Source: a phage. Taken from it: a stretch of 61,121 nucleotides of DNA. Positions 1-61,121 of this stretch are shown one piece after another. How positions within the stretch are numbered: the first letter of the stretch is position 1; every line of letters starts with the position of its first letter. Position numbers and translations under genes: made by a program. The stretch lies in NCBI GenBank assembly GCA_012008225.1, contig GCA_012008225.1_4768.1, one strand, 5' to 3'. Below the pieces are notes generated by a model, which saw only the letters and a program-made list of their open reading frames with translations, did no database searches and was not told the origin of the DNA.

Positions 1-103
1 TTCCGATCCAAGAACCGATTAAGCCACCGATACCACCGCCAACGGCGGCTGCACCAGCTTCACCACCGAAACCACCACCTAAACCGCTCGGAATAAGAGT
101 CAT
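1..103 (-). CDS. Glycine-rich small protein, N-terminal fragment (gene runs off the left edge)
   Basis: ATG at 103..101 on minus strand; translation MTLIPSGLGGGFGGEAGAAAVGGGIGGLIGSWIG stays open to position 1. Confidence 0.35.
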   Translation of the reverse strand, partial: MTLIPSGLGGGFGGEAGAAAVGGGIGGLIGSWIG

Positions 104-235
104 GTCAGACATAGGAAATCTCCATATGGATTTGTTAAGCGAATGTAACCAACTGGTTACGAAGTAAAGCATACCCCTTAACATGGTTTTTACAATGATC
201 CATATGTAAAGATTTTGTAAATTAGGGTTGACAGC

Positions 236-263
236 CAATAAAAAGCGCGCCCGAAGACGCGCT
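236..263 (-). terminator. Rho-independent terminator downstream of the tail-fiber gene
   Basis: Minus-strand RNA forms 8 bp stem AGCGCGUC/GGCGCGCU (one G-U pair) with UUCG tetraloop, followed by UUUUAUUG. Confidence 0.55.
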
Positions 264-279
264 GAGAAGTTAGATGTGG

Positions 280-2040
280 TTATGGAAGACTAGTTTGCTG
301 TGAACCATTCACTTCTTTTAATGCAGCTAATTCCGCTTCTAGGTTCTCCACCTTTTCCATCAAAGCAAGAATTGCTTCATGATGCAATGCCGCAGCTATA
401 CCGGAAGTGTTTACAGACTTCACATCACTCACGGATGAACCATTGCGTAATGCGACTGGGGAGGACTTTGTCTCTGATACTGCTTCAGGAAAATCCTTCT
501 CTACATCCTGAGCAATAAATCCATACCCAACTGAGCCATTTGTTTCTAGTACCCATTTAACCCCTTTAATGTTTCGCATCTTAGACAGTGGATCGTTTAT
601 ACGCTCAATATTACTTTTAATGCGTTTGTCGGATAAATTTCTCCATTCTTGACATTTTGCTATACCATCCGTCCCAAAAAGATAAGATGCAGCTCCTCCG
701 ATTCCGTCATAGACATTAAGCTGTGCCCTATCTAACAACGTACTACCGGAGCGAATACCACCAAATGTCCAGCTTCCATCATACCAATCGCCGCTTATAG
801 TGTTTACAAAATACCCTTCTGGTACATTGGCATAGTTTATCATCCTCATGGCGTTTCTTTCTATAGCAGCAACTCCAACGGAGTTTAACGGCTGTGCAAC
901 GAAGTCTTTTGCTCGTAGGTATGCGTCAACCTGTAGTGCGCCATCAGACCTTAGCGTGCCAATTTGAGTCTCTGCGCTTGGGAAGTACAAAGTCCCAACT
1001 TGATTAAATAACCACTCTTGAACCCCGTTTGATATCACTGCACCTTGTTCAGACGTTAATCCATCAATTTTCCCGTATGCTTGAAGATATGCTTGATGTG
1101 TAGTGGTTGTACCAATCTTGTATTCTGACTTTACGCTACCCCCTCTTACAAATGTTCCAGCAGAAGGTTTGACAGCATCAGCGTTTATTACACTCCATGA
1201 TGTATTTGCCGCAACGAAACCACCTGACGCACGGATTACCCACACACCGACAAAGTTTCGTGTAAGAATTTCATCATTTGATGCTCCGTAAATTGGACTT
1301 GAAATTGAAGCATTGAAATCACAAGTGTTATAACGCCCCGCGAGCGCCGCCGTCCCTGGGGGTATACCTTCCCCTTTTCCTTCCGGGAATGCGTTATTAT
1401 TTGCGGTAAAACAACCACCTGTCTGACCTAATACCTGGCCGTAAGTTTGAGCGGAATATGTGGTGAAAAAACCTGTAATATTTGGCGCAGCGGATTCGAA
1501 CAGTTGCCCATTCGCAGAGGAATTCCCCCCATCACCTCGACCATAAAGCGCACGGATTGAACCTTCCTGTTTACCGTTCTTATCAGGTACTCGGAACGTT
1601 GTTGCACCATCGCCCGTTGAATACTTTCCGCGTTGAAATTTATCGCCAAGCCAGTCGGCGTCACTTATTGGGGACAGCATCTGAGCATAAGCCCATAGTT
1701 CAGGCCAGTCAGCACGATTAAGTAACTGACCATCTGCAACAACTTCATACGGTTGTATATATGCACGACTATCCCGAAGATGGAAATCCCCTACCCCGTA
1801 ATTCATTACCCCGTTCATTGTTGGACCAACTGTACCTGTGTTGATTAAGTTCTCAACCCAACGTTTAGTTGTTGCATCATAATCGCTAACGGGGTCTCCA
1901 GCTAATGGTGTAGACCCAATTGGTCGGACGTTTAACCACGCAGCAGCGCGGTCCGCAAGATCAGATAAATTATTACTTTTATCCATCTTTTCGTCTTTAA
2001 GTTTTGTAATGTCCTGAGGGATATTAGTATAAGTAGTCAT
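280..2040 (-). CDS. Tail fiber protein with C-terminal intramolecular chaperone (peptidase S74-like) domain
   Basis: 586 aa ORF; ATG at 2040 with GAGGTGA upstream; C-terminal region has SDKRIKSNIERI...GVKWV...GYGFIAQDVEK, typical of the self-cleaving chaperone domain of endosialidase and T5-type fibers. Confidence 0.8.
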   Translation of the reverse strand: MTTYTNIPQDITKLKDEKMDKSNNLSDLADRAAAWLNVRPIGSTPLAGDPVSDYDATTKRWVENLINTGTVGPTMNGVMNYGVGDFHLRDSRAYIQPYEVVADGQLLNRADWPELWAYAQMLSPISDADWLGDKFQRGKYSTGDGATTFRVPDKNGKQEGSIRALYGRGDGGNSSANGQLFESAAPNITGFFTTYSAQTYGQVLGQTGGCFTANNNAFPEGKGEGIPPGTAALAGRYNTCDFNASISSPIYGASNDEILTRNFVGVWVIRASGGFVAANTSWSVINADAVKPSAGTFVRGGSVKSEYKIGTTTTHQAYLQAYGKIDGLTSEQGAVISNGVQEWLFNQVGTLYFPSAETQIGTLRSDGALQVDAYLRAKDFVAQPLNSVGVAAIERNAMRMINYANVPEGYFVNTISGDWYDGSWTFGGIRSGSTLLDRAQLNVYDGIGGAASYLFGTDGIAKCQEWRNLSDKRIKSNIERINDPLSKMRNIKGVKWVLETNGSVGYGFIAQDVEKDFPEAVSETKSSPVALRNGSSVSDVKSVNTSGIAAALHHEAILALMEKVENLEAELAALKEVNGSQQTSLP

Positions 2041-2050
2041 TGATCACCTC

Positions 2051-2317
2051 TTATGCCCAGTTACGTACACAGGGATTCTTAATAATGAATTGTTCAAACT
2101 CTGACAAGTCTACATTGTTATCTATTATTCTTATGTTTATATAATAACCCTCTTTGCCAATGACAACTGGAGTCCTACTTTTCGGGTCATCTACTATGAG
2201 GACAAAACCAATTTCATCTACAAACACTTTACCGTAGTTTGTCTTAAGCCAGTTACTATTAATGACAACATCCCGATAATGTTTTTCGTCTTTAAATTGC
2301 AAATTAATATCTTTCAT
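2051..2317 (-). CDS. Hypothetical protein between the two fiber genes (possible fiber assembly or accessory protein)
   Basis: 88 aa ORF; ATG at 2317; call is by position only. Confidence 0.5.
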   Translation of the reverse strand: MKDINLQFKDEKHYRDVVINSNWLKTNYGKVFVDEIGFVLIVDDPKSRTPVVIGKEGYYINIRIIDNNVDLSEFEQFIIKNPCVRNWA

Positions 2318-2318
2318 T

Positions 2319-4427
2319 TTAAACTTTCTCCCTCATTTGACTATCCGTTAATACTCGATTCCATATTCTAAGGTTACGAATATGACCATACAATTTAGTT
2401 GAATCTGAAGGTCTACCGCCTATCTCCAGCAAGGAATCCGGAGATAGTCCTTGCCACGTTGAACCGGAGGATGTTATATTCTTAAACCCATTCAGAAACG
2501 ATGTTACATCACCATTTTTTGTATGTATGAATCCCCATACGGATGGTATACCTACCCCGCTAAATGAAGCTCCGTTTGATCCTGTGGGAACTCCAGTTTC
2601 TTTATTTAAAAAGTAAACGCTTGGTACGCGTGTAGCTATAAGTAACTCAGATACAAAAGATTCTCCAGCTGTATTATATTTATTGTTATCCATTATCATT
2701 GGGTATGTATTACCTAATTGAAAGTTATCCCAGTTAATACTTACCTCAGCAAGGAGGGAAATATTCGTTCCTGAAAAATTATTTCTCGCAGGTATAGTAG
2801 CATAATCTAGAGCCCTTGTTGCAGGAGTGCTTCCAGTAATAATGAAGGAGGATGCACAAAAGCCCTTTTCAAATTGCGGAGTACAAAAGGATATTGTATC
2901 CCCAACTTGCACGTTATCCCCGTTAGAGCCGCGGGCATAGTTAATACTCCCAATCATAGCACCTGCAATATCGGAAAATTTACATATTATTTCAACCTTC
3001 AGCCATCCGCTATCTTCTTTGATAATTCTGTGTGTTACGGTTCCTCTAGCTTCTAGTGTAGATGTCACCTCCCCTGTGTCGCACGACACTATAGATCTTA
3101 CAACAAGAATAAGGGCATTATCTTCTCCTAACGCATAGAATTGAGGAATTATGGAAATATTAGTTGCTTTCACTCTAATAGATAAGGTTGCGTATTCGTT
3201 CTGTTCACAATATATGTTGTTATTGTATTCGCAATAAAATAGTGAGGGTGTATCACCGTGACCGTTTTCATTTGCGGTTGCGGTAGTATATGTAAATCCA
3301 TATTTATCGACGCCGTAAGTAATGTTGCTACGATACTTATCACTATTCAATGAAGCGGGGTCGTTACTGAAAGTAATGTGATTTGTCCTCTGTCCTTCAA
3401 TCAAGAGTCCTTGCTTTTCAAATCTAGGTTCATCGATATTGGCAATACAAAATTCACCATGTTTATTTATGTATGTTGCATTTGATGCGCGGGAGAAACT
3501 AACAACCTTATCAGAGGGCATTGTAATGACATCTTCACCGACTGTTATTTTCTTATAGCCTGGCGAGTAACCTGCAATCATTTCAAGCGAGTCATTAAAT
3601 GGAATCCACACGTCAGGGAAAGGTTGAAGATCCGGAGCCCTGTTAGCTGCAACTTCCGCACGGTCTGCTTCTGCCTTTGCACGATCCGCGTCGTTTTTAG
3701 CTGCGGTTGCGCTTGTACCTGCGTTGCTTGCTTGTTTTCCAGCTTCGGTGGCGCTATTGCTTGCTTGCGTAGCTGAAGCAGCAGCAGCGTCTTTTAGCGC
3801 GGTAGTTTCCGTTACTGCGCTGTCCTTAATACCCTGTGTGTCTGCTTTTAACTGCTCAACGTCAGATTTTAGACCTTGAATTGTGGTTACAGCTTGTGAT
3901 GCAGTGTTAGCAGAACCAGCAGCGCCAGCTTGTGCTTGTCTAGCAGCGTCTTCACTAGCTTTAGCATCATTTTTATAGACAAGTGCATCCGAAGCAGATT
4001 GAGCAGCTGAAGCCTTACTATTACGAGCGTCCGTAGCATCTGCGTTTGCTGCCGCAGCAGAGCGGCCAGCTTGCAAAGAGTATTCTTCAGAAGCAGCCAC
4101 AAGTTGTTGAACTTGTTTGATGACATCTGGTGTTAGTTCTTCTTCCACCCAATTAACAAGATAACCATTAAGTGACCCATCCGGACTATCTGCATATAGG
4201 ACAATTTCTCCAGCCTTATATGGTTCTTTTCCTTGAGGGCCCACTATAACCACATAGTGTCCTGGGTTCATTGTGATATTATATGCACCTTGAGAATCTG
4301 TACGGAATATCGCTTCGCTACTACCTAACACTATGAGTGTATTACTTCTTGCTATCAAGGATACGGTTGCATTAACAATAGGTTTATTCAAACCATCTGT
4401 TAGGATACCATATAGACGAATTGTCAT
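2319..4427 (-). CDS. Side tail fiber protein (lambda Stf-like N-terminus)
   Basis: 702 aa; ATG at 4427 with AGAGGT upstream; N-terminus MTIRLYGILTDGLNKPIVNATVSL resembles lambda Stf, followed by Ala/Ser/Gln-rich fibrous region. Confidence 0.7.
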   Translation of the reverse strand: MTIRLYGILTDGLNKPIVNATVSLIARSNTLIVLGSSEAIFRTDSQGAYNITMNPGHYVVIVGPQGKEPYKAGEIVLYADSPDGSLNGYLVNWVEEELTPDVIKQVQQLVAASEEYSLQAGRSAAAANADATDARNSKASAAQSASDALVYKNDAKASEDAARQAQAGAAGSANTASQAVTTIQGLKSDVEQLKADTQGIKDSAVTETTALKDAAAASATQASNSATEAGKQASNAGTSATAAKNDADRAKAEADRAEVAANRAPDLQPFPDVWIPFNDSLEMIAGYSPGYKKITVGEDVITMPSDKVVSFSRASNATYINKHGEFCIANIDEPRFEKQGLLIEGQRTNHITFSNDPASLNSDKYRSNITYGVDKYGFTYTTATANENGHGDTPSLFYCEYNNNIYCEQNEYATLSIRVKATNISIIPQFYALGEDNALILVVRSIVSCDTGEVTSTLEARGTVTHRIIKEDSGWLKVEIICKFSDIAGAMIGSINYARGSNGDNVQVGDTISFCTPQFEKGFCASSFIITGSTPATRALDYATIPARNNFSGTNISLLAEVSINWDNFQLGNTYPMIMDNNKYNTAGESFVSELLIATRVPSVYFLNKETGVPTGSNGASFSGVGIPSVWGFIHTKNGDVTSFLNGFKNITSSGSTWQGLSPDSLLEIGGRPSDSTKLYGHIRNLRIWNRVLTDSQMREKV

Positions 4428-4543
4428 TTTTACCTCTTATCTGTAAAATTAATAGATATTTCAGGGCATACAAATATGGTAAATTAAATTAGAATATAAA
4501 ACAATATTATCTATCGTCTTTAACCACATTATTTGGAGTGACT

Positions 4544-5509
4544 ATGCCAGAGGGTATTTATATAAACTACAATGACGGCAGACCTGCAATGCAAATAACA
4601 GCAGGACTACGCGCCCCGTCCTTTTGCGCTAACTTCAATCAACGCTGTCAATCCGATAAGACGCTAACCATCAACGCACCTTTAACGCCGGGATCGCAGC
4701 TTATCGTTATTATGACTAACCCTGTTGAAGTGTTAGAAGTATTTGATCAGACGCTAGTCATTCCAGATCCAATGTATGTAACGTCAGTGACTCGAAACGG
4801 CGACAGTGGGGTGACGTTGCGAGGCGCAGATGGTCTTGGTGCTTATAGTGGATTGCCGCAATGGGCGGGGGTGGTTATGGAACTGCTACCTGTAGGAACG
4901 CGAAACGAGGGTCTATTTGTGGCTAACTCCACGGACTTCACAGCAATATCCAACGCAGCCTTTCTCATGACTTGTCAGTATTCCCAGTATGTATGGGTTA
5001 ACGGTAGTATGCCATTACCTGTCGGTGGTGTTCCGTTTGCTCGCTGGAACGATCCTAACGTGTCAGTAGGTTTTGATGGTTCGAATATTATCGTTCGCAA
5101 CGCAGCATATGGTGGAATCGATGACGTAGCGGCTTCTGTTGGAATGGAATTAGTAATATTTAACAACACTCCCCCACAGCCCGGTAATGGTATTACCATG
5201 ACGAACAGAGCTGGGCAAGTTACGTTCTCCACGGTTAAGAAGCCTTTTGTATTCAACGGAACAGTAGATCTTAGCGCGGGCTGGCAAAATATTGGTAACA
5301 GCTTAATACAGCTTGCATACACAGGTACGCTTATTGAGAACAACGGAGGTTATAATCATATTCGCATGAACGGCATTCGCATGGCAGATAATGTGGTAGG
5401 TGCCGTAAGAAACCGCGTGGTAGGCAACTACTCGAGACGACAATTCCAATTGCCCGGTCGAAACGTGGTGATCTCAACACCACTCATGGTTATACCAAAT
5501 ATGTATTAA
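4544..5509 (+). CDS. Hypothetical protein encoded opposite to the surrounding tail genes (candidate moron)
   Basis: ORF-track frame 4538..5509; ATG at 4544 is 5 nt after GGAG; AT-rich upstream region; followed by hairpin 5511-5532. Confidence 0.6.
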   Translation: MPEGIYINYNDGRPAMQITAGLRAPSFCANFNQRCQSDKTLTINAPLTPGSQLIVIMTNPVEVLEVFDQTLVIPDPMYVTSVTRNGDSGVTLRGADGLGAYSGLPQWAGVVMELLPVGTRNEGLFVANSTDFTAISNAAFLMTCQYSQYVWVNGSMPLPVGGVPFARWNDPNVSVGFDGSNIIVRNAAYGGIDDVAASVGMELVIFNNTPPQPGNGITMTNRAGQVTFSTVKKPFVFNGTVDLSAGWQNIGNSLIQLAYTGTLIENNGGYNHIRMNGIRMADNVVGAVRNRVVGNYSRRQFQLPGRNVVISTPLMVIPNMY

Positions 5510-5510
5510 T

Positions 5511-5532
5511 AAACGGGGCACATGCCCCGTTT
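5511..5532. terminator. Bidirectional hairpin between convergent genes
   Basis: AAACGGGGC-ACAT-GCCCCGTTT, 9 bp perfect stem; A/T-rich flanks on both sides; lies between plus gene end 5509 and minus gene end 5543. Confidence 0.5.
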
Positions 5533-5542
5533 AAATATTTGA

Positions 5543-8182
5543 TCACCAGCGTCCTACTATGACAACACCCCCACCGGATAACGGGACGCGAATACCATTA
5601 CTATCAATTGTAATACCCCCATTTCCGTTGAAACCAAATTGACCAGCGTTAGCAACGACCGTCCCTCTGACGGTAACGTTATTAAATACGCAATAACCGT
5701 CTTTTGTAATTGCCCACCCTTGATCGTTCCCATTCCAATTATTGGACTGAATCACATTACCTATTTTAGCATTTGTAATTGAACCATTTTCAATAAAACC
5801 ATCTCTCAAGAACGCCTGACCGTTTTTAATAGCAAACGCAAGTTGAGCAGCTCCAGCTACAGGGTTGTAAACAGCAAAGTTATCCGCACTTACCATGAAG
5901 TAAGATTGGAATTGACCTCCGCTACCTTCTATACCTAACTGCATACCGGCGACATATTTATTACCGTTACTATCAATCTGAACTTTTTGCCCCCATTGAG
6001 CAGAAAGTTTACCATTAAGATCTGCTAATGCTTGGGATTGTTGTTGAACTGTAACCACAACGTCGCCAACGCTAGTCTGCACTGAATCTATCTTGGAGGC
6101 TTGACCTTCTACAACTTTAGACAATTCTGTAACGCCATCGTCAACTTTCTGTACAGTCTCCATGAGGTTTTTGAAAGTTTCAGTCTCCTGGAACTCCTTA
6201 TCCATGATTTCAATGATTTGCCCAGTTTCCGCCCATACCCGGGCTTCAACTTCAACAAACGAAGACGATCCGAAGGCATTGATTGTGCGAACATACCAGT
6301 AATAAACATGGTCATTGAGCAAATTGTTCTTTTGCCATACAGTGCCCATACCTTCACGAGTAGCTTCTCGTTCAACGACATCCGTATTGGTGGATGATAA
6401 TTTTGTTTCACCTGATGTCCAGAAATCGAACTGAGTGCTGACGCTAGTAAGTTCAGAAATTTTTGGAATAAGTGTTAAAGAAAAATAACCGTTTTGTACT
6501 TCGACAGAAGAAGGTGGTGGTGGAGCTTGAATATTAAATTCAAGATAAGCCTCAGGGGATATTGCCCCACCGTGTGACACAGCTTGGACGTGCGCTGTAT
6601 ACGCACCACGTAACAGACCAGTAACTCTAACACTTTGTCCTGGGACTTGTGCGGTCCAAATAGTTACACCGCCCTGTCGCACGGCTACGCGGTTGTACGC
6701 CACTTGCCCCATATTAGTCCAGGATAACACACCCTGTACCACATCGCTAATCTGCAAAATCTGGTACTGTAGATTTTGTGGTTGAGCAACACCGCCACTT
6801 GGTAAATCTACAAGATCTGGGCGGTCCATCGGTTTACCGATAGCATCGTCCCACATTTCCAGGAAATCTTGTCGTAGAGTAATGTCTACTCCACCTTTAG
6901 GGTTGAAAGACCATTTAGTTACTCGCATCTCGACATTTTTCATTCCAATCTGAGAAATAGTAACTTTTACATACATTCCTGGTCGAAACTTATAACCTTT
7001 CATGTTACAAGGAATTTCAATTGTGCGACCAACACGTTTACGACGTAAAATAATATTGGATAAACGTTGGGCTTGATATTCACTTGTTACAAATCGGAAA
7101 TCCATATCCTGGGTTATTTCTGCACCATCTTTTTCCACCCATTCTTTGACCACAACAGGGGGGAAGTCGGCTTCAACATAGTTCTGTTTAGGATCTATGA
7201 ATGTACCAGTGATTGTGTTAGTTCGTTCCTTATAGGACGTCTCCGGGATGATTTTAATATCACCGGAAATACAACTTTCGTCCAAAGTCATTGTTGCTGG
7301 ACCATAGTATGCACCGACCAATAATCCGTGCTTACCGGCTATATATGTCAATTCCCCGCCGCAAGCCTGCAACATTGCATCAAGGATTTTAGCAGGTGCT
7401 TCATCTACTTCGAATTCTCCATTGATTCTATAGCGTCGCTCCGTGGAACCATCTGCGTTAGAAACATATTCGTCACATATATTCGCAGCTTCTTTGAACT
7501 GCTCCCAGTTGATATGTTCGTCGCTACGTTTCAAATATGTTCGGAAATAATCCAGTATAACTAATGCCGCGTTATCACTGAACACAGTATAGCCGGATCT
7601 AGGGTCATATACACGTCGTCCTCGTTTTAGAAGTTTGATATTTGGTAAACCAGAAGGGAATTTTTCAGCATTAAATTTGAAACTAATACGAAGCCAAGCA
7701 ATACCTTTACCAATCATATCATCCTTCCAGGAAGGACAATTTTCCCGCATAAACGGGTCTACAGTCTGACGGTCGTTATGAAATTCCCAGCTGACATATT
7801 GTTCGAAAGTTTGAATAAGGTCGTCCCCAAGCCAAATATCTCCAATTCCTTCCAATGGATGTGACGCAACAACTAACGCCATATGGAGAAGTTCATCTTC
7901 ATCTTGGTCACCGGGCTGTTCTTCTGCAAAAGTCATGACTCCAGAAGCTACAGTTGTACCATATACGACAGTTCTGGCTGCTGCCGCGGCACGTAATACT
8001 TGTTTACGCTCCTGCTGACCTTTATAAGCATTGAAATTTGTATTTGGTGTCTTAGTTAATAGTGCGCCAGCTACGGTTGCGGTCATACCGATAGCTAAAG
8101 CTACACCTGTCGCAATCCATCCCGCCGCTGCCGCAGCAGATGCACCAATTGCAATTGCTGCTCCAATTATTGCTGGTGGCAT
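5543..8182 (-). CDS. Tail tip host-specificity protein (lambda J-like) with N-terminal gpI-like hydrophobic segment
   Basis: ATG at 8182 preceded by GGAGG (ORF-track TTG at 8194); C-terminal half has J-like fibronectin-type region (YYWYVRTINAFGSSSFVEVEA); N-terminus MPPAIIGAAIAIGASAAAAAGW resembles C-terminal part of lambda gpI. Confidence 0.8.
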   Translation of the reverse strand: MPPAIIGAAIAIGASAAAAAGWIATGVALAIGMTATVAGALLTKTPNTNFNAYKGQQERKQVLRAAAAARTVVYGTTVASGVMTFAEEQPGDQDEDELLHMALVVASHPLEGIGDIWLGDDLIQTFEQYVSWEFHNDRQTVDPFMRENCPSWKDDMIGKGIAWLRISFKFNAEKFPSGLPNIKLLKRGRRVYDPRSGYTVFSDNAALVILDYFRTYLKRSDEHINWEQFKEAANICDEYVSNADGSTERRYRINGEFEVDEAPAKILDAMLQACGGELTYIAGKHGLLVGAYYGPATMTLDESCISGDIKIIPETSYKERTNTITGTFIDPKQNYVEADFPPVVVKEWVEKDGAEITQDMDFRFVTSEYQAQRLSNIILRRKRVGRTIEIPCNMKGYKFRPGMYVKVTISQIGMKNVEMRVTKWSFNPKGGVDITLRQDFLEMWDDAIGKPMDRPDLVDLPSGGVAQPQNLQYQILQISDVVQGVLSWTNMGQVAYNRVAVRQGGVTIWTAQVPGQSVRVTGLLRGAYTAHVQAVSHGGAISPEAYLEFNIQAPPPPSSVEVQNGYFSLTLIPKISELTSVSTQFDFWTSGETKLSSTNTDVVEREATREGMGTVWQKNNLLNDHVYYWYVRTINAFGSSSFVEVEARVWAETGQIIEIMDKEFQETETFKNLMETVQKVDDGVTELSKVVEGQASKIDSVQTSVGDVVVTVQQQSQALADLNGKLSAQWGQKVQIDSNGNKYVAGMQLGIEGSGGQFQSYFMVSADNFAVYNPVAGAAQLAFAIKNGQAFLRDGFIENGSITNAKIGNVIQSNNWNGNDQGWAITKDGYCVFNNVTVRGTVVANAGQFGFNGNGGITIDSNGIRVPLSGGGVVIVGRW

Positions 8183-8598
8183 CAAACCCTCCAAACATCT
8201 GTGATTTTAATCTTATTAATTGGGAATGTCACAACACCATTCGGTCCCATAGCCCATACGAATCCAGTCCATAATATACCGGCAGTTAATCCTAGCTCAC
8301 CTTCAAATGTAACAACATCTCCTCTTTGTGCAAAATTCTTTTCTATTCTTTCACCTAAGTAGATATCTAATAAAGCTGGGAGGTGTGTTGTACCAACTTT
8401 CTGAATTGTAAATTTCTTACTCCCTAATTCCGTGCTATATTTTCCAACTATTTCACTATAAATATTTGTTCCGTATTGTGCATCGATACACTTTGCGGCA
8501 AACGTGCAACAATCATTTTTACCCCAAGAAAAAGGAGTAGACGACAACTCCTTTACCGTGGTCAATAAACGTGTCTGCCACCCCGGAGTTTTACTCAT
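8182..8598 (-). CDS. Tail assembly protein, NlpC/P60-like (lambda K-like)
   Basis: Motif SWGKNDCCTFAAKC typical of NlpC/P60 catalytic Cys; ATG at 8598 overlaps the upstream stop (ATGAGTAA); ORF-track frame extends to 8766, so start is uncertain. Confidence 0.55.
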   Translation of the reverse strand: MSKTPGWQTRLLTTVKELSSTPFSWGKNDCCTFAAKCIDAQYGTNIYSEIVGKYSTELGSKKFTIQKVGTTHLPALLDIYLGERIEKNFAQRGDVVTFEGELGLTAGILWTGFVWAMGPNGVVTFPINKIKITDVWRV

Positions 8599-9175
8599 AC
8601 GTGAATCCTGGCGCATCTTTTTTACTTCCCCAATAGATTGAACGCTCTGCCATTTGTGCAACATATCTAAAGAAGCGATCCCCCGGATGTAATCTTTGTT
8701 GACTTTCATCCGTATAACGATCTGGTAAGCCTTGTTGCCAACGTTCAAACACGTTAGCAACAACATAACTCAATGCGTTCTGTCGCCCTGCTTGTAATGA
8801 TGTGTCGGTAATGAATCCTTCAAATAAGACATTAGATGCGGAAATTGTACCGGATTCATTCATTACCGCAATGTAACAGATAACACTACATCCGATAACT
8901 TCTTCATTTAAAGTCTCGCCTACAAGACTCATATCTAGCCCACTAAGAGCCATAGACATCGTACTTGAACTTGTGCTGTTTTCCTCTGTAATAGATCCAA
9001 CATCCCCAAGTGTGCCAACACCAAGAAACGTCTGGCCATTGATAATAACAACACCTGTTCCTGTATGAACTCGTGTCACGCCGGATGGAAAATGTATTTC
9101 CGCAGCTAATACTAAAGTAACGTTTGGCTGCTCCATTGCGCTAAGAAGATCGTCACTAAATGGGCTGAATAACAT
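8591..9175 (-). CDS. Minor tail protein (distal tail, L-like by position)
   Basis: 194 aa ORF; ATG at 9175 overlaps upstream stop; position between tape measure and K/J genes. Confidence 0.55.
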   Translation of the reverse strand: MLFSPFSDDLLSAMEQPNVTLVLAAEIHFPSGVTRVHTGTGVVIINGQTFLGVGTLGDVGSITEENSTSSSTMSMALSGLDMSLVGETLNEEVIGCSVICYIAVMNESGTISASNVLFEGFITDTSLQAGRQNALSYVVANVFERWQQGLPDRYTDESQQRLHPGDRFFRYVAQMAERSIYWGSKKDAPGFTYE

Positions 9176-9765
9176 TAGAATGCCTCTGAGAATTTTAAAG
9201 TAAATGAGTTATTAAAAGCCGGTTGACGTTTAACACCATTAGTATTTTCAGATAACCGAAAAGTCCCTTGTGGCTTTTGAGTTTCAATCTTTGCGCCATT
9301 TGGAGGAATACTTCTTAGCATTGGGGCAATACTTAGAATCACATTACCAGAGGAATCACTCCATGCGTCCTCTGTTATTAATTTCAACTCATCATTGACT
9401 GTTATATAATCACCTTCGCGTAGAACAAGTTTATCATAATCCCAACCTTTAGTAGATAAAGTTGTCCCACTGTTATTCGCACCATTGACCACAGGTGCTC
9501 CCATTGACGGTCTTCCCCAACGCCCGAAATCTTGAAGCATAATACGACCGGATTTACCATCAAGTCTAGCTAATAATGATTCCAGTTTTCTTGATTCCCA
9601 GTCATTCAGATTATTGAAAGTTAAAGATGCCTCCCACCTAGATCCTGGGTAGGCCACAGTCTGAGAAGCCCCGTTAAAGGGGCTTATAAATTCTACAGAG
9701 TTCGATACTAGATGCCATTCCATCTCGGAAGGTCTAATTTCATCGGGCCAGGTTAATATTGCCAT
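9175..9765 (-). CDS. Minor tail protein (distal tail, M-like by position)
   Basis: 196 aa ORF immediately downstream of tape measure gene; ATG at 9765. Confidence 0.55.
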   Translation of the reverse strand: MAILTWPDEIRPSEMEWHLVSNSVEFISPFNGASQTVAYPGSRWEASLTFNNLNDWESRKLESLLARLDGKSGRIMLQDFGRWGRPSMGAPVVNGANNSGTTLSTKGWDYDKLVLREGDYITVNDELKLITEDAWSDSSGNVILSIAPMLRSIPPNGAKIETQKPQGTFRLSENTNGVKRQPAFNNSFTLKFSEAF

Positions 9766-9767
9766 CT

Positions 9768-12700
9768 TTACCCCAAAGCCATTCTTCTAATAGATCCACG
9801 GTTAGCAAAGTCTTGGAGTACCATGTTATAACCTTGTTGAGCGCCATCTCTTGCAGCCTGCTCAACTGCACTTTTCAAAGCCGCATCACCGTTACCTTGG
9901 ATATTAAAGTTCTGGTTAATGATAACACCACCACCCGAATTATTGCCAGTATTTGATTGTCCTTTGATAAAGTTAGTAAAGTCCGCGTTCTGTTGTGGGC
10001 TAAGAACTCGTTCACCTTTATTCAGAAGCCATGTACCCTCTTCTGGAACGTTCGATATACCATCGTGAGCCATACCAGTAAGAGCGACACTGGACAATGT
10101 CGAGATAATGTTAGCACCAGCGGCCGCAATGGTCGCGTAGTTGGCCATTTTCTGCATCGGTGTCAGTGCTGTCGGGTCAGCTAACACCTGCGACAGTGCG
10201 GTAGTGATACTTAACATCGACTGTGCAATACTGAACGATTTAGACAGTGCGAACATAACCCTGTAAGCACCACTCGCGTCATCACCAGCAGCCGCCATAA
10301 TTGTGGTCATTGACCCAGCCATAGAGCTTAGACTTTCAATGTAAGCCATTGCTGTCTGGTTCTGTGCGAGCATCTGTTTTTGAGCGTATTTCAACTGAAT
10401 GTCGTGTCGTATGCGCTCATAGTTCTCCTTGATAGCGGTTAGTTGCTCTTCTTTACCAGCAGCTAATTCAATCGCTGTTTCATACTGGGATTTAAGTGTT
10501 GCAAGTTCAGCAGCTTCTTGATCGGCAGCTTGTCCAGCAGGGTTCAACTCAGATTGCATCTGCGCACGTTTTGTATAATAATCCGCCTGCAGATTTAATC
10601 TAGCTGTATACGCCTGTTGCTCTGTCAATAAACCAGCTTCAAGTAACTGGTTTATTTCTTGCTGGGCTTCTTTGTATGCACGAACCATTGCAACACCTGG
10701 CTTATACTGCTCCGCCAGTTCTGCACGTTTCAAATCATACTTACGCTGGATAGCAAGCAATGCGTTCTGTAATTCTTCTTCAGATGCTTTAGCTCGTTCA
10801 GCTTTATCGCGAATAGCACGAACTTCAGCTTCTTGCTGTAAGTTAAGACGCTGTAAACCAGTAGCACCACGCGCTTCCACACGTTCATATGCTTTATCCC
10901 ATTGTTCGGCATAACGTGCGGCAGCTTTATTGTCTTTCTTATTCTGACGCTCTTTTTCTTGCTGTTCATGGATCTTCTTCTGAGCGTCATAGTTCTTTCC
11001 AGACAAGTTGATAAATTCAACTAAACCTCGTTGCTCATCTGTCAATACAGCAGTTGCGTCAGCGTGACCGCTAATGTAATTCTTGATGAACGCTTCGTTT
11101 TCTTTATACTTTTTACCAAGAGCCGTCTGAGCATCTTTCAGGATGCTTGCTTGTCGTGCATGACCAGACATCTTCAATTGAGCAACATCGAACTCATTAT
11201 TCTGAGCTTGGATTGCACTGACTAGCTCCTGCGAACGACCGGCAGCAGAACTGATGTTAATAGTCAACTGCTCGTTTTCTGCTTTGAGTGCATCAGTATG
11301 ACCCATTACAGCAGCAGTTAAATTGTTCAGTACAGTCGTTAAGTTAGATTTAACTTGTTGTGCCTTTTGCTCAAGAGTGGATATCTCACCAATCTTAATA
11401 GCAACGTCACCTTCTAACTCCTTACGGTCTTTAGTGAGTCGGTTATACTCGCTTGTTCCTTCAGTCGCTTCAGCTTGATAGCGCGTTACTGTGCTAAGAC
11501 GGTTCTTTAATTCAGCCAACTCTCTGTTTTCAGCAGCAATCTGTTCGTCTAACGTAATAGCGGCACGTTGCAACTGAACACTAAGAGCTCGTTGCTGTTC
11601 AAGAGTTGTTTCTTTTAACTTGTTCTTTAAGTCTTCCTGAGAAGATGCAAGGTTCTGTGCATCCTGAACGGCTTGTTTACTGTTTTGACTCCACATGAAC
11701 CATGCGGCAGCAGCCAATGTGACCACACCTACAGGTCCACCCATCAGTCCCATTACCGTTCGCAAGCCGGTCATGGTAACAGTAAGCACACGGGACGCTA
11801 CAGTCGCGGCAGCCATACGCGCCTGCATGGTAGTCTGGGCAATAGCAACCGCTTCCGTAGCTTCGCGTACCTGCCGCGTATTCTGCATGTATGCGTTGAG
11901 TGTCGCTATACCTTTATAATACGTTTGGTTGGCTTGCAATGCTGCCTGAATCTTGGTGCGCTCGGCTGCAACTTGTGCTAACGTTGCTTGTGCTTCGTTA
12001 TAGCGAGCTACTGCGGATCGTGTGATACCATCAATAGTCTTAATGTTTATAGCCGAGCTACTTGCCTGTATTGCATTGAGCTTGATGAATGCTGCAATTT
12101 GTGCGGCCAGGGCAGTGATCATTCGACCGCCAACAATAGCAGCAACACCGATTGCCGTATTAGACAGCAAGGTGAGGTGGTCTGTAGCAGTTTCGATCAC
12201 GGCACCCATAGAATTGACCACAGTTTGTACTGAGGTCGACGTTCCCGCGAATTTAATTAAGTTGTTATTCGCAATCTCCATTCGTTGCGAGAACGTTGGT
12301 ATCGTACGACCAAACTCATCATCAATGGTGGATGCAGCTTTAGAAATGGAGTTAATAACAACGTCAGCGGTCAACTGTCCAGTGTTGGCCATCTGGCGAA
12401 GACCAGCAGTACCGACACCAAGACCATCTGCAATCATCTTACCAAGACGAGGAGCCTGTTCCATTACAGAACGGAATTCATCCCCACGTAACACACCAGA
12501 TTGCAAACCCTGTGAGAACTGAATAATAGCAGCAGTAGATTCAGCAGTAGTTGCACCTGAAACAATCATTGCCTTGTTAATTGTTTCAGTAATCTGAGCG
12601 ACCTGCTTACCAGTTACACCGTACTGGTTCAGCGAACGTTCCATACGAGCATAAAGAGTTGACGTAGCTTCCAGGCTCGTACGAGTTCTTTGAGCAATAC

Positions 12701-13028
12701 CAAATACTCGCTCTTGGATGTCAACCATCTGCTCGTTTGCAGAGTTGGCGTTAGCAAGTTTGTTTGTAACGTCCAACCACGCATCTGATAACTTAGCAAG
12801 CCCACCGACGTAGGATGTCAGTGTGGTTACAGTCATTACCGTATAGATTGCACTAATGGCTTGATGGAACGCGTCAGCACTTGTAGCCGCACGTTGAAAA
12901 CCATTCTCCATACGCGAGCTGACAGTCTCAACTCTTACACCTGCCGCTTGCAAGCGTCGCAGTGCTGTTTCCGCATTCTGGATACCTTCAGCACGGACTC
13001 TAATGACGATGTCAGCTGCATCAGCCAT
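9768..13028 (-). CDS. Tail tape measure protein
   Basis: 1086 aa, Ala/Gln-rich coiled-coil composition with hydrophobic central segments; strong SD AAAGGAGGT before ATG at 13028; lies downstream of chaperone frameshift pair. Confidence 0.9.
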   Translation of the reverse strand: MADAADIVIRVRAEGIQNAETALRRLQAAGVRVETVSSRMENGFQRAATSADAFHQAISAIYTVMTVTTLTSYVGGLAKLSDAWLDVTNKLANANSANEQMVDIQERVFGIAQRTRTSLEATSTLYARMERSLNQYGVTGKQVAQITETINKAMIVSGATTAESTAAIIQFSQGLQSGVLRGDEFRSVMEQAPRLGKMIADGLGVGTAGLRQMANTGQLTADVVINSISKAASTIDDEFGRTIPTFSQRMEIANNNLIKFAGTSTSVQTVVNSMGAVIETATDHLTLLSNTAIGVAAIVGGRMITALAAQIAAFIKLNAIQASSSAINIKTIDGITRSAVARYNEAQATLAQVAAERTKIQAALQANQTYYKGIATLNAYMQNTRQVREATEAVAIAQTTMQARMAAATVASRVLTVTMTGLRTVMGLMGGPVGVVTLAAAAWFMWSQNSKQAVQDAQNLASSQEDLKNKLKETTLEQQRALSVQLQRAAITLDEQIAAENRELAELKNRLSTVTRYQAEATEGTSEYNRLTKDRKELEGDVAIKIGEISTLEQKAQQVKSNLTTVLNNLTAAVMGHTDALKAENEQLTINISSAAGRSQELVSAIQAQNNEFDVAQLKMSGHARQASILKDAQTALGKKYKENEAFIKNYISGHADATAVLTDEQRGLVEFINLSGKNYDAQKKIHEQQEKERQNKKDNKAAARYAEQWDKAYERVEARGATGLQRLNLQQEAEVRAIRDKAERAKASEEELQNALLAIQRKYDLKRAELAEQYKPGVAMVRAYKEAQQEINQLLEAGLLTEQQAYTARLNLQADYYTKRAQMQSELNPAGQAADQEAAELATLKSQYETAIELAAGKEEQLTAIKENYERIRHDIQLKYAQKQMLAQNQTAMAYIESLSSMAGSMTTIMAAAGDDASGAYRVMFALSKSFSIAQSMLSITTALSQVLADPTALTPMQKMANYATIAAAGANIISTLSSVALTGMAHDGISNVPEEGTWLLNKGERVLSPQQNADFTNFIKGQSNTGNNSGGGVIINQNFNIQGNGDAALKSAVEQAARDGAQQGYNMVLQDFANRGSIRRMALG

Positions 13029-13839
13029 TATTTACCTCCTTTATTATTTGCTTGAGCGTGATTTATGAGTTCTTGTTGACGTCTAATATCAAACGCTTGT
13101 CTTTCAAGGCAAATCTGTCGAATTAATTCACGCTCTCTAAACTCAAGTTCTACACCTATGTATTCTTGCCAGGCGTTAAATTCGCTGTAACTGAATTTAT
13201 CACCATTATAAAAGTCAAGAAATAGCTTGTAAATGTATCTGAGTTCGTGCGGTACGGAGCTGGATTCGTACTTTGCTAGTAAGGATGGAGTCTTACTAGT
13301 GACTTTTTTAACGTGCTGGAGATGCTTAATTGTTGGAGTCTTACTGCCCGCCGGGCAACTGTGCAATTGCCATTCGAGCAGTAAGTGATCAATTAGCTTT
13401 TCGCGGGATCTTAGAAAAAAAGGGAATCTTGCGCTGCCAGACGATTAATGTCGTCATAAGCAAACGGGTTATTATTAAAGAATTCCATGAGGTTGTCTTC
13501 GTTGCATTCTTCTTCGAAGCTCCACGAAGCAACCAGCTTACAGAACGCTCGCATATTGATGTCATCGAGCATATCTTTATCAATTTTTTCAAAAGATCCG
13601 TTAGCAACGACAAGCGCACTAATCTGACGTTGTGCTTTTAAATCCGCTTGACGGAATTCTTCGCTGTGGCGGTTGCGAATTTTCAACCAGTGACCTGTAT
13701 CGCCCTGTCCTGGGAAAACAAGCGGGTAATGCAGCAGCGGAGCGTTTTCTAATTTCTTTTTCAAGTTAAAGTCACGGAAAGATGCACTAACAGCTTTCTT
13801 TGCAACTTCAGTAGATACTTGTTTGTTTTCTGAGGGCAT
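13028..13839 (-). CDS. Tail assembly chaperone G-T fusion made by -1 programmed frameshift
   Basis: -1 frame is open from the slippery heptamer through 13028; frame arithmetic confirmed (G codons start at coordinate = 0 mod 3, T frame = 1 mod 3). Confidence 0.55.
13411..13839 (-). CDS. Tail assembly chaperone (lambda G-like)
   Basis: 142 aa; ATG at 13839 with AAGGAA upstream; ends ...DSLFF-stop on the slippery site. Confidence 0.7.
   Translation of the reverse strand: MPSENKQVSTEVAKKAVSASFRDFNLKKKLENAPLLHYPLVFPGQGDTGHWLKIRNRHSEEFRQADLKAQRQISALVVANGSFEKIDKDMLDDINMRAFCKLVASWSFEEECNEDNLMEFFNNNPFAYDDINRLAAQDSLFF
13414..13420 (-). other. Slippery heptamer T_TTT_TTC for -1 ribosomal frameshift
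   Basis: Minus-strand sequence CTT TTT TTC TAA at the end of the G ORF; X_XXY_YYZ pattern. Confidence 0.55.
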
Positions 13840-13879
13840 AATCGTTCCTTAATAAAACGGGGTTTACACCCCGTTTCAA

Positions 13880-15061
13880 TTACTCACCAGGATTAACAGC
13901 AACAAGGCAAGGCGTGCTCGGTATAGTACGCCCATGTGAATCTGTTACTTCACACACATACTGACCAGCATCCGCTTCTTGCGCGTTAGATTTAGTGTAC
14001 GTCGCTTGTTTAGCATCTGGAATAACAACCCCACCTTTCTTCCACACATAGGTATAAGGTTCTGCACCACCTTTGACCACAACTGAAAGTGTTAGCGCCT
14101 GCCCTTTAGTGATTGTCTTATTAGCGGTAAGATCCGTCGTGAAAGACATTGGAGGAAGTTTGGTAATACGAATGCTGTAACCTTCGTCCTGATCCAATAG
14201 ACCAGTATAACTCATGTTCAGCATAATATCGCCTTCGCCATCGATTGGACGCGGAGCTTCCGTAATCTTGATACGGGGCATACTGAAGCGATAACCAGCA
14301 CCAGTTGTGCCGTCCAGGATATCAATAGTCAGGTCACTTTCCTGTTCGTTCAGGAACTTACTACGCAGTTTGTTATCTTCGTAGTAGGCGGTCAGTGTAC
14401 CACTGATCTGACGACGTTTAGAGCTTGGCTTGATAGAGAACTTGGAACCAACAACGAAACGTGGCTCAATGCCGTTCTCAAGGTTAATCGCCATCTCAGT
14501 GATAACATCAACAGACACATCACCCATAGTTAGCTTACCAGAGAAGCCATCCATAGGGGAGGTGGTTGTACGAGTACCTTTAGTTAGACCGGACGGAAGA
14601 GTAGCTGCCTGTTCCATTGTACGACCAACGATACCAAATTCCACGCTGGTGATAGCTTCAGCACTTACAGTGATTGCAAGACTGTTAACTTCACAACCGC
14701 GATAGATGGTATACGGGAAGTCGGGAATGTCCGCGTTATAGTCAATAAAGGTAAAAGACTGGCGCTCGATGCTTGCGGTCAACACTTCACCCGCAAACGT
14801 ACCACGTAATGCACCACCCAACAGGTCATCAAATGTCTCATAAGACAGTTCACCCGTTGCTGTACCTTCTACGTGACGAGCACCAAGACGGAAATCCGCC
14901 ACTTCCGCGTCATCTCGAATTTCTTCAGATTGCAGAGTAGCGATTTTAATATCAAGACCCGATTTAGTAGCACGAAAGACCTTCAGAGTTCCGCTAGACG
15001 GAGTGACACCGGAGGTCTGTTCTTTGATGTAATAGCTACTATAACGTGAACCTTCAGCCAT
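13880..15061 (-). CDS. Major tail protein with C-terminal Ig-like domain
   Basis: 393 aa; ATG at 15061 with AGAGGA upstream; C-terminal ~90 aa resemble a bacterial Ig-like domain (TLSVVVKGGAEPYTYVWKKGG...YVCEVTDSHG); position upstream of chaperones. Confidence 0.75.
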   Translation of the reverse strand: MAEGSRYSSYYIKEQTSGVTPSSGTLKVFRATKSGLDIKIATLQSEEIRDDAEVADFRLGARHVEGTATGELSYETFDDLLGGALRGTFAGEVLTASIERQSFTFIDYNADIPDFPYTIYRGCEVNSLAITVSAEAITSVEFGIVGRTMEQAATLPSGLTKGTRTTTSPMDGFSGKLTMGDVSVDVITEMAINLENGIEPRFVVGSKFSIKPSSKRRQISGTLTAYYEDNKLRSKFLNEQESDLTIDILDGTTGAGYRFSMPRIKITEAPRPIDGEGDIMLNMSYTGLLDQDEGYSIRITKLPPMSFTTDLTANKTITKGQALTLSVVVKGGAEPYTYVWKKGGVVIPDAKQATYTKSNAQEADAGQYVCEVTDSHGRTIPSTPCLVAVNPGE

Positions 15062-15063
15062 CG

Positions 15064-15531
15064 TTATATCCTCTGTTTAGGCTCACGTGCGAGCCAGTAG
15101 ATTGTTACATATTGAGCATCCCAAACACCTTCAACACCACCGCGAGTGAAGTCTGCAATTGACGTTTGCCCACCTTGAGAAAACGTCTTTCTTGTCAGTC
15201 TTAACATGCAGCCATCCGGTGCCTGGAGCTGTCTTGGTACACTAAAGATTTTACTCACATGTCCAAGAACAGCATTAGATTCTTCAATACCAGTATTCAA
15301 TTGTGAATATACACCAATCTGTAAAAACCCACGCATTTCATTATCGCCATAAGGGCCTAACGTTACAGGATCTTCACTGGATGGGGTATTGATAATCTTT
15401 AACCACACTTTAAAGCCGCTGGCATCAAATGTCAAGTTCTTCCACGCCATAGCGTGTGACATTTCAGCATAGTTATTCACTAAATGTGATTTCAGGGTAT
15501 CTTCGACCCATTGAAACGGATACGGGATCAT
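15064..15531 (-). CDS. Tail terminator / tail completion protein (by position)
   Basis: 155 aa ORF directly upstream of major tail protein gene; GGGAG before ATG at 15531. Confidence 0.45.
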   Translation of the reverse strand: MIPYPFQWVEDTLKSHLVNNYAEMSHAMAWKNLTFDASGFKVWLKIINTPSSEDPVTLGPYGDNEMRGFLQIGVYSQLNTGIEESNAVLGHVSKIFSVPRQLQAPDGCMLRLTRKTFSQGGQTSIADFTRGGVEGVWDAQYVTIYWLAREPKQRI

Positions 15532-15947
15532 TTATCAAAGCTCCCAAGTTTAAATCCACTGAATGCCTGTCCACCTCTTGCGATGTTCTTACGCAACATA
15601 CCGTTCGGAGCTTGCTTACTGTAACCCTCATATTCAATCTTCTGAGCATAAGGTTTACCGTTACCAAAATAAATATCCCAATCTTGATGGATTGGGAGAT
15701 ATCTTATTTTAGTAAACAATCTTTGTTTGGTAGCAGCTCCGGACGGGTCTTCCGGTAGATTGTCCTCAATAAGGTCGGGTGATTTCTGTATCTGCCAACT
15801 TCCGCGTAATCCACCGTCCTTAACAGGAGTGTCATCAACAACAGCACTAACGAAGCCATAAAGTCTTTGTTTCACCTCACCTGCGGCTTTTTGCATAGCT
15901 CTTAATTGAGCACTGGTAAATTGATCACGGAAGCTCTTCTTAGCCAT
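15528..15947 (-). CDS. Head-tail joining / neck protein (by position)
   Basis: 139 aa ORF; ATG overlaps upstream stop (TAATG). Confidence 0.45.
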   Translation of the reverse strand: MAKKSFRDQFTSAQLRAMQKAAGEVKQRLYGFVSAVVDDTPVKDGGLRGSWQIQKSPDLIEDNLPEDPSGAATKQRLFTKIRYLPIHQDWDIYFGNGKPYAQKIEYEGYSKQAPNGMLRKNIARGGQAFSGFKLGSFDK

Positions 15948-16321
15948 TAGGAACCGACCTTAACGTAACTAATGATTGTAGTTCCACCCGCACCGATAGG
16001 CTCAACTGCATTGACCGTAAACGAACGACCTTTGTGGTCAATAAATTTAAAACCAATGCAGTCTTCCAGGCTAACACCTTCAGGTTCGTAGGTAATGAAC
16101 ACTTTTTCACCTTGAAGGATTATGCTACCGTTTACGTTAGTCTTTGACTGCTCATCATAGAACAAACGTAGTGGTATTTCCTGTTCCTTAAAAGTCGGAG
16201 CCCAGGGCTTTGATTCACTTCCCTCTTCTTTTACTTTGACAATGAGTGTTCCATCGAAACCAATTTCTTGGTCGTTCAACATCTCATGTGCCATTGCAAT
16301 AAACTCTGAAGCAATTGTCAT
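15947..16321 (-). CDS. Head-tail joining / neck protein (by position)
   Basis: 124 aa ORF; ATGA overlap with upstream gene. Confidence 0.45.
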   Translation of the reverse strand: MTIASEFIAMAHEMLNDQEIGFDGTLIVKVKEEGSESKPWAPTFKEQEIPLRLFYDEQSKTNVNGSIILQGEKVFITYEPEGVSLEDCIGFKFIDHKGRSFTVNAVEPIGAGGTTIISYVKVGS

Positions 16322-16827
16322 CGTATTACTCCTTGTGATCCAGAGCTTCGTAGGTAGTCATTTATCAAAGCCCAGAAACGTGGATGTGGTGTTGCGCTTT
16401 CTAACACAGCACTCTGACCGACTGCGTATTCAAGTGTCAGTGGACCAAGAACACGCTTTTTCAGTGCGTAGTTGGTACTGTTACTTAATAACGGCTTACC
16501 GCTCTGCACCGTATCCGCGACCAGTTGGGCCTGTGCCCGCTTAATTGCTACAGGTATGGTGTTACCTGGAATCTCTACACCGTCGCTGTATAAGCCGCTG
16601 CGCGGGAATTGTAGCTCCTGATCCTGGTTGGTGCGCTTACCCTTATAGCGGTTAAGACTCTCCATAAAATCCATCGCATTGATAAGCATAGGTTTCAGCT
16701 TATCCTCTGCGGGAACCTTAAGTCCACGGTCTTCTAAATACTGCGTAGCATATTCAACATCAATATAGCTATTTGCATTAGGTACACAAGACCCATCTTC
16801 AACAATGATAGTCACAGCCATATGCAC
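16318..16827 (-). CDS. Head completion / connector protein (by position)
   Basis: 169 aa ORF in head-tail joining block. Confidence 0.45.
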   Translation of the reverse strand: MHMAVTIIVEDGSCVPNANSYIDVEYATQYLEDRGLKVPAEDKLKPMLINAMDFMESLNRYKGKRTNQDQELQFPRSGLYSDGVEIPGNTIPVAIKRAQAQLVADTVQSGKPLLSNSTNYALKKRVLGPLTLEYAVGQSAVLESATPHPRFWALINDYLRSSGSQGVIR

Positions 16828-16828
16828 C

Positions 16829-17158
16829 TCAAGCGATATCTATTGTAGCATTAAGAATTTGACCGTCTGCGCTTATAATTTTAATATCATATCTTGCAGC
16901 GGACGATTTGTTGATTGTAAAGGTCTGCAAGTCAAACTGGTTTTGTGAAACTAGTTCTTTATCTTTAAAGACCTGTACAACGTAAGGCGTCTGGCCATTC
17001 TGCCACGTCATAACGTAATCAGTATCTACGACACCTGTCGACGGGGGCGGCGTTACCCACCCCAGGACACCGCTTACAGGGTTCAACGTGGCATCTCGAC
17101 GACGTCTGTTACGTTGCATCGTATGAAACAAGAACTTTTTGTCTGTTCGAAATGCCAT
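16829..17158 (-). CDS. Hypothetical virion protein
   Basis: 109 aa ORF in morphogenesis block. Confidence 0.45.
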   Translation of the reverse strand: MAFRTDKKFLFHTMQRNRRRRDATLNPVSGVLGWVTPPPSTGVVDTDYVMTWQNGQTPYVVQVFKDKELVSQNQFDLQTFTINKSSAARYDIKIISADGQILNATIDIA

Positions 17159-17166
17159 ATGTCACC

Positions 17167-17838
17167 TTAACGAGTGCGGATACCGTTACGAACAACCATA
17201 CGAGGTTGATTGACCACATGTGGTACTTGAGCCATCTGGTCGCGGAAAGATGCTAACGTGTGAGCCAGCTCTGTCTTAGGCTTACGACGTTCAATTTCCG
17301 TGTTAACTTTTGCATACAGTTTAGCACGAGATTCAACAAGTTCGTGCATTGCAGATAACATCTGGTTGTCTGCGTTAACTTGTTCCGAAAGAACTTTTTC
17401 ATATTCCTTAAGCTCTTCCACAGAAACAGTGTCAAAGTCAATGTCTGGAATATCTTTCAGCATTGCTTTAACTGTATCGCTTACGTTGACTTCTAGAGCT
17501 ATTCGCGCAGTGACAAGTGATTTACCGTTAGCAGTTTCCTTATCTGCTTTAACCTTAGATAAGGACTCATATTGTGCATTGTCGGTATCTGCAACAACTT
17601 CCGTCTGTTCGGTTTCCTGCATGGAGGAAGTGTCATGCTTTTCTTCATGTTCAACGTCCTCAATTACAGGATTTGAACGAGTGAACCCAGGAGCAACAGA
17701 ATTAACATCTTCTCGCGTGACGGACGGGCCAACTGTAAACTTCAGTGCTTCAATTTTAGGCAGACCATCGGCAGTCCAATGATTGTCGTTCTCAACATTG
17801 AGTTTACGAAGCCCTTCAATGATCTTGTCTTTCATCAT
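17167..17838 (-). CDS. Acidic coiled-coil morphogenesis protein
   Basis: 223 aa, Glu/Asp/Lys-rich. Confidence 0.45.
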   Translation of the reverse strand: MMKDKIIEGLRKLNVENDNHWTADGLPKIEALKFTVGPSVTREDVNSVAPGFTRSNPVIEDVEHEEKHDTSSMQETEQTEVVADTDNAQYESLSKVKADKETANGKSLVTARIALEVNVSDTVKAMLKDIPDIDFDTVSVEELKEYEKVLSEQVNADNQMLSAMHELVESRAKLYAKVNTEIERRKPKTELAHTLASFRDQMAQVPHVVNQPRMVVRNGIRTR

Positions 17839-17907
17839 TCATTCCTCAAAATAAAAGGTGTTACAAGCGAAGTGTAACACCCTTTAAAACATCTAGCAAT
17901 TTAACGT

Positions 17908-18342
17908 TTACACTACAGAAGCAGCAGACCAGGCTTGCGTTAATGCAGTTCCCGTAACTTCTGTCCCATAACTGTCTTCAACGGTACAGTTGACACTGAA
18001 CGTTTTACCCAGCATACCTTCTGGAGCTGTACCAGAGATCTTAGCTTTATTAACGTCTGTGTTTTGAAGGGATAACGCATCACCAGTTCCAGCAGCAATC
18101 TTGAACTTATAAATATAAGAACCATCGTCTGCTGGATCTACTTCTTTAGCACGAATGTAGAAAGTTAGCGGTGTACTCACTTTCATAAGACCAGCAGGGA
18201 TTGTATCCTGCCAACCGCTTTCACCGTCAGCTGAATATTGGACTTTACCTACAGTCTTAATTTTCTCTTTAGGTGTTGCATCCGAACCGTGACGTTCGTG
18301 TCGTACATAACGGCGGTGTCTTGAGTGACGTTGATAACGCAT
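17908..18342 (-). CDS. Putative head decoration protein with Ig-like domain
   Basis: ATG at 18342 preceded by AGGAGGAAAC (ORF-track start 18369 is further upstream); Arg/His-rich N-terminus then beta-rich domain; directly downstream of capsid gene. Confidence 0.5.
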   Translation of the reverse strand: MRYQRHSRHRRYVRHERHGSDATPKEKIKTVGKVQYSADGESGWQDTIPAGLMKVSTPLTFYIRAKEVDPADDGSYIYKFKIAAGTGDALSLQNTDVNKAKISGTAPEGMLGKTFSVNCTVEDSYGTEVTGTALTQAWSAASVV

Positions 18343-18358
18343 GTTTCCTCCTAACAAA

Positions 18359-18381
18359 AAAGGGACCATATAGGCCCCTTT
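18359..18381 (-). terminator. Hairpin (attenuator or weak terminator) downstream of major capsid gene
   Basis: 9 bp stem with one mismatch (AAAGGGACC / GGCCCCTTT), loop ATATA, followed on minus strand by UUGUU. Confidence 0.3.
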
Positions 18382-18399
18382 AATTACATGGCTAAAGCA

Positions 18400-19503
18400 T
18401 TAAGCGTGTTCGCGAGTGATCAGGCGAGCAATCTTAATCTGTTTACGCTCAGGGAATACACGAGCCCAGTTGGTAGCAGTTTTCAGAGCGGCGTTATCCG
18501 GACCACCTTCAGCAGCAGTACCAACCCATGCGTGACCGACAGGGTGAATGATGTTTTCCCAGCGGTGGAACAGGATTTCAGAACCACCACCTTTGTAGGA
18601 TGCAGGTTTACGTTCAGTTTCAACAGGAACTTTCGGTGAACCAACACCTAACTGGAATGCACCACGACCAACAAGCCAGGTTTCGTACTTACCGCTATCG
18701 TGAGGCATCATATCATCAACGATAACTTCACGACCCATGTAGGTCGGGATCATTACTTCAGCACGAGCATCCGGGATGAAGTCGATCAGGTTCATAAGCT
18801 GCATACGCTGGTAGACCACACTGTGAACCATCATCATGGACAGCTCGTTCAGGGAGTCACCCATAGTACCAGCAGCCAGGATAACACCAGCCGGGTTGAA
18901 GTTAGTTACACCGTCAGTGAAAGATGAACCAGAGATATCGTGGGTCATATCGTTCTGAACGTGAGTAGACTTCTTATCACCGGAACCAGTCGGAGCAGCG
19001 GCGTTCATAGCAAACACACCACCTACAGTTGCAACGAATGCACGTTGCAGACGGCTCTGACGGTAGCTTGCCACTAAGTTAATGATAGCATCCAGCGGGT
19101 CAGGGGAGATCAAGCTGTCCAGCAGGTCCGCGGAACCCCATGAATGGTTACGGGACAGACGGATCTGAATTTCACGCCCAGATTTGATACCACCAGGAGT
19201 AGAATCGGTTGAATCGCTTGCGCTTGAAACGTTTTCTTCGTCGCGATCCAGGTCTTTGAAGAAACGCTGGTTAAAGGTAGTACCTTCACCCATCAATGCA
19301 GCGTTAAGACGCTCAGAAATCTCAATAGCACCAGACTGAATCAGTCGGGACTTTTCAGTTGTGCGGTTCTGTACATACGGTACGAAGATCTCTGGAACGA
19401 TAACATCTGCAAGTTCAGTGATTGCACCACGACGAACAGCAGACAGAAGAATTGAATTGGTAGCTCGCAAATTAAGCATCGGAGCTGACAGAATTTTAGA
19501 CAT
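18400..19503 (-). CDS. Major capsid protein
   Basis: ATG at 19503 preceded by GGAGA (ORF-track TTG start at 19635); ~367 aa; codon choice looks typical of highly expressed genes; position after scaffold. Confidence 0.7.
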   Translation of the reverse strand: MSKILSAPMLNLRATNSILLSAVRRGAITELADVIVPEIFVPYVQNRTTEKSRLIQSGAIEISERLNAALMGEGTTFNQRFFKDLDRDEENVSSASDSTDSTPGGIKSGREIQIRLSRNHSWGSADLLDSLISPDPLDAIINLVASYRQSRLQRAFVATVGGVFAMNAAAPTGSGDKKSTHVQNDMTHDISGSSFTDGVTNFNPAGVILAAGTMGDSLNELSMMMVHSVVYQRMQLMNLIDFIPDARAEVMIPTYMGREVIVDDMMPHDSGKYETWLVGRGAFQLGVGSPKVPVETERKPASYKGGGSEILFHRWENIIHPVGHAWVGTAAEGGPDNAALKTATNWARVFPERKQIKIARLITREHA

Positions 19504-19641
19504 GGTAGTCTCCGCAAAGTTAATCGATTTACTTTGGAACTCTACCGCCGTGGGAGGCTCCAATAATCCTTGATTGATCGGAGCCCGTGCTCCGGTTGAT
19601 GTAAAACTAACACCAACCGGAGGGAGTGTCAACAAATTTTA

Positions 19642-20520
19642 TTATTTTTTAACTGGACGTACTGGACGCTTCAAGTCCACGCCAGCCATGGCTGCCAGAC
19701 GGCCTGCTTTTTCAGGATTTTCACGAAGAATTTTACCCTGCTCAGTAAGGTTCCAACCGTCGGCACTCCACGGGTTCTTACCAGCAGCGCCAGGAGTACG
19801 TGAGCCACCAGCACCACCGCCAACGTTTCCAGGGAACCAGTGAGGTTTCTTATCCTGAATGTCCTGTAACCACATTTCTGGAGTGATCCCAGGAGTTACG
19901 CCCACACCGTCGCGTGTCACAACCTGACCGTCTTCGGTGAGCTCAAACAAACGAGAACCAATCAGTTCCACGTCGTCAATAGCTTCCGTGATCACTTTAG
20001 CAGACATTGCAGCCTTGCTAAGAGCGGTCTTAACGATGCGGTTCTTCTCTTTTGTGGTCAGCTCTTCTACTTGCTTCTCATAGGTAGAAAGTTTGTTTTT
20101 CAGCTCGTCACGTTCACGCTCAAGCGGAGTTAACTTGTTACGGATTCGTACGTTAATGATTTGCTCCAACTTTTCATCATCAACTTTATCCGCACGCAGT
20201 TTAAGCTCTTCATATTCAGCGTCGCGCTGCAAGAGTTCGTCAATATCACGTCCGTTCAGCTTACTTAGCTTACTCTTGACCGCTTTATGATCGTTGCGTT
20301 CTTTTTCAAGTGCGGATTGCAACCTGTCAATATTCTGTTTACCACCACCCTTTACACCAGTGAGGATCCACTTATCGCCTTCTTGGGAATAATACTCACG
20401 AGCATTTTCCGGGATTTCATCTTCAGAAGTATATTCAAGTTCCAATGCACCAAAACGAGGCATGGACTGGAAGAAGCCAGCGGAATAAGCTACCGCTAGA
20501 TGAATGTGATATTTGTTCAT
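19642..20520 (-). CDS. Scaffolding protein
   Basis: Coiled-coil Glu/Lys/Arg-rich central region; between portal and capsid genes; ATG at 20520 after GGAGAA (ORF-track GTG at 20547). Confidence 0.6.
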   Translation of the reverse strand: MNKYHIHLAVAYSAGFFQSMPRFGALELEYTSEDEIPENAREYYSQEGDKWILTGVKGGGKQNIDRLQSALEKERNDHKAVKSKLSKLNGRDIDELLQRDAEYEELKLRADKVDDEKLEQIINVRIRNKLTPLERERDELKNKLSTYEKQVEELTTKEKNRIVKTALSKAAMSAKVITEAIDDVELIGSRLFELTEDGQVVTRDGVGVTPGITPEMWLQDIQDKKPHWFPGNVGGGAGGSRTPGAAGKNPWSADGWNLTEQGKILRENPEKAGRLAAMAGVDLKRPVRPVKK

Positions 20521-20548
20521 AAAATTCTCCATTGTGGACCGTTCCACT

Positions 20549-20580
20549 AAAAAGCGCGATAGACCGTTCTACCGCGCTAT
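20549..20580 (-). terminator. Imperfect hairpin between portal and scaffold genes
   Basis: AGCGCG...CGCGCT stem with internal bulge; followed on minus strand by UUUUAG. Confidence 0.3.
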
Positions 20581-20651
20581 AAAGACTAATACATCATTAA
20601 GAATGAAGCAACTATTTTTTACTCTTGGCTTTTGCTTTACGTTGCACGCCT

Positions 20652-22178
20652 TTACTTAGCGGCATTTTCATTCCCCGTCTGTTCTCCAGTTGTTTGCTGG
20701 ATCTGGTTCTGATCGTTTTTAACTTGAGGTAAAAGGAACGGGTATTCTTTGCGCTCCTCCTCAAGCCGTTTCATCTCCTCTTCAAACGTCAAAGAGGTCA
20801 TTCCCTTATCCTGCAACCAATTGTGCATAGACTCAGCACATAACGGAGCACCAAGATTCTTGGCAGTCTGCACCTGCACCAATTCTTGGCCTTCAATATT
20901 AGCTTTGCTGAAGTCAAGGTTAGGTGTAACTTTAACTTCATCTGGATTTAATCCCATCCATATAGCACAAATACGAAGGATTTTTTCTAACGCAGCAGCA
21001 CCAGTCTTAGCAATACCAACTAATGAAGCAGTTTTAGTGATAAGACGTGTTTCCAGTGCGTCACCAGATTCTTGAGAAGCACTTTCTGCACTGGTTAAAT
21101 GCCCGGAACGGGTCTGAGCGTCCTTATGGTCAGCTTCAAGTGCTTTACGTTGCTCCGGTAAACCTTGTGAATTAGTACCAATGTACTTGGCATCACCGTC
21201 CGGAGATACATCAATACGAGCACCAGCACCAACACGAACAGGAGCTTTATCATCAATTACGTCACTGTTCGTAATACCACCACGAACAACCAGCGTATCT
21301 TGGCTCTGCATAAACAAAGCCTGTCGATAGTCAGCTTCACCCTGATAGATGGAAATACATCTGTTTGCTAATGCAAGTAGCGGTGGCTTATCCGGTTCTG
21401 GTACTAAGTCCATAGCGTTACAGAATACGAAAGGTATCTGCTCAAGTGGAGTACCTTTATATTGAGGGACTACGACATCAGAGCTTACTTCTTCTGGTTC
21501 GTCACCCTCACCAGGAAGCAATTCTGTCATGTACTGCCCGTACACGTAACCGCTATCTGATGGTTCATCTACATTGGCACTTCCAAGAACAAGAACTCGA
21601 TATTGAACTTTATAAGTCCAATCAAATGAAGTCTTGTCCATTACTTCTTTGGACTCATCTAATACAACTAGGTTAAGATTAAGTGAACCAAGATCATCTT
21701 CACCATCGTCCCAGTTCCGTATACTTAACGCCTCGTATACCGCGATGTATGGCAGCGTGTCGCGGGTACTTCCCGCTGGCAGCTCTAACAGAAGGCCAAG
21801 ACGACCATCGCGTAGCTGTAGCTCGTTTATGCGGCGTAGCAACTGATCTAAACCTTCGCGCTTGCTGGTAGCAGCTTGACGAAGTGGTTCCATTGCTGAA
21901 GGCAACTGGATAATAGCTGCCTTGCTATGCAACATACCACCGTGGTTGATTACTGCATCCGCCACATATTCCGGGAACACTGCACGTTCTTTATAATCGT
22001 TATAACGAGTATAGCCATCTTCGCCTGGTTTCATACCGTCATAACGCATAGCAGGTGTCGGTGGAAGATACAAAGTACCTTGAGCTTTGATGTGGTCAGC
22101 TCCAAGGAAACAGTCTCGCATCTTCAACCATAATGCACTAAACTGTAAATATTTAGGATGAACCGAAGAAATGGCCAT
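20652..22178 (-). CDS. Portal protein
   Basis: 508 aa ORF immediately downstream of terminase large subunit; AAGGAG 8 nt before ATG at 22178. Confidence 0.65.
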   Translation of the reverse strand: MAISSVHPKYLQFSALWLKMRDCFLGADHIKAQGTLYLPPTPAMRYDGMKPGEDGYTRYNDYKERAVFPEYVADAVINHGGMLHSKAAIIQLPSAMEPLRQAATSKREGLDQLLRRINELQLRDGRLGLLLELPAGSTRDTLPYIAVYEALSIRNWDDGEDDLGSLNLNLVVLDESKEVMDKTSFDWTYKVQYRVLVLGSANVDEPSDSGYVYGQYMTELLPGEGDEPEEVSSDVVVPQYKGTPLEQIPFVFCNAMDLVPEPDKPPLLALANRCISIYQGEADYRQALFMQSQDTLVVRGGITNSDVIDDKAPVRVGAGARIDVSPDGDAKYIGTNSQGLPEQRKALEADHKDAQTRSGHLTSAESASQESGDALETRLITKTASLVGIAKTGAAALEKILRICAIWMGLNPDEVKVTPNLDFSKANIEGQELVQVQTAKNLGAPLCAESMHNWLQDKGMTSLTFEEEMKRLEEERKEYPFLLPQVKNDQNQIQQTTGEQTGNENAAK

Positions 22179-22190
22179 CTGTTGAACTCC

Positions 22191-23789
22191 TTATGTCCCC
22201 ACAGTCTTACCGACACTACCGCCACGTGCTTCGTTGGCTATACGATAACGAGCTTCGTCAGCAATGTGGTCTTCAGAATCAGTATCGACATCATCAAGAT
22301 CATCTTCGTCTCTAGCAAGAGTTGGAACAAGATCTATAAAGTGATGACAGTTGTCAAAAATAAACATAGAAGGTCTTTCACGTAGAGCGGCAACCTTAGG
22401 ATCTGGAATTGAAGCAGCTAAATATTCCCGCATTCGCTTCCAACCTGCTTTACGTGATCCAGGAGATTTATCACTTCGAATCCACTGTACACCAGGATAA
22501 GACCGACCATTGATAGTTATTGGCTTAGACATTGTTGCCGCGGTGCTGTTACCGTCTTTAACGTCCCAAATGCTGTTATCAGCAGGTCCTGGAACTACGC
22601 GACCGTATAAACCAGCTTCAATTTCCCTGACGATGATACCACGAGCAATTTCAGAATCCAATAATCTTAAACCTTCGTTCGGTTTCCCGTTAGTACCATA
22701 CCACTCCATGATCCTAAACAAGTCACCTCGTACAGTTCGTACACGACGCCCATTTGGATACACGATATCACTACCATCACTTCTTGCCCACCAACCGACA
22801 GAAAATGGTTTACTCGAACCCCAGTCAAATGATCTATCGATTCTCCAGGAGTGAGGTATCGGGAATGGTTTGACCACATGTATATTCTGGCGCCACAGGT
22901 CATCGAACATACCGCCGGACGTAATATCCCAGCTACCACCGAGCCACGCCATGCGGAGGTTAGGATCGTCAATGTTTACAAGCTGTGCAACATACTCAGG
23001 TGTTAAGTTGCGGTTCTCTCGGTATGAACCAAATATATGGCAGCGAGTACGAACTACGTCTTCCCGTTTCTGTGTACGCGGGTTGAATACGTTCGTTACT
23101 TCCTTCTTCATTGATCCAAGCGGACAAGAGTTAATAAAATACTTCTTGACCCAGTTATGTCCAACTCCAAATGGGTTAGTCGTAGAAAAGATCTGCAACG
23201 GCAAAGGTGGTAGTATGAACTGCATTGCGTATTCGTGGTCCGGTTGAACAAGGACAAGACGCCCAGTTCTTTTATACACATCACCGTCAATAATTATTGG
23301 GTTTTCTTCTGCAACGAAGGATGTACGGTTACAGGACTTCATTGCTTCATAAAGTCCACTATCAGGATATTTAGTTAATTCGTTCCATCCAATAAATGGA
23401 AATTCCTGACCGTGGTACAGCCAGTAATCCTTAGGCTTTTTAGCAACACGGAACATTAGTTCTTCGCCGCTAGGCCACACCCATTTATAGTCTGACTTGG
23501 AAGATAAGAACTTACAACCGTCATTAAATTCAGGAAACCAACGTTGTGACTTTGCTACTAAGTCATCTAAGTTTTTGTATTCTCGGTCAAAAATAATACC
23601 GCGCCAATGTTTCCCGTACCCCATGCCAACATAACGACGAAAACGCATCAACTGCGCATCAGTCTTTCCAGGACCACGAGTACCATGATAAAGGATCTCA
23701 TCGGCTGGGCAACTCAGTGCCAACACCTGAGATCCTGGATGCGGTTTCCATACTACCTTAGTGGACTGTGTCTGAATCATTGAGTCCAT
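22191..23789 (-). CDS. terL: Terminase large subunit
   Basis: 532 aa; Walker A-like GTRGPGKTD near N-terminus, C-terminal nuclease-like region; AAGAGG before ATG at 23789; overlaps small subunit gene. Confidence 0.85.
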   Translation of the reverse strand: MDSMIQTQSTKVVWKPHPGSQVLALSCPADEILYHGTRGPGKTDAQLMRFRRYVGMGYGKHWRGIIFDREYKNLDDLVAKSQRWFPEFNDGCKFLSSKSDYKWVWPSGEELMFRVAKKPKDYWLYHGQEFPFIGWNELTKYPDSGLYEAMKSCNRTSFVAEENPIIIDGDVYKRTGRLVLVQPDHEYAMQFILPPLPLQIFSTTNPFGVGHNWVKKYFINSCPLGSMKKEVTNVFNPRTQKREDVVRTRCHIFGSYRENRNLTPEYVAQLVNIDDPNLRMAWLGGSWDITSGGMFDDLWRQNIHVVKPFPIPHSWRIDRSFDWGSSKPFSVGWWARSDGSDIVYPNGRRVRTVRGDLFRIMEWYGTNGKPNEGLRLLDSEIARGIIVREIEAGLYGRVVPGPADNSIWDVKDGNSTAATMSKPITINGRSYPGVQWIRSDKSPGSRKAGWKRMREYLAASIPDPKVAALRERPSMFIFDNCHHFIDLVPTLARDEDDLDDVDTDSEDHIADEARYRIANEARGGSVGKTVGT

Positions 23790-24315
23790 TTAAAGTATCC
23801 TCTTGCAGCTTAGTCTGAGACTCCCCGGCAACTCTTTCCCAATCGTCCATAGAACCGACCATAGGAACCAGCATAACACCAGTAGATACACCAACATCCA
23901 TCTTCTGTTGCTTAGGAGCTTCAAATCCAAAGATGCTACATAATTGTTTATATGCAGCAACACGAGCAGCTTGAGAAGATCCAGGACCACGATAAGTGGA
24001 TTCAAATCTAAGACCTTCAATGATGCGCTGGCGCTCTTGTTCTATTTCATATTTGCGGTCACGGTCACGTTCAGCACTTCTTGCTTTCTGCTGTTGAAGT
24101 TCTTTGATTCGTCTTTGGCAATAGCTATCATCCTGAAAACGTTTGGCATAATCAAACGCCATTGCGGAGCTCATACCAACACGTTTACACGCATTAACCC
24201 AATCATAATCGAACAGATATTCTTCAACGACAGAGTCACGTATAGCCATCTCTTCTTTAGTGAGATCGGCTTCGTATTCAATGCTACGTGTCCAAGGTAG
24301 AATAGGCTTTACCAT
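23758..24315 (-). CDS. terS: Terminase small subunit
   Basis: ATG at 24315 preceded by AGGAG (ORF-track TTG at 24372); N-terminal DNA-binding-like region and basic coiled coil; directly upstream of large subunit. Confidence 0.7.
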   Translation of the reverse strand: MVKPILPWTRSIEYEADLTKEEMAIRDSVVEEYLFDYDWVNACKRVGMSSAMAFDYAKRFQDDSYCQRRIKELQQQKARSAERDRDRKYEIEQERQRIIEGLRFESTYRGPGSSQAARVAAYKQLCSIFGFEAPKQQKMDVGVSTGVMLVPMVGSMDDWERVAGESQTKLQEDTLNGLNDSDTVH

Positions 24316-24343
24316 AACGTTACTCCTGTCGATTCTTGACACG

Positions 24344-24372
24344 AATATAAGCGGTGGATTAAGTAATTGCAA
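24344..24372 (-). promoter_or_regulatory. Sigma70-like promoter upstream of the terminase/structural operon
   Basis: On minus strand TTGCAA (24372..24367), 17 nt spacer, TATATT (24349..24344). Confidence 0.35.
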
Positions 24373-24394
24373 GGGTTATAGTAAATGTCAATAA

Positions 24395-24430
24395 AAAGCC
24401 CGCTCGATATAAATTCAAGGAGCGGGCTTT
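24395..24430 (-). terminator. Hairpin terminator between lysis genes and terminase operon
   Basis: 11 bp perfect stem AAAGCCCGCTC/GAGCGGGCTTT with 14 nt loop; U-rich on minus strand after stem. Confidence 0.4.
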
Positions 24431-24444
24431 ACTTATAAACCAAT

Positions 24445-24681
24445 CTACATTTCAACTTTAGGAATGTACGTTATCTCCCGGATGTCTTGTCTGATTTGTT
24501 CGACCTTGTTGACCACATAAACAGGTGGTGTTGAAGGTTGCAAATTTACCCTATGTCTCTTGTGCATCTGATCAATGGCGATAGCACTGACTCCAATTTG
24601 TGCAAGTCCAATCATCATATAGATGAAAAGCAATCGCGGTTTCTTACACAATATAAGAAGATCATTGATGAAGTGACGCAT
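24445..24681 (-). CDS. Small membrane protein (possible antiholin or holin partner)
   Basis: 78 aa with one hydrophobic segment LLFIYMMIGLAQIGVSAIAI. Confidence 0.45.
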   Translation of the reverse strand: MRHFINDLLILCKKPRLLFIYMMIGLAQIGVSAIAIDQMHKRHRVNLQPSTPPVYVVNKVEQIRQDIREITYIPKVEM

Positions 24682-24683
24682 AG

Positions 24684-24992
24684 TTAACCTCTTTCCTTTT
24701 CTCGGTCACATGCTTGCGTTTTTCTCCGTAGAAACTTTAGCATGGTTCTTGAACCTGACCAAGATAACACGCCTATGAACGCCCCACTGAGCCCCAGTGG
24801 GACACCATGTTCCACGTTAATTACACCTATCAAGAAACCAAAGAATGCAGAAAAAGCACCCTCTTGAATGAAGGCGCTGAGTCTGAACCTTTCTTTAGCA
24901 TCATGGGTTCTTGCAGCGTAGCCAAGGGAACCCCCTACCATCGCAATGGCAGTGAGAATAAAGACTATATTCCAATCCCAGTTCGGCGACAC
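24684..24992 (-). CDS. Holin-like membrane protein
   Basis: 102 aa with three hydrophobic segments and charged C-terminus; GTG start with AAGGGG upstream; adjacent to endolysin and spanins. Confidence 0.55.
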   Translation of the reverse strand: MSPNWDWNIVFILTAIAMVGGSLGYAARTHDAKERFRLSAFIQEGAFSAFFGFLIGVINVEHGVPLGLSGAFIGVLSWSGSRTMLKFLRRKTQACDREKERG

Positions 24993-25005
24993 TTATAACC
25001 CCTTA

Positions 25006-25440
25006 CTATGCCATGTGGATACCCGCGAGCAAGACTTCATCAGAATAAGGTTGCACACCGTTCTCATGCTTGATAATCGCTTTCACAATCTTTAACATGA
25101 GTTTATCATCGGTCAATGAAATCGGCTGTTCTGCACCAACACCACAAGCCTTAGACACAGATTGAATATAGGCTTCAGTGTTATTTTCATTCGGCGGAGC
25201 CCAGCGCGAAATAATTTCCCGTACAGTGTCAATTCCCTTATTGCCGACACGCTTCATCCCTTCGCGGTTGCGGTAGTTTAGTAGAATACGGGTAATGGCG
25301 CGAATACCGTATTTTACATCGATAAACTGACAGAAAGAACGGTCAGTTCGTTTGTCTTCTGGAACAAGACCTTTCCAGTTATCACCCCAACGAATATTCC
25401 CTGGATTGTTATTCCGGATGCCTCGTGGTTGCACAGTCAT
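25006..25440 (-). CDS. Putative endolysin (peptidoglycan hydrolase)
   Basis: 144 aa soluble protein with N-terminal RGIRNNNPGNIR motif; called mainly by position between spanins and holin. Confidence 0.5.
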   Translation of the reverse strand: MTVQPRGIRNNNPGNIRWGDNWKGLVPEDKRTDRSFCQFIDVKYGIRAITRILLNYRNREGMKRVGNKGIDTVREIISRWAPPNENNTEAYIQSVSKACGVGAEQPISLTDDKLMLKIVKAIIKHENGVQPYSDEVLLAGIHMA

Positions 25441-25531
25441 AAAAAAGCTCCATTCAGTTAAACCGAATAGAGCATAGTTGAATTATCACACGTACACAAT
25501 CAATTATGTGCAATTAAGATTGAACGTTTAG

Positions 25532-25876
25532 TTACGCAATCCGGCAAGGACTTTGCAGTTTATCACCTTTCTTTACGCGGATTTCGCATTGCATCATACT
25601 GTAATTCGCACTGCTCTCCGGCAACACGATACTTTTCAGCCTCTTCTGCCACTTGTCTGTATTCTGTGACGCTTTCTGAATACAGTTCGGTGAGCACACG
25701 GGCGATCTGGGCGGTTGTCTTGCTGTCGGGCTGAGGGCCGGCAGCGTCACCGAGGTACTTACGGACGGTTGTGATTTCGTTGTGCAACCTGTCATTAGTA
25801 GCGCGATAATCATTAAGATCGGCAACCAAAGACTCAATGCGAGATTGGTATTGACGTTCGATAGCGTCTTTCTCAT
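25532..25876 (-). CDS. o-spanin (Rz1-like outer membrane lipoprotein)
   Basis: Overlaps the end of the i-spanin gene in another frame; signal peptide LALSLWLPILMIIALLMTGC with lipobox Cys, proline-rich mature part; start ATG at 25876 is inferred. Confidence 0.5.
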   Translation of the reverse strand: MRKTLSNVNTNLALSLWLPILMIIALLMTGCTTKSQPSVSTSVTLPALSPTARQPPRSPVCSPNCIQKASQNTDKWQKRLKSIVLPESSANYSMMQCEIRVKKGDKLQSPCRIA

Positions 25877-26060
25877 ATGCTCTTCGTTTCTCCTCCTCGA
25901 AATCAACCGCTTTCTGAGTTTCTTTTTGGTACGACACACCGGCATCGAAACCCTCCTTTCTAGCTGATTCTATGGCATTGTCATAAGCCCAGTTGGCTAG
26001 AATAACAATTAGGACAAGTAGTATCCAAGGTGCAACCTTACTAATTATTCTAAGGAACAT
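25563..26060 (-). CDS. i-spanin (Rz-like)
   Basis: 165 aa; N-terminal membrane segment WILLVLIVILANWAY then charged coiled-coil periplasmic domain; ATG at 26060. Confidence 0.6.
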   Translation of the reverse strand: MFLRIISKVAPWILLVLIVILANWAYDNAIESARKEGFDAGVSYQKETQKAVDFEEEKRRAYEKDAIERQYQSRIESLVADLNDYRATNDRLHNEITTVRKYLGDAAGPQPDSKTTAQIARVLTELYSESVTEYRQVAEEAEKYRVAGEQCELQYDAMRNPRKER

Positions 26061-26281
26061 ACCTTCTCACCAATTCCCATAGACAAGTATTGGATAGCAA
26101 GAAGAAACGCTATAGCGTCCTTCTTATCTCCTAAGTCTTTAAGAGCTTTGAATTTATCTTCAAGTTGCTGCACATGCTTCTCGAATTGTGGCAAAGCCTC
26201 AATCTCAGCCGCAGCCCCACGCATATATACTCTTGCAGCCGCTAATTGTGCATTAGTAGGATCAATCATGATGTTCTCCAA
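26045..26281 (-). CDS. Hypothetical protein
   Basis: 78 aa ORF. Confidence 0.4.
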   Translation of the reverse strand: MENIMIDPTNAQLAAARVYMRGAAAEIEALPQFEKHVQQLEDKFKALKDLGDKKDAIAFLLAIQYLSMGIGEKVCSLE

Positions 26282-26481
26282 ATTACACTATTTCGAATTT
26301 CATCATTCCAAACGTATTTCCCCTTCTCACCATTTTTATATGATGGAACAGAGAAAACGGATGAACATGGATATAGTTCTGATGTCGTTAAGCGTATACG
26401 CTTACCGTCAAAAGGTCCACCAACACAAAGGAACAGACCAGTCTTAGGCTTCTTCAAAATGGTTCCTCCCCACCTGTACAC
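26266..26481 (-). CDS. Hypothetical protein
   Basis: 71 aa ORF. Confidence 0.4.
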   Translation of the reverse strand: MYRWGGTILKKPKTGLFLCVGGPFDGKRIRLTTSELYPCSSVFSVPSYKNGEKGKYVWNDEIRNSVIWRTS

Positions 26482-26948
26482 TACGCTCTTTTCAGAGTAT
26501 GGGCTACGTCATAGAAGTTAACACCCTGACCACAACTGCTGCAATACTCACAAGACAACCGCACAGCTTCTTCGGCGCTGCAACCAGCCGCCATTGTTCC
26601 CATTAAGAACTCGAACGCACTACCTTCCGCTATAAATTCGTTAGTGTCTGGTAGACCTAATTTACCGTCACCGTAGATAGGATACACAACAAGATCTTGA
26701 GTGATCGCTATACCATAACGTGAATCCGGATTTAAATCAGAGAAAGGTTCTTTACGTCCATTCGGTGTAACACTCAGATGTTCTATGATATCAGTCACAG
26801 GACGTAGTTTACCAGACATTGCAACAAGACATAACCCAATACCTGGAATATCAACTCTGTGAACTTTATTCGTAGATGTTGCAACATTACCCCATGTGAC
26901 CTCACGATCTACAGCCAATACACCATTACGATAAGCAATTGCGGTCAT
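26481..26948 (-). CDS. HslV/proteasome-like N-terminal-nucleophile hydrolase family protein
   Basis: Starts M-TAIAYRNGVLAVDRE (Thr at position 2, as HslV TTIVSVRRNGHVVIAGD); later segment FIAEGSAFEFLMGTMAAG parallels HslV LIAIGSGGPYAQAAARA. Confidence 0.5.
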   Translation of the reverse strand: MTAIAYRNGVLAVDREVTWGNVATSTNKVHRVDIPGIGLCLVAMSGKLRPVTDIIEHLSVTPNGRKEPFSDLNPDSRYGIAITQDLVVYPIYGDGKLGLPDTNEFIAEGSAFEFLMGTMAAGCSAEEAVRLSCEYCSSCGQGVNFYDVAHTLKRA

Positions 26949-27298
26949 ATTAAACGCCCATATATGTGATAAATTTTATAAGCAGTAGAAAGACCAATAT
27001 TAAATTCTTTTGCTGCAACCTGAAATCTATTCTCTTCACCAGTGTAATTTCTAAGAAACTGATAAATTTCCTCTTTATCCAAGTTCCGGTTACGTGTGAT
27101 TGTCGAACCACCAAGCCGGCGCATGTCGCGTGTGGTCGCGAATCTTCGCTTGATCTGAGCTACTGTACCAACATACCAATACTTTGCCCCATTTTGCCCA
27201 ATAGCCGCGTGCACGCATCGCGGCGTACCTGTTTTAGCAAACTTGCGCTTTGCAAATTCACACGCGAGTTCTGCATTGTCAAAACGTTGCAAGCTCAT
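26945..27298 (-). CDS. Hypothetical protein (possible helix-turn-helix)
   Basis: 117 aa ORF. Confidence 0.45.
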   Translation of the reverse strand: MSLQRFDNAELACEFAKRKFAKTGTPRCVHAAIGQNGAKYWYVGTVAQIKRRFATTRDMRRLGGSTITRNRNLDKEEIYQFLRNYTGEENRFQVAAKEFNIGLSTAYKIYHIYGRLI

Positions 27299-27301
27299 GG
27301 A

Positions 27302-27742
27302 TCACTCCGGTAATATAATTTCGTAATCAATCAGGAAAGACCGCAGAGGATAAGCCAGTTCGTTTTCCTCTGCAATGTGGTCATAGGAATAGTATTGCTT
27401 TCCTTCAAGACCCTTCGCTGGGTCGTATACGGTTACACCTTCAAATCGCGCGTCGATAATGATCTGATGGAAAAGCCCAGGTAACTGCAAAGAGGGTACA
27501 GTCGCAAGATACAAGCGTCCAGGTCGGATCTGGTGCATACCAGCGGTCACATGCGGTTGTGCAAAGATACCTTGTCGATATAGATAACTAGCAACGTCAA
27601 TATGCCCACGAATATATTCTAGGCTAAATTCCTGGTCTACTTCTTTCGGATCTTTGTCAAGAAGCATAGCTAGGCAAGTTGCCATACAAGACATCATAGT
27701 CGGCTGGGTTTTATGGGTAATGCGATCGTTAATAGTAACCAT
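27302..27742 (-). CDS. Papain-like cysteine peptidase domain protein (C39-like)
   Basis: N-terminal QPTMMSCMATCLAMLL resembles the C39 Q...CG.ACLAM catalytic-Cys motif; downstream His in GLFHQIIID. Confidence 0.45.
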   Translation of the reverse strand: MVTINDRITHKTQPTMMSCMATCLAMLLDKDPKEVDQEFSLEYIRGHIDVASYLYRQGIFAQPHVTAGMHQIRPGRLYLATVPSLQLPGLFHQIIIDARFEGVTVYDPAKGLEGKQYYSYDHIAEENELAYPLRSFLIDYEIILPE

Positions 27743-28080
27743 TAGAACACTTCCTTAAACAAATCAAATTTAACATGCTCGTAGATTTTATTCAGCTGAG
27801 TCAGCTTACGAATAAACTCTTTACTGGTATTCTCGTCAATTGCACAGGTATCCGTCTGGATCTTCCATGTGTCGGAGCGCAAGCGAAGCAAGAATGAACC
27901 GTTCGGGTAAACCGTCTTCGCTTCTGGCATATAGTGCAGAATGCAGGATATCGTTCCTTCAGGTGGTATAAGAACAATATAAGTATCATTCACGTCGCTG
28001 TGACTAATAATCCAACCGCTCTGTAGTAAAGTATCGCGGAGCTGACAATACATTTTCGGAATAATAATATCTTTGGCCAT
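27742..28080 (-). CDS. Hypothetical protein
   Basis: 112 aa ORF, ATGA overlap with neighbours. Confidence 0.45.
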   Translation of the reverse strand: MAKDIIIPKMYCQLRDTLLQSGWIISHSDVNDTYIVLIPPEGTISCILHYMPEAKTVYPNGSFLLRLRSDTWKIQTDTCAIDENTSKEFIRKLTQLNKIYEHVKFDLFKEVF

Positions 28081-28445
28081 TATTGCACTTCCACAATTAA
28101 TAGTTCACCATGACGTTCACGAGCGAGATTATATAATTCTTGCTTCTGCCCAATACTTAATTCGCAGTCAAGGATTGCAATATCACAATGAAAGCCACTC
28201 GTACGAATAACAGTGTCTTCATATGAGTCTTTGCGATGAGAAACCAAACGAAGGTGAAAGCGATCAAACTGTACTACGGAAGACTCACGTGACAGTTGTA
28301 CACAACGAACGAATTCAGGATCTTCGCGCAACACTTCTTCAAGCTGCCGGCGATACTCATTAGTCGGGCACAAAGCAAAAGCGACGCGATCGTCTTTTAG
28401 CTGTGGTCTCAGCATAGACCAGGCTTTAACTATATTCTCGTTCAT
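28080..28445 (-). CDS. Hypothetical protein
   Basis: 121 aa ORF. Confidence 0.45.
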   Translation of the reverse strand: MNENIVKAWSMLRPQLKDDRVAFALCPTNEYRRQLEEVLREDPEFVRCVQLSRESSVVQFDRFHLRLVSHRKDSYEDTVIRTSGFHCDIAILDCELSIGQKQELYNLARERHGELLIVEVQ

Positions 28446-28529
28446 ATAACCCCTTTAACGTTAACGGAATAACTATAACAGGATACGCAAGTTGATTAAC
28501 ATAGCCGGCCGCAACAATTAGTGACCACA

Positions 28530-28817
28530 TTAAGGTAACGTGAACCAGCCTAAGTTCTCCGCACCGAGCAACCATGCGTACACAATCAGTGAACCTAAAA
28601 TAAGAACACTAAAGAAGTTCGCTTTCTTACGTTTGATGTTTGCAGCTTGTGGATTGCATACACACCATATGAAGAAATGTTTAACGACTAAATATACAAG
28701 TGAAATGATAACAGCGTAACGCATAAACGGAACATACCAGATTACAAGACCTAAAATAATTGCAAGAATCCAGTTAATACCTAGCCATATTGCACTACTG
28801 AAAGCCAGAACGAACAT
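28530..28817 (-). CDS. Small integral membrane protein, first gene of the minus-strand block
   Basis: 95 aa, three hydrophobic segments; ATG at 28817 with GGAGA upstream. Confidence 0.5.
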   Translation of the reverse strand: MFVLAFSSAIWLGINWILAIILGLVIWYVPFMRYAVIISLVYLVVKHFFIWCVCNPQAANIKRKKANFFSVLILGSLIVYAWLLGAENLGWFTLP

Positions 28818-29167
28818 AGCGGATCTCCTCTCGAGTATTTACATACAGAACTAACTTTATACGAACAATATAGGACAGGTGAGGTGAGGATATAAAGTGT
28901 CTAGTGACGAGATAATCTACAAACGATGAATCCTTGGCAGAGATCTAAGAGCCGCCCCGCGGCGTTACTATAACGTCCCGTGATCGTCAGTGAGGTGATT
29001 GTTACGTCATGTGACTGTTGCGCGCTCTACTGTAACGTTGTTTATTATTACACGCGTTATTATTTTTAATAGATTAGTATGCTATCTATTACATGACTAT
29101 ACTATAACGTCCAGTATAATTGCGTCTGTTACTATCCACCTGCCCACTATGTGCTGTCTATGTACGT

Positions 29168-29239
29168 GCTACCTGGTATTTCCGGCGCGTGCTGTTACCT
29201 GGTATTTTCGACACGCTCGCGCTACCTGGTATTTCCGGC
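29168..29239. repeat. Three direct repeats GCTACCTGGTATTTCCGGC (middle copy GTTACCTGGTATTTTCGAC) at 26-27 bp spacing
   Basis: Copies begin at 29168, 29194 and 29221 in the divergent intergenic region; first and third are identical 19-mers. Confidence 0.7.
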
Positions 29240-29317
29240 ACACCATCTACCGTATAGTCCCGGATGTTATTATTATGAAGTACAACTAAAAAAGTTCTAA
29301 AATAATGCAGATAATAG

Positions 29318-29346
29318 TTGCATCTGATACCCCGTTGTCATACTAT
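29318..29346 (+). promoter_or_regulatory. Sigma70-like early promoter
   Basis: TTGCAT (29318-29323), 17 nt spacer, TACTAT (29341-29346); ~75 nt upstream of first early gene. Confidence 0.45.
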
Positions 29347-29421
29347 AACTGCGTAGGGTTAAGGGGGTTTTTAAGCGGGACACGGGTTCCGCGCCCGCCT
29401 CACCCGAAGGGAGATTGCATT

Positions 29422-29727
29422 ATGTCCATTATCTACTTACCGCGTTCCATGTCCCAATCTCAGATTACTAAGCGCATTATCGGCAAGCGCCTGCATCAGC
29501 TGGGCCTTACTGCGGAAAAGGTTGACGGGGATTGGGGTTTCGATGAGTATCTGGTAATGCTCCCGGGCAACGAAAAGTATTCCAGCACCGCGTTATATAT
29601 TCGCATTAACGAGGACGGCACTGTTAGCTCTTATAGCGTAATGTACGGTCGCCCAGTATGCCAAGCTAACAGCCTTTGGTCTGTGTTCTGCTTCATTACA
29701 ATGATAGCTAAAGCTATCCAACAATAA
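29422..29727 (+). CDS. Early protein, paralog family A (copy 1)
   Basis: ATG at 29422 after GGGAGA (ORF-track frame from 29305); shares ITxRIIGKR and downstream pattern with gene 30871-31128. Confidence 0.6.
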   Translation: MSIIYLPRSMSQSQITKRIIGKRLHQLGLTAEKVDGDWGFDEYLVMLPGNEKYSSTALYIRINEDGTVSSYSVMYGRPVCQANSLWSVFCFITMIAKAIQQ

Positions 29728-29803
29728 TAGCGTGCTAATGGTTGCCCATTGTTGCAGTGGGCTCCCACTAGCAATCCGCTAGAACAACATGGAGATAATT
29801 ACA

Positions 29804-30283
29804 ATGGCTACTATCACTCGCGTAGCAAAAGATGCTCGCTTCTTCACTAATATGTCTAACGCTCGCCGTGCCTTGAAAAAGGTTCTGGATGTGGACACTG
29901 CGACAGCTAACAGCTTTATTCACCAGGAGCCTCTCGAAGACGGTGGCCGCTACTGGTTCAGCGAAAGCGCGGTTAATAAAGCAGCTAACGATCTGGTTGA
30001 AGCTGATAAAGCGACTGTCGTGGAAGTGACCACACAACCTGCTCCAACCGCTCCCGCTAAAAGCAAAACACGCAGCGAAACGCGCAACGGGGTCCGTCGC
30101 CCAATTAAAGGTAAATGTGCAGACGTTTGGAACGCTCTGGATAATATTTTGCCTGATGGTGTGCCAACTATTGGTAACGTCCGTGACCTTGCGAAAGCTA
30201 ATGGTTGGAATATTAATAATGCAACGATTGAATTCTACGCATGGCGTAAATTCCACGGGCTCAATAATAAAGGGGGCAACTAA
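29804..30283 (+). CDS. Hypothetical early protein
   Basis: ATG at 29804 after GGAGA; 159 aa. Confidence 0.55.
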   Translation: MATITRVAKDARFFTNMSNARRALKKVLDVDTATANSFIHQEPLEDGGRYWFSESAVNKAANDLVEADKATVVEVTTQPAPTAPAKSKTRSETRNGVRRPIKGKCADVWNALDNILPDGVPTIGNVRDLAKANGWNINNATIEFYAWRKFHGLNNKGGN

Positions 30284-30285
30284 TT

Positions 30286-30360
30286 ATGTTCTACTTATTA
30301 GCGTTCTTGGTATTCGGAGCTCCAATAGTTGCGGGTCTGTATTATACGGAGGGCAAATAA
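30286..30360 (+). CDS. Candidate 24-aa hydrophobic micropeptide (MFYLLAFLVFGAPIVAGLYYTEGK)
   Basis: ATG at 30286, 8 nt after AGGGGG; not in ORF track (too short); ends at TAA 30358-30360. Confidence 0.3.
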   Translation: MFYLLAFLVFGAPIVAGLYYTEGK

Positions 30361-30361
30361 T

Positions 30362-30547
30362 ATGGAAACTATAGTTCTTTATTGTTGGGTTGACCTGGAC
30401 GAACACGAATATTGTGTGAATATTAACAACGGACCAGTCCCGGACGTAACTTTCGCATCCTATGACGAAATGGATGCGTATGTAAAAGGTTTCCGCGAGT
30501 GCGCTCGCATTGCAAATATTAACGTGACTGTAATTTTACCGGAGTGA
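30362..30547 (+). CDS. Hypothetical early protein
   Basis: ATG at 30362 after GGAGGG; 61 aa acidic protein. Confidence 0.5.
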   Translation: METIVLYCWVDLDEHEYCVNINNGPVPDVTFASYDEMDAYVKGFRECARIANINVTVILPE

Positions 30548-30552
30548 CTATC

Positions 30553-30798
30553 ATGGCCCAAGCTATTATCACCAAATTCGTGAACCCGACTTCCGCTCGC
30601 GCTCCGCGCGTAAAAGCAACAGGCTGGAACGGCTCTGTAACTATCACATGGCGTGACGATGTGGGTGTTTACGGCAACCACCGCGCCGCAGCGGAGGAGC
30701 TGATCAATAAGTTTAACGCTAAAGCGGGAGTTGAGTTTGAGATTATCTCCCACGGGGAGCTCCCGGATCAAAGTGGTTACGCGTTTATCGTTGCATGA
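30553..30798 (+). CDS. Early protein, paralog family B (copy 1)
   Basis: ATG at 30553 after GGAG; similar in pattern to gene 31158-31406 (M.AI..K...PT.S...R.KA.G ... AAA.EL ... G.LPD). Confidence 0.6.
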   Translation: MAQAIITKFVNPTSARAPRVKATGWNGSVTITWRDDVGVYGNHRAAAEELINKFNAKAGVEFEIISHGELPDQSGYAFIVA

Positions 30799-30870
30799 GT
30801 GACATATACATTGCCCATAGTAACAGTGGGCAATAATATGCACTTCGCATAGTTAACTGAGGAAATTATT

Positions 30871-31128
30871 ATGTCTACAATATTAAACCAGTCAATGATC
30901 ACCCGTCGCATTATCGGCAAACGTATAGCTAATCTTGCGACTATCACCGCAGAGCTGGAAACTTTCGGTAATAACGCGCGCAAATATCGCGTCCGTTGCA
31001 ATGGTCTTAACGTTTATTTAACTGTGTTCAACGACGGTAGAGTTCACGCGGAACTGCATACTATGGGCCGCCTGGTTGCAACAGCGTCCACGCTGGCGGG
31101 CTTCATCAACCTGTTAAAAAACTGCTAA
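30871..31128 (+). CDS. Early protein, paralog family A (copy 2)
   Basis: ATG at 30871 after GAGGA; MSTILNQSMITRRIIGKRIANL aligns with copy 1. Confidence 0.6.
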   Translation: MSTILNQSMITRRIIGKRIANLATITAELETFGNNARKYRVRCNGLNVYLTVFNDGRVHAELHTMGRLVATASTLAGFINLLKNC

Positions 31129-31157
31129 CATTTAAAATTGTAACGGAGATAACTAAT

Positions 31158-31406
31158 ATGAACGCTATCCATGTCAAAGCACTGGCACCGACTCAATCCA
31201 AAGGTATGCGCTTTAAAGCAGTCGGCCTCGGTATGTGCGCAATAACTGCAAACGACTACAACCTGAACGGTGAAGCAAACGCCGCTGCCGCTGCGCAGGA
31301 GTTACTCGATAACTACAACATGCAGAACAGGTCACTTCAACTTAAGATACTTGGAGTTGGTACGCTTCCAGATAATACCTGGGCTGTACTATTAACTTGT
31401 AAATAA
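31158..31406 (+). CDS. Early protein, paralog family B (copy 2)
   Basis: ATG at 31158 after ACGGAG; aligns with gene 30553-30798. Confidence 0.6.
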   Translation: MNAIHVKALAPTQSKGMRFKAVGLGMCAITANDYNLNGEANAAAAAQELLDNYNMQNRSLQLKILGVGTLPDNTWAVLLTCK

Positions 31407-31429
31407 GTTCTAACTGCATTATACAGTCC

Positions 31430-31466
31430 GCGCCCTGTTGAAGTCCAACGGGGCGCTTTCGTTTTG
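31430..31466 (+). terminator. Rho-independent terminator ending the early operon
   Basis: 11 bp stem GCGCCCTGTTG/CAACGGGGCGC (one G-U pair), loop AAGTC, then TTTCGTTTTG. Confidence 0.7.
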
Positions 31467-31469
31467 TAC

Positions 31470-32430
31470 CCGCACCACCTCCCGCGTTACCCTGCTGACC
31501 ACATGTTACTCACCCATAACTGCACCATTCGCGCTCTAAGAGCGTAACTCCTTCCTCCGTACATTACCATAGACTCCAAACTAGTCGCTTTATACGCCTT
31601 TACAGCGATCCGCTCCCTGCTTCCCTGTACGCGATTTTGCGGCATTTTCGCCCCTCACTGCCACCATTGCACTGATCCAACCGCTTTATCGCGCTACGCG
31701 CCCCATTTTCGCGGCTATTTTCGCTTTATGGGCTACCCGCTACACCGATCCCAGCCACCAAACCTCACCGAAATGCTCGCTTTCACCGAAAAATCCGACA
31801 TTTATACCATAAAATAGAATCGTTTTCGGGCTACAAAAATTCAGACTCAAAAATCCGATTCGCTCCGAAAGTCACTTCAACAAAAATCGCTTGCAATCTA
31901 GTTTTCTTTTGTGTTAGACCGCGTGCCCGCATTATGCGCGTGCGCGAGCTTGTGAGCGCCTCGTTGTTGCGCAACAAATATTTCTTATATTGCTCGTATA
32001 TTGTCGCTTAATATACGAAATGAAAGGAGGTAAGTGCATGAAAAATAAGGTAAAAATGTGTATGTGTGTGTATTTATATAAATTTTATAAAGATTTTTTA
32101 TTTTTGAGTTGTCTACTGACGACCCCACGAGACCCCTTTATAAATAATATAAATCACTATAAACCTCCCAATCCCCAAAATTTTCCCTTATTTTTCATAC
32201 ACTTCGCTTCGCCGTTTCGTATATTGCTGGATCTTTATAAATTGTGCATTTTTTCACCGATCTTTATAAATTTGCAAATTCTCACCTTCAGACTGTTGTA
32301 ATTTTTGCAAAAGCAAAAACTTTGCATATACAAAACACCGCAAAACATCACAGTTGCAAATAGCAAAAACTTTGCATAAATTAAAACTTGGCAACTGAAT
32401 TTCAAAATCAGTCGATTTATTATTATCAAG
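31470..32430. promoter_or_regulatory. ~1 kb noncoding repeat-rich region (candidate replication origin / regulatory hub)
   Basis: GC-rich part with reiterated short motifs (CGCTTTAT x3, ATTTTCGC x3, CACCGAAA x2, AAAATCCGA x2); perfect 14 bp palindrome TTGTTGCGCAACAA (31964-31977); AT-rich part with direct repeats GATCTTTATAAATT (32230, 32259) and AGCAAAAACTTTGCATA (32312, 32362). Confidence 0.4.
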
Positions 32431-32439
32431 GGTGAGGTT

Positions 32440-33060
32440 ATGCGCAATCGTAAAATTGAAATAACACACGCACACGTACAAGAAATGTTCGGTTACGACG
32501 AAGTGATGTACGCCAAAGCGGTAGCCATATTAGAACAGCACAAAGACAGCCTAAGTAATGTGGTCAAAACGTGGAAGGAGGCTGGCCTCGTGTTGCGGCC
32601 GAATGCGGTCAAGACGCTGGACGACGGGCGTAAATATATGTGCTGGGCAGCTCCGATGTTTGGGATGATGTTCACTATCGACATCTACTTCGCATACTGG
32701 TTGTTACACGCGGATTTTGTGATTCCGCTCGACAAGTACATGCACAGCAAAGGGTTCAATAGTTGCTTTGACGTGTGTCCTGACACGGAAGGCAACGGTG
32801 TTATGATCCTGGGCTTTAAGTGGGTGGGCGATAAGTGTGAAATAAGGCCGCTGCGATATCCGCGTGGTAAAGCGCGTCGTGCATATATCGAAGACGGTAT
32901 TGTTCATTGGTGCAATGTAACGAAGCGTCGAATGAGCACTGACCACATTGCGCATATCAAAGAGGGCCTCGTTAGACTTCAGACGAATAATAATGGTAAT
33001 GTGCAGTTACAGAAAGAATTGCAAGAACTCATTGAATACATTGATCAGTTCGGAGCGTGA
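32440..33060 (+). CDS. Hypothetical protein
   Basis: 206 aa; ATG at 32440 after GGTGAGG. Confidence 0.6.
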   Translation: MRNRKIEITHAHVQEMFGYDEVMYAKAVAILEQHKDSLSNVVKTWKEAGLVLRPNAVKTLDDGRKYMCWAAPMFGMMFTIDIYFAYWLLHADFVIPLDKYMHSKGFNSCFDVCPDTEGNGVMILGFKWVGDKCEIRPLRYPRGKARRAYIEDGIVHWCNVTKRRMSTDHIAHIKEGLVRLQTNNNGNVQLQKELQELIEYIDQFGA

Positions 33061-33061
33061 G

Positions 33062-33331
33062 ATGGTTGACAAACAAGATCTGCTTCCTAAGTGGTATCCA
33101 GATTATCGTGAGTCGGATACTTTGATGCGTATTCAGTTTATCTTGGATCACCAGACTGACTTTTCATTACATTTAAGGGAAGAGCTCCGGCAAACGAATA
33201 TGAAGAACTTATGGGCTATCAAGAAACGTCTTCGTTTAAGGGAGCATCTTAATGACCTGCATAAAGTTATGCAGCAACTTATACGGTACAGCATCCGTAT
33301 TAAAGAATCGCATGATATCTGGAGGAAGTGA
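33062..33331 (+). CDS. Hypothetical protein
   Basis: ATG at 33062 after GGAG; ORF-track frame 32948..33331. Confidence 0.5.
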   Translation: MVDKQDLLPKWYPDYRESDTLMRIQFILDHQTDFSLHLREELRQTNMKNLWAIKKRLRLREHLNDLHKVMQQLIRYSIRIKESHDIWRK

Positions 33332-33336
33332 CGGGA

Positions 33337-33669
33337 ATGATCAAGTTAAAATGGTACGTGGATCCTGAGCCAACAGGGCCATACAGGTCTTTCCAACGTA
33401 GAGGGTGGCCGACTTGTTACAACGGTAATCCTGATAAAGAAGATTGCGATGTGCTTGCAACCATTGTGAGTCTTAACCGTGATGGATATGAAGGTCATTA
33501 CGCAAGGGCGACAGACTTACGTCTGAAAGTCCGTATATACTTCAAGGTCGGTGGAGAACACCGCACAGGACTCTCTAAGGAAGAGTTCAGTAGCATTGCT
33601 GAAGCAAAGGCATGGCTTAAAACCTTCTACAAGAATAACCCTCAATACTACCCATTTAAGGAGAAGTGA
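33337..33669 (+). CDS. Hypothetical protein
   Basis: ATG at 33337, 10 nt after GGAGGA (ORF-track GTG at 33328). Confidence 0.55.
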   Translation: MIKLKWYVDPEPTGPYRSFQRRGWPTCYNGNPDKEDCDVLATIVSLNRDGYEGHYARATDLRLKVRIYFKVGGEHRTGLSKEEFSSIAEAKAWLKTFYKNNPQYYPFKEK

Positions 33670-34019
33670 TGGAAACAGTAAGTAATTCACCTTTATATAA
33701 AGCAAAGGTGCGACTTCTTGAACAAGCTAAACAGCTCGACCCGGTTACAAATCCTGATTTACTTGACGCTATTGTGAATGCGATGGAAGTTATGGACGCG
33801 GCGGACTTCCTGCTCCATCGTGTGTCGCACGTTGCCAAGGCTTTAGGTTACACGGATAATGTCGAAGATTTTCAAAGTGCGTTCGAATACCTTATGCGTA
33901 ACCGTGAGAAGGCGCTTGTGGTGGATCGGCAATATCAGCTTATCAAAAATAAATCGAAGGTCGAACGTCTACTTCGTGAGACTTTGGAAATAGTAACGGG
34001 AGGTGAAGATGCAAATTAA
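33669..34019 (+). CDS. Hypothetical protein
   Basis: ATG at 33669 overlaps upstream stop (TGATG); AAGGAG upstream. Confidence 0.55.
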   Translation: METVSNSPLYKAKVRLLEQAKQLDPVTNPDLLDAIVNAMEVMDAADFLLHRVSHVAKALGYTDNVEDFQSAFEYLMRNREKALVVDRQYQLIKNKSKVERLLRETLEIVTGGEDAN

Positions 34020-34395
34020 TCTTACTCAGAAGGCTGTGCGGTACTTCGGTGAAGTGTTCTTTGTTCCAGTGTGGGCCAAATATCTTGCGGTAGACGAGGA
34101 CGGTACTTTAACTGCATTTGAGAATGAACCTCAGTGGTGTGAATGTATTGATGGCGATGGTTTTTGGGTATTAACTGAGCCAGGTATTGAAATCGATATC
34201 TGTTATAACGTAGATCTTGAAGGTATGGATTTCAAAGAAACGTGTGTTAATATAGACTATAAAGTAAGCGACAATCCTCATGACCACACTGAATGGTTCG
34301 AACGTATACGCAAAGATGATTATAAGCGATCATTGCTAGGCAAATGGACGCCGAAATGTGGTCAACTGAATAAAGAAGGTGATAAAGATGAATAA
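34009..34395 (+). CDS. Hypothetical protein
   Basis: ATG at 34009, 5 nt after GGGAGG. Confidence 0.55.
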   Translation: MQINLTQKAVRYFGEVFFVPVWAKYLAVDEDGTLTAFENEPQWCECIDGDGFWVLTEPGIEIDICYNVDLEGMDFKETCVNIDYKVSDNPHDHTEWFERIRKDDYKRSLLGKWTPKCGQLNKEGDKDE

Positions 34396-34924
34396 AGAAT
34401 GTGTGCGTTTATATCAAGAGCGTGACGCTTTTGAATTAGATAAAGCTGGTGGCTTTTATTCTCGTCATGTTATGGCAATGACGTCCGAACAATTGCATAG
34501 TAAAAGTGCTATTGCTGCGGAGTTGGGCCATCGTGATATGCGAATTGAACAATTGGAGAAAGAGTTGCAGGCTCTTCGCTCTATCCTTGCGGATCCTGTT
34601 ATTATCCCTCGTGAAATGACAGACGACATTGGTGAAGCTATTGCCCGGGAGGCACATTGTTGCGGCGGCATTGCGTACAGCATTTATGAAGCAATTATTG
34701 CAGTAGTTAAAGAGCCGTTCAAGAATACTACGCTAACTCAAGAAGAAATTGATATTCTTCAGACTGACATCCTTACTTTGTGCAAGCGTATTAAAGACGC
34801 GTATGAAGAAGGTTTATTTGATAAGCAATGGAACCAGGAAGTTCAGACAGACGAACAACTGTGGAACGCGTCTACTGCGAAACGTATCCATGACGCATTG
34901 ATCAAACAAGCTATGGAGCAATAA
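34388..34924 (+). CDS. Hypothetical protein
   Basis: ATG at 34388 after AAGGTG; 178 aa. Confidence 0.55.
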   Translation: MNKECVRLYQERDAFELDKAGGFYSRHVMAMTSEQLHSKSAIAAELGHRDMRIEQLEKELQALRSILADPVIIPREMTDDIGEAIAREAHCCGGIAYSIYEAIIAVVKEPFKNTTLTQEEIDILQTDILTLCKRIKDAYEEGLFDKQWNQEVQTDEQLWNASTAKRIHDALIKQAMEQ

Positions 34925-34926
34925 TT

Positions 34927-35196
34927 ATGATCACAGCACAAGAAGCTCGTACAAATAGTGAAAACTTGGATACCAGTGCATATCTTGATGATTTGGATAA
35001 ATGGATTACTAAAGCGTCTCTAGATGGCAGGGATCATATTAAATTATTTAAAAAGCCATATAGTGAAATTGGTAGTCCTAATGCACGTCCTGTAATGAGA
35101 AAGGTGACTGAACAACTGGTATCATTTGGATATAAAATCAAATATAACCAACCACTGAGTCAGATGGACACTGAAAGTGTAGAAATTTTATGGTAA
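34927..35196 (+). CDS. Hypothetical protein
   Basis: 89 aa; ATG at 34927. Confidence 0.5.
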   Translation: MITAQEARTNSENLDTSAYLDDLDKWITKASLDGRDHIKLFKKPYSEIGSPNARPVMRKVTEQLVSFGYKIKYNQPLSQMDTESVEILW

Positions 35197-35211
35197 TCTT
35201 GAAGGTAATAT

Positions 35212-35610
35212 ATGTTAGTTAAACTTGTTGTTGATGTTAAATTTGAAGAACCAATTAAAGGTCAGAATATCCATACTTTGGAAATTGGCTCTTTTAATGT
35301 AGATAAATTAATCAAAGGACGATTAGCTGGTTTAGACTTGCCTTGTGATATTAACCACAGACTCCCCGTTGAGTCCACAGCTAAAGTCCGCGGAAATGGA
35401 CGCATTCTATCTTTTTCTGATTCTATGAAAGATTGGGAAGATTTAAAGTTTATTGTCAGCTCCCGCATATTGAATGCACAATGTAAGGCGGATTCGGATA
35501 ATTATATGAAACACTTTTATCCGAGAATAATGTTTAGAGATAGAATTAGTATCTCTAAAGAACAGATAATGTGTAAACCTATTGTTTGTCGCTGGGTCTT
35601 AGTACCATAA
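35212..35610 (+). CDS. Hypothetical protein
   Basis: 132 aa; ATG at 35212 after GAAGGT. Confidence 0.55.
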   Translation: MLVKLVVDVKFEEPIKGQNIHTLEIGSFNVDKLIKGRLAGLDLPCDINHRLPVESTAKVRGNGRILSFSDSMKDWEDLKFIVSSRILNAQCKADSDNYMKHFYPRIMFRDRISISKEQIMCKPIVCRWVLVP

Positions 35611-35613
35611 TCT

Positions 35614-35633
35614 GCAGGGGGTTAACCCCCTGC
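35614..35633. promoter_or_regulatory. Perfect 20 bp GC-rich palindrome GCAGGGGGTTAACCCCCTGC
   Basis: Lies 4 nt after the stop at 35610 and upstream of TATATACTAT; no U-tract follows, so either an operator or an RNA hairpin. Confidence 0.4.
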
Positions 35634-35683
35634 GATCCATCAGTATATACTATGTGTGTCCTAATGGATCGTAGGAGAATAAC

Positions 35684-35920
35684 ATGTCAGATTTAATTAC
35701 CGTTCACTATTATGGTTCAGATGTAGAAGTACCAAAAGACACAAGATATATTGCAACAGATTCTGATGGTTGCGTGTACGCATTTAATAATGACAAGCCC
35801 GTCTTTAATGAAAAGGTTGGTACATGGTGTGTTTACACGAATTCTTTTAAGCTGGTAGATGTCAACTTTGATGTTGTACCATCCCGTTCGTTATTTGAAA
35901 TTAATCCCGCTACGTTTTAA
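35684..35920 (+). CDS. Hypothetical protein
   Basis: 78 aa; ATG at 35684 after AGGAG. Confidence 0.5.
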   Translation: MSDLITVHYYGSDVEVPKDTRYIATDSDGCVYAFNNDKPVFNEKVGTWCVYTNSFKLVDVNFDVVPSRSLFEINPATF

Positions 35921-35929
35921 GGTAATAAC

Positions 35930-38479
35930 ATGCTGGAACTTTTTCCTCAAGAAATTAAACAATACGAACAGTGGGCTGTCTGCGGTTTTCATCCAGGTAC
36001 ATCATCAGAAAAACAACCTTATGTATGGGACGATGATTTAGGGGATATGGTCCCACTTCGTAAAGACGGCAACGATAAAAAACCGTCTAACTTGCATTTA
36101 CTAATGTCCTTTGAAGATGCGGAACGTTGTATTCGTTACTATAACGAAATCGGTCATAATCTGCGTTTAGGTTTCTATCTACTTCCAAGTGACCCGTTCT
36201 GTTGTATAGACATGGATATTAAAGATACCATGTCTGAAATGGAAAAGAAAGTTGCTGGTGAACGATATAAGAAGATTGTTGAATCGTTCCATAGCTATAC
36301 GGAAATTTCCAGAAGTGGTGATGGACTGCACACATGGATTTATTCTATCCCTCAGGCTGGTAAGCGCCGTGATGGTGTGGAAGTGTATTCACAGTATCGC
36401 TTCATTATCTGTACAGGTGATCACTGGGATGTTACTCCGCGTACCGTGTCTGGTGCTCCAGGTAGTGAAAGCGAAGGGTACATTGCGAATCTCATTCATC
36501 AGCTTATGTCAGAGATGAGCGAGATTAATGAGTCCGATGGCTTCCAAATGTTGGAACTTACTGAAGAGGATTTCAGTAATGATCCATATGCAATGGAAGA
36601 TCAGGATGTTTATATCCAGTTGTGCGAACAAGAAAACGGAACATTGTTTAAACAGCTATGGGAAGGTCGTTGGAGAGCTGAAGAAGTTGATACTTCTATC
36701 GGTGAACGTTGTTTCCCTTCTCAGTCTGAAGCAGAATTTGCATTAATTGACTTTCTTTGCTTTAAGAGCAAGTACAATTTCCAGGTAAGGCGTCTATTCA
36801 TGTATTCACCAATGAGTAGTCGTTACGATGATTCACGTCGTATGCCTGGTGAAAAGATTAAACGTCCGTATCACCTGGATAGAATGATTCGCAACTATCG
36901 CTATGATGCCCATGTCAAATCTATGGGACTTATGCAGATAGTTCAGAATAACGTTAATGCAGCTATAGAGCGCACGGAGAAACTGCGTCAGGCAACTACA
37001 CCAGAACGCCCACCTGAAGAAGTGTTGACCACAGATGGTAATTATACTGAGGAGCAGGCGGACGGTTTAGCCTGGCCTCCGGGCTTTATGGGTGAGGTTG
37101 CTCGTAATATGTATAAAGCGAGCCTGTTACCCATTAAAGACATTAGTATTCTGTCTGCTCTTGCTTTATTTAGTGGTATGTGCGGTAAGGCGTGGAACAC
37201 AGTTACACGAAGTGGTTTGAACAACTACTTTGTATTAATTGCACGTTCTGGTATTGGTAAAGAAGCGTTTCGCTCTAACATTGAAACCATTCTTTCTCAG
37301 GTGTCCAATTATGGCGGTCAGGATGGGCAGCAGATATTCGGTATTGAACGTGTTTTAGATACCAGTACCTATGCGTCTGATGCTGCATTGCGCAAAGACG
37401 TCATAATGGATACGTCGGTCATGTCCTGCGGCTCATCCATTAACTATAAGACTGAAGTCGGTGCGTTTTTCCGTAACGGTAAGATGGAAGTCGGTAAAGC
37501 TAAAGACATTATGGATGAAATGCTTTCCCTTTATGATAAGGGGCATTTCTATGCTTTTTCTGGTGGTTCAAAGCACTCTAGCAAAGATAATACGACCGCT
37601 GGTGGTAAAGTCAAGGCGTATAGTTTTGCAGGTGAAACAACACCAGATGAATTTTATGGGAACGTTGATGACCGCATGATGTCAAGTGGTTTCATGTCTC
37701 GTATTATTGCATGGGAATGTACAGCTAACCGTCCGCTGATGAATAAGAGTATGCTTCTGGAATATCCAGAATCTATCCTGCGCACTATTGGGGCTATCTA
37801 TAAACAAGCTGTGCGTATTATGTCAGGGACTGCTCCATGTTATGTTGAAATGGAAGCAGATGTACACGAAGCGTTTGATAACCTTGATAATGTTGTTGCG
37901 AAGTTTCTGAATAGCGGCAATGACGGTGAACAGGTGCAAGATGAAGTAATTCGTCAGATGTACACAAGGAAGGCGTTGAAGGTATTGCGTATCGCCTCCC
38001 TTCTTGCTGTAGCGGATAACAGTGAGCGTCCTGTTGTTACTATGGAACATTATCGTTGGGCCGAGTCATTTATTGATCAGGGTAACGAACGTTTCTTAGA
38101 GAAGCGCAATAGTGGGCAGATTGGATCTACAGATAGTACCAGTCGTGAGAAAATAATGCTCAACTCTATCAAGAAGTTCTTGGATGGGGAAGTTAAAGCT
38201 GGTGTGTATAAACGGTTCCCAATGTTTAAGGACGCGTTTATTGTCACACGAAGTGATTTATGCACAGTATGTCGCCAGTTCAAGGCTTTTAAACAAACAA
38301 GAAATGACAACATCTTGCAGGTCATAGACAACACAATTTATGGTTTGATGTCTATGGAAGTTCTTACTGAAATGAGGCCAATGGACTTTTCAAGTTTCTT
38401 CGGTGCAGAGTTTACACCACCGAGGATGAAATGTTATTTGGTGGACATCGAGAGAATGAACGAAGTCATTAAGTTATAA
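35930..38479 (+). CDS. DNA primase-polymerase (archaeo-eukaryotic primase superfamily) with large C-terminal domain
   Basis: 849 aa; motifs CCIDMDIKD (DxD), SRSGDGLHTW (SxSGxGxH) and CTGDHWD in N-terminal third; C-terminal part may be a degenerate helicase-like domain (SGIGKE). Confidence 0.65.
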   Translation: MLELFPQEIKQYEQWAVCGFHPGTSSEKQPYVWDDDLGDMVPLRKDGNDKKPSNLHLLMSFEDAERCIRYYNEIGHNLRLGFYLLPSDPFCCIDMDIKDTMSEMEKKVAGERYKKIVESFHSYTEISRSGDGLHTWIYSIPQAGKRRDGVEVYSQYRFIICTGDHWDVTPRTVSGAPGSESEGYIANLIHQLMSEMSEINESDGFQMLELTEEDFSNDPYAMEDQDVYIQLCEQENGTLFKQLWEGRWRAEEVDTSIGERCFPSQSEAEFALIDFLCFKSKYNFQVRRLFMYSPMSSRYDDSRRMPGEKIKRPYHLDRMIRNYRYDAHVKSMGLMQIVQNNVNAAIERTEKLRQATTPERPPEEVLTTDGNYTEEQADGLAWPPGFMGEVARNMYKASLLPIKDISILSALALFSGMCGKAWNTVTRSGLNNYFVLIARSGIGKEAFRSNIETILSQVSNYGGQDGQQIFGIERVLDTSTYASDAALRKDVIMDTSVMSCGSSINYKTEVGAFFRNGKMEVGKAKDIMDEMLSLYDKGHFYAFSGGSKHSSKDNTTAGGKVKAYSFAGETTPDEFYGNVDDRMMSSGFMSRIIAWECTANRPLMNKSMLLEYPESILRTIGAIYKQAVRIMSGTAPCYVEMEADVHEAFDNLDNVVAKFLNSGNDGEQVQDEVIRQMYTRKALKVLRIASLLAVADNSERPVVTMEHYRWAESFIDQGNERFLEKRNSGQIGSTDSTSREKIMLNSIKKFLDGEVKAGVYKRFPMFKDAFIVTRSDLCTVCRQFKAFKQTRNDNILQVIDNTIYGLMSMEVLTEMRPMDFSSFFGAEFTPPRMKCYLVDIERMNEVIKL

Positions 38480-38481
38480 AA

Positions 38482-38504
38482 AATGGGCGCATATAGCGCC
38501 CATT
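38482..38504. terminator. Bidirectional rho-independent terminator
   Basis: AATGGGCGC-ATATA-GCGCCCATT, 9 bp perfect stem, between convergent genes ending at 38479 and 38508; A/T-rich on both sides. Confidence 0.6.
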
Positions 38505-38507
38505 ATA

Positions 38508-38738
38508 TTATTCGTGCAATTCTAAGAAACCGCATACGACATATTCAAACATCTCATCATAATCTGGTGTTGAAAAGTCTCCAACGTGATACTCACCTTT
38601 CTCGAACGTAACCACAGTTGAAGAGTTCATGTATGTGTACCTAATCTTGTGAGTTCCGTCTGTGCAGTTGTGTGAGAATTCCTCTGACTTGTTCATTGCA
38701 GTTCTGATGTTTCTTTTTACAAGATCTTGGTGAGTCAT
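38508..38738 (-). CDS. Hypothetical protein (lone minus-strand gene inside plus-strand block)
   Basis: 76 aa; ATG at 38738 after GGAGGAA; own promoter upstream. Confidence 0.5.
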   Translation of the reverse strand: MTHQDLVKRNIRTAMNKSEEFSHNCTDGTHKIRYTYMNSSTVVTFEKGEYHVGDFSTPDYDEMFEYVVCGFLELHE

Positions 38739-38761
38739 TTTGTGTTCCTCCGCTTACAAAC

Positions 38762-38801
38762 TGTATAATACATACTATAGAGCATTTCCTTAGGAATGCA
38801 A
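38762..38801. promoter_or_regulatory. Back-to-back divergent promoters
   Basis: Plus strand: extended -10 TGTTATAAT (38762-38769). Minus strand: TTGCAT (38801..38796), 16 nt spacer, TATAGT (38779..38774). Confidence 0.4.
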
Positions 38802-38836
38802 TAGGTATCAAGAATTATTTTACGTCCGAGGGTCAA

Positions 38837-39124
38837 ATGTCCAGTTACAATCTAGCAGCTATTAAAATTGTGTACGGTGCTCTATACCAGGATGAGGAGT
38901 TCCCAGGCATTGAGCAGGCAATTAAAAGAATCAAGTCTAATCGTGTTGACTCGGAACAACTGTTCGCCTATGCTTTAGCCATCTCCGGTAATAAAGTACA
39001 AGGAAGTTACTACAAGATTCTGTCCGATCAGTTAAGGAATGTGATACTAGAAAGAGATTTAATACGAAATACGGTAATTTTGAAAGGTGAAGATAATGAA
39101 CTGGCAAAATTATTTCGAATATAA
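38837..39124 (+). CDS. Hypothetical protein
   Basis: 95 aa; ATG at 38837 after GAGGGT. Confidence 0.5.
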   Translation: MSSYNLAAIKIVYGALYQDEEFPGIEQAIKRIKSNRVDSEQLFAYALAISGNKVQGSYYKILSDQLRNVILERDLIRNTVILKGEDNELAKLFRI

Positions 39125-39575
39125 TGCTGGGCAATTATATTGGAAAACTAAGCCTTCCAAACGTATTAATATAGGACAGAAGGCCGGATCCGTTAATTGT
39201 CAGACTGGTTATGTTACAATTCAATTTCAAGGTAAGATTTATCAAGCCCACCGAATCATTTGGGAAATGCACTACGGACCAATTCCAGAAGGGATGGAGA
39301 TAGACCATATCTGGCACGATAGGAAGGACAACCGTATAGAAAACCTGAGGTTGGTGACTCGTACAGGTAATCAGCAGAATAGGTCAAAAGGTAAGAATAA
39401 TAAATCAGGTGTCGTTGGGGTTAATTGGAATAATAAAGAAAATAAATGGGAGGTGTTTATAGGTGTTAACGGTAGGCAAAAATACATCGGTCTTTTCGTT
39501 GACTTTAACGAAGCAATTAAAGCTCGTAAACAAGCCGAAGACAAGTATGGGTATCATGAAAATCATGGAAATTAG
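39096..39575 (+). CDS. HNH homing endonuclease with AP2-type DNA-binding domain
   Basis: ATG at 39096 (ORF-track GTG at 39087); HNH region EIDHIWHDRKDNRIENLRLVT...NQQN; C-terminal GVVGVNWNNKENKWEVFIGVNGRQKYIGLFVDFNEAIKARKQAEDKYG is AP2-like; free-standing between genes. Confidence 0.8.
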   Translation: MNWQNYFEYNAGQLYWKTKPSKRINIGQKAGSVNCQTGYVTIQFQGKIYQAHRIIWEMHYGPIPEGMEIDHIWHDRKDNRIENLRLVTRTGNQQNRSKGKNNKSGVVGVNWNNKENKWEVFIGVNGRQKYIGLFVDFNEAIKARKQAEDKYGYHENHGN

Positions 39576-39585
39576 GAGTTAAAAC

Positions 39586-39783
39586 ATGCAAAAGCATCAA
39601 CCTCTGTATAAAGTCCGTCGTCTCGGTGGTGGTCTCTACGCAGTAGAGCGCAATAAACGTTCTATTACAATCGTCAGTGTTAAAGTGGGATCACGTAAAT
39701 TCTATAGCGTTCCTAACTGCTCACCTTTGTTACCAACACTGCGCGACGCTGTGTTGTATGTGCTTACTGGTACATTCTTCTAA
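39586..39783 (+). CDS. Hypothetical protein
   Basis: 65 aa; ATG at 39586 after AGGAG. Confidence 0.45.
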   Translation: MQKHQPLYKVRRLGGGLYAVERNKRSITIVSVKVGSRKFYSVPNCSPLLPTLRDAVLYVLTGTFF

Positions 39784-39799
39784 CTTTAAGAGTATTCAA

Positions 39800-40021
39800 A
39801 TGACAGATAAAGAATTAGTAGTTTGTGAACAAAAGACGAGGGAGTTCTTCGTATCCTATAGTTATCACAAAGGACAGATGGTATCTCCAGGATTTGGACA
39901 TGTATTTGTAAAGGCTCCGTGTATTAGCAGGGAGACAATTGAAGGTACTGTTCAACTTCTTAAAGAATCGAATTCCTTCGATGTTGTTATTATTCTTAAT
40001 ATCATTGAGCTGGAGAAATAA
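39800..40021 (+). CDS. Hypothetical protein
   Basis: ATG at 39800 in ORF-track frame 39677..40021; 73 aa. Confidence 0.5.
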   Translation: MTDKELVVCEQKTREFFVSYSYHKGQMVSPGFGHVFVKAPCISRETIEGTVQLLKESNSFDVVIILNIIELEK

Positions 40022-40022
40022 T

Positions 40023-40241
40023 ATGTGTGATAAATGTAAAGAAATGATGATAGACGAGAGAATGTTAGTGTCTCTGGCAATCATTGAAGCAGCCCAGAAT
40101 TCCTTCATTGAAGCCTATCGTTTATGTAAACCAGAATCATCGTTAGATGAAATTGAGAAAGCCTGGCAGAAATCAAATACATGCAACGTATTGGGACATC
40201 TTATGGCGAGCGAAGAACAACCTAAAGAGAATTTACACTAA
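40023..40241 (+). CDS. Hypothetical protein
   Basis: ATG at 40023 in ORF-track frame 39939..40241; 72 aa. Confidence 0.5.
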   Translation: MCDKCKEMMIDERMLVSLAIIEAAQNSFIEAYRLCKPESSLDEIEKAWQKSNTCNVLGHLMASEEQPKENLH

Positions 40242-40549
40242 TGCCTAGCAAAATATACAAAGTGTTAGGATGGAAGCCTTATACTTTTCGCTCAAACTAC
40301 GACAAGGAAATGAAGTGTAAACGATGCCCAAAGTGTGGTCACACTGAATTTACAGAAACTGTTGTAGCTCAAGTTGATGGATACTATTCACCTGTGTGCG
40401 AGTCAAAGATTAATTGTAATCATTGCGGGCAAGAGGTAAACTATTGGGCATACGGTTACTACGAACCACATCATATGGTTGCAGATCGTAGCATGTCCAT
40501 GTTAATTAATCGTATTGAAGATAAATTAAGGAGAACCAGTTTACCATGA
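40241..40549 (+). CDS. Zinc-ribbon protein
   Basis: 102 aa with CKRCPKCGH ... CNHCGQ cysteine pairs; ATG overlaps upstream stop (TAATG). Confidence 0.55.
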   Translation: MPSKIYKVLGWKPYTFRSNYDKEMKCKRCPKCGHTEFTETVVAQVDGYYSPVCESKINCNHCGQEVNYWAYGYYEPHHMVADRSMSMLINRIEDKLRRTSLP

Positions 40550-40725
40550 GTAAGAAAACCGATATCCGCAATCGCAATGCCGCTATTACTGCTTATCGTA
40601 TGCGGGAGAAAGGTTTTACTTATAACCACATTGCTGAACATCTTGGTAAGAAGCCACATCAAATTAAATCGCTCATTCTGTTAGGTGAGCGCCTGGAATC
40701 TTTAAATGAGGAGACGACACAATGA
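40546..40725 (+). CDS. Small helix-turn-helix DNA-binding protein (59 aa)
   Basis: Not in ORF track; ATG at 40546 overlaps upstream stop (ATGA), AGGAGA upstream; sequence AAITAYRMREKGFTYNHIAEHLGKKPHQIKSLI is HTH-like; stop overlaps next ATG. Confidence 0.4.
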   Translation: MSKKTDIRNRNAAITAYRMREKGFTYNHIAEHLGKKPHQIKSLILLGERLESLNEETTQ

Positions 40726-40997
40726 ATGTAACTGTACGCCAGCCTAATAAGAAAGAAAAGGACATGATGATTGGCTTTACTATGCCTGCGCCACTTGTAC
40801 ATATCGGAGCGTTATTACGCTGCACAAACGCGAACACGCGGCGCTTTACGCATAACTCTGTGTATAGAGTTCACCGCACGGTACACAATGTCCGTAGCGG
40901 CCTAGCTTTGCCTGTGGTACGTGATGATAACGGGCTGGAAGTTGTTTGCACTTCGCTGTCATTTTCTATGGGCCATTGGCAAAAATGTACGGTATGA
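40722..40997 (+). CDS. Hypothetical protein
   Basis: 91 aa; ATG at 40722. Confidence 0.5.
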   Translation: MNVTVRQPNKKEKDMMIGFTMPAPLVHIGALLRCTNANTRRFTHNSVYRVHRTVHNVRSGLALPVVRDDNGLEVVCTSLSFSMGHWQKCTV

Positions 40998-41138
40998 CCT
41001 GTGAATTCTGACGAATTCATGTATTGTAATCAAACACGTAAACAGGTTAACATTATTTGCGAGAGTGGTTGGTAGATTACCCCTTTTCGAAGGCTGTCTC
41101 TCGCTGACATGTTATTATCTATTATATGCTTCGCTTTC

Positions 41139-41166
41139 GGGGGTACTTGTGTACCCCCTATTTTTT
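41139..41166 (+). terminator. Rho-independent terminator
   Basis: GGGGGTAC-TTGT-GTACCCCC (8 bp stem) followed by TATTTTTT. Confidence 0.65.
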
Positions 41167-41183
41167 AGATGGAGATTTATAAC

Positions 41184-41645
41184 ATGGGAGCTAATCCTCG
41201 TACTAAAGGTCAGACAGGCGAGCGTGAGATTTGTAAATTCTTTAATGATATCTACGAAGAAGTTTACGCCGCTCTTGGAATGACTTATCCAGAAAAGCCC
41301 ATAGCACAGCGTAACCAGAATCAGAGTGCCGTAGGTGGTTGCGATATCACAAATACCTGTTTCTATGCGGTGGAAGTTAAACGCCAGGAACAGTTATCAA
41401 TTAACACATGGTGGGCACAGTGTGTTAAGAGTGCATTAGAAGCAGACAAGTTTCCAGTTCTTATGTACCGTCAGAATAAAAAGCCCTGGCGCGTAGTCCT
41501 GTATATGAATCCTATCATGCTTTTCGCTGATGAAGCGAAACATCACCCCGAAGATCCGCCGAGATGTGAAATATCCCTGGAAGATTTTCGGATAATCTTT
41601 AAATCACATGCCTATGAATATATCAAGAGGAATGGTCACGCTTAG
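41184..41645 (+). CDS. Putative Holliday-junction resolvase / PD-(D/E)XK nuclease (Hjc-like)
   Basis: ATG at 41184 after GGAG (ORF-track ATG at 41169); G.TGEREI...L ... D ... YAVEVKR pattern resembles archaeal Hjc-type resolvases. Confidence 0.5.
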   Translation: MGANPRTKGQTGEREICKFFNDIYEEVYAALGMTYPEKPIAQRNQNQSAVGGCDITNTCFYAVEVKRQEQLSINTWWAQCVKSALEADKFPVLMYRQNKKPWRVVLYMNPIMLFADEAKHHPEDPPRCEISLEDFRIIFKSHAYEYIKRNGHA

Positions 41646-41657
41646 GAGGTGTAAGAA

Positions 41658-41800
41658 GTGAGTTGTGAGGAAAGTCCCGTTCAATGGTGTGAACGTATGC
41701 AACGGGAAGCTGAAACTGGTGAGGATGCTTATCGTTATTATCAGTTAAAGCAACAATGGGAACAACGTCTAACTAATGAAGAGAGTGAAAAACATGAATA
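41658..41800 (+). CDS. Candidate small ORF (47 aa) with strong SD
   Basis: GTG at 41658 follows AGGAGGT by 7 nt; not in ORF track; stop overlaps dUTPase start region. Confidence 0.25.
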
Positions 41801-42318
41801 AGAAAGACGATATGTCTAATGTCATTAAAGATGCAACTGTCAAAGGTACTATTGCAGTTGAAGACGGTGCTGTGAAAGGTTTTACTGTGGAACAGCTAAT
41901 TGTGGAGCTTCTTACTGACACTGCTCAAATGCCACGATTTGCTACTCCTGGTTCTATGTGCTTCGACATCTACGCGGATGAACCTGAACCTGTGACAATC
42001 TATGCTGGTCGTGCGTACACGTTCAACACGGGTATTAAGTTGCAGATCCCTCATGGTTACGGCATGGAAGTCTATTCACGTAGCGGTCATGGATTTAAAC
42101 ACGGGATTCGTTTAGGTAACTGTATTGGTATCATTGATCATGATTACCGTGATGAGTTGAAAATACGTCTGCACAACGACTCTTATGCACCTTACACGGT
42201 TCAGGTCGGTGAACGTATTGCACAGGCGCGTCTTGTGGAGCTGGTTCGTATGCGTATTGTTTCTGGTGTGGTAGAAGAAACAGGCCGCGGTGGTTTTGGT
42301 TCTACTGGTAAGTTGTAA
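41776..42318 (+). CDS. dut: dUTP diphosphatase
   Basis: Trimeric dUTPase motifs: YSRSGHG, GIIDHDYRDE, QVGERIAQARL, C-terminal RGGFGSTGK; alternative starts at 41794 or 41812. Confidence 0.85.
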   Translation: MKRVKNMNKKDDMSNVIKDATVKGTIAVEDGAVKGFTVEQLIVELLTDTAQMPRFATPGSMCFDIYADEPEPVTIYAGRAYTFNTGIKLQIPHGYGMEVYSRSGHGFKHGIRLGNCIGIIDHDYRDELKIRLHNDSYAPYTVQVGERIAQARLVELVRMRIVSGVVEETGRGGFGSTGKL

Positions 42319-42393
42319 TCATATTTAGGGGTATTTACAAGGAATTTAATTCTAAGTATTATACCCCTGTTAGCAAACAACGAGGGCAATAAC

Positions 42394-42819
42394 ATGGTCC
42401 AGTTACCAGAAATGAACTTAACTGAAGAGCAGAAGTACGAGCTCCTTTACAACTGGTATTCTAAGAAAGAAGAATTGGCCAAAGTGCAAGCGCAAGAACG
42501 CGCACTGCGCCAAAGTGTGGTTAGCGTCTTCTTTCCAGATGGTCTTAACGAAAATACTAACAAGATCAAACTTGATACAGGTGATGATCTTGTTGTAACT
42601 CAACCTTATACGCGTAAAGTTGATAAGGCTATCTTTAGTCAAATTCTTCCAGATCTTGTAAAAGCTGGAGTTGACGTCAACGAAGTTACTGAAACTAAAG
42701 TAGAACTTCGAGTTGCTAAATACCGTCAGTTAACACCGGAACAGTTGGCAATCTTTGATGAATGTGTGACCACAACTCCAGGTTCTCCGCAGGTTAAGAT
42801 CGCTGTTAAGAAGGGTTAA
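42394..42819 (+). CDS. Hypothetical protein
   Basis: 141 aa; ATG at 42394 after GAGGG. Confidence 0.55.
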   Translation: MVQLPEMNLTEEQKYELLYNWYSKKEELAKVQAQERALRQSVVSVFFPDGLNENTNKIKLDTGDDLVVTQPYTRKVDKAIFSQILPDLVKAGVDVNEVTETKVELRVAKYRQLTPEQLAIFDECVTTTPGSPQVKIAVKKG

Positions 42820-43410
42820 ATGCTCATCACGATAATATCGGATGCGTCGTTTTGTCACCGTACTAAATGTGGAGGCTATGGAATTTGGGTGGCCTCCAAA
42901 CGGGGTAAGAAGGCTTTTGGCGGCTCTGCACATGGTCACACGGATAATACCGTAGTTGAATGTATTGCAGTAGCTAACGGTTTATATCACGGCATAGAAG
43001 CTGGACTTATCTACACAAACGACGTTATATTATTCCAGACGGACTGCAAAGCAGCAATCCATATGTTCGAAGGTAAACGTCCACCGAGAGGAGAAGAACA
43101 GCAAGTATATAAATGGTTCATGGATACTATTGTCGAGAATAGACTTAGTTTTCAATTCCGTCATGTTAAAGGTCATTCGGGTAGGATGGATTCCCGTAGT
43201 CTTGCACAAGACAAGTGTGATGAAATTGCGGGTATGCACATGCGAAAAGGTAGACGACGCATGGACTACGATAAGTTAAAAGTAGATACAGCAAAATCCG
43301 TTATTCCTAAACCGAAGAAAGTTAACATTGAGAAACAACAATCTTGGGTTAGGAAGTTAAAACTTCTTGTTCGGGAACACACAAAGGTAAATTTCAATGG
43401 CTCGATTTAA
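42820..43410 (+). CDS. RNase H-like protein
   Basis: N-terminal IISDASF...GGYG, central E, C-terminal VKGHSGRMDSRSLAQDKCDEIAG resembles RNase HI H.G...N..AD.LA motif. Confidence 0.65.
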   Translation: MLITIISDASFCHRTKCGGYGIWVASKRGKKAFGGSAHGHTDNTVVECIAVANGLYHGIEAGLIYTNDVILFQTDCKAAIHMFEGKRPPRGEEQQVYKWFMDTIVENRLSFQFRHVKGHSGRMDSRSLAQDKCDEIAGMHMRKGRRRMDYDKLKVDTAKSVIPKPKKVNIEKQQSWVRKLKLLVREHTKVNFNGSI

Positions 43411-44341
43411 ACCTTATCTAGCAACAGATTGGGATTCAGCTAAACAGAAATATCCTGTAGGTATTATGCCTAAAATTGACGGCGTTCGTGGAATGAAGCC
43501 GTTTGGGGAACTTGTTGGACGAAGTCTTAAATCTTTTGCAAATAAGCAGGTCGCAAAGGTGTTTGGATCTCCCATCTATGATGGTATGGACGGTGAGCTT
43601 GCCGTTGGGAACGAAACGGACTTTGACTTATGTCGCAAGACAAGTAGTGCAACATCTAAAATTGAATGTGAATACGTTTGGACGTGGCATGTATTTGATT
43701 TGTGCGAACCAAACGTTGCACATCTGCCATACAAAGAGCGTTATGACATGCTCAAGAAGTACGTGGACGAATGCCACGCAAACGGCGAGTTGATGGACGT
43801 GAAGGTTGTGCCGCTGTATGTGGTCAACAACGAACAAGAACTCCTGGAGTGGGAAAATATTTGGCTTGATATGGGGTACGAAGGCGTGATCATTCGTGAC
43901 CTTGAAGCGAAATATAAATGGGGTCGTAGTACGCAGCGTGAAGGCGGTTATCTCCGCATTAAACGTTTCACTGATGGTGAAGGTGAGATCATTCGTATTA
44001 TCGAAGGTTGCACCAACGAGAATGAAGCTCAAATTAATGAATTAGGGCAAACTTATCGTTCAAGCCATCAAGCTAATATGATACCGAATGGTATGGTTGG
44101 TTCATTTGATGTTCGCGTTCTTACAGTACCGGAAGGTCTTGAAGGTCTTATTGAAGTTGGACAAGAAATGCGTGTAGGTGCTGGTCGTCTTACTCACGAA
44201 GAACGTAAATATTACTTTGAGCATCCTGATAAATTCATTGGGAAGATTTCTAAATGGAAATTCTTTGCTCACGGTATGAAGGACAAGTTGCGTATTCCTA
44301 CGCATCAAAGTTTCCGTGATCCAACGGATATTAGTGAATAA
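43397..44341 (+). CDS. ATP-dependent DNA ligase
   Basis: Adenylation motif I KIDGVRG near N-terminus; 314 aa. Confidence 0.8.
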   Translation: MARFKPYLATDWDSAKQKYPVGIMPKIDGVRGMKPFGELVGRSLKSFANKQVAKVFGSPIYDGMDGELAVGNETDFDLCRKTSSATSKIECEYVWTWHVFDLCEPNVAHLPYKERYDMLKKYVDECHANGELMDVKVVPLYVVNNEQELLEWENIWLDMGYEGVIIRDLEAKYKWGRSTQREGGYLRIKRFTDGEGEIIRIIEGCTNENEAQINELGQTYRSSHQANMIPNGMVGSFDVRVLTVPEGLEGLIEVGQEMRVGAGRLTHEERKYYFEHPDKFIGKISKWKFFAHGMKDKLRIPTHQSFRDPTDISE

Positions 44342-44347
44342 TCACGT

Positions 44348-44376
44348 TTGCATTCAGGGTAATTGGGTCCTAGTAT
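44348..44376 (+). promoter_or_regulatory. Sigma70-like promoter upstream of recombination genes
   Basis: TTGCAT (44348-44353), 17 nt spacer, TAGTAT (44371-44376). Confidence 0.4.
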
Positions 44377-44405
44377 TGCAGCCGTAACCACACAAGAGGT
44401 AACTT

Positions 44406-45152
44406 ATGCAATTTACAACTACCGCTCAAGCAGTTCTGGACACTGGTGTCAAGATGCTTGTGTATGGTGAATCCGGTATGGGTAAAACCATGCTTACAGC
44501 AACTCTTCCAAGACCGTTGCTGATTTCTGCGGAGTCTGGGCTTTTATCTTTAACACCAAATAACATTGCTCGTGTATTTGGTGAAAACAGACCAGATATC
44601 TGTTACGATATTCCAACCATCACGGTTGAAAATATCCAGGATGTGGAGCAGGCTTATGTTTGGGCGACTAACCCTGCAAACAATCCTGTAGGTGAAGATG
44701 GTTTACCGCGCTTTCAGTCTCTTGCGCTGGATTCACTTACTGAGATTGCTGAAAAGTGCCTTAACAATGCGAAGCGTACTGTGAAAGATCCGCGTCAGGC
44801 TTATGGGGATCTCATTGAGAAGATGCAAACTTTAGTTCGCGCTTTTCGAGATATTCCTGGACTTAACGTGTACATGGCAGCTAAAATGTCCCGTAACAAG
44901 GACGAGTTGACAGGTATTACGTCTTACGGTCCTTCTATGCCTGGTGCAAAATTAGGTCCAGAATTACCATACTTTTTTGACGAAGTGTTCAAAATTAGTG
45001 TTGGTAAAGACCAAAATACTCAAGCAGATTTTCGTTATCTGCTGACCAGACCAGATCTGTCAAATGTATGTAAAGATCGTTCTGGTTCGTTAGAACAGAT
45101 GGAATATCCACATCTCGGTGCAATCATTAACAAAATCAAAGGGGTACAATAA
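44406..45152 (+). CDS. Sak4-like RecA-fold ATPase (single-strand annealing / recombination)
   Basis: Walker A GESGMGKTM near N-terminus; 248 aa; followed by an SSB-like gene. Confidence 0.7.
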   Translation: MQFTTTAQAVLDTGVKMLVYGESGMGKTMLTATLPRPLLISAESGLLSLTPNNIARVFGENRPDICYDIPTITVENIQDVEQAYVWATNPANNPVGEDGLPRFQSLALDSLTEIAEKCLNNAKRTVKDPRQAYGDLIEKMQTLVRAFRDIPGLNVYMAAKMSRNKDELTGITSYGPSMPGAKLGPELPYFFDEVFKISVGKDQNTQADFRYLLTRPDLSNVCKDRSGSLEQMEYPHLGAIINKIKGVQ

Positions 45153-46042
45153 TGGCCGGTTTAGGAATGCAATTTAACGCTGGACAACACGCAGAGCGTC
45201 AACACAATAGCTTGATGCCCGCTGGTTGGTATGTTGTTCAGATTGTAAACTCTGAGATCAAACCGACTAAAACTCCAGGCGGTGCGCGTCTGAATCTTCA
45301 GTTTAAGATTATGCAGGGTGATTTTGCTGGTCGTGTAATGTTTGGCGGTTACAACGTCAAGAACGCGAACCCTGTCGCTGTACAGATTGCAATGGAAGAA
45401 CTGGCAGAGCTGTCTCGTGCTGTTAAAGTTCCAGTTTGGAACGATACCGAACAACTGCACGGTATTCCGTTCAACCTGAAAGTGAAAGTTCGTCAGCAAC
45501 CTGGCTATGAGCCAAACAACGAACCTCAGATTTATCAAGCAATTGATAATATGGAAGGTGTTGTATACGCAACTAAAGCGGACATGGCTAACCTGCCTAA
45601 ATCAACTCCGGCAGCGGCAGCACAGTCTCCGGCATTTGGTGGCGGTGCGTTCGGTGGTACTCAGCAACCACAGCAGCAACCGCAGCAGGGTTTCCCGGGC
45701 GCATTTGGGCAGCAGCCGCAGCAACAGCAGCAGCAACCTCAGGCTCAGGGGTTCCAGCAGCAACAACAGCAACAACAGCCGCAGCAGTCTGGAACAGTTG
45801 ATTTTAACAGTGCGGCACAATCTCAACCGTGGGCTAATGGTGCGCAGCAACAGACTCAGCAGCAACCTAACTGGGCAACTCAGCAGGTACAGCCTGGAGC
45901 AGAGCAACCACAAGCTCAAGCTCAGAATACTGGTACTGCTAACCATGCAGAACCTGAAGTCCAGGATGATATCGCTAAAGCAGCTCAGACCAAGACTCCA
46001 CCGTGGAAACGTTCCACTGAAGGCGATGACGCTGCACAGTAA
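45152..46042 (+). CDS. Putative ssDNA-binding partner protein with Gln/Pro-rich low-complexity linker
   Basis: ATG overlaps upstream stop (TAATG); N-terminal ~150 aa globular region, then Q/P-rich tract, acidic C-terminus; function inferred from linkage to Sak4. Confidence 0.45.
   Translation: MAGLGMQFNAGQHAERQHNSLMPAGWYVVQIVNSEIKPTKTPGGARLNLQFKIMQGDFAGRVMFGGYNVKNANPVAVQIAMEELAELSRAVKVPVWNDTEQLHGIPFNLKVKVRQQPGYEPNNEPQIYQAIDNMEGVVYATKADMANLPKSTPAAAAQSPAFGGGAFGGTQQPQQQPQQGFPGAFGQQPQQQQQQPQAQGFQQQQQQQQPQQSGTVDFNSAAQSQPWANGAQQQTQQQPNWATQQVQPGAEQPQAQAQNTGTANHAEPEVQDDIAKAAQTKTPPWKRSTEGDDAAQ
45662..45787 (+). repeat. CAG/CAA-rich low-complexity coding tract (poly-Gln/Pro)
   Basis: Encodes QQPQQQPQQGFPGAFGQQPQQQQQQPQAQGFQQQQQQQQPQQ. 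Confidence 0.8.
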
Positions 46043-46061
46043 TTAAAAATCATGTTATAAT

Positions 46062-46088
46062 AAAGCTCCTCCGGGAGCTTTATTTTTC
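46062..46088 (+). terminator. Rho-independent terminator
   Basis: AAAGCTCC-TCCG-GGAGCTTT (8 bp stem) followed by ATTTTTC. Confidence 0.7.
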
Positions 46089-46104
46089 TATATAGGACTA
46101 TGAT

Positions 46105-47055
46105 ATGCCACATTTTTATCCTGCTACTAAGACAATGGAGTTATTCAATGACTGTATTGAACGAGATCAAGGATCCGCTTACAGAGTATGGCTCGGAAAA
46201 GTATTACCGCATATTGAAGACGCATATAGAGAGGGAGATGGCGGATTCCGTTCGCATCTTGGGATTAGTCTTATCGGGCAAGAATGTAGTAGAGCAATCT
46301 TCTACGGATGGCGATGGGCAACTAAACCACACTTTAACGGTAAAACCTTACGTCTATTCAATCGCGGGCATCTTGAAGAAGGTCGCTTCGTGGCCTTACT
46401 ACTTACCGCCGGTATGCAAGTCATCCAACAAGACGAAAATGGCAGCCAGTATCGAGTTAGCTATCTCAACGGGCACTTTGGCTCCGCGATAGATGGTATT
46501 GTCATTGGTTGCCCTGACATGCCACAACCTTCTACACCAATCTTGACAGAGATGAAAACGCACAATAACGATTCGTTCAAGAAACTTGTCGTTAATGGTG
46601 TGATGGAATCCAAATGGGAGCACTATGTTCAGATGCAGGAATACATGTTGTATTATGGACTCCCAGCCGCTCTTTATATTGCAGTTAATAAGAACACGGA
46701 CGAGATTTGGGCAGAGCTTGTACCGTTTGATAAAGAAACCGCAGAACGCTACAAAGAACGTGGATTTGTAATTGCACTGGCAGAATGCCCACCACCTAAG
46801 ATCAATGAAAGTAAGTCTTACTATAAATGCAAATGGTGTGACCACAAAGCAGTATGCCACAACAACAAAATGCCTGAAGTTAACTGCCGCACTTGTAAGC
46901 ACTCATATCCGCTTGAAGATGGAACCTGGAGATGTGCAATCAAAGTGGCTTCTGCTACTGCATACATCACGGATGGAACCGAAGGTGTATTAACGAAGGA
47001 AGATCAGATGACAGCATGTGGTCAATACGAAGCAGCAGATTATTACGGTGAGTAA
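46105..47055 (+). CDS. PD-(D/E)XK nuclease with C-terminal cysteine cluster (Cas4/RecB-like exonuclease)
   Basis: Motifs DGIVIG ... EMKTH ... YVQMQEY, then CKWCDHKAVC ... CRTCKH; 316 aa. Confidence 0.65.
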   Translation: MPHFYPATKTMELFNDCIERDQGSAYRVWLGKVLPHIEDAYREGDGGFRSHLGISLIGQECSRAIFYGWRWATKPHFNGKTLRLFNRGHLEEGRFVALLLTAGMQVIQQDENGSQYRVSYLNGHFGSAIDGIVIGCPDMPQPSTPILTEMKTHNNDSFKKLVVNGVMESKWEHYVQMQEYMLYYGLPAALYIAVNKNTDEIWAELVPFDKETAERYKERGFVIALAECPPPKINESKSYYKCKWCDHKAVCHNNKMPEVNCRTCKHSYPLEDGTWRCAIKVASATAYITDGTEGVLTKEDQMTACGQYEAADYYGE

Positions 47056-49059
47056 ATGTTCAAACTACGTGATTATCAGCAAGAAGCTGTAAATAGTACA
47101 TTGCGCTATTTCATCAAGTATGGTGAAAAGTCAGGAAATCCTGTTATCTTGTTACCTACAGGGACTGGTAAGTCCCTTGTAATTGCTGGTCTATTAAAGA
47201 CAATTCATGATAATTGGGGTAGTACCCGCATGATGGTAATTACTCACGTAAAAGAATTGATAGACCAGAACCACGATAAGTTTAAGAAGTTGTGGCCTGA
47301 AGCACCGACTGGTATTTATAGTGCTGGTATGGGCCGCAAAGATAAGAACGCAATGATAACGTTCGCCGGTATTCAGTCTGTTGCAAAACAAGCTAAATAC
47401 TTTGAAGACGTTGATATTATTATAGTTGACGAATGTGACCTTATTAGTCCAAACCAGCAAACAAGTTATCAGAAGTTCTTTGCGCACATTCGTGAAAAGA
47501 ATCCATATCTAAAGATTATCGGTCTTACTGCTACGAGTTGGCGTCTTGGTTTTGGTTCTATTATCAAAGATGATTATGCGCCTAACGCTTTATTTGATGA
47601 AATCGTATTTAACGCGTGTACCGTAGAGTGCTTCAACTGGTTCATCGATGAAGGTTATCTTGTTCCGTTAGTACCACGTAAAACAAAGAAAGAGTATGAT
47701 GTAAGTGGTGTTCATACTCGAGGCGGTGAGTTCATTGAAAGTGAACTTCAAAAGGTTGTAAACGATCCTGATGTAACTCGCCATTTATTAGATGATGCAA
47801 TTAGTATTGCGGAAGAAGAGAATAGAATGAGTTGGCTTATCTTTTGTGCTGGTGTAGACCATGCAAAAGATGTAAAAGACTATCTCAATGAACGCGGTAT
47901 TAGTTGCGAAGTTGTAACTGGTGATACACCGAAAGCCTTGCGTGACCAGTACCTTATTGACTTTAAAGCTGGTCGTTTGCAGGCAATAGCGAACAACAAC
48001 GTATTAACGACAGGCTTCGACCATCCGGGTCTTGACTTGATAATTGGTATGCGCCCGTCCCAATCTTCCCGACTATGGGTTCAGATGCTTGGACGTGGTA
48101 CTCGACCTGATTATGCTGATGGTTTTGATTTGACCACAACAGAAGGTCGTTTGCAAGCTATCTCCGCTTCGCATAAACAGAACTGTCTTGTACTGGATTA
48201 TGCTGGTAACACAAGACGTCTTGGGCCTATTAATGATCCTGTCATTCCTAAGCGTCCAGGGCAGAAAGGAAAGTCCGCTGCACCTGTTAAAGAATGCCCG
48301 GTATGTAAGACCTGGAACCATGCGTCGGTTCGCTATTGCGGTGGGTTAAAACCATTCGATACAAGTAGTATGTCTCATGAGGAAATACTCTATCTACAAG
48401 GATTAGGTTATACCATTACAAATAATAAAGCGTGTCGTGCTGGTTATTGCGGTCATGAGTTTACTTTTGAGAAGAAACTAATGGCGAGTGCTAGTACGAA
48501 GGCCATTATCAAGAATGATTTACCAGTCACTGAAGTATTGAAAGTTGATATGGTTAGTTACTATCGTCATGAGAACAGGGGTGACCGTTCTAAGCCACCA
48601 ACACTTCGTGTCGACTATCTTTGTGGCTCACAAACTATTCAACAATATATTTGCCTGTTCCATACTGGTTTTGCAGGCAAGAAAGCGCGTAACTGGTGGC
48701 GTGAGCATTGCAGCTTGGCAATCCCAGCCAACATCGACGAAGCCCTCAATGTGGTCAGCCAGCTCCGTGTACCGACGCACATTTATGTCAACTTGAAGGG
48801 TAAGTTTCCTGAAGTGTTGAATAGTTGTTATGACGGTAGTGAGTTCGGTAAGAAAGAAGCAACCAACGAACGTCCGGTTGTACAAATCGCAGCAATGAAT
48901 GGCTTGTCCCAGTTTGGTGGAAGTTATACGAATAAGTTTGATGAAGACGAGCAGACTGATTCTCGTACGACAGTATTGCATTCTACGTCTAATCAACCTA
49001 TTCTTAATGGTAACGGTAAAGAACTACCACCAGATTTTGATGACGACATTCCATTTTGA
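47056..49059 (+). CDS. SF2 DNA helicase with C-terminal SSB-like acidic tip
   Basis: LRDYQQEAV, Walker A PTGTGKS, Walker B DECD, helicase C-terminal motifs, zinc-ribbon CPVCKTWNH; last eight residues DFDDDIPF (codons 49033-49056). Confidence 0.85.
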   Translation: MFKLRDYQQEAVNSTLRYFIKYGEKSGNPVILLPTGTGKSLVIAGLLKTIHDNWGSTRMMVITHVKELIDQNHDKFKKLWPEAPTGIYSAGMGRKDKNAMITFAGIQSVAKQAKYFEDVDIIIVDECDLISPNQQTSYQKFFAHIREKNPYLKIIGLTATSWRLGFGSIIKDDYAPNALFDEIVFNACTVECFNWFIDEGYLVPLVPRKTKKEYDVSGVHTRGGEFIESELQKVVNDPDVTRHLLDDAISIAEEENRMSWLIFCAGVDHAKDVKDYLNERGISCEVVTGDTPKALRDQYLIDFKAGRLQAIANNNVLTTGFDHPGLDLIIGMRPSQSSRLWVQMLGRGTRPDYADGFDLTTTEGRLQAISASHKQNCLVLDYAGNTRRLGPINDPVIPKRPGQKGKSAAPVKECPVCKTWNHASVRYCGGLKPFDTSSMSHEEILYLQGLGYTITNNKACRAGYCGHEFTFEKKLMASASTKAIIKNDLPVTEVLKVDMVSYYRHENRGDRSKPPTLRVDYLCGSQTIQQYICLFHTGFAGKKARNWWREHCSLAIPANIDEALNVVSQLRVPTHIYVNLKGKFPEVLNSCYDGSEFGKKEATNERPVVQIAAMNGLSQFGGSYTNKFDEDEQTDSRTTVLHSTSNQPILNGNGKELPPDFDDDIPF

Positions 49060-49066
49060 GGCTTAT

Positions 49067-49306
49067 ATGGCAAAGATGACTTTCAGGAGTAATGACCATT
49101 TACCAGAAGAAGGTGAATGGAAGACTTTTAAAGAGTGGGAAGAGTTAGGTTATGGTGTAATTAAAGGTGAAAGAGCTAAACGGTTTATTCACGGTGTTGC
49201 AGTTTTTCACGAAAGTCAAGTAATCAATATTGAAGATGAGTTCGAAAAATATAAACGTGAAGAACTGCAAGGAATGTATTGTGGACCAGAATGGTGGAAG
49301 GATTAA
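49067..49306 (+). CDS. Hypothetical protein
   Basis: ATG at 49067, 7 nt after GAGG (ORF-track frame from 48899 overlaps helicase); 79 aa. Confidence 0.5.
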   Translation: MAKMTFRSNDHLPEEGEWKTFKEWEELGYGVIKGERAKRFIHGVAVFHESQVINIEDEFEKYKREELQGMYCGPEWWKD

Positions 49307-50029
49307 ATGTACATATTAGTCGATTATGATCGGATGCAGGTATTAGCCAAGCATCCAAACTTCCAACGTCTTCATGAGTATGGAATTCTGTGTTGTAGCG
49401 AAAGCTCCGTAGTTCTTCCGTTGGAAGTTGAAGAACTCTATAAAGAGTTTGATGATGTACAAATGCAACTTTTGTACATCAACTTAACGGGTAATAAGCA
49501 AGGTGCTTTATATCCAAAGAAAATGATCAGTAAGATTATTCACTATTTTTTAAATGAGATACCGGAGACAGTAATAGATGCGGATGTGGCTGAACAAGCG
49601 GACTGGGCAATTGCTAGTAATAAAGAGGGTGAGTGCATGTACCGCGAAGGCAGCTCTGTTCCAGATTTGGGGGAGGAGCCTAATATTCAAGTACGGAATG
49701 ATAGTTCATTGGAATCCACCATCATTGACGGCCCAACCGTACAAACAAACATGGGCGTACAACTGGCATGGACACCGACAAAAGAGCGGCAAGGTACTAG
49801 CACACCGGCAACCGAAAAACGTGCCGCAACGTCGCGTACAGCCGGCACTCGCGATATTATTTTCGCTGTTGCTGACGAAATGTGGAAAGAAGCTTGTGAA
49901 CCTCGTGACAAGAAGGAAATCCTTCAGCTTAGAAAACAAATGATGGATCGTTTAGAGACACAAGGTGTGAAGCGTAATACATCAAGTAATACATTAGGGG
50001 TCTGGGTAAAAGAACGTGGCTTAAATTAA
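49307..50029 (+). CDS. Hypothetical protein
   Basis: 240 aa; ATG at 49307 after GGAAGG. Confidence 0.55.
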   Translation: MYILVDYDRMQVLAKHPNFQRLHEYGILCCSESSVVLPLEVEELYKEFDDVQMQLLYINLTGNKQGALYPKKMISKIIHYFLNEIPETVIDADVAEQADWAIASNKEGECMYREGSSVPDLGEEPNIQVRNDSSLESTIIDGPTVQTNMGVQLAWTPTKERQGTSTPATEKRAATSRTAGTRDIIFAVADEMWKEACEPRDKKEILQLRKQMMDRLETQGVKRNTSSNTLGVWVKERGLN

Positions 50030-50041
50030 TTAACTAAAATA

Positions 50042-50070
50042 TTGCATAGTTCTTTTAGAGGGGTTATAGT
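50042..50070 (+). promoter_or_regulatory. Strong sigma70-like promoter
   Basis: TTGCAT (50042-50047), 17 nt spacer, TATAGT (50065-50070). Confidence 0.5.
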
Positions 50071-50125
50071 GCAACCACTTAGAACGTAGTTCACAACCAA
50101 TAACCACACTGTGAGGATTTAAATC

Positions 50126-50950
50126 ATGGCTAAAGAGAAAACTGAAGATCAACTGTTGGCTGAAGAAGCCGCGAAGAAAGCCGCTGCGGAAGCTGAAGCA
50201 AAGAAAAAACGTGAAGCTGAAGAAAAAGCAGCGCGTGAATTGCAGGCTAAAGTTGACGCCGCAATGAACGAAGCCACTGCCGGTTACAATGTGATCGAAG
50301 GTGCTATGTCCGCTGTTAAAGAACAGTTTGACACTCTGCACGAAGGTTCGTTGCTGGACGAAGTTAAAGCAGTTGAAGGGGTAGTTACCGCTCAACTGAA
50401 GACCGCTAAAGAAGGTCTGAAAGCTGTTAAAGCAGCAGCACGTAAAGTTAAAGACAACGATCAACTAAAAACTGCCGTTGCAGCATCTGAAGATCTGGTT
50501 TCCGGTGTTGAAGCCACTCTGAAAGATGTCAAAGGCCGTGTATCCGCTGCCCGCGAAGCCACTAAAGCCGCTGAAAAAGCAAAACGTGACGCTGACCGCG
50601 CTGAGAAGAAACGTCTGCAGGACGAAGAGCGCGCTCGTAAAGCAGCAGAACGCGAAGCTAAGAAAGAGCCGGAACAGAACGGTATTCGTAAGCCTGGTGC
50701 TGGTACTCTGTGCCGTGCTGCATGGGACATCTTTGACGCTGTTACCATGGAGCTGGGTCAGACTGCACCGATCAGCTACGTTCTGCCGGTTGCACTGGAC
50801 AAAGGCCTGAACGAAGCGAACGTCAAAGCGGAATATGCTCGCTGGAAGAAATACATGGGCATTACTGGTCGCGTATCAGTTCCAGTACCTGCTAATATTG
50901 CACAGGCGGCCGCTAACGTAGAAATTCCGTCTCAGAAATCTGCAGAGTAA
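50126..50950 (+). CDS. Ala/Lys/Glu-rich protein, probably abundant (possible DNA-associated protein)
   Basis: 274 aa; GAGGAT before ATG; codon choice dominated by CTG, CGT, GGT, AAA, GAA, GCT; N-terminal ~190 aa predicted helical, charged; flanked by own promoter and terminator. Confidence 0.65.
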   Translation: MAKEKTEDQLLAEEAAKKAAAEAEAKKKREAEEKAARELQAKVDAAMNEATAGYNVIEGAMSAVKEQFDTLHEGSLLDEVKAVEGVVTAQLKTAKEGLKAVKAAARKVKDNDQLKTAVAASEDLVSGVEATLKDVKGRVSAAREATKAAEKAKRDADRAEKKRLQDEERARKAAEREAKKEPEQNGIRKPGAGTLCRAAWDIFDAVTMELGQTAPISYVLPVALDKGLNEANVKAEYARWKKYMGITGRVSVPVPANIAQAAANVEIPSQKSAE

Positions 50951-50974
50951 TCTGTAGACACTTCGGAAACTCAG

Positions 50975-51003
50975 AAGGGGCATTTACTGCCCCTTTGTTA
51001 TCT
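50975..51003 (+). terminator. Rho-independent terminator
   Basis: AAGGGGCA-TTTAC-TGCCCCTT (8 bp stem) followed by TTTGTTATCTT. Confidence 0.7.
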
Positions 51004-51018
51004 TACCCCGAGGTTCAA

Positions 51019-51783
51019 ATGTTTGCACAAGCCATTATCGCCCACCACTGGGCTCAAGCCAAATTTGGAAATCATATGAAAATTATTAATACTCAGGAAC
51101 CTGAAAAGTTAGTTCGTGAACGCGGTATTCTTGATGTACATTCCATTTTTCATACCATTCAAGGTGAAGGCCCATTTTGTGGTCAACCTGCCGTATTCGT
51201 TCGATTAGCTGGTTGTAACCTGCAATGCCCAGGTTGCGATACAAACTATACGTCCAATCGTAAGAAAATGAGTCATAACGATATCTGGCAAGAGATTGTC
51301 CGTGTTACTGGTGAAGCTAAGACTGAATTAGTTGTTATTACTGGTGGCGAACCTTTCCGTCAACCTGAAGTTGTTAATTTTATTAACTATCTTATTGATA
51401 TGAAAGGATACCGTGTACAGGTTGAAACTAACGGAACTATGCCTATCCCGCGTGAACTCAACTATAGTTGTGTGGTAGTATGTAGTCCTAAGGCAGCAAA
51501 GATTCATCCTAGTGTTTCCGCCAGAGCAGACGCTTTCAAATATGTAATGAAAAGCGGAAACGTCAACGAGGAAGATGGATTACCGTTGCAAGCACTGGAT
51601 CACCGTGCAACACCATTTATCGCACGTCCTTCGGTACACTTTAAAGGTGATATCTACCTTCAACCTATGGATGAACAGGATGACAATGCTAATAAAGCAA
51701 ACGCTCAAGCTGTCGTTAAATATGCAATGAAGCATAATTACATCGTGCAATTGCAGATTCACAAGTATTTAGGTGTAGAGTGA
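51019..51783 (+). CDS. queE: 7-carboxy-7-deazaguanine synthase (radical SAM, QueE)
   Basis: TIQGEGPFCGQPAVFVRLAGCNLQCPGCDT radical-SAM cluster motif; ATG at 51019 after GAGG (alternative ATG at 51076; ORF-track start 50995). Confidence 0.85.
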   Translation: MFAQAIIAHHWAQAKFGNHMKIINTQEPEKLVRERGILDVHSIFHTIQGEGPFCGQPAVFVRLAGCNLQCPGCDTNYTSNRKKMSHNDIWQEIVRVTGEAKTELVVITGGEPFRQPEVVNFINYLIDMKGYRVQVETNGTMPIPRELNYSCVVVCSPKAAKIHPSVSARADAFKYVMKSGNVNEEDGLPLQALDHRATPFIARPSVHFKGDIYLQPMDEQDDNANKANAQAVVKYAMKHNYIVQLQIHKYLGVE

Positions 51784-51895
51784 AGTTATACATATTCAGA
51801 AACGCGTGGATGATTGCTGTGGCTAATGACCATTATGCTGGTGACGGTCAACGCGCTAGAAGACATGGTATGTTCAACTGATAAGGTAAATCGTT

Positions 51896-52654
51896 ATGAA
51901 TAAGCATATTCAATTACTCGGTCAAATTGTTCCACAAAATGTGTTAAACCAGTGTCTGTTTGATGAAGACGGATTTGTAAAACATTATGTGACCACAGTT
52001 TCTCAAGCGGCGTCCAATACAGCTCTTGCATCTGTAATTCGAGAAGGATATTTAGTAGATGTTCTGAACGATATCAGTCCCGAACTCACTGTCTTTGTCG
52101 AAGGTATGGATGGAAATGATCTTATGAACTTAAAGACAGTCTATAACACGCATGTAACGCCTCCGCGTAATGCGCTTTACAAATGGCGCATTAGTGCTTC
52201 TGTTAGCGGAACACAGAAAGCGGAAGAAGTGGAAGAGATAGTTAAAAATCATAAAACTTCTTCTGAAAAATTAGCTGGTATCATGGAAGATGTACTTTCG
52301 AGCGTCTTTAAAGTTGATCGTAACAAAGAAGGCGAGCCTGAACTATTCGTTAATGAAGCGTTTGTTAATAAGAATTGCGTCCAGGATATTAAAGCTCCAC
52401 GTCCAAATAAATATATGCGCAAAATCAAAAGTTTTGAATCCCATGACATTAACGGTAGCCCAATTGAAATTGATGTGTGGGTTGACGTGTACGACGTAAT
52501 TAAAGCATTCAATGTAACCAGTGGGCCCATGCAACATGCACTGAAGAAAGTGCTGTGTGCTGGTGAGCGCGGTCATAAAGACTTACTGGAAGACCTCAAC
52601 GATATTATTGCATCCGTTGAGCGTGAAATTGAAATGGTTAAAGAAGGTAAATAA
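51896..52654 (+). CDS. Hypothetical protein embedded in the deazaguanine operon
   Basis: 252 aa; ATG at 51896 after AAGG; no motif I recognise. Confidence 0.6.
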   Translation: MNKHIQLLGQIVPQNVLNQCLFDEDGFVKHYVTTVSQAASNTALASVIREGYLVDVLNDISPELTVFVEGMDGNDLMNLKTVYNTHVTPPRNALYKWRISASVSGTQKAEEVEEIVKNHKTSSEKLAGIMEDVLSSVFKVDRNKEGEPELFVNEAFVNKNCVQDIKAPRPNKYMRKIKSFESHDINGSPIEIDVWVDVYDVIKAFNVTSGPMQHALKKVLCAGERGHKDLLEDLNDIIASVEREIEMVKEGK

Positions 52655-52655
52655 T

Positions 52656-54071
52656 ATGTGCTCCATCTTTGGTGTTATTACTAATGGTCAACCTGAACGT
52701 GAAATTATCCGTAACGACATTGATGATCTTATTAAAGCTAGTATCAACCGTGGTCGTGATGGTCTTGGTGTACGCTTTACGCATGGTGACCACAGTATGC
52801 ACCCGCAACGTATCGTCAGTGTCGGTAAGGAAACATCGCTGGAACGTCTTGTTAAAGTGGGGCGCATTGCATCTCATGCTGGAGCTATTGGTAGCTTCAC
52901 AATGATTGGTAACGCTCGCGCTGAACCGACTACAGAGTGGGTCATTGACAAGAACGAGTGGGACCAACAACCATATCATCTGGATGGTTGGACTATTGTT
53001 CATAACGGTACTATTGCGAACGATAAAGACCTTCGTACCTATGCACTACAGACTAAGATTGATAGTGCTGCAATTGTTGAACAGTTAGCAGAATGCACAC
53101 TTTCAACAGATGAAATGTGTCTGTCTGATTTAAATTACCTTTATAACGTATTCCATGAAGTTGTTCGCAAGTTGAAAGGGAGTTACGCAATCCTTGCAAC
53201 GCATGATTCAATTCCTGGGTATGTGTTTGCAGCATGTAATTACCGTCCAATTTGGATTGGTAAGACTCATACGGGTATGTATTTCGCCAGCCAGGAAGAT
53301 ATGCTACCTACCCGCGCTATTAAGCAAATGCTGAAACCTTACACCTGTAATGTGGTCACATCGACTGGTGTATGCAGTGAGGTTGATCTTATTCCAAATA
53401 AGCAGACTCAACGCGCGTTAGTTGTCGCCAGCGGTGGTATGGACAGCACAGTAGCAGCTCAGATGTGTAAGTCCAATGGTTTGGATGTCACTCTGATTAA
53501 CTTCCAATATGGTTGTCGTGCAGAAACTAATGAGCTGTATGCTATTCGCAAGATTGCGGAGGTGATGGAGGTTCCATTGATTGAATTTCCAATCCCAATC
53601 TACGATAAGAAAGACAGCCCATTATTTGATCAGGATGCTGCAATTGCGGGCGGTGAAGAAGGTGCTGAGTTTGCCCACGAATGGGTTCCAGCTCGTAACC
53701 TTGTAATGCTTTCTGTCGCTACTGCATACGCAGAAGCTAACGGTTTCGACTATATTGTTCTTGGTAACAACTTAGAAGAAGCTGGAGCCTATCCGGACAA
53801 CGAGCCCGAGTTTATTAACCGCTTTAATCAGGTGCTACCATTCGCTGTAGGCGACGGTAAGCGCGTTGAAGTGCTCATGCCGGTAGGTAACTTAATGAAG
53901 CACGAAATTGTCGCTACAGGCCTGCGTTTAGGGGCCCCACTTGAGCATACCTGGAGCTGTTACCGTAACGGGGATTTGCATTGTGGTACTTGTGGCCCTT
54001 GCATGATGCGTCGGACTGCGTTTAATATTAATGACGCACAAGAAGTTATTAAATACGAAAGCGAGGAATAA
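52656..54071 (+). CDS. queC: Glutamine amidotransferase fused to 7-cyano-7-deazaguanine synthase (Gat-QueC)
   Basis: ATG at 52656 (ORF-track frame from 52557); N-terminal MCSIFG (class-II amidotransferase Cys2), PP-loop ALVVASGGMDS, C-terminal WSCYRNGDLHCGTCGPCMMR zinc motif. Confidence 0.85.
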   Translation: MCSIFGVITNGQPEREIIRNDIDDLIKASINRGRDGLGVRFTHGDHSMHPQRIVSVGKETSLERLVKVGRIASHAGAIGSFTMIGNARAEPTTEWVIDKNEWDQQPYHLDGWTIVHNGTIANDKDLRTYALQTKIDSAAIVEQLAECTLSTDEMCLSDLNYLYNVFHEVVRKLKGSYAILATHDSIPGYVFAACNYRPIWIGKTHTGMYFASQEDMLPTRAIKQMLKPYTCNVVTSTGVCSEVDLIPNKQTQRALVVASGGMDSTVAAQMCKSNGLDVTLINFQYGCRAETNELYAIRKIAEVMEVPLIEFPIPIYDKKDSPLFDQDAAIAGGEEGAEFAHEWVPARNLVMLSVATAYAEANGFDYIVLGNNLEEAGAYPDNEPEFINRFNQVLPFAVGDGKRVEVLMPVGNLMKHEIVATGLRLGAPLEHTWSCYRNGDLHCGTCGPCMMRRTAFNINDAQEVIKYESEE

Positions 54072-54072
54072 A

Positions 54073-54609
54073 ATGGGTTACACTGTTATTCGTTCACATG
54101 AGATTTGCGCTGGTCATCGTGTTGTAGGGCATGAAAGTAAGTGTCGCCATCTTCATGGCCACAACTATAAGTTCCATTTTAAAGTTGCACCAAAGAAAAC
54201 ATTGTCGGAAGGCTACGTTAAGTCTGTAAGTGGATTTGCTCTAGAAGGTTCGCTGGACGACGTAGGTCGCGTTATCGACTTTAGTGTGGTTAAAACTACG
54301 CTTTGCCAGTGGTTGGAAGATAACTGGGATCATAAGTTCCTGCACTGGGAAAAAGACTTGCTAATTGACGGGTTGAAAAATTTAGTAAGCCAGGAGTGGA
54401 AGATGTCTTCCAGACCGAGTATAAGTGAGCTTGATGGTGATGCGTTTTTTCATTCATTGGTAGCTCTTCCGTTCAACCCTACCGCCGAAAACCTAGCTGC
54501 ATATATGGTCAACGTAATTGGGCCACAACTGCTTGACGAACATGGTGTTGAACTGGTAGAATGTACCATTGAAGAAACGTCTAAATGTCATGTTAACTAT
54601 TGCAAATAA
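54073..54609 (+). CDS. queD: 6-carboxy-5,6,7,8-tetrahydropterin synthase (QueD)
   Basis: ATG at 54073 after GAGGAA; [13 protein letters not shown] zinc-binding motif. Confidence 0.8.
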
Positions 54610-54635
54610 TTGACCACACAAGGAAACTGCAAACC

Positions 54636-55256
54636 ATGTCGAATGTAAATTATCTGGAATTAAAATCTCACCAAGAACAAATTCAAGCGGCTGTAAGAAA
54701 CCTTCTAGCTATTATTGAAGGGTATGATACTACTGATCTCCGTGAAGGTTTGGTGGAGACTCCAGATCGTGTAGCTAAGGCCTATGCTACATGGTTCGGA
54801 GGTTATTCTGTTGATATCGAAAGACTGTTCAAAACCTTTGAAGATGGTGGGGAAAACTGTAATGAAATGGTGGTCGTCCGCGATATCCCTGTCTACAGTC
54901 ATTGCGAGCATCATATGGCTCCTATTATTGGTCATGCGGTGGTCGGATATGTCCCAAATGGAAAAATTGTTGGTCTCAGTAAGTTATCTCGTGTGGTTGA
55001 TGCTTTTGCTCGACGTTTGCAAGTCCAGGAGCGTCTAACTAACCAAATTGCGGATGCCATTGTGGAACACTTAGACCCGAAAGCTGTTTGTGTCTACATT
55101 GACGCCAAACATATGTGCATGGAGTCGCGCGGTGTTAAGCAGGTATGCGGCAGCTCCACTATTACCAAAGCGTTCCGGGGCGCTACAGAACTGGAGCATG
55201 GTAGCGATATTGGTAAAGAATGGCGCCGGGAGTTCCTTGAAGCGTGTAAAAAGTAA
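54636..55256 (+). CDS. folE: GTP cyclohydrolase I (FolE)
   Basis: ATG at 54636 after AAGGAAA; [46 protein letters not shown] closely matches bacterial FolE. Confidence 0.9.
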
Positions 55257-55291
55257 CTGATTTGCGAATCATACATTATCTTTAATATAAT

Positions 55292-55316
55292 AAGCGCCTA
55301 CGGGCGCTTATTTGTT
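55292..55316 (+). terminator. Rho-independent terminator
   Basis: AAGCGCC-TACG-GGCGCTT (7 bp stem) followed by ATTTGTT. Confidence 0.6.
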
Positions 55317-55325
55317 AGGTGAACA

Positions 55326-56279
55326 ATGCACAGAGAAGATATCAACTATACCTTTCAGATTTATATGGCTGCCGTATATACGAACAGCTATAAACCGGGA
55401 ATGAACCGCTATGTTAAACTCAACGAACAAGAAAAACGTGTTGTCGAAAATATTCCAAATATCCTTGAATCCTGGCACTACGTTGGAAAGCAATCCTATG
55501 TTGATGCCATGCGTGCCGATGGGGCCAAGATATTCCTCGACTCCGGAGCGTTCTCAGCTTACACTTTGGGAGTTACGTTATCAGTTAAAGAATACTGTGA
55601 TTACATCCAACGAAACATAGATATCATCCGTGTGGAGGATGGTTCACTTATGGCGTCTGTACTCGATGGTATCGGAGATCCACTTCAAACGTGGCGCAAC
55701 CAGGAAGAGATGGAAGCCAGAGGTGTAAGACCTTTACCATGCTTCCACGCCGGCGAACCTTTTGAATACCTGGACCATTATGTACGAAATTATGAATATA
55801 TCACTCTCGGTGGTCTTGTTGGAGCGAGTACACAACAACTTCAGGTATGGCTAGACAGGGTATGGGATAAACACCTTGTAGACGGTAGTGGGCGAGCTAA
55901 GATCAAAGTCCATGGCTTTGGTATTACGTCCCGCCCACTTATGGAGCGTTACCCGTGGTACTCCTGTGACTCATCCTCCTGGATTCAATCTGCCGCGTTT
56001 GGTGCTATTGAAACTCCTAAGTGGGGCCCAATGCAGGTATCCGAAAAGTCACCGTCACGCCACTATCAAGGGCAACATATCTGCAATCTTTCAGAAATAG
56101 AACAAAATAACGTTCTGCGCTACTTAGAGGAGTCAGGTTTCACATACGAACGACTTTCAACGATATACGAATCACGCGCTGCATACAATTTATGGGCGTA
56201 TGGTGTGGTCAACGCTATGATTCTTGCTAACCACAATGGGAAGTTCAACGAACGTCTCCAGGATTTATTTGACGAATAA
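55326..56279 (+). CDS. dpdA: DNA-guanine transglycosylase DpdA (tRNA-guanine transglycosylase homolog)
   Basis: TGT-like FLDSGAFSAY motif; AGGTG before ATG; linked to queE/queC/queD/folE. Confidence 0.8.
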   Translation: MHREDINYTFQIYMAAVYTNSYKPGMNRYVKLNEQEKRVVENIPNILESWHYVGKQSYVDAMRADGAKIFLDSGAFSAYTLGVTLSVKEYCDYIQRNIDIIRVEDGSLMASVLDGIGDPLQTWRNQEEMEARGVRPLPCFHAGEPFEYLDHYVRNYEYITLGGLVGASTQQLQVWLDRVWDKHLVDGSGRAKIKVHGFGITSRPLMERYPWYSCDSSSWIQSAAFGAIETPKWGPMQVSEKSPSRHYQGQHICNLSEIEQNNVLRYLEESGFTYERLSTIYESRAAYNLWAYGVVNAMILANHNGKFNERLQDLFDE

Positions 56280-56287
56280 GGTTACTT

Positions 56288-57280
56288 ATGGATTTGCTTG
56301 ATGCTTTAAAGTTTGTTCAGGGTTCTGTAGCTAAGAAAGAACTTCAGGAAGGTTTAACTCACTTCCGTATTGTTGATGGTACTGTGCGCGGGTTCAACGG
56401 AACTATTTCATTGTGTAGTCCAGTGCCGCTGAATATTGACTGTACACCTAAAGCTGAACCAATGTTGAAGGCTATTGCAGCATGTGATGAAGCTGTACAG
56501 ATGACAATGTTAGCGAACGGCAAGTTGAGTATTAAGTCTGGTGGCTTTAAGGTTAGTGTGGATACTCTTCAGAAACCAACTGCACACGTAGAGCCAGAGG
56601 GAACAATTCACGAAATAGACGGTCAACTTTTTCTCAACGGTTTAAGCCGTGTAACGCCGTTTATAAGCGACGATGCTTCCCGCCCGTGGTCTTGCGGCGT
56701 GCTGGTAAAACAGGGCAGTATGTACGCGACCAACAACGCTAGTATTATACAATATTGGTTCGGTGCTGTATTCCCTGTAGATTGTGTTGTGCCACGTATG
56801 GCCATCAAAGAATTATTGCGTATTAAAAAGCCACCAGTAAGAATTCAATGTACAGATACCAGCATGACATTTCACTACGAAGACGGTTGTTGGTTGCGTA
56901 CCCAATTGTTGGAATTAAAGTGGCCTAACATTGATAAGATAATTGAGCGTACAGAAAAGGGGTCCGACGTCTATACGCTTGATACTGAGCTTTTTAATTG
57001 CTTAGAAAAGATAAAACCGTTCTGTGAGCGGGATGGGCGTATTTACATGGAAAATGGTGTTGTACGCACACATTACAACGAGCTGGATGGTGCTAGTGCA
57101 ATGTTCCGTGAATCTAAGTCAATTGGCGTGTATAATATAGATCTCATTATGCAGTTGAAAGGACTTGCAACGGACTGGGATGCTTCGCGTTTCAATGAAA
57201 AGGACGAAAGGGGTCTTTCAACTCCTATTATTTTTTATGGTGAAAATCTACGTGGGGTAATTGTAGGATTTCGTCTATGA
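56288..57280 (+). CDS. Putative sliding-clamp-like processivity factor
   Basis: 330 aa directly upstream of and overlapping the polymerase gene; weak resemblance to beta-clamp N-terminus. Confidence 0.4.
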   Translation: MDLLDALKFVQGSVAKKELQEGLTHFRIVDGTVRGFNGTISLCSPVPLNIDCTPKAEPMLKAIAACDEAVQMTMLANGKLSIKSGGFKVSVDTLQKPTAHVEPEGTIHEIDGQLFLNGLSRVTPFISDDASRPWSCGVLVKQGSMYATNNASIIQYWFGAVFPVDCVVPRMAIKELLRIKKPPVRIQCTDTSMTFHYEDGCWLRTQLLELKWPNIDKIIERTEKGSDVYTLDTELFNCLEKIKPFCERDGRIYMENGVVRTHYNELDGASAMFRESKSIGVYNIDLIMQLKGLATDWDASRFNEKDERGLSTPIIFYGENLRGVIVGFRL

Positions 57281-59250
57281 GAAAAGATGCTATTGGTTTC
57301 TTTTGGGAGGATTTACCTCCCGCTAAGAAAGAGAAGAAACAGAAAGTAAAACGTCAACCAGTTGAAAGGGTATGGGAACGCCCGGACTACCTTCCAGGTC
57401 TTGATGCAGCAATGCGTTTTGCAGCTAATGATCCGCGTATGACAGACGGTGAATTAGTGGAGATGTATTTTGCACAAGAAACGTTCGTATACGATATAGA
57501 ATGCTATAAGAACTATTTTCTTGTGGCGTTTAAAGGGGTTAAGTTCGGTAAGGTTTATTATCTAGAAATGACTGCCGGTCAGACACTTGACACGGAAAAA
57601 TATGAATGGATAATGAAGAACTTTCGTACTGTTGGTTTCAACTCAAGAAACTACGATAATACGATGACATTCCTTGCCATTGCTGGTTTAACTGTTGACA
57701 AGCTGAAAGAAGCAAGTGACAGGATGATCCAGGAAGAGTGGGCTCCGTGGGATATTCTTAACAGCTTTGGTGTAAAACAGTTTTGGATTGACCACATTGA
57801 CGTTCAAGAGGTAGCTCCTGGCTTCGGTTCGTTGAAGCTGTACGGTGGCCGTATGCACATGCAGAAGCTCCAGGACTTACCATTCCCACCACATTGGGCG
57901 TTATCAGTAGAACAGATTGCTATTGTGCGCTTCTACTGTATCAACGACCTTGATACAACAATGGCTCTGTTTAACTCATTGGAAGAGCAGATCCATTTAC
58001 GTGAGATTATGAGTGAAGAGTATAAAGTAGACCTTCGCTCTAAATCCGATGCACAGATTGCAGAAGCTGTAATCCGCCATGAAATGAAGGAAATGCTGGG
58101 CTTCGTACCACAGAAGGGTATGGTGGAAGTCGGTAGAACCTTTAGGTACAATCCTCCAGTGTGGTTAGGTTTCCAAACTCCACTAATGAAGTCTGTATTT
58201 CAGGTTGTGCTTGATAGTTACTTCCGAGTTGCAGAAGATGGTAAAATTAAGCAACCATCAACCATGAACTCTTTGAAGTTTACAATCAATCAGACAACTT
58301 ACAACATGGGTATCGGTGGTCTGCACTCATGCGAAGAGTTAATGGAGATTGTACCATCTGAAGATGAAGAGATGTGGGATGCTGACGTAACGTCATACTA
58401 CCCAATCTGTATCATTAACCAGCAACTGTATCCTGAACACCTGGGCCCACGTTTTATTGATATCTTCGTTAAGATCGTAGAACGACGTATTGCAGCTAAG
58501 ATGGCTCATGACGATAAGACCGCACAAACTCTTAAGATCGTTATCAACGGTTCCTATGGTAAGTTCGGTTCACCGTTCTCTATTCTGTATGCACCGCACC
58601 TTATTATTCAGACTACACTCACAGGTCAGTTAGCTCTACTTATGCTCATTGAGACACTAGAGCTTAACGGTATTCAGGTCGTTAGTGCTAACACGGATGG
58701 TATCGTTATTAAGCCTTGCAAAGCTAAGAAGCAATTAATGACGGATATCATTAAGTGGTGGGAGGAAACAACGGGCTTTGAAATGGAGTTGAACCAGTAT
58801 CTGCGCCTTAACTCTGCAAACGTTAACAACTACGTTGCAATCAAGGCGGATGGTAAAGCCAAGCGTAAAGGTTGGTTCGCAGAGACTGGCTTAGCTAAGA
58901 ACGCTGAAGGTGAGATTATTATGGATGCAGTTGTTAATCTGCTTCGTGACGGTACACCAATTGCCAAAACTATCACAGAGTGTCAGGATATTCGTAAGTT
59001 TGTTTGTATCAAGACAGCTAATGGTGGAGCTGCGTGGAATAGTGAGCCGTTAGGTAAGGTTGTTCGCTGGTATTACACAAAAGAAGAAGTGCCTGAAATA
59101 TTGATAGTCAAGAGTGGTGGACGTGTCGGTAAGACAGCAGGTGGTAAACCTATGATGGAACTCACTGACCAGCTACCGCCAGATCTCAACCACGAAGTAT
59201 ACATAGCTAAAGCGGAAAAATTGCTGGAAAAACTCGCATACGCCGCTTAA
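57277..59250 (+). CDS. DNA polymerase, family B
   Basis: Exo I YDIE, exo II YCINDLD, motif A DADVTSYYPICII, motif B KIVINGSYGKFG, motif C ANTDGIV; 657 aa. Confidence 0.85.
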   Translation: MRKDAIGFFWEDLPPAKKEKKQKVKRQPVERVWERPDYLPGLDAAMRFAANDPRMTDGELVEMYFAQETFVYDIECYKNYFLVAFKGVKFGKVYYLEMTAGQTLDTEKYEWIMKNFRTVGFNSRNYDNTMTFLAIAGLTVDKLKEASDRMIQEEWAPWDILNSFGVKQFWIDHIDVQEVAPGFGSLKLYGGRMHMQKLQDLPFPPHWALSVEQIAIVRFYCINDLDTTMALFNSLEEQIHLREIMSEEYKVDLRSKSDAQIAEAVIRHEMKEMLGFVPQKGMVEVGRTFRYNPPVWLGFQTPLMKSVFQVVLDSYFRVAEDGKIKQPSTMNSLKFTINQTTYNMGIGGLHSCEELMEIVPSEDEEMWDADVTSYYPICIINQQLYPEHLGPRFIDIFVKIVERRIAAKMAHDDKTAQTLKIVINGSYGKFGSPFSILYAPHLIIQTTLTGQLALLMLIETLELNGIQVVSANTDGIVIKPCKAKKQLMTDIIKWWEETTGFEMELNQYLRLNSANVNNYVAIKADGKAKRKGWFAETGLAKNAEGEIIMDAVVNLLRDGTPIAKTITECQDIRKFVCIKTANGGAAWNSEPLGKVVRWYYTKEEVPEILIVKSGGRVGKTAGGKPMMELTDQLPPDLNHEVYIAKAEKLLEKLAYAA

Positions 59251-59256
59251 TAAAAT

Positions 59257-59284
59257 GTGGGCCAATACATTTGTACTGGCCCAC
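59257..59284 (-). terminator. Hairpin terminator between convergent genes
   Basis: GTGGGCCA(A)TAC-ATTT-GTA(C)TGGCCCAC, 12 bp stem with one mismatch; U-rich on minus strand. Confidence 0.45.
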
Positions 59285-59320
59285 AATAAAATGCCCTAAA
59301 ATGCCGCACGTTGCTTCTGC

Positions 59321-59590
59321 TTATTCTTCTTTTTCTTGTTTTTTATTTGATTCTTGGATGCCTAGCACAGCCAAGACCTTCACAGCAATACGTTGTGCAA
59401 TATCAACTTGTTGATGAGTTAACTTACCTGAACTCATTACAGACATGATGCCGGATAATGAGCCCATGGATTTAAAATCATTAAAAGCAGATTTTAGGAT
59501 ATCTAATTCTGAGTGGCCTTCATCTACTACAACATGAGCTCGTATTGCTAGTTGTTTTACTACTTTATCAATACCTTCGTTCTTTGTCAT
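59321..59590 (-). CDS. Hypothetical protein
   Basis: 89 aa ORF. Confidence 0.5.
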   Translation of the reverse strand: MTKNEGIDKVVKQLAIRAHVVVDEGHSELDILKSAFNDFKSMGSLSGIMSVMSSGKLTHQQVDIAQRIAVKVLAVLGIQESNKKQEKEE

Positions 59591-60129
59591 TTAACTTCAC
59601 CTTTCTGCTCTGGCTTGACCACAGTTTGCGGTTGCGCTTGAGGTTCTGGAGTTTGCGGTTTCGCGTGTAACACGCTCTGATCTATCGTTGGTGGCCATGG
59701 GCTAATGCTCTCACGGGATTCTACAGGCTGCGCGGGTTCCAGACCTAAGAACTTACTTACGAATTCACCTGCAAAGTCAGAGTTATCGCTTACATATACG
59801 TGCATACGATCGAGATCGGATTGGCTAATGGAGTTCGGAGCTATTGTGATCTTAAACTGGTGGAAGCCAACATACATCACATTCACTGGACGTTCGATAG
59901 TACCTGGCGTTGGTGGTATCACACCCATTATCCAACAATAATGAACCCGACCATCTGCCATAGGTTCGCAACCAGCATTTAGCCAGCTGACCTTTTGGTG
60001 CGGAAACGCAGTCGTTGAATCTGTAGCGTCCCGACGTAACGCCCATTCAACGCCGCCAACACTGATGGAGCTTTTCGGTTTCATACCATTGAATTGAGTA
60101 ACGCCCATACCATTGTTTATATTCTGCAT
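59587..60129 (-). CDS. Hypothetical protein with Pro/Gln-rich C-terminus
   Basis: 180 aa ORF; ATGA overlap with downstream gene. Confidence 0.5.
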   Translation of the reverse strand: MQNINNGMGVTQFNGMKPKSSISVGGVEWALRRDATDSTTAFPHQKVSWLNAGCEPMADGRVHYCWIMGVIPPTPGTIERPVNVMYVGFHQFKITIAPNSISQSDLDRMHVYVSDNSDFAGEFVSKFLGLEPAQPVESRESISPWPPTIDQSVLHAKPQTPEPQAQPQTVVKPEQKGEVK

Positions 60130-60145
60130 GTCGGCTTCCTATCTC

Positions 60146-60511
60146 TTACATCTCTTTCATTTTCTTGAGTGCGCAAATACAGGCCGCCGCAAGATCAGTT
60201 AGTTCTTTTTCTACACCAGTATGTGAACCTTCAGCTTTCTTTTCCATCAGTTCACGATACTCCATTTCGACAATTGACATCATGCCGCCGGACTTGCTAC
60301 TGTACGCCGCCCAAGTCGACGGAGGCTGTTCCATCCGCTGATGCACATCTGCCATAACTGCCATAGATTCATGATCTCTAGCATGAAGTTTATCATGTTC
60401 GTGATACTCCTCTTTATGGTGTTCGTCCGTCTTGTAAACCAGATGAGGTAACACAATCATTGGAAGACGAACATGTGGTAACGCAAACGTGGCTATCTTA
60501 ATGTGACCCAT
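60146..60511 (-). CDS. Putative MazG-like nucleotide pyrophosphohydrolase
   Basis: 121 aa; acidic helix motifs EMEYRELMEKKAE and EKELTDLAAACICAL; AAGAGG before ATG at 60511. Confidence 0.4.
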   Translation of the reverse strand: MGHIKIATFALPHVRLPMIVLPHLVYKTDEHHKEEYHEHDKLHARDHESMAVMADVHQRMEQPPSTWAAYSSKSGGMMSIVEMEYRELMEKKAEGSHTGVEKELTDLAAACICALKKMKEM

Positions 60512-60576
60512 ATGTCTGACCTCTTTTTAAAAACGCCCCGTGAGAGGCGTTTAGTTGACCACACTTTAGGATCTTA

Positions 60577-61121
60577 TCAACCACAGCAACCAGTCGGCGG
60601 AGTCGGAGGAGTTGGCAGCTTGAAGTTAACGAGTTGTTCAACCTGATCGATTTGACACTTCAGTTTCGCGGTCTGAGCCTGCTGAGAGATCAGGAAATCG
60701 CGTGACTGGATCTGGGACTTCAGATCACAAATTAGGATTGCTTGACGATCAGCTTCTTGTTTCAACAGCAGAGCGCGGGTTTCGTTACCCTGACGTTCGA
60801 TGTTGAGGTTGGTTTCGCAGCAGCACTCTTGAGCTCGTAATTGAGCTTCATAAGCAATACGCTGTTGTTCATAGGATTGAGCGCAGATAGCGTTGGCGAT
60901 CTGGTTAGTGCCCTGCTGAACCTGATTATTCAGACCAGCGAAGCCTTGCACGGATGCCAGCAGGTTTTGAGTGTTCTGCTGAGTGATACCGTTAAAGGTG
61001 GAAGCGGCAGAACGCTCTACAGTTAGGTTAGTACCGTTCTGACCTTGGATAGTCTGCAGAGTGCCGTTGTTGATAGCTTGCAGAATAGCATTGGTGTCAA
61101 CTGATGCTTGAACTTCTACAG
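60577..61121 (-). CDS. Asn/Gln/Thr-rich protein, C-terminal fragment (gene starts beyond the right edge)
   Basis: Frame is open from 61121 to stop at 60577; composition fiber-like; C-terminus ...PTPPTPPTGCCG. Confidence 0.5.
   Translation of the reverse strand, partial: VEVQASVDTNAILQAINNGTLQTIQGQNGTNLTVERSAASTFNGITQQNTQNLLASVQGFAGLNNQVQQGTNQIANAICAQSYEQQRIAYEAQLRAQECCCETNLNIERQGNETRALLLKQEADRQAILICDLKSQIQSRDFLISQQAQTAKLKCQIDQVEQLVNFKLPTPPTPPTGCCG

Follow-up and report, generated by a model that had tools for sequence, protein, structure and literature searches.

The locus and its genes

The gene described here appears in the ORF listing as a single open reading frame with an ATG start on the minus strand of the window, by which we mean the whole stretch of phage DNA that was analysed (61,121 nucleotides). 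It encodes a protein of 155 aa with the N-terminal sequence MTAIAYRNGVLAVDREV (MTAIAYRNG), and is called the PPH gene below, after the family to which the protein very probably belongs. An initial annotation of the window had given the extent of this frame and its Met-Thr-Ala-Ile start, and both proved exact (Table 1). It had also placed the gene just upstream of the lysis genes, and the PHROG matches bear this out, as two small genes lie between the PPH gene and an Rz-like spanin gene, which is followed by the genes for endolysin and holin. The neighbouring genes are all co-oriented with the PPH gene. Its start codon overlaps the stop codon of the gene upstream, an arrangement of the sequence that suggests translational coupling inside an operon. 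Scans of the window for tRNA genes and Rfam elements gave no matches.

Table 1. Position of the PPH gene, its parts and neighbouring features in the window
Feature	Position	Strand	Basis or remark
CDS, proteasome/HslV-like Ntn hydrolase, very probably PPH family	26481..26948	-	ATG 26948-26946, amber TAG 26483-26481
Thr2 codon ACC, predicted N-terminal nucleophile (Thr1 after Met removal)	26943..26945	-	sequence, conservation, alignment to HslV Thr1
Asp14 codon GAT, equivalent of proteasome/HslV Asp17	26907..26909	-	conservation, alignment to HslV
Lys28 codon AAA, equivalent of Lys33	26865..26867	-	conservation, alignment to HslV
Gly46 codon GGT, candidate oxyanion-hole glycine (proteasome Gly47)	26811..26813	-	conservation; HMMER alignment
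Gly109-Ser110 codons, equivalent of HslV Gly123-Ser124 (proteasome beta Gly-Ser-Gly motif)	26619..26624	-	conservation, hhalign
Codons 59-76, 18-residue coil replacing helix H2, PPH signature	26721..26774	-	DSSP of model, hhalign gap
Relic of ancestral C-terminus, 8 in-frame codons (CTGGEEPF) and TGA, untranslated	26454..26480	-	DNA alignment with SE1
ATGA overlap, PPH start and stop of upstream 117-aa gene	26945..26948	-	sequence ATATGA (TTA ATA TGA CCG)
117-aa protein, PHROG 17085 (unknown)	26945-27298	-	stop overlaps PPH start
146-aa protein, PHROG 4049 'unknown function'	27302-27742	-	two genes upstream of PPH
Downstream ORF, 71 aa from GTG 26481	26266-26481	-	probably over-extended
Rz-like spanin gene	25563-26060	-	PHROG match
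Alternative-frame ORF in or overlapping the Rz-like gene	25532-25945	-	lipoprotein-type signal
Terminator-like hairpin	25447-25473	-	12-bp stem, then TTTTTT
Endolysin gene	25006-25440	-	PHROG match
Holin gene	24684-24992	-	PHROG match
Head scaffolding protein	19642-20547	-	Pfam TCTP match, probably spurious
Three 22-nt direct repeats	29165-29239		spacing 26-27 bp

The second gene upstream of PPH encodes a 146-aa protein with invariant Gln13, Cys19, His92 and Asp107. Its AF2 model (pLDDT 93.8) comes closest in fold to the C39 peptidase domain of PCAT1, to Josephin and to staphopain, and the protein is predicted to be a compact papain-fold cysteine peptidase. The gene is shared among Queuovirinae phages and occurs in 197 phage records, which include Vibrio, Pseudomonas and Ackermannviridae phages. 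It was considered as a conserved partner of PPH and rejected, since the 197 records stand against 30 for PPH and the two are therefore not an obligate pair. The C-terminus of the 117-aa protein encoded immediately upstream of PPH (FQVAAKEFNIGLSTAYKIYHIY) resembles a helix-turn-helix; at the matching position in Klebsiella phage vB_Kpn2-P2 lies a non-homologous gene annotated as 'late transcriptional activator'.

Several elements around this block were recorded in passing. The three direct repeats (core CTACCTGGTATTTCCGGC) are candidate regulator-binding sites; they are found where the minus-strand arm with the PPH block and the plus-strand early genes diverge, in the intergenic region that separates the two. 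Between the spanin gene and the endolysin start there is a strong terminator-like hairpin, which might form a transcriptional boundary between the accessory-plus-spanin block and the genes for endolysin, holin and terminase. The ORF in the alternative frame of the Rz-like gene carries a lipoprotein-type signal (IIALLMTGCTTKSQ), which fits an o-spanin (Rz1-like) gene overlapping the i-spanin gene and extending past its end, and the BASEL relatives annotate an i-spanin/o-spanin pair at this site. Further along, the probably spurious Pfam TCTP match of the head scaffolding protein just equals the gathering threshold, with 24.3 bits and an E-value of 4e-5.

Over a 4-kb stretch around the PPH gene the DNA shares 90-92% identity with 9g-like siphophages that infect E. 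coli and Salmonella. These relatives, among them SE1, JenP1/P2/K1, 9g and BASEL phages, belong to Nonagvirus in the subfamily Queuovirinae, and judged by this DNA identity the window comes from a Nonagvirus. The closest annotated relative is phage SE1, a fully annotated sister genome of 60 kb, in which the PPH gene stands at the head of a long arm that runs through small accessory genes, spanin, endolysin, holin, terminase, portal, scaffold, capsid and tail. NCBI has an identical protein, which comes from an E. coli sample and bears the name 'hypothetical protein'. A search for a prophage origin in E. coli covered 5,426 complete genomes and gave no DNA match.

An amber mutation near the C-terminus

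In the DNA alignment with SE1 the PPH gene of the window has an amber TAG where SE1 has CAG (Gln156), and the frame downstream of it is intact, including the TGA. The protein is 155 aa long compared with 164 aa in the relatives and so lacks nine C-terminal residues, through a recent single C-to-T nonsense mutation. The amber allele was found on three contigs. With nine residues lost to a nonsense mutation, the PPH gene of this lineage might be in decay, or the phage might do without it. Read-through of the amber codon in a supE host would put Gln back, and this natural allele allows the truncated protein to be compared readily with the full-length one.

The ORF listed downstream of PPH is also affected. 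Because of the PPH amber truncation, the downstream gene probably starts not at GTG 26481 but at TTG 26457, which would give a protein of 63 aa (MKKPKTGLF...) as in SE1 gp29. This TTG overlaps the ancestral PPH stop in the sequence TTTTGA, and the PHROG 12090 match of the listed ORF begins at its residue 10.

Fold and homology

The protein matches PHROG 1040, 'peptidase HslV family', with an E-value of 8.2e-32. As a single sequence it had no match in Pfam at E <= 10, no significant match to PDB sequences by phmmer and no match in NCBIfam at E <= 1, the curated HslV model included; the link to HslV and the proteasome therefore has to be made with profiles or structure. For this purpose, a family profile was used, an alignment of 100 sequences drawn from the clusters of the profile search. 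When aligned by hhalign with E. coli HslV, taken from the MG1655 genome, the profile gave a probability of 96.7% and an E-value of 3.2e-10. Searched against PDB sequences with hmmsearch, it retrieved HslV at 2.2e-9 and proteasome beta subunits at 5.5e-9. Pfam PF00227 was matched individually by 33 of the 100 family members.

The AF2 model of the protein, built with 13 homologs, has a pLDDT of 92.3 and a pTM of 0.87, and its alpha-beta-beta-alpha sandwich superposes on HslV and on proteasome beta subunits. The top 50 listed matches from Foldseek against the PDB were all HslV, BPH, proteasome beta or Anbu, with a probability of 1.00 and a best E-value of 1e-6, and no fold unrelated to Ntn hydrolases was among them. 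Connectase scored 9.5 in the fold comparison, and other Ntn hydrolases (ceramidase, NAAA, penicillin acylase and bile-salt hydrolase) scored 6.5-8.4. By these fold matches HslV is the closest solved fold, and the structural alignments to it show about 16-19% identity. That the protein has the proteasome/HslV fold and is homologous to these enzymes is thus virtually certain. Its fold, its predicted nucleophile, the Asp17 and Lys33 equivalents and the homology at the profile level place it in the proteasome-like Ntn hydrolase superfamily (MEROPS T1 / Pfam PF00227).

Catalytic residues

Conservation was counted in 142 diverse aligned homologs of 125-200 aa with about 25-45% identity, and the catalytic residues whose conservation the initial annotation had wanted checked were found to be kept. 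Position 2 is Thr in 137 of the 142 sequences and Ser in 4, and position 14 is Asp in 136 and Glu in 3. Lys28 and Gly109 are the same in all 142, and Gly46 is Gly in 140. More variation is seen at Ser110, the equivalent of Ser129, which is Ser in 98 homologs, Ala in 18, Cys in 10 and Thr in 6. The claim that two internal segments parallel conserved regions of HslV also holds, as hhalign puts the N-terminal segment from Thr1 to Lys33 and the Gly-Ser segment in register: Thr2 aligns with Thr1, Asp14 with Asp17, Lys28 with Lys33, and Gly109-Ser110 with Gly123-Ser124. At Gly46 the register is ambiguous by three residues, since this glycine corresponds to Gly47 of an archaeal proteasome beta subunit in the HMMER alignment and to Gly48 of HslV in hhalign, where Ala43 falls opposite Gly45 of E. 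coli HslV. In the AF2 model Gly46 is two residues ahead of helix H1.

The protein begins with Met-Thr, as does E. coli HslV (MTTIV). Of the 173 retrieved homologs, 156 start with MT, and nearly all profile matches start at residue 1, indicating that there is no propeptide. Judged by alignment and conservation, the catalytic set Thr2, Asp14, Lys28 and Gly109-Ser110, with Gly46 as the candidate oxyanion-hole glycine, is in place and, Ser110 excepted, near-invariant. Such near-invariance in a very large phage-borne family argues that selection acts on catalysis.

Assignment to the PPH family

Fuchs, Alva and Lupas described 22 new proteasome homologs in 2021, PPH among them (PMC8665760). In their description PPH proteins are about 140 aa long, have no propeptide and no helix H2, and are found in Caudovirales; they belong to the compact group I, which has neither insertions nor the S12/H5 elements at the C-terminus, and PPH and RPC are the only homologs that lack H2 (PMC8665760). 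For the new homologs the authors reported neither an AAA+ partner that co-occurs with them nor a gene context that is informative, and the PPH reference sequence is WP_042125023.1 (PMC8665760).

In the features examined, the present protein agrees with this description. Its length is 155 aa (164 aa ancestrally), and the family median is 151.5 aa for the 142 members of 125-200 aa. DSSP analysis of the model gave a helix at residues 48-58, coil at 59-76 and the next strand at 77-83, and the gaps in the hhalign alignment fall opposite HslV residues of about 66-90, that is, opposite H2. The segment from G46 to G79 has a family median of 32.5 aa compared with 47 in E. coli HslV, and is thus about 15 residues shorter. 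In the model the chain ends 20 residues past H4, with one strand and a short helix of lower confidence (148-153), and there is no C-terminal domain of the kind that would mark RPC. The protein is encoded by a tailed phage, and PPH genes are found in tailed phages or in phage-derived regions of proteobacteria. Measured against the published features, it is in all likelihood a member of PPH; among the proteasome/HslV-like N-terminal-nucleophile hydrolases no smaller branch is known.

The initial annotation had considered a proteasome-type peptidase unusual in a phage. This view is out of date, in light of the PPH family (PMC8665760), PHROG 1040 and the RefSeq records of sister phages, which already carry the label 'peptidase HslV family'. 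The identification as such was already known: the family was named and described in 2021, the gene is labelled by annotation pipelines, and the gene of the window is an ordinary member of this described and annotated family.

Distribution and gene context of homologs

PPH homologs were found by tblastn in 30 phage records, several of them labelled as HslV-family peptidase or proteasome subunit. They occur in phages of Escherichia, Salmonella, Klebsiella, Edwardsiella, Hafnia, Erythrobacter, Caulobacter and Vibrio, and also on phage-like metagenomic contigs. An exhaustive profile search at E <= 1e-3 returned 3,947 clusters at 50% identity. With the PHROG 1040 match, these numbers show that the frame is no chance ORF.

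The contexts of divergent members vary. One precedes the terminase in a temperate-like phage, another lies before spanin and holin genes, and a third is in a nucleotide-metabolism block with genes for thymidylate synthase, MazG and ribonucleotide reductase; no recurring theme was found among them. In three unrelated phages (this one, Klebsiella phage vB_Kpn2-P2 and Edwardsiella phage PEi21) the genes that overlap the PPH start all encode about 115 aa and are not homologous to one another, and the downstream genes likewise show no homology. Ten longer relatives (181-273 aa) were inspected for domain fusions and had no additional Pfam domain. The PADLOC models of anti-phage defence and counter-defence did not match the PPH protein at E <= 1. 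No experimental (biochemical) work on any PPH member was found in the literature, and the JSS1_004 paper mentions only transcription of host hslV/hslU. Neither a conserved neighbour nor a domain fusion nor a paper gave a hint of the substrate.

Proposed mechanism and function

Since no recurring context gives a clue to the function of PPH, the mechanism offered is that of the family chemistry, and each step (maturation, nucleophile, base and oxyanion hole) is carried over from what is established for the proteasome family. Host deformylase and methionine aminopeptidase would take off fMet and so expose Thr1. Thr is permitted as the second residue for Met removal, and E. coli HslV (Met-Thr-Thr) matures in this way. 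Autoprocessing of a propeptide would not be needed. Lys28 and the amino group of Thr would act as the base for attack of the freed Thr1 hydroxyl on an amide bond, with Asp14 positioning Lys28 and a backbone NH near Gly46 providing the oxyanion hole. The enzyme would be made from the minus-strand arm, along with the small accessory genes that form a block immediately before the lysis cassette, and its role during infection would most likely be cleavage of one particular host or phage protein or peptide and not general degradation. A host or phage protein as the target had also been suggested, speculatively, in the initial annotation.

Taken together, we read the gene as encoding a PPH-family hydrolase with proteasome chemistry that acts independently of HslU and probably on a specific substrate, and we give this reading a probability of about three in four. 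The protein is predicted, with good though not full confidence, to be catalytically active, and the prediction leans toward a peptide-bond protease over another amidase or a ligase. Isolated proteasome-type subunits are usually inactive until assembled. A narrower and more tentative proposal, judged less likely than not, is that the protein is a stand-alone, minimal threonine protease that works without an unfoldase, or a connectase-like processing enzyme, which virulent phages would use against one specific target. This might, for instance, be a protein of the host that serves in stress, defence or the envelope, or one of the phage's own proteins that has to be processed before lysis, and the enzyme may act jointly with the predicted papain-fold cysteine peptidase of the second gene upstream. 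If this narrower proposal were true, the protein would be the first proteasome-family enzyme from a virus to have a defined infection role, and no active member of the family would be smaller; its quaternary structure might also be new.

The most serious alternative to an HslU-independent protease is that the protein is no protease at all and acts as a sequence-specific transpeptidase or ligase, or as an amidase on a non-protein amide, in a connectase-like manner. The archaeal connectase is a monomeric proteasome homolog which ligates rather than degrades. We regard this alternative as rather unlikely.

Relation to HslV and host HslU

A second alternative is that the protein serves as an alternative proteolytic core which recruits host HslU, or another host AAA+ unfoldase, and so redirects ATP-dependent proteolysis. 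In its favour are the closeness of the fold to HslV, the fact that HslU is encoded beside HslV in the hosts, E. coli and Salmonella, and the finding that the phage, going by the SE1 annotation, supplies no ATPase of its own. The residues involved in docking tell against it. In HslV of E. coli and H. influenzae the pocket for the C-terminal tail of HslU is formed by Phe54, Phe57, Gln114 and Ala79/Lys80 (PMC6429459). In the PPH protein these positions map to Thr52, Ile55 and Asp101 or fall in the deleted H2; they vary within the family, and the mapping depends on the alignment. The pocket residues are thus replaced or deleted and not conserved in PPH, and the missing H2 is the helix that bears the tail contacts Ala79 and Lys80 (PMC6429459). 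Recruitment of HslU is also at odds with the presence of family members in phages of alpha-proteobacteria and many other hosts, and with the report that these homologs have no co-occurring AAA+ interactor (Fuchs et al., PMC8665760). No AAA+ unfoldase is annotated in the 60-kb SE1 genome or was seen near the divergent homologs inspected, in contrast to E. coli, where hslV adjoins hslU. On balance, recruitment of a host unfoldase appears improbable.

The same evidence limits the class assignment of the initial annotation, which had proposed a phage-encoded HslV/proteasome-like Ntn hydrolase. The protein is proteasome/HslV-like, as proposed, but it is not HslV itself, having no H2, no conserved HslU-docking residues and no HslU partner. 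From the missing H2 and tail pocket and the lack of an AAA+ protein in the SE1 annotation, we infer that the PPH enzyme works without HslU.

Two further alternatives were weighed. The protein could be a pseudo-enzyme or decoy that co-assembles with host HslV, or titrates it or another host factor, and thereby blocks host proteolysis; the HslV-like fold, the small size and the place in an accessory-gene block would suit such a role. A decoy, however, has no need of Thr1, Asp17, Lys33 and Gly47, yet these are 96-100% conserved among members with only about 25-35% identity, and there is no conservation at the surface residues by which HslV contacts would be mimicked, which makes a decoy very improbable. 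Least credible of all is a phage head-maturation (prohead) protease. In its favour, the annotation of the relative shows no such protease, no part of the head module gave a protease domain, and the PPH gene is co-directional with the structural genes. Against it, the gene lies outside that module, about 4.3 kb from the portal gene with the lysis cassette and terminase genes between. The module itself is SPP1-like: its capsid protein is Gp13-like and the scaffold has a gene of its own, an arrangement that assembles without proteolysis. Its homologs in other phages sit in nucleotide-metabolism or early-gene blocks, and the known prohead proteases are, to our knowledge, all of other folds.

The hydrolase of proteasome chemistry thus remains the preferred reading. 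The PPH family is very large (thousands of clusters at 50% identity) and has kept an apparently complete catalytic set, and the remaining interest lies in its biological role. The function of a viral mini-proteasome homolog could conveniently be studied in a 9g-like coliphage that grows on E. coli K-12.

Comparison with known systems

With the PPH proteins of Fuchs et al. the present protein shares a compact single domain of about 140-165 aa, a Met-Thr start without a propeptide, the Thr1/Asp17/Lys33 set with a candidate for Gly47, and the lack of H2, of S12/H5 and of any extra domain. It shares with them also the occurrence in tailed phages of proteobacteria, the lack of an AAA+ partner and the uninformative gene context. 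No substantive difference was found; the length of 155 aa is owed to the amber mutation, the sister proteins having 164 aa. HslV (ClpQ), in contrast, has the full pair of H1 and H2 in about 175 aa, and the PPH protein is about 20 residues shorter with H2 deleted. BPH and the 20S proteasome beta subunits differ further: at 185-220 aa they possess H1 as well as H2, their pore loops are longer, and their known oligomeric state is that of double heptameric rings. A propeptide, which the PPH protein does not have, is usual in the beta subunits, and these also depend on alpha rings. Connectase, the archaeal proteasome-like protein ligase, has in common with PPH that it is an Ntn enzyme which has lost part of the H1/H2 pair and has no unfoldase, and it shows that the proteasome family is not confined to degradation.

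Follow-up and report, generated by a model that had tools for sequence, protein, structure and literature searches.

Which activity is encoded by a small minus-strand gene at positions 27302-27742 of a coliphage genome, and on which protein would it act? The gene lies in a window of 61,121 nucleotides, which is the whole stretch of DNA that was analysed and which comes from a Nonagvirus-like siphophage (9g/JenK1/SE1; Queuovirinae). An earlier note had read its product as a papain-like cysteine peptidase of the C39 type. C39 enzymes cut after pairs of small residues such as Gly-Gly, Gly-Ala or Gly-Ser, and bacteria normally fuse this protease to pumps for bacteriocin export. To our knowledge, few phages encode a dedicated protease that serves neither capsid maturation nor lysis, and most such enzymes have not been studied.

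The gene and its product

The open reading frame was recovered exactly as proposed, with the same ends, strand and length (Table 1). Its start codon (ATG, 27742-27740) shares one base with the TAA of the upstream gene (TAATG at 27744-27740). Over the surrounding block of 2.3 kb, 18 deposited genomes match with an identity of 87-89%, and the gene was found in all 18 of these close Nonagvirus records. Since comparison with seven Nonagvirus orthologues gave dN/dS values of 0.06-0.18, indicating strong purifying selection, this is a real and constrained coding gene. The Kyte-Doolittle profile of the 146 amino acids contains no N-terminal signal-like or hydrophobic segment, the highest 19-residue window being 1.1, and the protein is probably soluble and cytoplasmic. 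A scan for promoters and terminators gave no signal above the shuffled expectation.

Table 1 Coordinates of the C39-like gene, its putative active-site codons and the neighbouring HslV-like gene
Feature	Position in the window	Strand	Remark
C39-like cysteine peptidase CDS (predicted; 146 aa, papain-fold, clan CA, stand-alone)	27302..27742	-	PHROG 4049 member
Shine-Dalgarno-like AAGGAAG	27750..27756	-	7 nt 5' of ATG; read from sequence
Gln13 codon CAG, putative oxyanion-hole residue, 6 residues before nucleophile	27704..27706	-	116/117; aligns to LahT Gln21
Cys19 codon TGT, putative nucleophile	27686..27688	-	117/117; aligns to LahT Cys27
Cys23 codon TGC, second Cys at +4 (C-x3-C)	27674..27676	-	108/117
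His92 codon CAT, putative catalytic base, on beta-strand	27467..27469	-	117/117; aligns to LahT His101
Asp107 codon GAC, putative third triad residue, D-P-x-x-G motif	27422..27424	-	117/117; aligns to LahT Asp117
HslV-like (Ntn-hydrolase) gene	26481..26948	-	one gene downstream; PHROG 1040 'peptidase HslV family', E 8e-32

Conserved residues

The conservation of individual residues was assessed in an alignment of 117 representatives that are 26-54% identical to the phage protein (fractions in Table 1 refer to this set). Only four columns are invariant, namely C19, H92, D107 and P108, and four more are nearly so: besides Q13 and C23, these are M26 (116/117) and G111 (104/117). The resulting family pattern, Q-x5-C-x3-C-[LIV]-A-M ... 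H-x14-D-P-x-x-G, has the order and spacing seen in C39 peptidases, and as judged from the aligned sequences this conservation is far above chance. The earlier note had pointed to a catalytic Cys in the string QPTMMSCMATCLAMLL and to a candidate His in FHQIIID. Both strings are present (residues 13-28 and 91-97, respectively) and contain the right residues, since C19 and H92 are kept in every one of the relatives; homologs lacking them, which would have spoken against the proposal, were not found in this set. What the note had overlooked are D107 of the DPxxG motif and the putative oxyanion residue Q13.

Fold and family assignment

Assigning the protein to a family depends on its relatives. As a single sequence, it matched no Pfam family at E<=1 and no NCBIfam family in hmmscan, and phmmer found no PDB sequence at E<=10; it belongs to PHROG 4049 ('unknown function') with an E-value of 7.5e-56. 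Among the 117 relatives, 38 match Pfam Peptidase_C39 (PF03412; best E 2.4e-6), while C39_2 was hit by eight and C58 by seven. HMM profiles of the family reached PDB sequences marginally (E 0.2-1.4), with the residues aligned correctly. An HHalign comparison of the family with a reference alignment of LahT150 and 25 bona fide PF03412 domains gave a probability of 91% and an E-value of 1.1e-6 over 97 columns and paired the phage Gln, Cys, His and Asp with the LahT residues listed in Table 1. In the LahT crystal-structure paper, Cys27 is the nucleophile, His101 the base, Asp117 the third member of the triad and Gln21 the proposed oxyanion residue. A search against C39 families thus fails with the single sequence and succeeds with the relatives and by profile-profile comparison. 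Because the protein has no Pfam match of its own, whereas 38 of 117 relatives and the HHalign probability of 91% point to C39, we place it in a divergent subfamily of C39-like peptidases and not in PF03412 proper.

The predicted structure agrees with this assignment. An AlphaFold2 model computed from a 26-sequence alignment is confident (pLDDT 92, pTM 0.88) and places Cys19 as the first residue of helix alpha1 (19-28), His92 in the strand 91-98 and Asp107 behind the strand 104-106. Its fold is of the papain-like alpha+beta type in a reduced form: the Cys opens the first core helix at its N-terminus, the triad residues follow in the order Cys-His-Asp, and a Gln precedes the Cys by about six residues. 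The sequence conservation and the model together support a complete Gln/Cys/His/Asp site on a C39 fold, and the protein is predicted to be a divergent C39-like peptidase. The reading of the earlier note is therefore supported by conservation, profile alignment and model alike. In structural comparisons the transporter C39 domains scored higher than the toxin domain StbD-CT, and the best Foldseek match was also PCAT1 (E 1.2e-3). Lower matches were staphopain, followed by StbD-CT (7.7), the deubiquitinase-type proteins Josephin and UfSP (about 7), AvrPphB (7.0) and AvrRpt2 (6.5). Close matches in a viral structure library were uncharacterised phage proteins and one Bacillus phage 'Peptidase C39 domain-containing protein'.

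This fold assignment is not new. In GenBank (OM386652), the orthologue of phage ESCO3 is labelled 'papain-like cysteine protease (AvrRpt2)', and the same fold call had been made when PHROG 4049 was re-annotated in 2022; every other record that we examined reads 'hypothetical protein'. AvrRpt2 (MEROPS C70) matches the phage protein clearly more weakly than C39 does. C70 is the best match neither by structure nor by profile, and Peptidase_C70 is absent from the top Pfam families matched by the 117 relatives. The label 'C39-like' is more accurate than AvrRpt2.

Two alternatives to a Gly-Gly endopeptidase are touched by these comparisons. The similarity to Josephin and UfSP raises the question whether the enzyme strips Gly-terminated Ubl modifiers that Bil-type or CBASS Cap2-type defence systems place on phage or host proteins. 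Such a deconjugase or isopeptidase is unlikely: the structural scores lie below those of C39 peptidases, our literature search found no such phage enzyme and the PADLOC defence models gave no match. The other alternative is that Cys, His and Asp carry out amidase, acyl or transpeptidyl transfer or glycosidase-like chemistry, or that the protein only binds its target. The papain/C39-like clan includes the BtrH acyltransferase and phytochelatin synthase, and one family member shows a weak match to Pfam Phytochelatin (E 0.007). Furthermore, glycosidase activity has been reported for an archaeal C39-like protein, so that a C39 fold does not by itself assure proteolysis. We nevertheless regard a non-proteolytic role as highly improbable.

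Distribution of the family

By tblastn, the C39-like gene was detected in 197 phage records that comprise Nonagvirus, Seuratvirus, Ackermannviridae, Vequintavirinae, Vibrio VP5/phiVC8-like phages as well as Pseudomonas and Erwinia phages. The hosts of the carriers are Escherichia, Salmonella, Vibrio, Pseudomonas, Klebsiella and Erwinia. An exhaustive profile search yielded 775 clusters (50% identity) at E<=1e-3 and 434 at E<=1e-10, nearly all of them free-standing proteins of 135-160 amino acids. A locus search with a narrow alignment returned 15 viral loci and two tiny bacterial contigs, and when contigs of bacterial genomes were scanned with a pattern that picks up close relatives only, just two contigs of at most 1.1 kb carried the family. 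The close family appears to be restricted to phages. Contig88 of Sulfoacidibacillus thermotolerans Y002 (1073 bp, L025) and Contig_130 of Dyella japonica DSM 16301 (577 bp, L026) carry the gene with 76-77% identity, and they most likely represent contamination of unrelated bacterial assemblies by a Nonagvirus-like phage. The genome of Klebsiella phage vB_Kpn2-P2 (PP848851.1) matches the protein at two separate places, and these two genes may be paralogues.

The only fusion partners in longer family members are YunG-like and Zn-ribbon domains, and these are not diagnostic. The metagenomic member P0089 has a C-terminal YunG-like domain (PF24591, E 3.5e-9) and P0108, also metagenomic, has C-terminal zinc ribbons. 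The N-terminal extensions of about 120 amino acids in the metagenomic proteins P0187 and P0085 look MazG-like by eye, which Pfam did not confirm; in phage EP75 a MazG-like gene is located two genes upstream of the C39-like homologue.

Genomic context

In the window, the C39-like gene is the fourth gene of a leftward array that begins after the divergent intergenic region 28818-29304, as expected from the earlier note, which had placed its block at the head of a minus-strand operon. This intergenic region contains three 22-nt direct repeats (CGYGCTACCTGGTATTTCCGGC; 29165-29239) with a spacing of 26-27 nt and two near-identical TACTATAACGTCC-like motifs (at 28966 and 29100), to which a third, less similar copy near 29338 is related. 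The repeats and motifs may belong to an operator, a promoter or an origin. Further along, the array holds the HslV-like gene, spanins, endolysin, holin, terminase and structural genes. The spanins are encoded as an embedded pair (25532-26060, minus strand): a 165-aa ORF (25563-26060) holds an ORF in another frame with the lipobox LLMTGC, as is typical of o-spanins whose genes lie inside that of the i-spanin. A strong terminator-like hairpin with a 12-bp stem followed by T6 (25447-25473, minus strand) separates the spanin genes from the endolysin gene. It directly precedes the start codon of the latter (25440) and may mark a transcript boundary within the lysis cassette.

The HslV-like gene is the second putative peptidase that had been noticed in this block, and its membership in PHROG 1040 bears this out. 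Since Pfam, NCBIfam and PDB sequence matches are all absent, its product is a very divergent proteasome-like protein; it begins with Met-Thr, as expected for the nucleophile of an Ntn-hydrolase. All genes within 4 kb of the C39-like gene were clustered all-vs-all across 25 loci, which represent about 10 lineages. Its pairing with the HslV-like gene is confined to the Queuovirinae, namely to Nonagvirus, a sister group (about 50% identity) and Seuratvirus. The adjacency is synteny at the level of the subfamily and not a sign of a two-enzyme system, and a functional coupling of the two is not supported because of this restriction.

Beyond the Queuovirinae, none of the 25 loci revealed a common partner gene, be it for a substrate, an immunity protein or a co-factor, except for a holin cassette in Pseudomonas phage PMBT14. 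No neighbour is common with Ackermannviridae, Vequintavirinae, phiVC8, a jumbo Erwinia phage or metagenomic contigs. In these other lineages, the gene is found within blocks of small accessory ORFs or within DNA-metabolism modules, next to a helicase (phiVC8), to clamp-loader and SbcC genes (Rivsvirus) or to RusA and ligase genes (locus L020). With no direct Pfam match, no ABC transporter and no conserved partner gene, it is an atypical member of its family.

Its place upstream of the lysis genes would suit a Pei-like endo(iso)peptidase that passes through the holin lesions and assists lysis by acting on wall peptides or on links between lipoprotein and peptidoglycan. The holin family is indeed common to PMBT14, but the PMBT14 and Seuratvirus cassettes have a homologous holin and one more homologous gene, which may reflect a single transfer, and the gene is away from lysis genes in other lineages. 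Moreover, the protein has no wall-binding domain and little similarity to the wall hydrolases NlpC/P60 and CHAP, and the phage already encodes an endolysin and spanins. An accessory role in lysis is therefore very unlikely.

Proposed function and possible substrates

Because a single gene moves among unrelated virulent phages with no conserved partner, a substrate from the host is more likely than one from the phage. We consider it somewhat probable that the C39-like protein works in the cytoplasm as an active endopeptidase and cuts a specific protein in trans, probably one of the host, at a Gly-Gly-like site. Cys19 would serve as the nucleophile at the N-terminus of helix alpha1 and His92 as the base, which Asp107 would orient, and Gln13 would correspond to the oxyanion-hole Gln of C39 enzymes. 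Extrapolating from the behaviour of the C39 family, the enzyme would cut a defined protein of the infected cell after a pair of small residues. Its role might be that of an accessory protease for host takeover or counter-defence. As a counterpoint, the leftward array of the Nonagvirus gene runs into lysis and structural genes, and this position could indicate a late, phage-directed or lysis-related role.

A phage-directed role would mean that the enzyme trims a virion component or a small peptide with a Gly-Gly leader during morphogenesis. Removal of leaders is the classical activity of C39 enzymes, the Nonagvirus array also holds terminase, portal, scaffold and capsid genes besides those for lysis, and a prohead protease is not annotated in it (SE1, first 50 kb). 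However, no substrate gene travels with the C39-like gene, whose neighbours are wholly different between lineages. The carriers belong to at least three unrelated groups (Ackermannviridae, Vequintavirinae, Queuovirinae), for which one common phage substrate is improbable, and in many carriers the gene is situated in early or replication regions. On these grounds we rejected it as a prohead protease, and processing of the phage's own proteins in general is not a likely function.

The most concrete candidates for a host substrate are GyrB and ParE. Recent work has shown that free C39 peptidases can serve as precise weapons inside cells. The T6SS effector Cpe1 (PMC12136450) and the CDI toxin StbD-CT (bioRxiv 10.64898/2026.05.07.723447) both cut the ATP-lid of these two proteins, between LHAGG and KF; neither paper mentions phage homologues. 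By cleaving the same Gly-Gly lid, the phage enzyme would shut down the function of the host chromosome, and Ackermannviridae would depend on the T4-type topoisomerase II that they themselves encode. Two subfamilies of the Ackermannviridae are represented by Kuttervirus EP75 and Agtrevirus Ag3, and in both phages the C39-like gene is located between the topoisomerase II genes for the T4-type large (gp39+60) and medium (gp52) subunits (EP75 L002:2071-5757, Ag3 L027:1074-4768), with a 1-nt gap upstream and an overlap of 4 or 8 nt downstream. The ATP-lid of the EP75 topoisomerase II reads LYAGSNF and lacks the Gly-Gly of the GyrB lid (LHAGGKF). Gene order and lid are circumstantial; together with a C-x3-C pair common to StbD-CT, they make a topoisomerase-directed function a concrete hypothesis. 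It stays a minority reading, because the phage family is structurally nearer to the transporter domains than to the toxin, because most carriers, this phage included, have no annotated topoisomerase gene (for Nonagvirus, the annotation was examined up to 50 kb in the SE1 genome of 60 kb) and because a Gly-Ser lid may still be cleavable. We hold a topoisomerase-directed function to be distinctly unlikely. The wider picture, a large phage family of free C39 proteases that serve host takeover or counter-defence by cutting a Gly-Gly site in a key protein of the host, most concretely this lid, appears equally doubtful. If it were true, Ackermannviridae would co-express the protease with their own Gly-Gly-less topoisomerase II, which would replace the host enzyme, and the GyrB/ParE-lid version would be the first phage use of the Cpe1/StbD-CT toxin mechanism.

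The start of the gene in EP75 deserves a remark. The deposited CDS (NC_049433.1, HYP60_gp128, L002:3986-4435) begins at an internal Met (MSACLAM...) and thereby loses the Gln and the putative catalytic Cys. The full ORF begins 51 nt upstream (MVLNPLVHQKQPTGNTCMSACLAM...), after a gap of 1 nt behind the stop codon of the large-subunit gene, and the annotation of Ag3 carries the long form.

Our literature search found no experimental or functional study of this phage family. The finding is of value mainly because the family is large and conserved and because its link to the recently described C39 toxins can be tested. The annotation 'C39-like cysteine peptidase' would improve hundreds of genes that are now called 'hypothetical', and at least one mis-called start codon (EP75) is corrected. 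Identification of the substrate would reveal a new step of host takeover or anti-defence, and a compact sequence-specific protease could come from the family.

Comparison with known systems

The C39 domains of PCAT/AMS ABC transporters (LahT, PCAT1, ComA; PF03412) are the nearest structural relatives. The phage protein differs from them in being a free-standing protein of 146 amino acids without transmembrane or ABC domains, and it is too divergent for a direct Pfam match. It is neither the N-terminal domain of a bacteriocin ABC exporter with a Gly-Gly leader nor encoded beside one, and in about 25 loci no gene for an ABC transporter or a leader peptide was found near it.

The Pei enzymes PeiW, PeiP and PeiR bear N-terminal pseudomurein-binding repeats. 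They belong to MEROPS C71, come from archaeal viruses and act on archaeal walls, whereas the phage protein consists of the catalytic domain alone and comes from phages of Gram-negative hosts. The combination of a C71 catalytic domain with such repeats and a wall substrate is not found here.

Cpe1 and StbD-CT are C-terminal domains of delivery proteins (PAAR and CdiA, respectively) and have immunity genes next to their own. By contrast, the phage protein shows no fusion to PAAR, VgrG, Rhs or CdiA and no N-terminal extension, and no immunity gene accompanies it. With StbD-CT it shares the spacing of two cysteines, Cys19/Cys23 in the phage protein and Cys183/Cys187 in the toxin, where this C-x3-C pair has been linked to redox-regulated activity (bioRxiv 10.64898/2026.05.07.723447). 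As a protease for host takeover or counter-defence, the phage enzyme would be comparable to these free C39 toxins and not to an enzyme that processes bacteriocin leaders.

Follow-up and report, generated by a model that had tools for sequence, protein, structure and literature searches.

The divergent intergenic region of this phage genome contains a phased array of three short repeats, each built on a site of about 19 bp, GYTACCTGGTATKTYCGRC, that is centred on a 9-bp palindrome. Our tentative reading is an accessory, operator-like element: by serving a putative sequence-specific DNA-binding protein it would tune transcription in the divergent region, and it is lineage-specific and dispensable to the phage; for this function we infer both the binding of a protein and its effect on transcription. 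The array is best classed among the short protein-binding repeat arrays of phage control regions, as one that has not been described before. The window, by which is meant the whole stretch of 61,121 bp that was analysed, is the genome of a Nonagvirus, an E. coli phage of the phage 9g type.

Anatomy and conservation of the repeat array

The 19-mer GCTACCTGGTATTTCCGGC is present as identical copies at 29168-29186 and 29221-29239, and a diverged copy, GTTACCTGGTATTTTCGAC, is located between them at 29194-29212, so that the start-to-start distances are 26 and 27 bp. The original prediction had described this 19-mer, its diverged copy and the 26-27 bp period, and the sequence confirmed each of them. 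It was also right in placing the repeats between the start of the minus-strand gene block, where the ATG ends at 28817, and the early promoter, where the TTGCAT −35 hexamer is found at 29318. The repeats themselves were delimited as repeat 1 at 29165-29186 (CGTGCTACCTGGTATTTCCGGC, with the palindromic core TACCTGGTA at 29170-29178), the diverged repeat 2 at 29191-29212 (GCTGTTACCTGGTATTTTCGAC, core at 29196-29204) and repeat 3 at 29218-29239 (CGCGCTACCTGGTATTTCCGGC, core at 29223-29231). All three copies share one orientation and a single genomic location. Tandem Repeats Finder called the array with a period of 26-27 and 2.8 copies, and no second repeat family of this kind was found in the whole window.

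The core TACCTGGTA is a perfect 9-bp palindrome that has no other occurrence in the 61 kb. The degenerate motif TACCWGGTA occurs three times in 61,121 bp, with all occurrences inside 62 bp, whereas shuffled sequences averaged 0.34 occurrences and in 100 shuffles three were never reached. A 15-nt consensus searched with at most two mismatches had five matches in the window compared to 0.81 expected. Each core includes CCTGG, which we take to be a Dcm/EcoRII site. The symmetry of each site is limited to the 9 bp of TACCTGGTA; the 3′ extension, TKTYCGRC, is conserved and has no mirror partner. A palindrome of 9 bp places the half-sites only 5 bp apart; helix-turn-helix dimers seldom use such a spacing, and this counts against the operator reading. 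Because the 26-27 bp period is close to 2.5 helical turns, sites 1 and 3 would be found on one face of the helix and site 2 on the opposite face.

Across 18 genomes with 54 copies, the TACCTGGTAT positions are invariant in 52 of the 54, and T19, C21 and C24 are also conserved. The site derived from these copies reads G-Y-TACCTGGTAT-K-T-Y-C-G-R-C, approximately 19 nt in which the core is symmetric and the 3′ half is not. When kinship between the genomes is ignored, variable columns are less frequent in the core than in the spacer, both in the 18 genomes (2/30 versus 16/56, Fisher p = 0.024) and in the 13 array-bearing genomes that, together with phage JenP1, make up the 14-genome alignment (1/30 versus 14/56, p = 0.015). 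The spacers differ between the three copies (CGTGCT, GCTGTT and CGCGCT) while the cores are identical, although the core of copy 3 is point-mutated in two genomes. The core is not conserved significantly better than the other intergenic positions (p = 0.1-0.2), and since the genomes are 94-97% identical here, the conservation of the array is weak evidence for its function. The palindromic core, the conserved 19-nt site, the single orientation and location, and cores that are steadier than their spacers make a binding array the best reading. The original prediction had proposed such an array for a regulator, a packaging protein or a replication protein; of these the regulator survives, while packaging and replication are disfavoured by phage JenP1, as described below.

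Other readings of the repeats were tried and rejected. A coding element is inconsistent with copies 1 and 2 being in different frames and with single-base indels in the intergenic alignment. A structured RNA (a nut-like or put-like element, or a leader) was rejected on the lack of an Rfam match (E ≤1), fold z-scores of −1.95 and −1.4, and copies that fold differently. Each repeat could be viewed as an extended −10 promoter (TGGTATKTY); copies 1 and 3, however, have C at the decisive final position, and promoters spaced by 26 bp are implausible. The possible DnaA box at 29132 matches at 7/9 positions and is not conserved. A host regulon site was rejected after searches for two cores 14-19 bp apart, with one genome per bacterial species, gave unrelated matches, none of them enterobacterial; complete E. 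coli genomes and plasmids contained nothing similar to 28900-29420. As for such arrays elsewhere in viruses, the matches read outside Nonagvirus contigs were tandem repeats within genes of giant-virus and other AT-rich contigs, or chance pairs.

The virion DNA end and the terminal repeat

The intergenic region of the window is 94-97% identical to that of the Nonagvirus phages 9g, JenP2, JenK1, SE1, HdSG1 and HdK1 and of the BASEL phages Bas19 and Bas20. Of the flanking genes, two were tested (the 121-aa leftward gene and E5), and they match essentially Nonagvirus alone, with E5 also matching more weakly in three related Klebsiella and Escherichia phages. For phage 9g, a read-start hotspot at position 28,243 was taken to mark where the packaged DNA physically ends on the left, and a direct terminal repeat was inferred, by Kulikov et al. 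2014 (PMC4276943). The same authors predicted that the untranslated sequence of the left end, 473 bp long (603 bp when the genome is circular), carries two promoters, and stated that the layout "evokes" temperate phages; they found no integrase-like gene (PMC4276943). The array repeats go unmentioned in that paper, and the word "repeats" is absent from its text (PMC4276943). Direct terminal repeats are also reported for iggy, a related phage of the Queuovirinae whose genome is bidirectional (PMC10484667).

Alignment of the 9g record places its position 28,243 at 28949 of the window. The GenBank records of HdSG1 and HdK1 contain the region at both ends; their right ends read GAGCCGCCCC / GAGCCGCCCCGCGGCG..., equal to window 28949, and their left ends equal window 32140-32144. 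By these alignments the virion DNA end is at window 28949. Given this end and the record ends of HdSG1 and HdK1, the direct terminal repeat is predicted to span about 28949-32144 (about 3.2 kb), with its far boundary taken from two GenBank records of one study. It is present as a single copy in the circularly permuted assembly of the window, within which no long repeat was found, and it encloses six small early genes as well as the array and the early promoter. The array is located 220-290 bp inside the DNA end at 28949. The control region described for 9g (PMC4276943) is the same locus as the array; how long the terminal repeat is, and where its far boundary falls, comes from the later HdSG1 and HdK1 records.

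A terminus element of 51 bp at 28928-28978 straddles the virion end at 28949 (GAGCCGCCCCGCGGCG...) and is the longest invariant intergenic stretch. It is common to all 14 genomes aligned and is partly conserved in Klebsiella phages and in the contig L059. In the two relatives with intergenic sequence that was read, L046 and L059, the terminus-proximal element GCCGC..GCGGCGTTA, followed by GGTGAGGTGAT...GTGAC, is retained. The stretch at 28928-28978 is likely the region of terminase cutting and recognition and thus a candidate packaging signal, separate from the array. After it, at 28982-29017, is found GATCGTCAGTGAGGTGATTGTTACGTCATGTGAC; both stretches are recognisable in Klebsiella Queuovirinae phages (L046, 2690-2762) and in L059 (3163-3215), and GGTGAGGTG is present twice in both groups, at 28880 and 28991.

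The far boundary of the terminal repeat (about 32140-32144) is crossed by a stretch of approximately 1 kb, 31407-32439, without a convincing gene. This gap contains tandem 29-bp units, GATCTTTATAAATTGTGCA..., at 32230-32286 and two copies of AAAGCAAAAACTTTGCATA, at 32309 and 32359. Similarly long gaps are seen in relatives (L046, 5027-6266, and L059, 5152-6303), and an Rfam search of 31407-32439 gave no match.

Promoters, second motif and neighbouring genes

The best-supported promoter of the region is the early promoter TTGCAT-17-TACTAT on the plus strand at 29318-29346. Its hexamers are retained in all close relatives, with the better −10 TATTAT in several, and are retained in JenP1 despite a wholly different spacer and upstream DNA. 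The promoter is also clear in L059 (TTGCAT-17-TATTAT), a relative with an E2 protein only 64% identical. On the upstream side of this promoter, the array stops 79 bp short of the −35 and overlaps neither the −35 nor the −10, and the array sites are centred about 126 to 179 bp upstream of the promoter's start. Between the two is an A+T-rich stretch at 29262-29317 (77% A+T); A+T content is also high at 29035-29130 (72%), compared to 57% for the genome.

A consensus scan found seven promoter-like sites in 800 bp where 2.3 were expected. The leftward site TAGACA-18-GATAGT (minus strand, 29131-29160) is a weak consensus match only, at 9/12, and 4 bp separate the end of its −35 from repeat 1, with 7 bp between that end and the conserved 19-nt site. 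The array is directly upstream of this weak promoter-like site, within the non-coding control DNA found at the terminal repeat's left end. The rightward site ATGACT-16-TATAAT (plus strand, 29093-29120) is a 10/12 consensus match that overlaps a BPROM promoter of the 9g record; if it is active, the array would be about 40 to 110 nt into its transcript. The leftward site TTTAGA-18-CATAAT (minus strand, 29272-29301), a consensus match only, is the BPROM "PL" of the 9g record and, if active, would place the array within the early transcribed region.

A second motif in this region, which had been reported at about 28958 and 29107, is real, but those positions were off by 6-9 bp: TACTATAACGTCC starts at 28966 and 29100. 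Its first copy, at 28966-28981 (TACTATAACGTCCCGT), is 17 bp inside the terminus, and its second, at 29100-29135, opens a 36-nt unit, TACTATAACGTCCAGTATAATTGCGTCTGTTACTAT. Looser copies were found at 29028 (TACTGTAACGTT) and at 29341 (TACTATAACTG, which includes the −10 of the early promoter). The 36-nt unit (TACTRTAAYGT...GTTAYTAT) occurs at 29028-29063 and 29100-29135, and three times in JenP1 (L004, positions 4201, 4274 and 4365), with the units 72-91 bp apart. The second motif is the first 12 nt of this unit and its minus strand reads TATAGT, which is −10-like.

Other structured sequences were observed nearby. The leader of the early operon (29352-29421) contains an invariant GC-rich hairpin, GCGGGACACGGGTTCCGCGCCCGC, at 29373-29398 that is retained in JenP1, and the leader folds with a minimum free energy of −29.9 kcal/mol and a z-score of −1.8. 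A 28-bp near-palindrome, TGTCGTTAAGCGTATACGCTTACCGTCA, is found at 26383-26410 in the leftward gene block.

The first early gene, E1 (29422-29727, plus strand), encodes 101 aa and belongs to phrog_13865. Its AF2 model (pTM 0.72) consists of a helix, five strands and a helix, is neither helix-turn-helix nor Cro-like, and had no significant structural neighbour. E1 and E5 (30871-31128) form a paralogue pair, both in phrog_13865, and E4 (30544-30798) and E6 (31158-31406) form another, both in phrog_3199. E4 and E6 exist as two alleles that are about 65% identical and are shuffled among otherwise close phages. The first gene of the leftward block (28530-28817, minus strand) encodes 95 aa with a membrane-protein-like sequence. 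It has no match in JenP1; the HdK1 record annotates an HNH endonuclease there, and the records of ESCO3, PD328 and BRET have no gene annotated at this place. The HNH gene of HdK1 is directly to the left of the intergenic region, with homology to the window restarting at 28928, and HNH homing endonuclease genes are found at differing places in Nonagvirus genomes (window 39087-39575; L005, 2874-3353; L004, 6974-7447).

The search for a binder among the flanking proteins found none. The ten small flanking proteins had no Pfam match (E ≤0.1), and their PHROG families are all of unknown function. The C-terminal three-helix bundle of E2 is well modelled, and its best matches are homeodomain-like and non-significant (Foldseek E of 0.4-1). 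A 117-aa ORF at 26945-27298 gave a weak helix-turn-helix-like match (E = 0.04), and PDB sequence searches with E2 and with this ORF were empty. The Klebsiella phage protein at the same map position has a weak match to a "late transcriptional activator" family (E = 2e-4), and it has no detectable similarity to the 117-aa ORF.

No phage gene was found to be lost in step with the array. E5, which is also absent from JenP1, was ruled out as a covarying gene by its absence from 9g, SE1 and SP8; the 113-aa ORF (33328-33669) by its presence in only four Nonagviruses; and the N-terminal part of the 181-aa ORF (34379-34924) by being shared with HdK1 alone. The E4 and E6 alleles were also rejected, as SE1 and L057 have the JenP1-type alleles (about 62-66% identical to the window) and yet have three copies of the repeat. 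Any binder encoded by the phage must therefore still be present in JenP1; failing that, the binding protein would come from the host.

Natural variants and the function of the array

Phage JenP1, which has been isolated and forms plaques, has no TACCWGGTA in its 60,754 bp. It is closely related to the window, with identities of 98.9% for TerS and TerL, 97.2% for the primase-helicase and 99.8% for the DNA polymerase, and it retains the invariant terminus stretch. The segment corresponding to window 29147-29337 is swapped in JenP1 for about 700 bp that contain a promoter-like site and a 102-aa ORF without a family match. This module (L004, 4310-5030) has a GC-rich structured leader; its 102-aa ORF is AKA60942.1, with no PHROG family. 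The −35 of the early promoter, which JenP1 retains, is overlapped by an inverted repeat of 10 bp, GTTGGATGC..GCATCCAAC.

Apparent intermediate forms were found in metagenome assemblies of uncultured contigs, with two copies in L053 and one in L050, each by in-register deletion. The copy number of the array in nature is thus 0 to 3. The array is absent in the distant relatives examined, namely three contigs with E2 about 64% identical, two Klebsiella phages and Escherichia phage Ec1-ASingh, and nothing comparable was found in the two non-coding regions examined in Seurat, of a sister genus. An equivalent array of other sequence was found in none of the Klebsiella phages, L059-L061 or Seurat; three 10-bp units in tandem were seen in one Klebsiella phage, but they are unrelated to the array and missing from that phage's relatives. 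The original prediction had proposed a motif search in related genomes, with absence of the repeats to count against it, and the outcome was divided: the array is conserved across the 9g clade, but it is absent from JenP1 and all examined distant relatives. Because JenP1 and these relatives are without it, sequence comparison shows the array to be dispensable, and any function that it has would be non-essential.

Nonagvirus-sized contigs (55-59 kb) with E2 are filed under isolate assemblies of Shigella sonnei, Shigella boydii and E. coli, and one human-gut contig with the same region (L052) is 77.6 kb, which exceeds the genome length. These contigs may reflect a carrier state of the 9g type, or contamination and concatemer assembly.

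A role in packaging or replication is disfavoured because JenP1 is without the array but has near-identical terminase and replication proteins, and because the copy number ranges from 0 to 3. The three sites could be origin iterons, possibly auxiliary, at which an initiator binds the three 19-bp sites and melts the adjacent A+T-rich DNA. The 19-bp direct repeats in a single orientation, the A+T-rich flanks (72% at 29035-29130 and 77% at 29262-29317, versus 57% for the genome) and the location at the strand-switch point where the cumulative GC skew turns would all suit this explanation. The skew turn, however, coincides with the change in transcription direction and so is not independent evidence, no Rep-like initiator gene was recognised nearby, and the DnaA-box-like TATCCACC at 29132 matches at only 7/9 positions, with a core position that varies in ESCO3 and PD328. 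Variants with one and two copies exist, distant relatives are without the array, and the natural variant JenP1 keeps a primase-helicase and polymerase 97.2% and 99.8% identical without any copy, all of which makes iterons rather unlikely. Lambda cosB has three sites for the small terminase subunit inside the end that is packaged first, and the array could likewise be a terminase recognition array of the lambda cosB or pac type, at which the small subunit positions the cut at 28949 for rightward packaging. Its location 220-290 bp inside the mapped end, on the side that is packaged according to the inference of the 9g authors, is in agreement with this role (PMC4276943). We nevertheless consider it very improbable, as JenP1 is without copies while its TerS and TerL are 98.9% identical and its terminus stretch is retained, the copy number falls to two in L053 and one in L050, and it is the 51-bp cut-site stretch, not the array, that is common to 14 genomes and recognisable in the Klebsiella phages and L059.

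The main rival to an operator is neutral tandem duplication, which we regard as unlikely though less so than iterons: slippage or unequal recombination would have tripled the 26-27-bp unit in the ancestor of the 9g clade, and the copies, without a function, would persist because these genomes are young. Such a history is consistent with an array that is confined to one shallow clade of 94-97% identity, missing in JenP1 and in every relative whose E2 is no more than about 64% identical, and variable between 1, 2 and 3 copies through in-register deletions, and with a core that is not significantly steadier than the rest of the intergenic region (p = 0.1-0.2). It does not predict a perfect 9-bp palindrome in the conserved part, which is not expected by chance, nor substitutions that spare the 10-nt core (2/30 versus 16/56 columns, p = 0.024); diverged spacers with identical cores are predicted neither by pure neutrality nor by homogenisation of whole units. 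The least probable of these explanations is a signal for DNA entry or defence, in which a bound protein pauses or anchors the entering genome, or the CCWGG sites act as a decoy or sensor for a host system. The array is inside a long terminal repeat with small early genes, which recalls the pre-early region of T5, and there is a Dcm/EcoRII site, CCTGG, in each core. The array is dispensable in JenP1, though, and CCWGG is neither depleted nor unusual, with 107 sites in the window and 104 in JenP1.

The layout of the array most resembles the lambdoid three-part operator. Lambdoid OR and OL each have three dyad-symmetric sites between divergent gene blocks, every site being about 17-19 bp long and its centre about 23-27 bp from the next, and the array similarly has three internally symmetric sites about 25 bp apart in non-coding DNA between divergent blocks. 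In contrast to the lambdoid sites, which have a dyad across about 17 bp, the array sites have a palindrome of 9 bp with an asymmetric remainder, all three point one way, they are off the −35 and −10 of the well-supported early promoter, and no cI-type or Cro-type gene was found adjoining them; promoter overlap and a neighbouring repressor gene are both features that define the lambdoid family. Origins offer another comparison, as lambda ori has four 19-bp dyad-symmetric sites for the O protein beside an A+T-rich region. The array is similar in its same-orientation repeats of about 19 bp, its internal symmetry, its regular spacing and its A+T-rich flanks, but it has no associated initiator gene, and JenP1 is without it while having near-identical replication proteins. 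Terminase sites beside a cut site include R1-R3 of lambda cosB, pacL and pacR of SPP1, and the short repeat arrays by the T7 terminal repeat. Like these, the array is a few hundred bp inside a defined DNA end; unlike these, a phage with the same terminase does without it, and the conserved element is the sequence that spans the terminus. For the first-step-transfer stop of phage T5, a bound protein has been proposed to pause or anchor the entering genome.

An accessory operator-like array thus remains our tentative choice. A putative phage or host protein would bind the sites of about 19 bp (GYTACCTGGTATKTYCGRC) centred on TACCTGGTA, and occupancy of the sites would tune transcription of the divergent region. 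The bound array may have an activating or a blocking effect on the flanking leftward promoter and on the rightward one upstream, or it may modulate the early promoter across the A+T-rich spacer, in the manner of a three-part operator. Against this reading, no binder was found among the flanking proteins, and the sites are off the −35 and −10 of the well-supported promoter.

It is also conceivable, if improbable, that the array works only through its place in the terminal repeat, with a protein on its three sites tying the early-to-late switch, or the carrier state reported for 9g, to the genome's physical form. Leftward transcripts that pass or start near the array in the left copy would run off the DNA end at 28949, while in the right copy or in concatemers the same promoters would read into the late genes. 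If this were true, it would be a kind of switch that has not been described before.

If the array is a neutral duplication, it remains a tidy annotation only. Nonagviruses such as 9g, Bas19 and Bas20 of the BASEL collection are model phages with archaeosine-modified DNA, in which about a quarter of the guanines of the virion DNA are archaeosine (PMC8594841), and their early regulation is uncharacterised. JenP1 and the variants with one and two copies provide natural controls, and if the array is an operator, it would offer a route to the first regulator of the Nonagvirus group.

Follow-up and report, generated by a model that had tools for sequence, protein, structure and literature searches.

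The pre-early genes of phage T5 (Tequintavirus) form a block that lies wholly within the direct terminal repeat, occurs at both ends of the virion DNA, enters the cell first and is read by the host polymerase, mostly into small proteins of unknown function; the T5 repeat measures about 10 kb, carries many genes, and is defined by two-step DNA transfer together with the genes A1, A2 and dmp. The host-takeover module of the Bacillus phage SPO1 is a small early gene cluster in the terminal redundancy whose proteins lack database matches, with 24 genes, many separate strong promoters, a 13-kb redundancy and a Gram-positive host. The class I early region of T7 (genes 0.3-1.3) is a polycistronic unit at the leading end that is transcribed by the host polymerase and encodes small host-directed proteins, and T7 early mRNA contains RNase III sites. 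In the promoter-early stem-loop (PeSL) cassettes of T4-type phages, a repeated intergenic stem-loop flanks small, variable early genes that are gained and lost gene by gene. New inhibitors of bacterial defence and host machinery come mainly from phage genes that act during the first minutes of infection.

Here we describe a seven-gene operon in a 61,121-nt stretch of phage DNA (GenBank assembly GCA_012008225.1; the whole stretch is referred to below as the window), which represents an ordinary kind of phage "first-strike" cassette. We consider it reasonably probable that the region is a single transcription unit inside the terminal repeat, approximately 3.2 kb long, of a 9g-like genome, and that its products are most likely early host-interaction factors. 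The unit is compact and well bounded, and is placed in the terminal repeat of a well-studied genus that is represented in the BASEL collection.

The window is a Nonagvirus genome (best DNA identity 94%), and its phage is a 9g-like E. coli phage. The record of the relative HdK1 contains two perfectly identical terminal copies of 3,367 bp each, and this repeat maps at 93% identity to window positions 28949-30796 and 30796-32141. The physical left DNA end of 9g was placed at position 28,243 (Kulikov et al. 2014, PMC4276943), which corresponds to window position 28949, and the HdK1 repeat edge and the 9g end, two independent determinations, agree to the base. The HdK1 repeat is taken as given in its record, the paper of Korf et al. 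containing no description of how it was determined, and the direct terminal repeat (DTR) of the window phage is extrapolated from these relatives. From this homology we infer that the operon lies wholly inside a DTR of about 3.2 kb, of which it forms the single transcription unit, with non-coding DNA of 473 bp before it and about 685 bp after it; the distance from 28949 to the first gene at 29422 is the same as the "473 bp non-translated region" described for 9g (PMC4276943). The placement of the operon in the terminal repeat is new here. Because the operon fills this repeat, it is probably first into the cell. The features of the region, in window coordinates, are as follows.

28949-32141, no strand: inferred DTR of the virion DNA, from the HdK1 repeat and the published 9g end
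29318-29346, + strand: predicted sigma-70-type promoter, with -35 TTGCAT (29318-29323), a 17-nt spacer and -10 TACTAT (29341-29346), recognised by its conservation in relatives
29356-29405, + strand: predicted hairpin structure in the 5′ UTR, preceding the first gene (RNA fold -29.9 kcal/mol, z = -2.2)
29422-29727, + strand: A1, 101 aa, family A (phrog_13865), N-terminal motif SQSQITKRIIGKR
29728-29781, + strand: SL1, predicted intergenic extended stem-loop, core GCCCATTGTTGCAGTGGGC at 29744-29762 (fold -28.7 kcal/mol, z = -3.6)
29804-30283, + strand: g2, 159 aa, basic (pI 9.6), two domains, phrog_17772, the conserved core gene of the cassette
30286-30360, + strand: micro-ORF, 24 aa, MFYLLAFLVFGAPIVAGLYYTEGK, starting 2 nt past the g2 stop, with the g4 start 1 nt past its own stop
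30362-30547, + strand: g4, 61 aa, strongly acidic (pI 4.15, net charge -8.4), phrog_5461
30553-30798, + strand: B1, 81 aa, family B (phrog_3199)
30797-30845, + strand: SL2, predicted intergenic extended stem-loop directly upstream of A2, core GCCCATAGTAACAGTGGGC at 30813-30831 (fold -21.3 kcal/mol, z = -3.8)
30871-31128, + strand: A2, 85 aa, family A, basic (pI 10.5), the ancestral copy, with a B gene always following it
31158-31406, + strand: B2, 82 aa, family B, the ancestral copy
31430-31466, + strand: predicted intrinsic terminator, an 11-bp G+C-rich stem with a 5-nt loop and a TTTCGTTTTG tail (scan: 31430-31456 plus T tract)

The first-pass annotation had described a single promoter-to-terminator unit of seven genes, and this description is borne out by the conserved promoter, the intrinsic terminator and the seven ORFs, all on the + strand between these two signals. 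A GGAG-type Shine-Dalgarno sequence can be read ahead of each ORF, and in comparison with relatives all seven display an excess of substitutions at the third codon position; by these sequence criteria, the seven small genes are shown to be real and under purifying selection throughout. Antisense ORFs on the minus strand (29768-30256 and 30460-30843) and ORFs in the flanking non-coding DNA had no family matches and were treated as spurious.

By consensus the promoter TTGCAT-17-TACTAT is weak, matching 7 of 12 positions and falling below the threshold of the promoter scanner. Its hexamers and 17-nt spacing are nevertheless kept in six Nonagvirus relatives, three of which have TATTAT as the -10 hexamer; in JenP1 the spacer sequence has been replaced by an insertion while its length is still 17 nt, and distant relatives keep TAGACA-16-TACTAT. 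The predicted sigma-70 promoter, conserved as TTGCAT-17-TAYTAT, sits at the leading end, from which host polymerase may read the unit as it does the T7 class I region. Another promoter-like site at 29093-29120 (10/12) is less conserved than the site at 29318 and was not taken as the operon promoter; it may be a second promoter. The sequence of the 5′ UTR hairpin is nearly invariant in relatives, including FritzHoffmann, although the first gene differs there. At the other boundary, the terminator (fold z = -3.0) is annotated as such in HdK1 and SP8, and a hairpin with a T tract is found at the equivalent place in distant relatives, in which the cassette reads g2, micro-ORF, stem-loop, A, B and terminator, followed by about 1 kb of non-coding DNA.

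Two stem-loop copies split the operon into three modules, namely A1, then g2-micro-ORF-g4-B1 after SL1, and A2-B2 after SL2, the middle module having stop-to-start gaps of only 1-5 nt. The stem-loop motif GCCCAnnGnnnCAGTGGGC has just two occurrences in 61 kb, compared with 0.15 expected, and each stem-loop extends over about 20 bp with internal loops, has a z-score of about -3.7 and lacks a T tract. SL1 is conserved in all relatives, and a conserved SL2 also precedes the A gene of three distant loci (L008, L012 and L015). Both may be processing or stabilising sites; being extended and intergenic, they bring to mind the hairpins of T7 early mRNA at which RNase III cuts, and would be candidates for such cleavage. 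The flanking of small early genes by a repeated intergenic stem-loop and their gain and loss one at a time are shared with PeSL cassettes, and SL2 is embedded in a weak promoter-like TTGCCC-17-TAATAT. In contrast to PeSL, only two copies are present, they have no sequence relation to the T4-type elements, and of the promoter-like hexamers and the stem, only the stem is conserved in SL1 and in L008.

With regard to the other systems, the operon resembles the T5 pre-early block in that, by homology to the HdK1 repeat and the 9g end, its genes lie inside a long DTR, and it resembles the SPO1 module in being a cluster of small early genes in the terminal redundancy with products lacking database matches. 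Unlike T5, no homologues of T5 A1, A2 or dmp were found among the seven products in Pfam, NCBIfam and named PHROG families; unlike the SPO1 module, the operon comprises seven genes under one promoter and bears no sequence similarity to it. It also has no homologues of T7 Ocr, gp0.4, gp0.7 and the like, and the T7 terminal repeat, unlike the DTR of the operon, is only 160 bp long and non-coding.

The designation of the operon as "early" in the first-pass annotation finds indirect support in three observations: its location in the terminal repeat, the presence of family B in the class I early region of Autographiviridae, and the prediction that transcription on this side of the divergent promoter region begins right after DNA entry (Kulikov et al. 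2014, PMC4276943). Being inside the repeat, the operon would be present on whichever DNA end enters first, and hence twice per virion DNA. Host RNA polymerase would read it within the first minutes into a polycistronic mRNA of approximately 2.1 kb, and the products would act as host-interaction factors before the replication and DNA-modification genes are expressed. The predicted product set consists of two basic alpha/beta proteins (A), two B proteins, the basic two-domain g2, the very acidic 61-aa g4 and a 24-aa single-helix membrane-type peptide. Our best guess, drawn from position and analogy only, is that they may serve in host takeover or anti-defence.

Database searches placed the A, B, g2 and g4 proteins of the window, over their full length, in PHROG 13865, 3199, 17772 and 5461, respectively (E from 1e-25 to 1e-107), all of which are annotated as "unknown function", so that membership gives no mechanism. 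Pfam and NCBIfam scans of the products gave no meaningful match, and PADLOC defence-system models matched none of the six proteins scanned (A1, g2, g4, B1, A2 and B2). Sequence and profile searches of the PDB with g2, A and B returned chance-level matches only (E ≥ 0.3), g2 having no match in Pfam, NCBIfam or the PDB, and an Rfam scan of the whole window yielded no match. Literature searches retrieved no expression data, phenotype or mention of these proteins in any phage. The C-terminal domain of g2 has tblastn matches in 117 phage records, mainly of 57-62-kb siphoviruses, and the AlphaFold model of A2 (pLDDT 76) has an alpha-beta5-alpha topology.

Family B is distributed much more widely, and constitutes a very large early-gene family of virulent phages that is without any description. 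A profile search recovered 2,020 cluster representatives (clusters at 50% identity) at E ≤ 1e-3, and the family was found in 158 phage records; among the phage records listed, it lies within 7% of a record end in 21 of 40. No match was obtained in plasmids by tblastn with one family member as the query, a Pfam scan of 106 members for informative domain fusions (E ≤ 0.01) returned nothing, and the family has no meaningful match in Pfam or the PDB, the best Pfam match of B1 being a sub-threshold DUF2001 (E = 0.12) and B2 having none at E ≤ 1. The Autographiviridae phages Ghunavirus PCMW57 and Aeromonas phage Aer_P220 have their family B gene upstream of the one for RNA polymerase, where T7 has its class I early genes. 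In support of the host-interaction reading, B1 and B2 each have alternative alleles of approximately 65% identity in genomes that are otherwise about 93% identical, a pattern typical of host-interaction genes.

A more specific version of the host-interaction reading can be put forward only tentatively. In this scheme, family B would be a pan-phage early effector directed against a conserved host target or defence, with two diverged copies and their alternative alleles broadening its specificity; A2 would be the partner of B2. The micropeptide and g4 would likewise be effectors of the first minutes, the former acting for example on the membrane and the latter for example mimicking DNA to inhibit restriction or RecBCD. 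Type I restriction offers a concrete first test, because ChristophMerian, which lacks B1 and a 54-aa ORF, is the only Nonagvirus reported to be EcoKI-sensitive. The outcome is a small, defined set of genes for cloning and testing.

Two other functional readings appear unlikely. According to one of them, the products serve the DNA end itself, either by shielding the incoming linear end from RecBCD and restriction or by completing DNA transfer in the manner of T5 pre-early A1/A2, with g4 as a DNA mimic. The operon does lie in the terminal repeat beside a physical end, and g4 (61 aa, pI 4.15, net charge -8.4) resembles in size and charge the known acidic inhibitors Ocr and gp5.9 of T7. This small, very acidic character of the Ocr/ArdA type is a resemblance only; neither g4 nor any other product matches Pfam Ocr or ArdA at E ≤ 1, and no homology to Ocr, ArdA, Gam, gp5.9 or T5 A1/A2 is present. 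The absence of B1 and the 54-aa ORF from ChristophMerian, for which, alone among Nonagvirus, some sensitivity to EcoKI has been reported (PMC8594841), would also fit this reading, but the correlation involves one phage with many other differences, and two-step DNA transfer is unreported for these phages.

The second of these readings, which we likewise judge improbable, is that the operon encodes transcription regulators for an early/late switch or for the pseudolysogeny-like state proposed for 9g, with g2 and/or B binding the divergent promoter region. The GenBank note of 9g_00036, the B1 orthologue, names a TetR-family transcription regulator. This label was rejected: neither TetR_N nor any other Pfam regulator domain is found in B1 or B2 at E ≤ 1, nor is TetR_N or another such family found among 106 family members at E ≤ 0.01, and the B1 AlphaFold model (pLDDT 88.7) has a predicted beta3-alpha-beta2 topology rather than an all-helical fold. 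Furthermore, none of the seven proteins matches a helix-turn-helix family, a similarity to MotA reflects a generic alpha/beta fold for which many unrelated matches are equally good, and family B occurs widely among phages whose regulatory layouts differ considerably. The GenBank label is one of two misleading ideas corrected here; the other concerns the origin of the paralogues.

The existence of two paralogous pairs, as proposed in the first-pass annotation, was confirmed by pairwise BLASTP and by a common PHROG for each pair. A1 and A2 align with E = 3e-8 and 34% identity and have the core IT(K/R)RIIGKR in common, and B1 and B2 align with E = 1e-7 and 34% identity. The PHROG 13865 HMM matches A1 at 1.1e-60 over positions 1-101 of 101 and A2 at 7.8e-36 over positions 6-95 of 101, whereas that of PHROG 3199 matches B1 at 7.3e-28 and B2 at 5e-25, both on profile positions 1-80 of 181. 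No kinship between A and B was detected by hhalign (probability 0.4%). In A1, codon changes summed over pairwise comparisons with relatives amount to 98 synonymous and 21 non-synonymous.

The further proposal of a tandem duplication of an A-B unit, with A1/B1 and A2/B2 as the two resulting copies of a two-gene module, now appears highly improbable. In its favour, both families are doubled within the same operon, A2 and B2 are adjacent (and overlapping in Klebsiella-type phages), and two stem-loops with similar flanks in FritzHoffmann could be recombination substrates. However, three genes separate A1 from B1, and no relative has the two side by side. The distant relatives, both Klebsiella-type and metagenomic, possess a single adjacent A-B pair, orthologous to A2-B2 and located downstream of g2 and the micro-ORF. 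B2 ranks only 102nd of 105 family members by closeness to B1, approximately 100 members from other phages being closer. A1 stands apart from every A2-type sequence and is about 37% identical to A2, while A2 and the A genes of distant phages share 49-71% identity. The copy-number comparison with relatives suggested in the first-pass annotation points the same way, since A1, A2 and B1 are absent one at a time and not as an A-B unit: A2 is missing in 9g and JenP1, A1 in FritzHoffmann, and B1 in ChristophMerian. The paralogues are old, separately maintained lineages rather than products of a recent tandem duplication, with A2-B2 as the ancestral adjacent pair, and the cassette evolves by single-gene gain, loss and allele replacement. 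Among the additional genes encountered in relatives, neither the extra 88-aa ORF carried by PD328/BRET nor the variable first genes found in FritzHoffmann and in Klebsiella-type phages belong to A or B.

The remaining gene is the micro-ORF, which the first-pass annotation had called a hidden micropeptide. It is a real, selected gene: the peptide is 100% identical in seven genomes, and all nine variable nucleotide sites are third-position and synonymous (P ~ 2e-6). Compared with L014, 12 of 16 nucleotide differences fall at third codon positions, and homologues of 22-25 aa occupy the same place in L007, L008 and L012-L014, some with a TGATG stop-start overlap. The sequence contains one hydrophobic segment of membrane-spanning, helix-type length (mean Kyte-Doolittle hydropathy 2.05 over residues 2-19) that is conserved as a peptide, as in single-helix membrane peptides such as type I toxins and small regulatory membrane proteins, and the product is by hydropathy a predicted membrane-type peptide. 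That the micro-ORF is merely a translational coupling device or leader passing ribosomes from g2 to g4 would accord with its gaps of 2 nt to the g2 stop and 1 nt to the g4 start, with the g4 Shine-Dalgarno sequence inside it and with the overlap of its start with the g2 stop (TGATG) in distant relatives, but is very doubtful in view of the lack of non-synonymous change at the nine variable sites (16 changed codons summed over pairwise comparisons), the approximately 50% identity over 22 aligned residues in Klebsiella-type phages with the hydrophobic pattern and a small-xxx-small motif retained, and the persistence of this pattern in those phages, where a gene other than g4 lies downstream. The micro-ORF is dispensable in some contexts, because L015 does not carry it. 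Nor is it entirely hidden: most annotations miss the 24-residue peptide, but it is annotated in two BASEL phages, as bas20_0075 and bas19_0075.

The operon at 29318-31466, the parts of which are listed below, is shown to be a promoter-to-terminator unit, conserved and under selection, whose position matches the inferred terminal repeat of the phage DNA.

Features of the operon
29318-29346, operon promoter
29422-29727, plus strand, A1 (family A)
29728-29781, intergenic stem-loop SL1
29804-30283, plus strand, g2
30286-30360, plus strand, micro-ORF of 24 codons
30362-30547, plus strand, g4 (61 aa, pI 4.15)
30553-30798, plus strand, B1 (family B)
30797-30845, intergenic stem-loop SL2
30871-31128, plus strand, A2 (family A)
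31158-31406, plus strand, B2 (family B)
31430-31466, terminator

Direct reading of the sequence places a GGAG-type ribosome-binding site before each of the seven plus-strand ORFs, and in all seven the substitutions are strongly concentrated at third codon positions. As a match to consensus the promoter (TTGCAT-17-TACTAT) is weak, and it lies below the cut-off of the promoter scanner; every relative nevertheless retains the two hexamers at a spacing of 17 nt, even JenP1, where an insertion of 0.5 kb has put a different sequence in the spacer. The promoter of the Klebsiella-type relatives reads TAGACA-16-TACTAT. The terminator, an 11-bp G+C-rich stem followed by TTTCGTTTTG, is annotated as such in two relatives, and a hairpin plus T tract occupies this site in distant relatives as well. 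With ORFs, Shine-Dalgarno sites and conserved signals all present, the seven-gene unit between 29318 and 31430 proposed in the first-pass annotation is borne out.

The 2.2-kb region is matched at 90-94% identity by 18 phage records, none of them identical and every one from Nonagvirus (Queuovirinae, phage 9g-like). The operon genes sit between non-coding stretches of unusual length, 28818-29421 on the left and 31467-32439 on the right; minus-strand ORFs run from about 28817 down to 280, a part of the genome that in 9g holds the late morphogenetic and lysis genes, and plus-strand ORFs run from 32440 onward, the counterpart of the 9g early DNA-metabolism region (PMC4276943). In the HdK1 record the whole operon is present in two copies, which form a perfect 3,367-bp direct terminal repeat that maps onto 28949-32141 of the window. 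In the 9g record the equivalent of 28949 is position 28,243, exactly where the physical left end of 9g DNA was located, followed by a 473-bp untranslated region with divergent promoters (Kulikov et al., PMC4276943); the distance from 28949 to 29422 is likewise 473. The HdK1 repeat edge and the published 9g end are thus two independent determinations that agree to the base. By inference from these alignments, the seven genes would be the only genes in the terminal repeat of this phage, and each end of the packaged molecule would carry the operon, which would be on the DNA that enters the cell first, in agreement with the prediction that transcription immediately after entry is possible from this side only (Kulikov et al., PMC4276943).

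Several further features were observed in the non-coding DNA. The part of the inferred terminal repeat that separates the DNA end from the operon promoter contains, at 29165-29239, a direct repeat of about 22 nt (GCTACCTGGTATTTCCGGC) in three copies spaced 26-27 nt apart. The copies are kept in five of six Nonagvirus relatives (JenP1 has diverged there), and a regulator or terminase may bind to them. The 600-bp divergent region has three copies of the nonamer TACTATAAC (28966, 29100 and 29341), the first 17 nt inside the inferred DNA end and the third forming the -10 region of the operon promoter. On the minus strand, a promoter-like TGGACT-18-TATAAT (10/12; 31418-31447) overlaps the terminator, is directed back into B2 and may be the source of an antisense transcript; CTAACTGCATTATACAG, which holds a perfect TATAAT on the minus strand, is kept just 3' of the B gene in distant relatives. 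The terminator is followed by about 1 kb without genes (31467-32439), a gap of 1.1-1.3 kb in all distant relatives. It contains the inferred repeat boundary at 32141, beyond which the DNA is AT-rich (31% G+C) and packed with direct and inverted repeats; no Rfam match was found in 31467-32439, which might serve as an origin, a packaging site or a promoter region.

The micro-ORF product, MFYLLAFLVFGAPIVAGLYYTEGK, is identical in amino-acid sequence in seven genomes, among which all nine variable nucleotide sites are third-position and synonymous, an outcome with a chance of about 2e-6 if 23% of random changes are assumed to be silent. In a metagenomic relative 16 of 72 nucleotides differ, 12 of them at third positions, with three conservative replacements. 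Klebsiella-type phages encode versions of 22-25 residues at the same place, directly 3' of g2, with the start overlapping the g2 stop as TGATG. The peptide has a single hydrophobic segment of helix length, in which a small-xxx-small pattern is conserved; it is absent from one relative (locus L015). Synonymous-only variation together with conserved counterparts in relatives shows that the micro-ORF is a real gene under selection for its peptide sequence. It had been described as hidden, which holds only in part, as two BASEL genomes already annotate it.

The A and B copies are paralogous, as had been proposed: pairwise alignment gave 34% identity over 77 residues for A1 and A2 (E=3e-8) and 34% over 73 residues for B1 and B2 (E=1e-7), and PHROGs independently assigns both A proteins to phrog_13865 and both B proteins to phrog_3199. 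Comparison of family A with family B revealed no relationship. The tandem duplication of an A-B unit suggested in the first-pass annotation is rejected, because distant Klebsiella-type and metagenomic relatives carry a single adjacent A-B pair of A2/B2 type (x - g2 - (micro) - y - SL - A - B - terminator) and copies have been lost separately, A2 in 9g and JenP1, A1 in FritzHoffmann and B1 in ChristophMerian. A2 shares 49-71% identity with A genes from distant phages, against only 37% with A1, and among 105 other family B members B2 ranks 102nd in similarity to B1 and B1 15th to B2. Furthermore, B1 and B2 each have alternative alleles about 65% identical in protein (loci L001, L004, L006 and L021) in genomes with flanks about 93% identical in DNA, a two-allele pattern that suggests allele replacement or diversifying selection. 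Gene content, A2 identities, B rankings and B alleles together indicate that the A/B paralogy is old and that the copies act as independent cassettes. Other content also varies: PD328, BRET and SP8 have an additional unrelated 88-aa ORF, and a 54-aa ORF (phrog_18706) lies between B1 and SL2 in all examined relatives except ChristophMerian. The window has lost it: some 170 bp are cleanly deleted (junction 30796-30799), which joins the B1 end to the stop codon of the 54-aa ORF.

The motif GCCCAnnGnnnCAGTGGGC occurs twice in 61 kb versus 0.15 expected, once 3' of A1 and once 3' of B1. An extended, internally looped hairpin of about 20 bp is built around each copy (-28.7 kcal/mol for SL1, -21.3 kcal/mol for SL2; z about -3.7). 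Both hairpins are conserved in all relatives, and distant phages, too, have SL2 directly 5' of the A gene, in one case with another loop. They split the operon into A1, g2-micro-g4-B1 and A2-B2, with stop-to-start distances of 1-5 nt in the middle block. Neither hairpin has a T tract. T7 early mRNA has processing sites between genes, and by analogy SL1 and SL2 are candidate processing or stabilising sites.

Pfam, NCBIfam, PADLOC and PDB-sequence searches of the operon proteins returned no match. Family A, with 18 clusters and 14 phage records, is a small family restricted to Queuovirinae-like phages; it has a nearly invariant N-terminal helix (SQSIITRRIIGKR) and a modelled alpha-beta5-alpha fold (pLDDT 76) whose matches are generic only. 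Family B is very large, comprising 2,020 cluster representatives at E<=1e-3 and 158 phage records, with hosts including Escherichia, Salmonella, Pseudomonas and Klebsiella; tblastn with one member as query did not find it in plasmids. Its confident model (pLDDT 88.7, beta3-alpha-beta2) has no diagnostic structural neighbour. In Autographiviridae, family B is found among the small genes 5' of the RNA polymerase gene, a position corresponding to the class I early region of T7, and among the phage records listed it lies within 7% of a record end in 21 of 40. A GenBank 'TetR family' note on the 9g orthologue of B1 is not supported. The g2 protein is basic, and its C-terminal domain (about residues 85-155) is conserved in 117 phage records, often at two places per record, across many 57-62-kb siphoviruses (including Seuratvirus, Pantoea Vid5, and phages of Pseudomonas, Vibrio, Xanthomonas and Providencia); the domain may be an early-gene signature of this wide clade.

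Host polymerase would transcribe the operon immediately, its dosage would be doubled through the terminal repeat, and its mRNA may be processed at the hairpins. During the first minutes the products might then be directed against host targets or defences, a guess that draws on position, the early-region habit of family B, allele turnover and analogy with the T5 pre-early genes, the SPO1 host-takeover module and the T7 class I genes; an early, host-directed role is plausible on these grounds. ChristophMerian (L020, MZ501057.1), which lacks B1 and the 54-aa ORF, is the only Nonagvirus reported to be somewhat sensitive to EcoKI (BASEL paper, PMC8594841), a weak lead from a single case with many confounders. 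The operon is a well-known kind of element, and more than 18 records already list its genes as hypothetical proteins; the value of the finding lies in the unexplored family B, the selected micropeptide and a tractable system.

Homing (HNH) endonuclease genes adjoin the operon in some relatives:
JenP1, L006 4448-4921, 3' of B2
HdK1, L016 3536-4015, divergent region, just outside the repeat

Across the divergent region, a 121-aa minus-strand ORF (28080-28445) is the orthologue of 9g_00040, which bears the GenBank label 'potential sigma factor', and a nearby 114-aa gene in Klebsiella-phage records carries the database label 'late transcriptional activator'.
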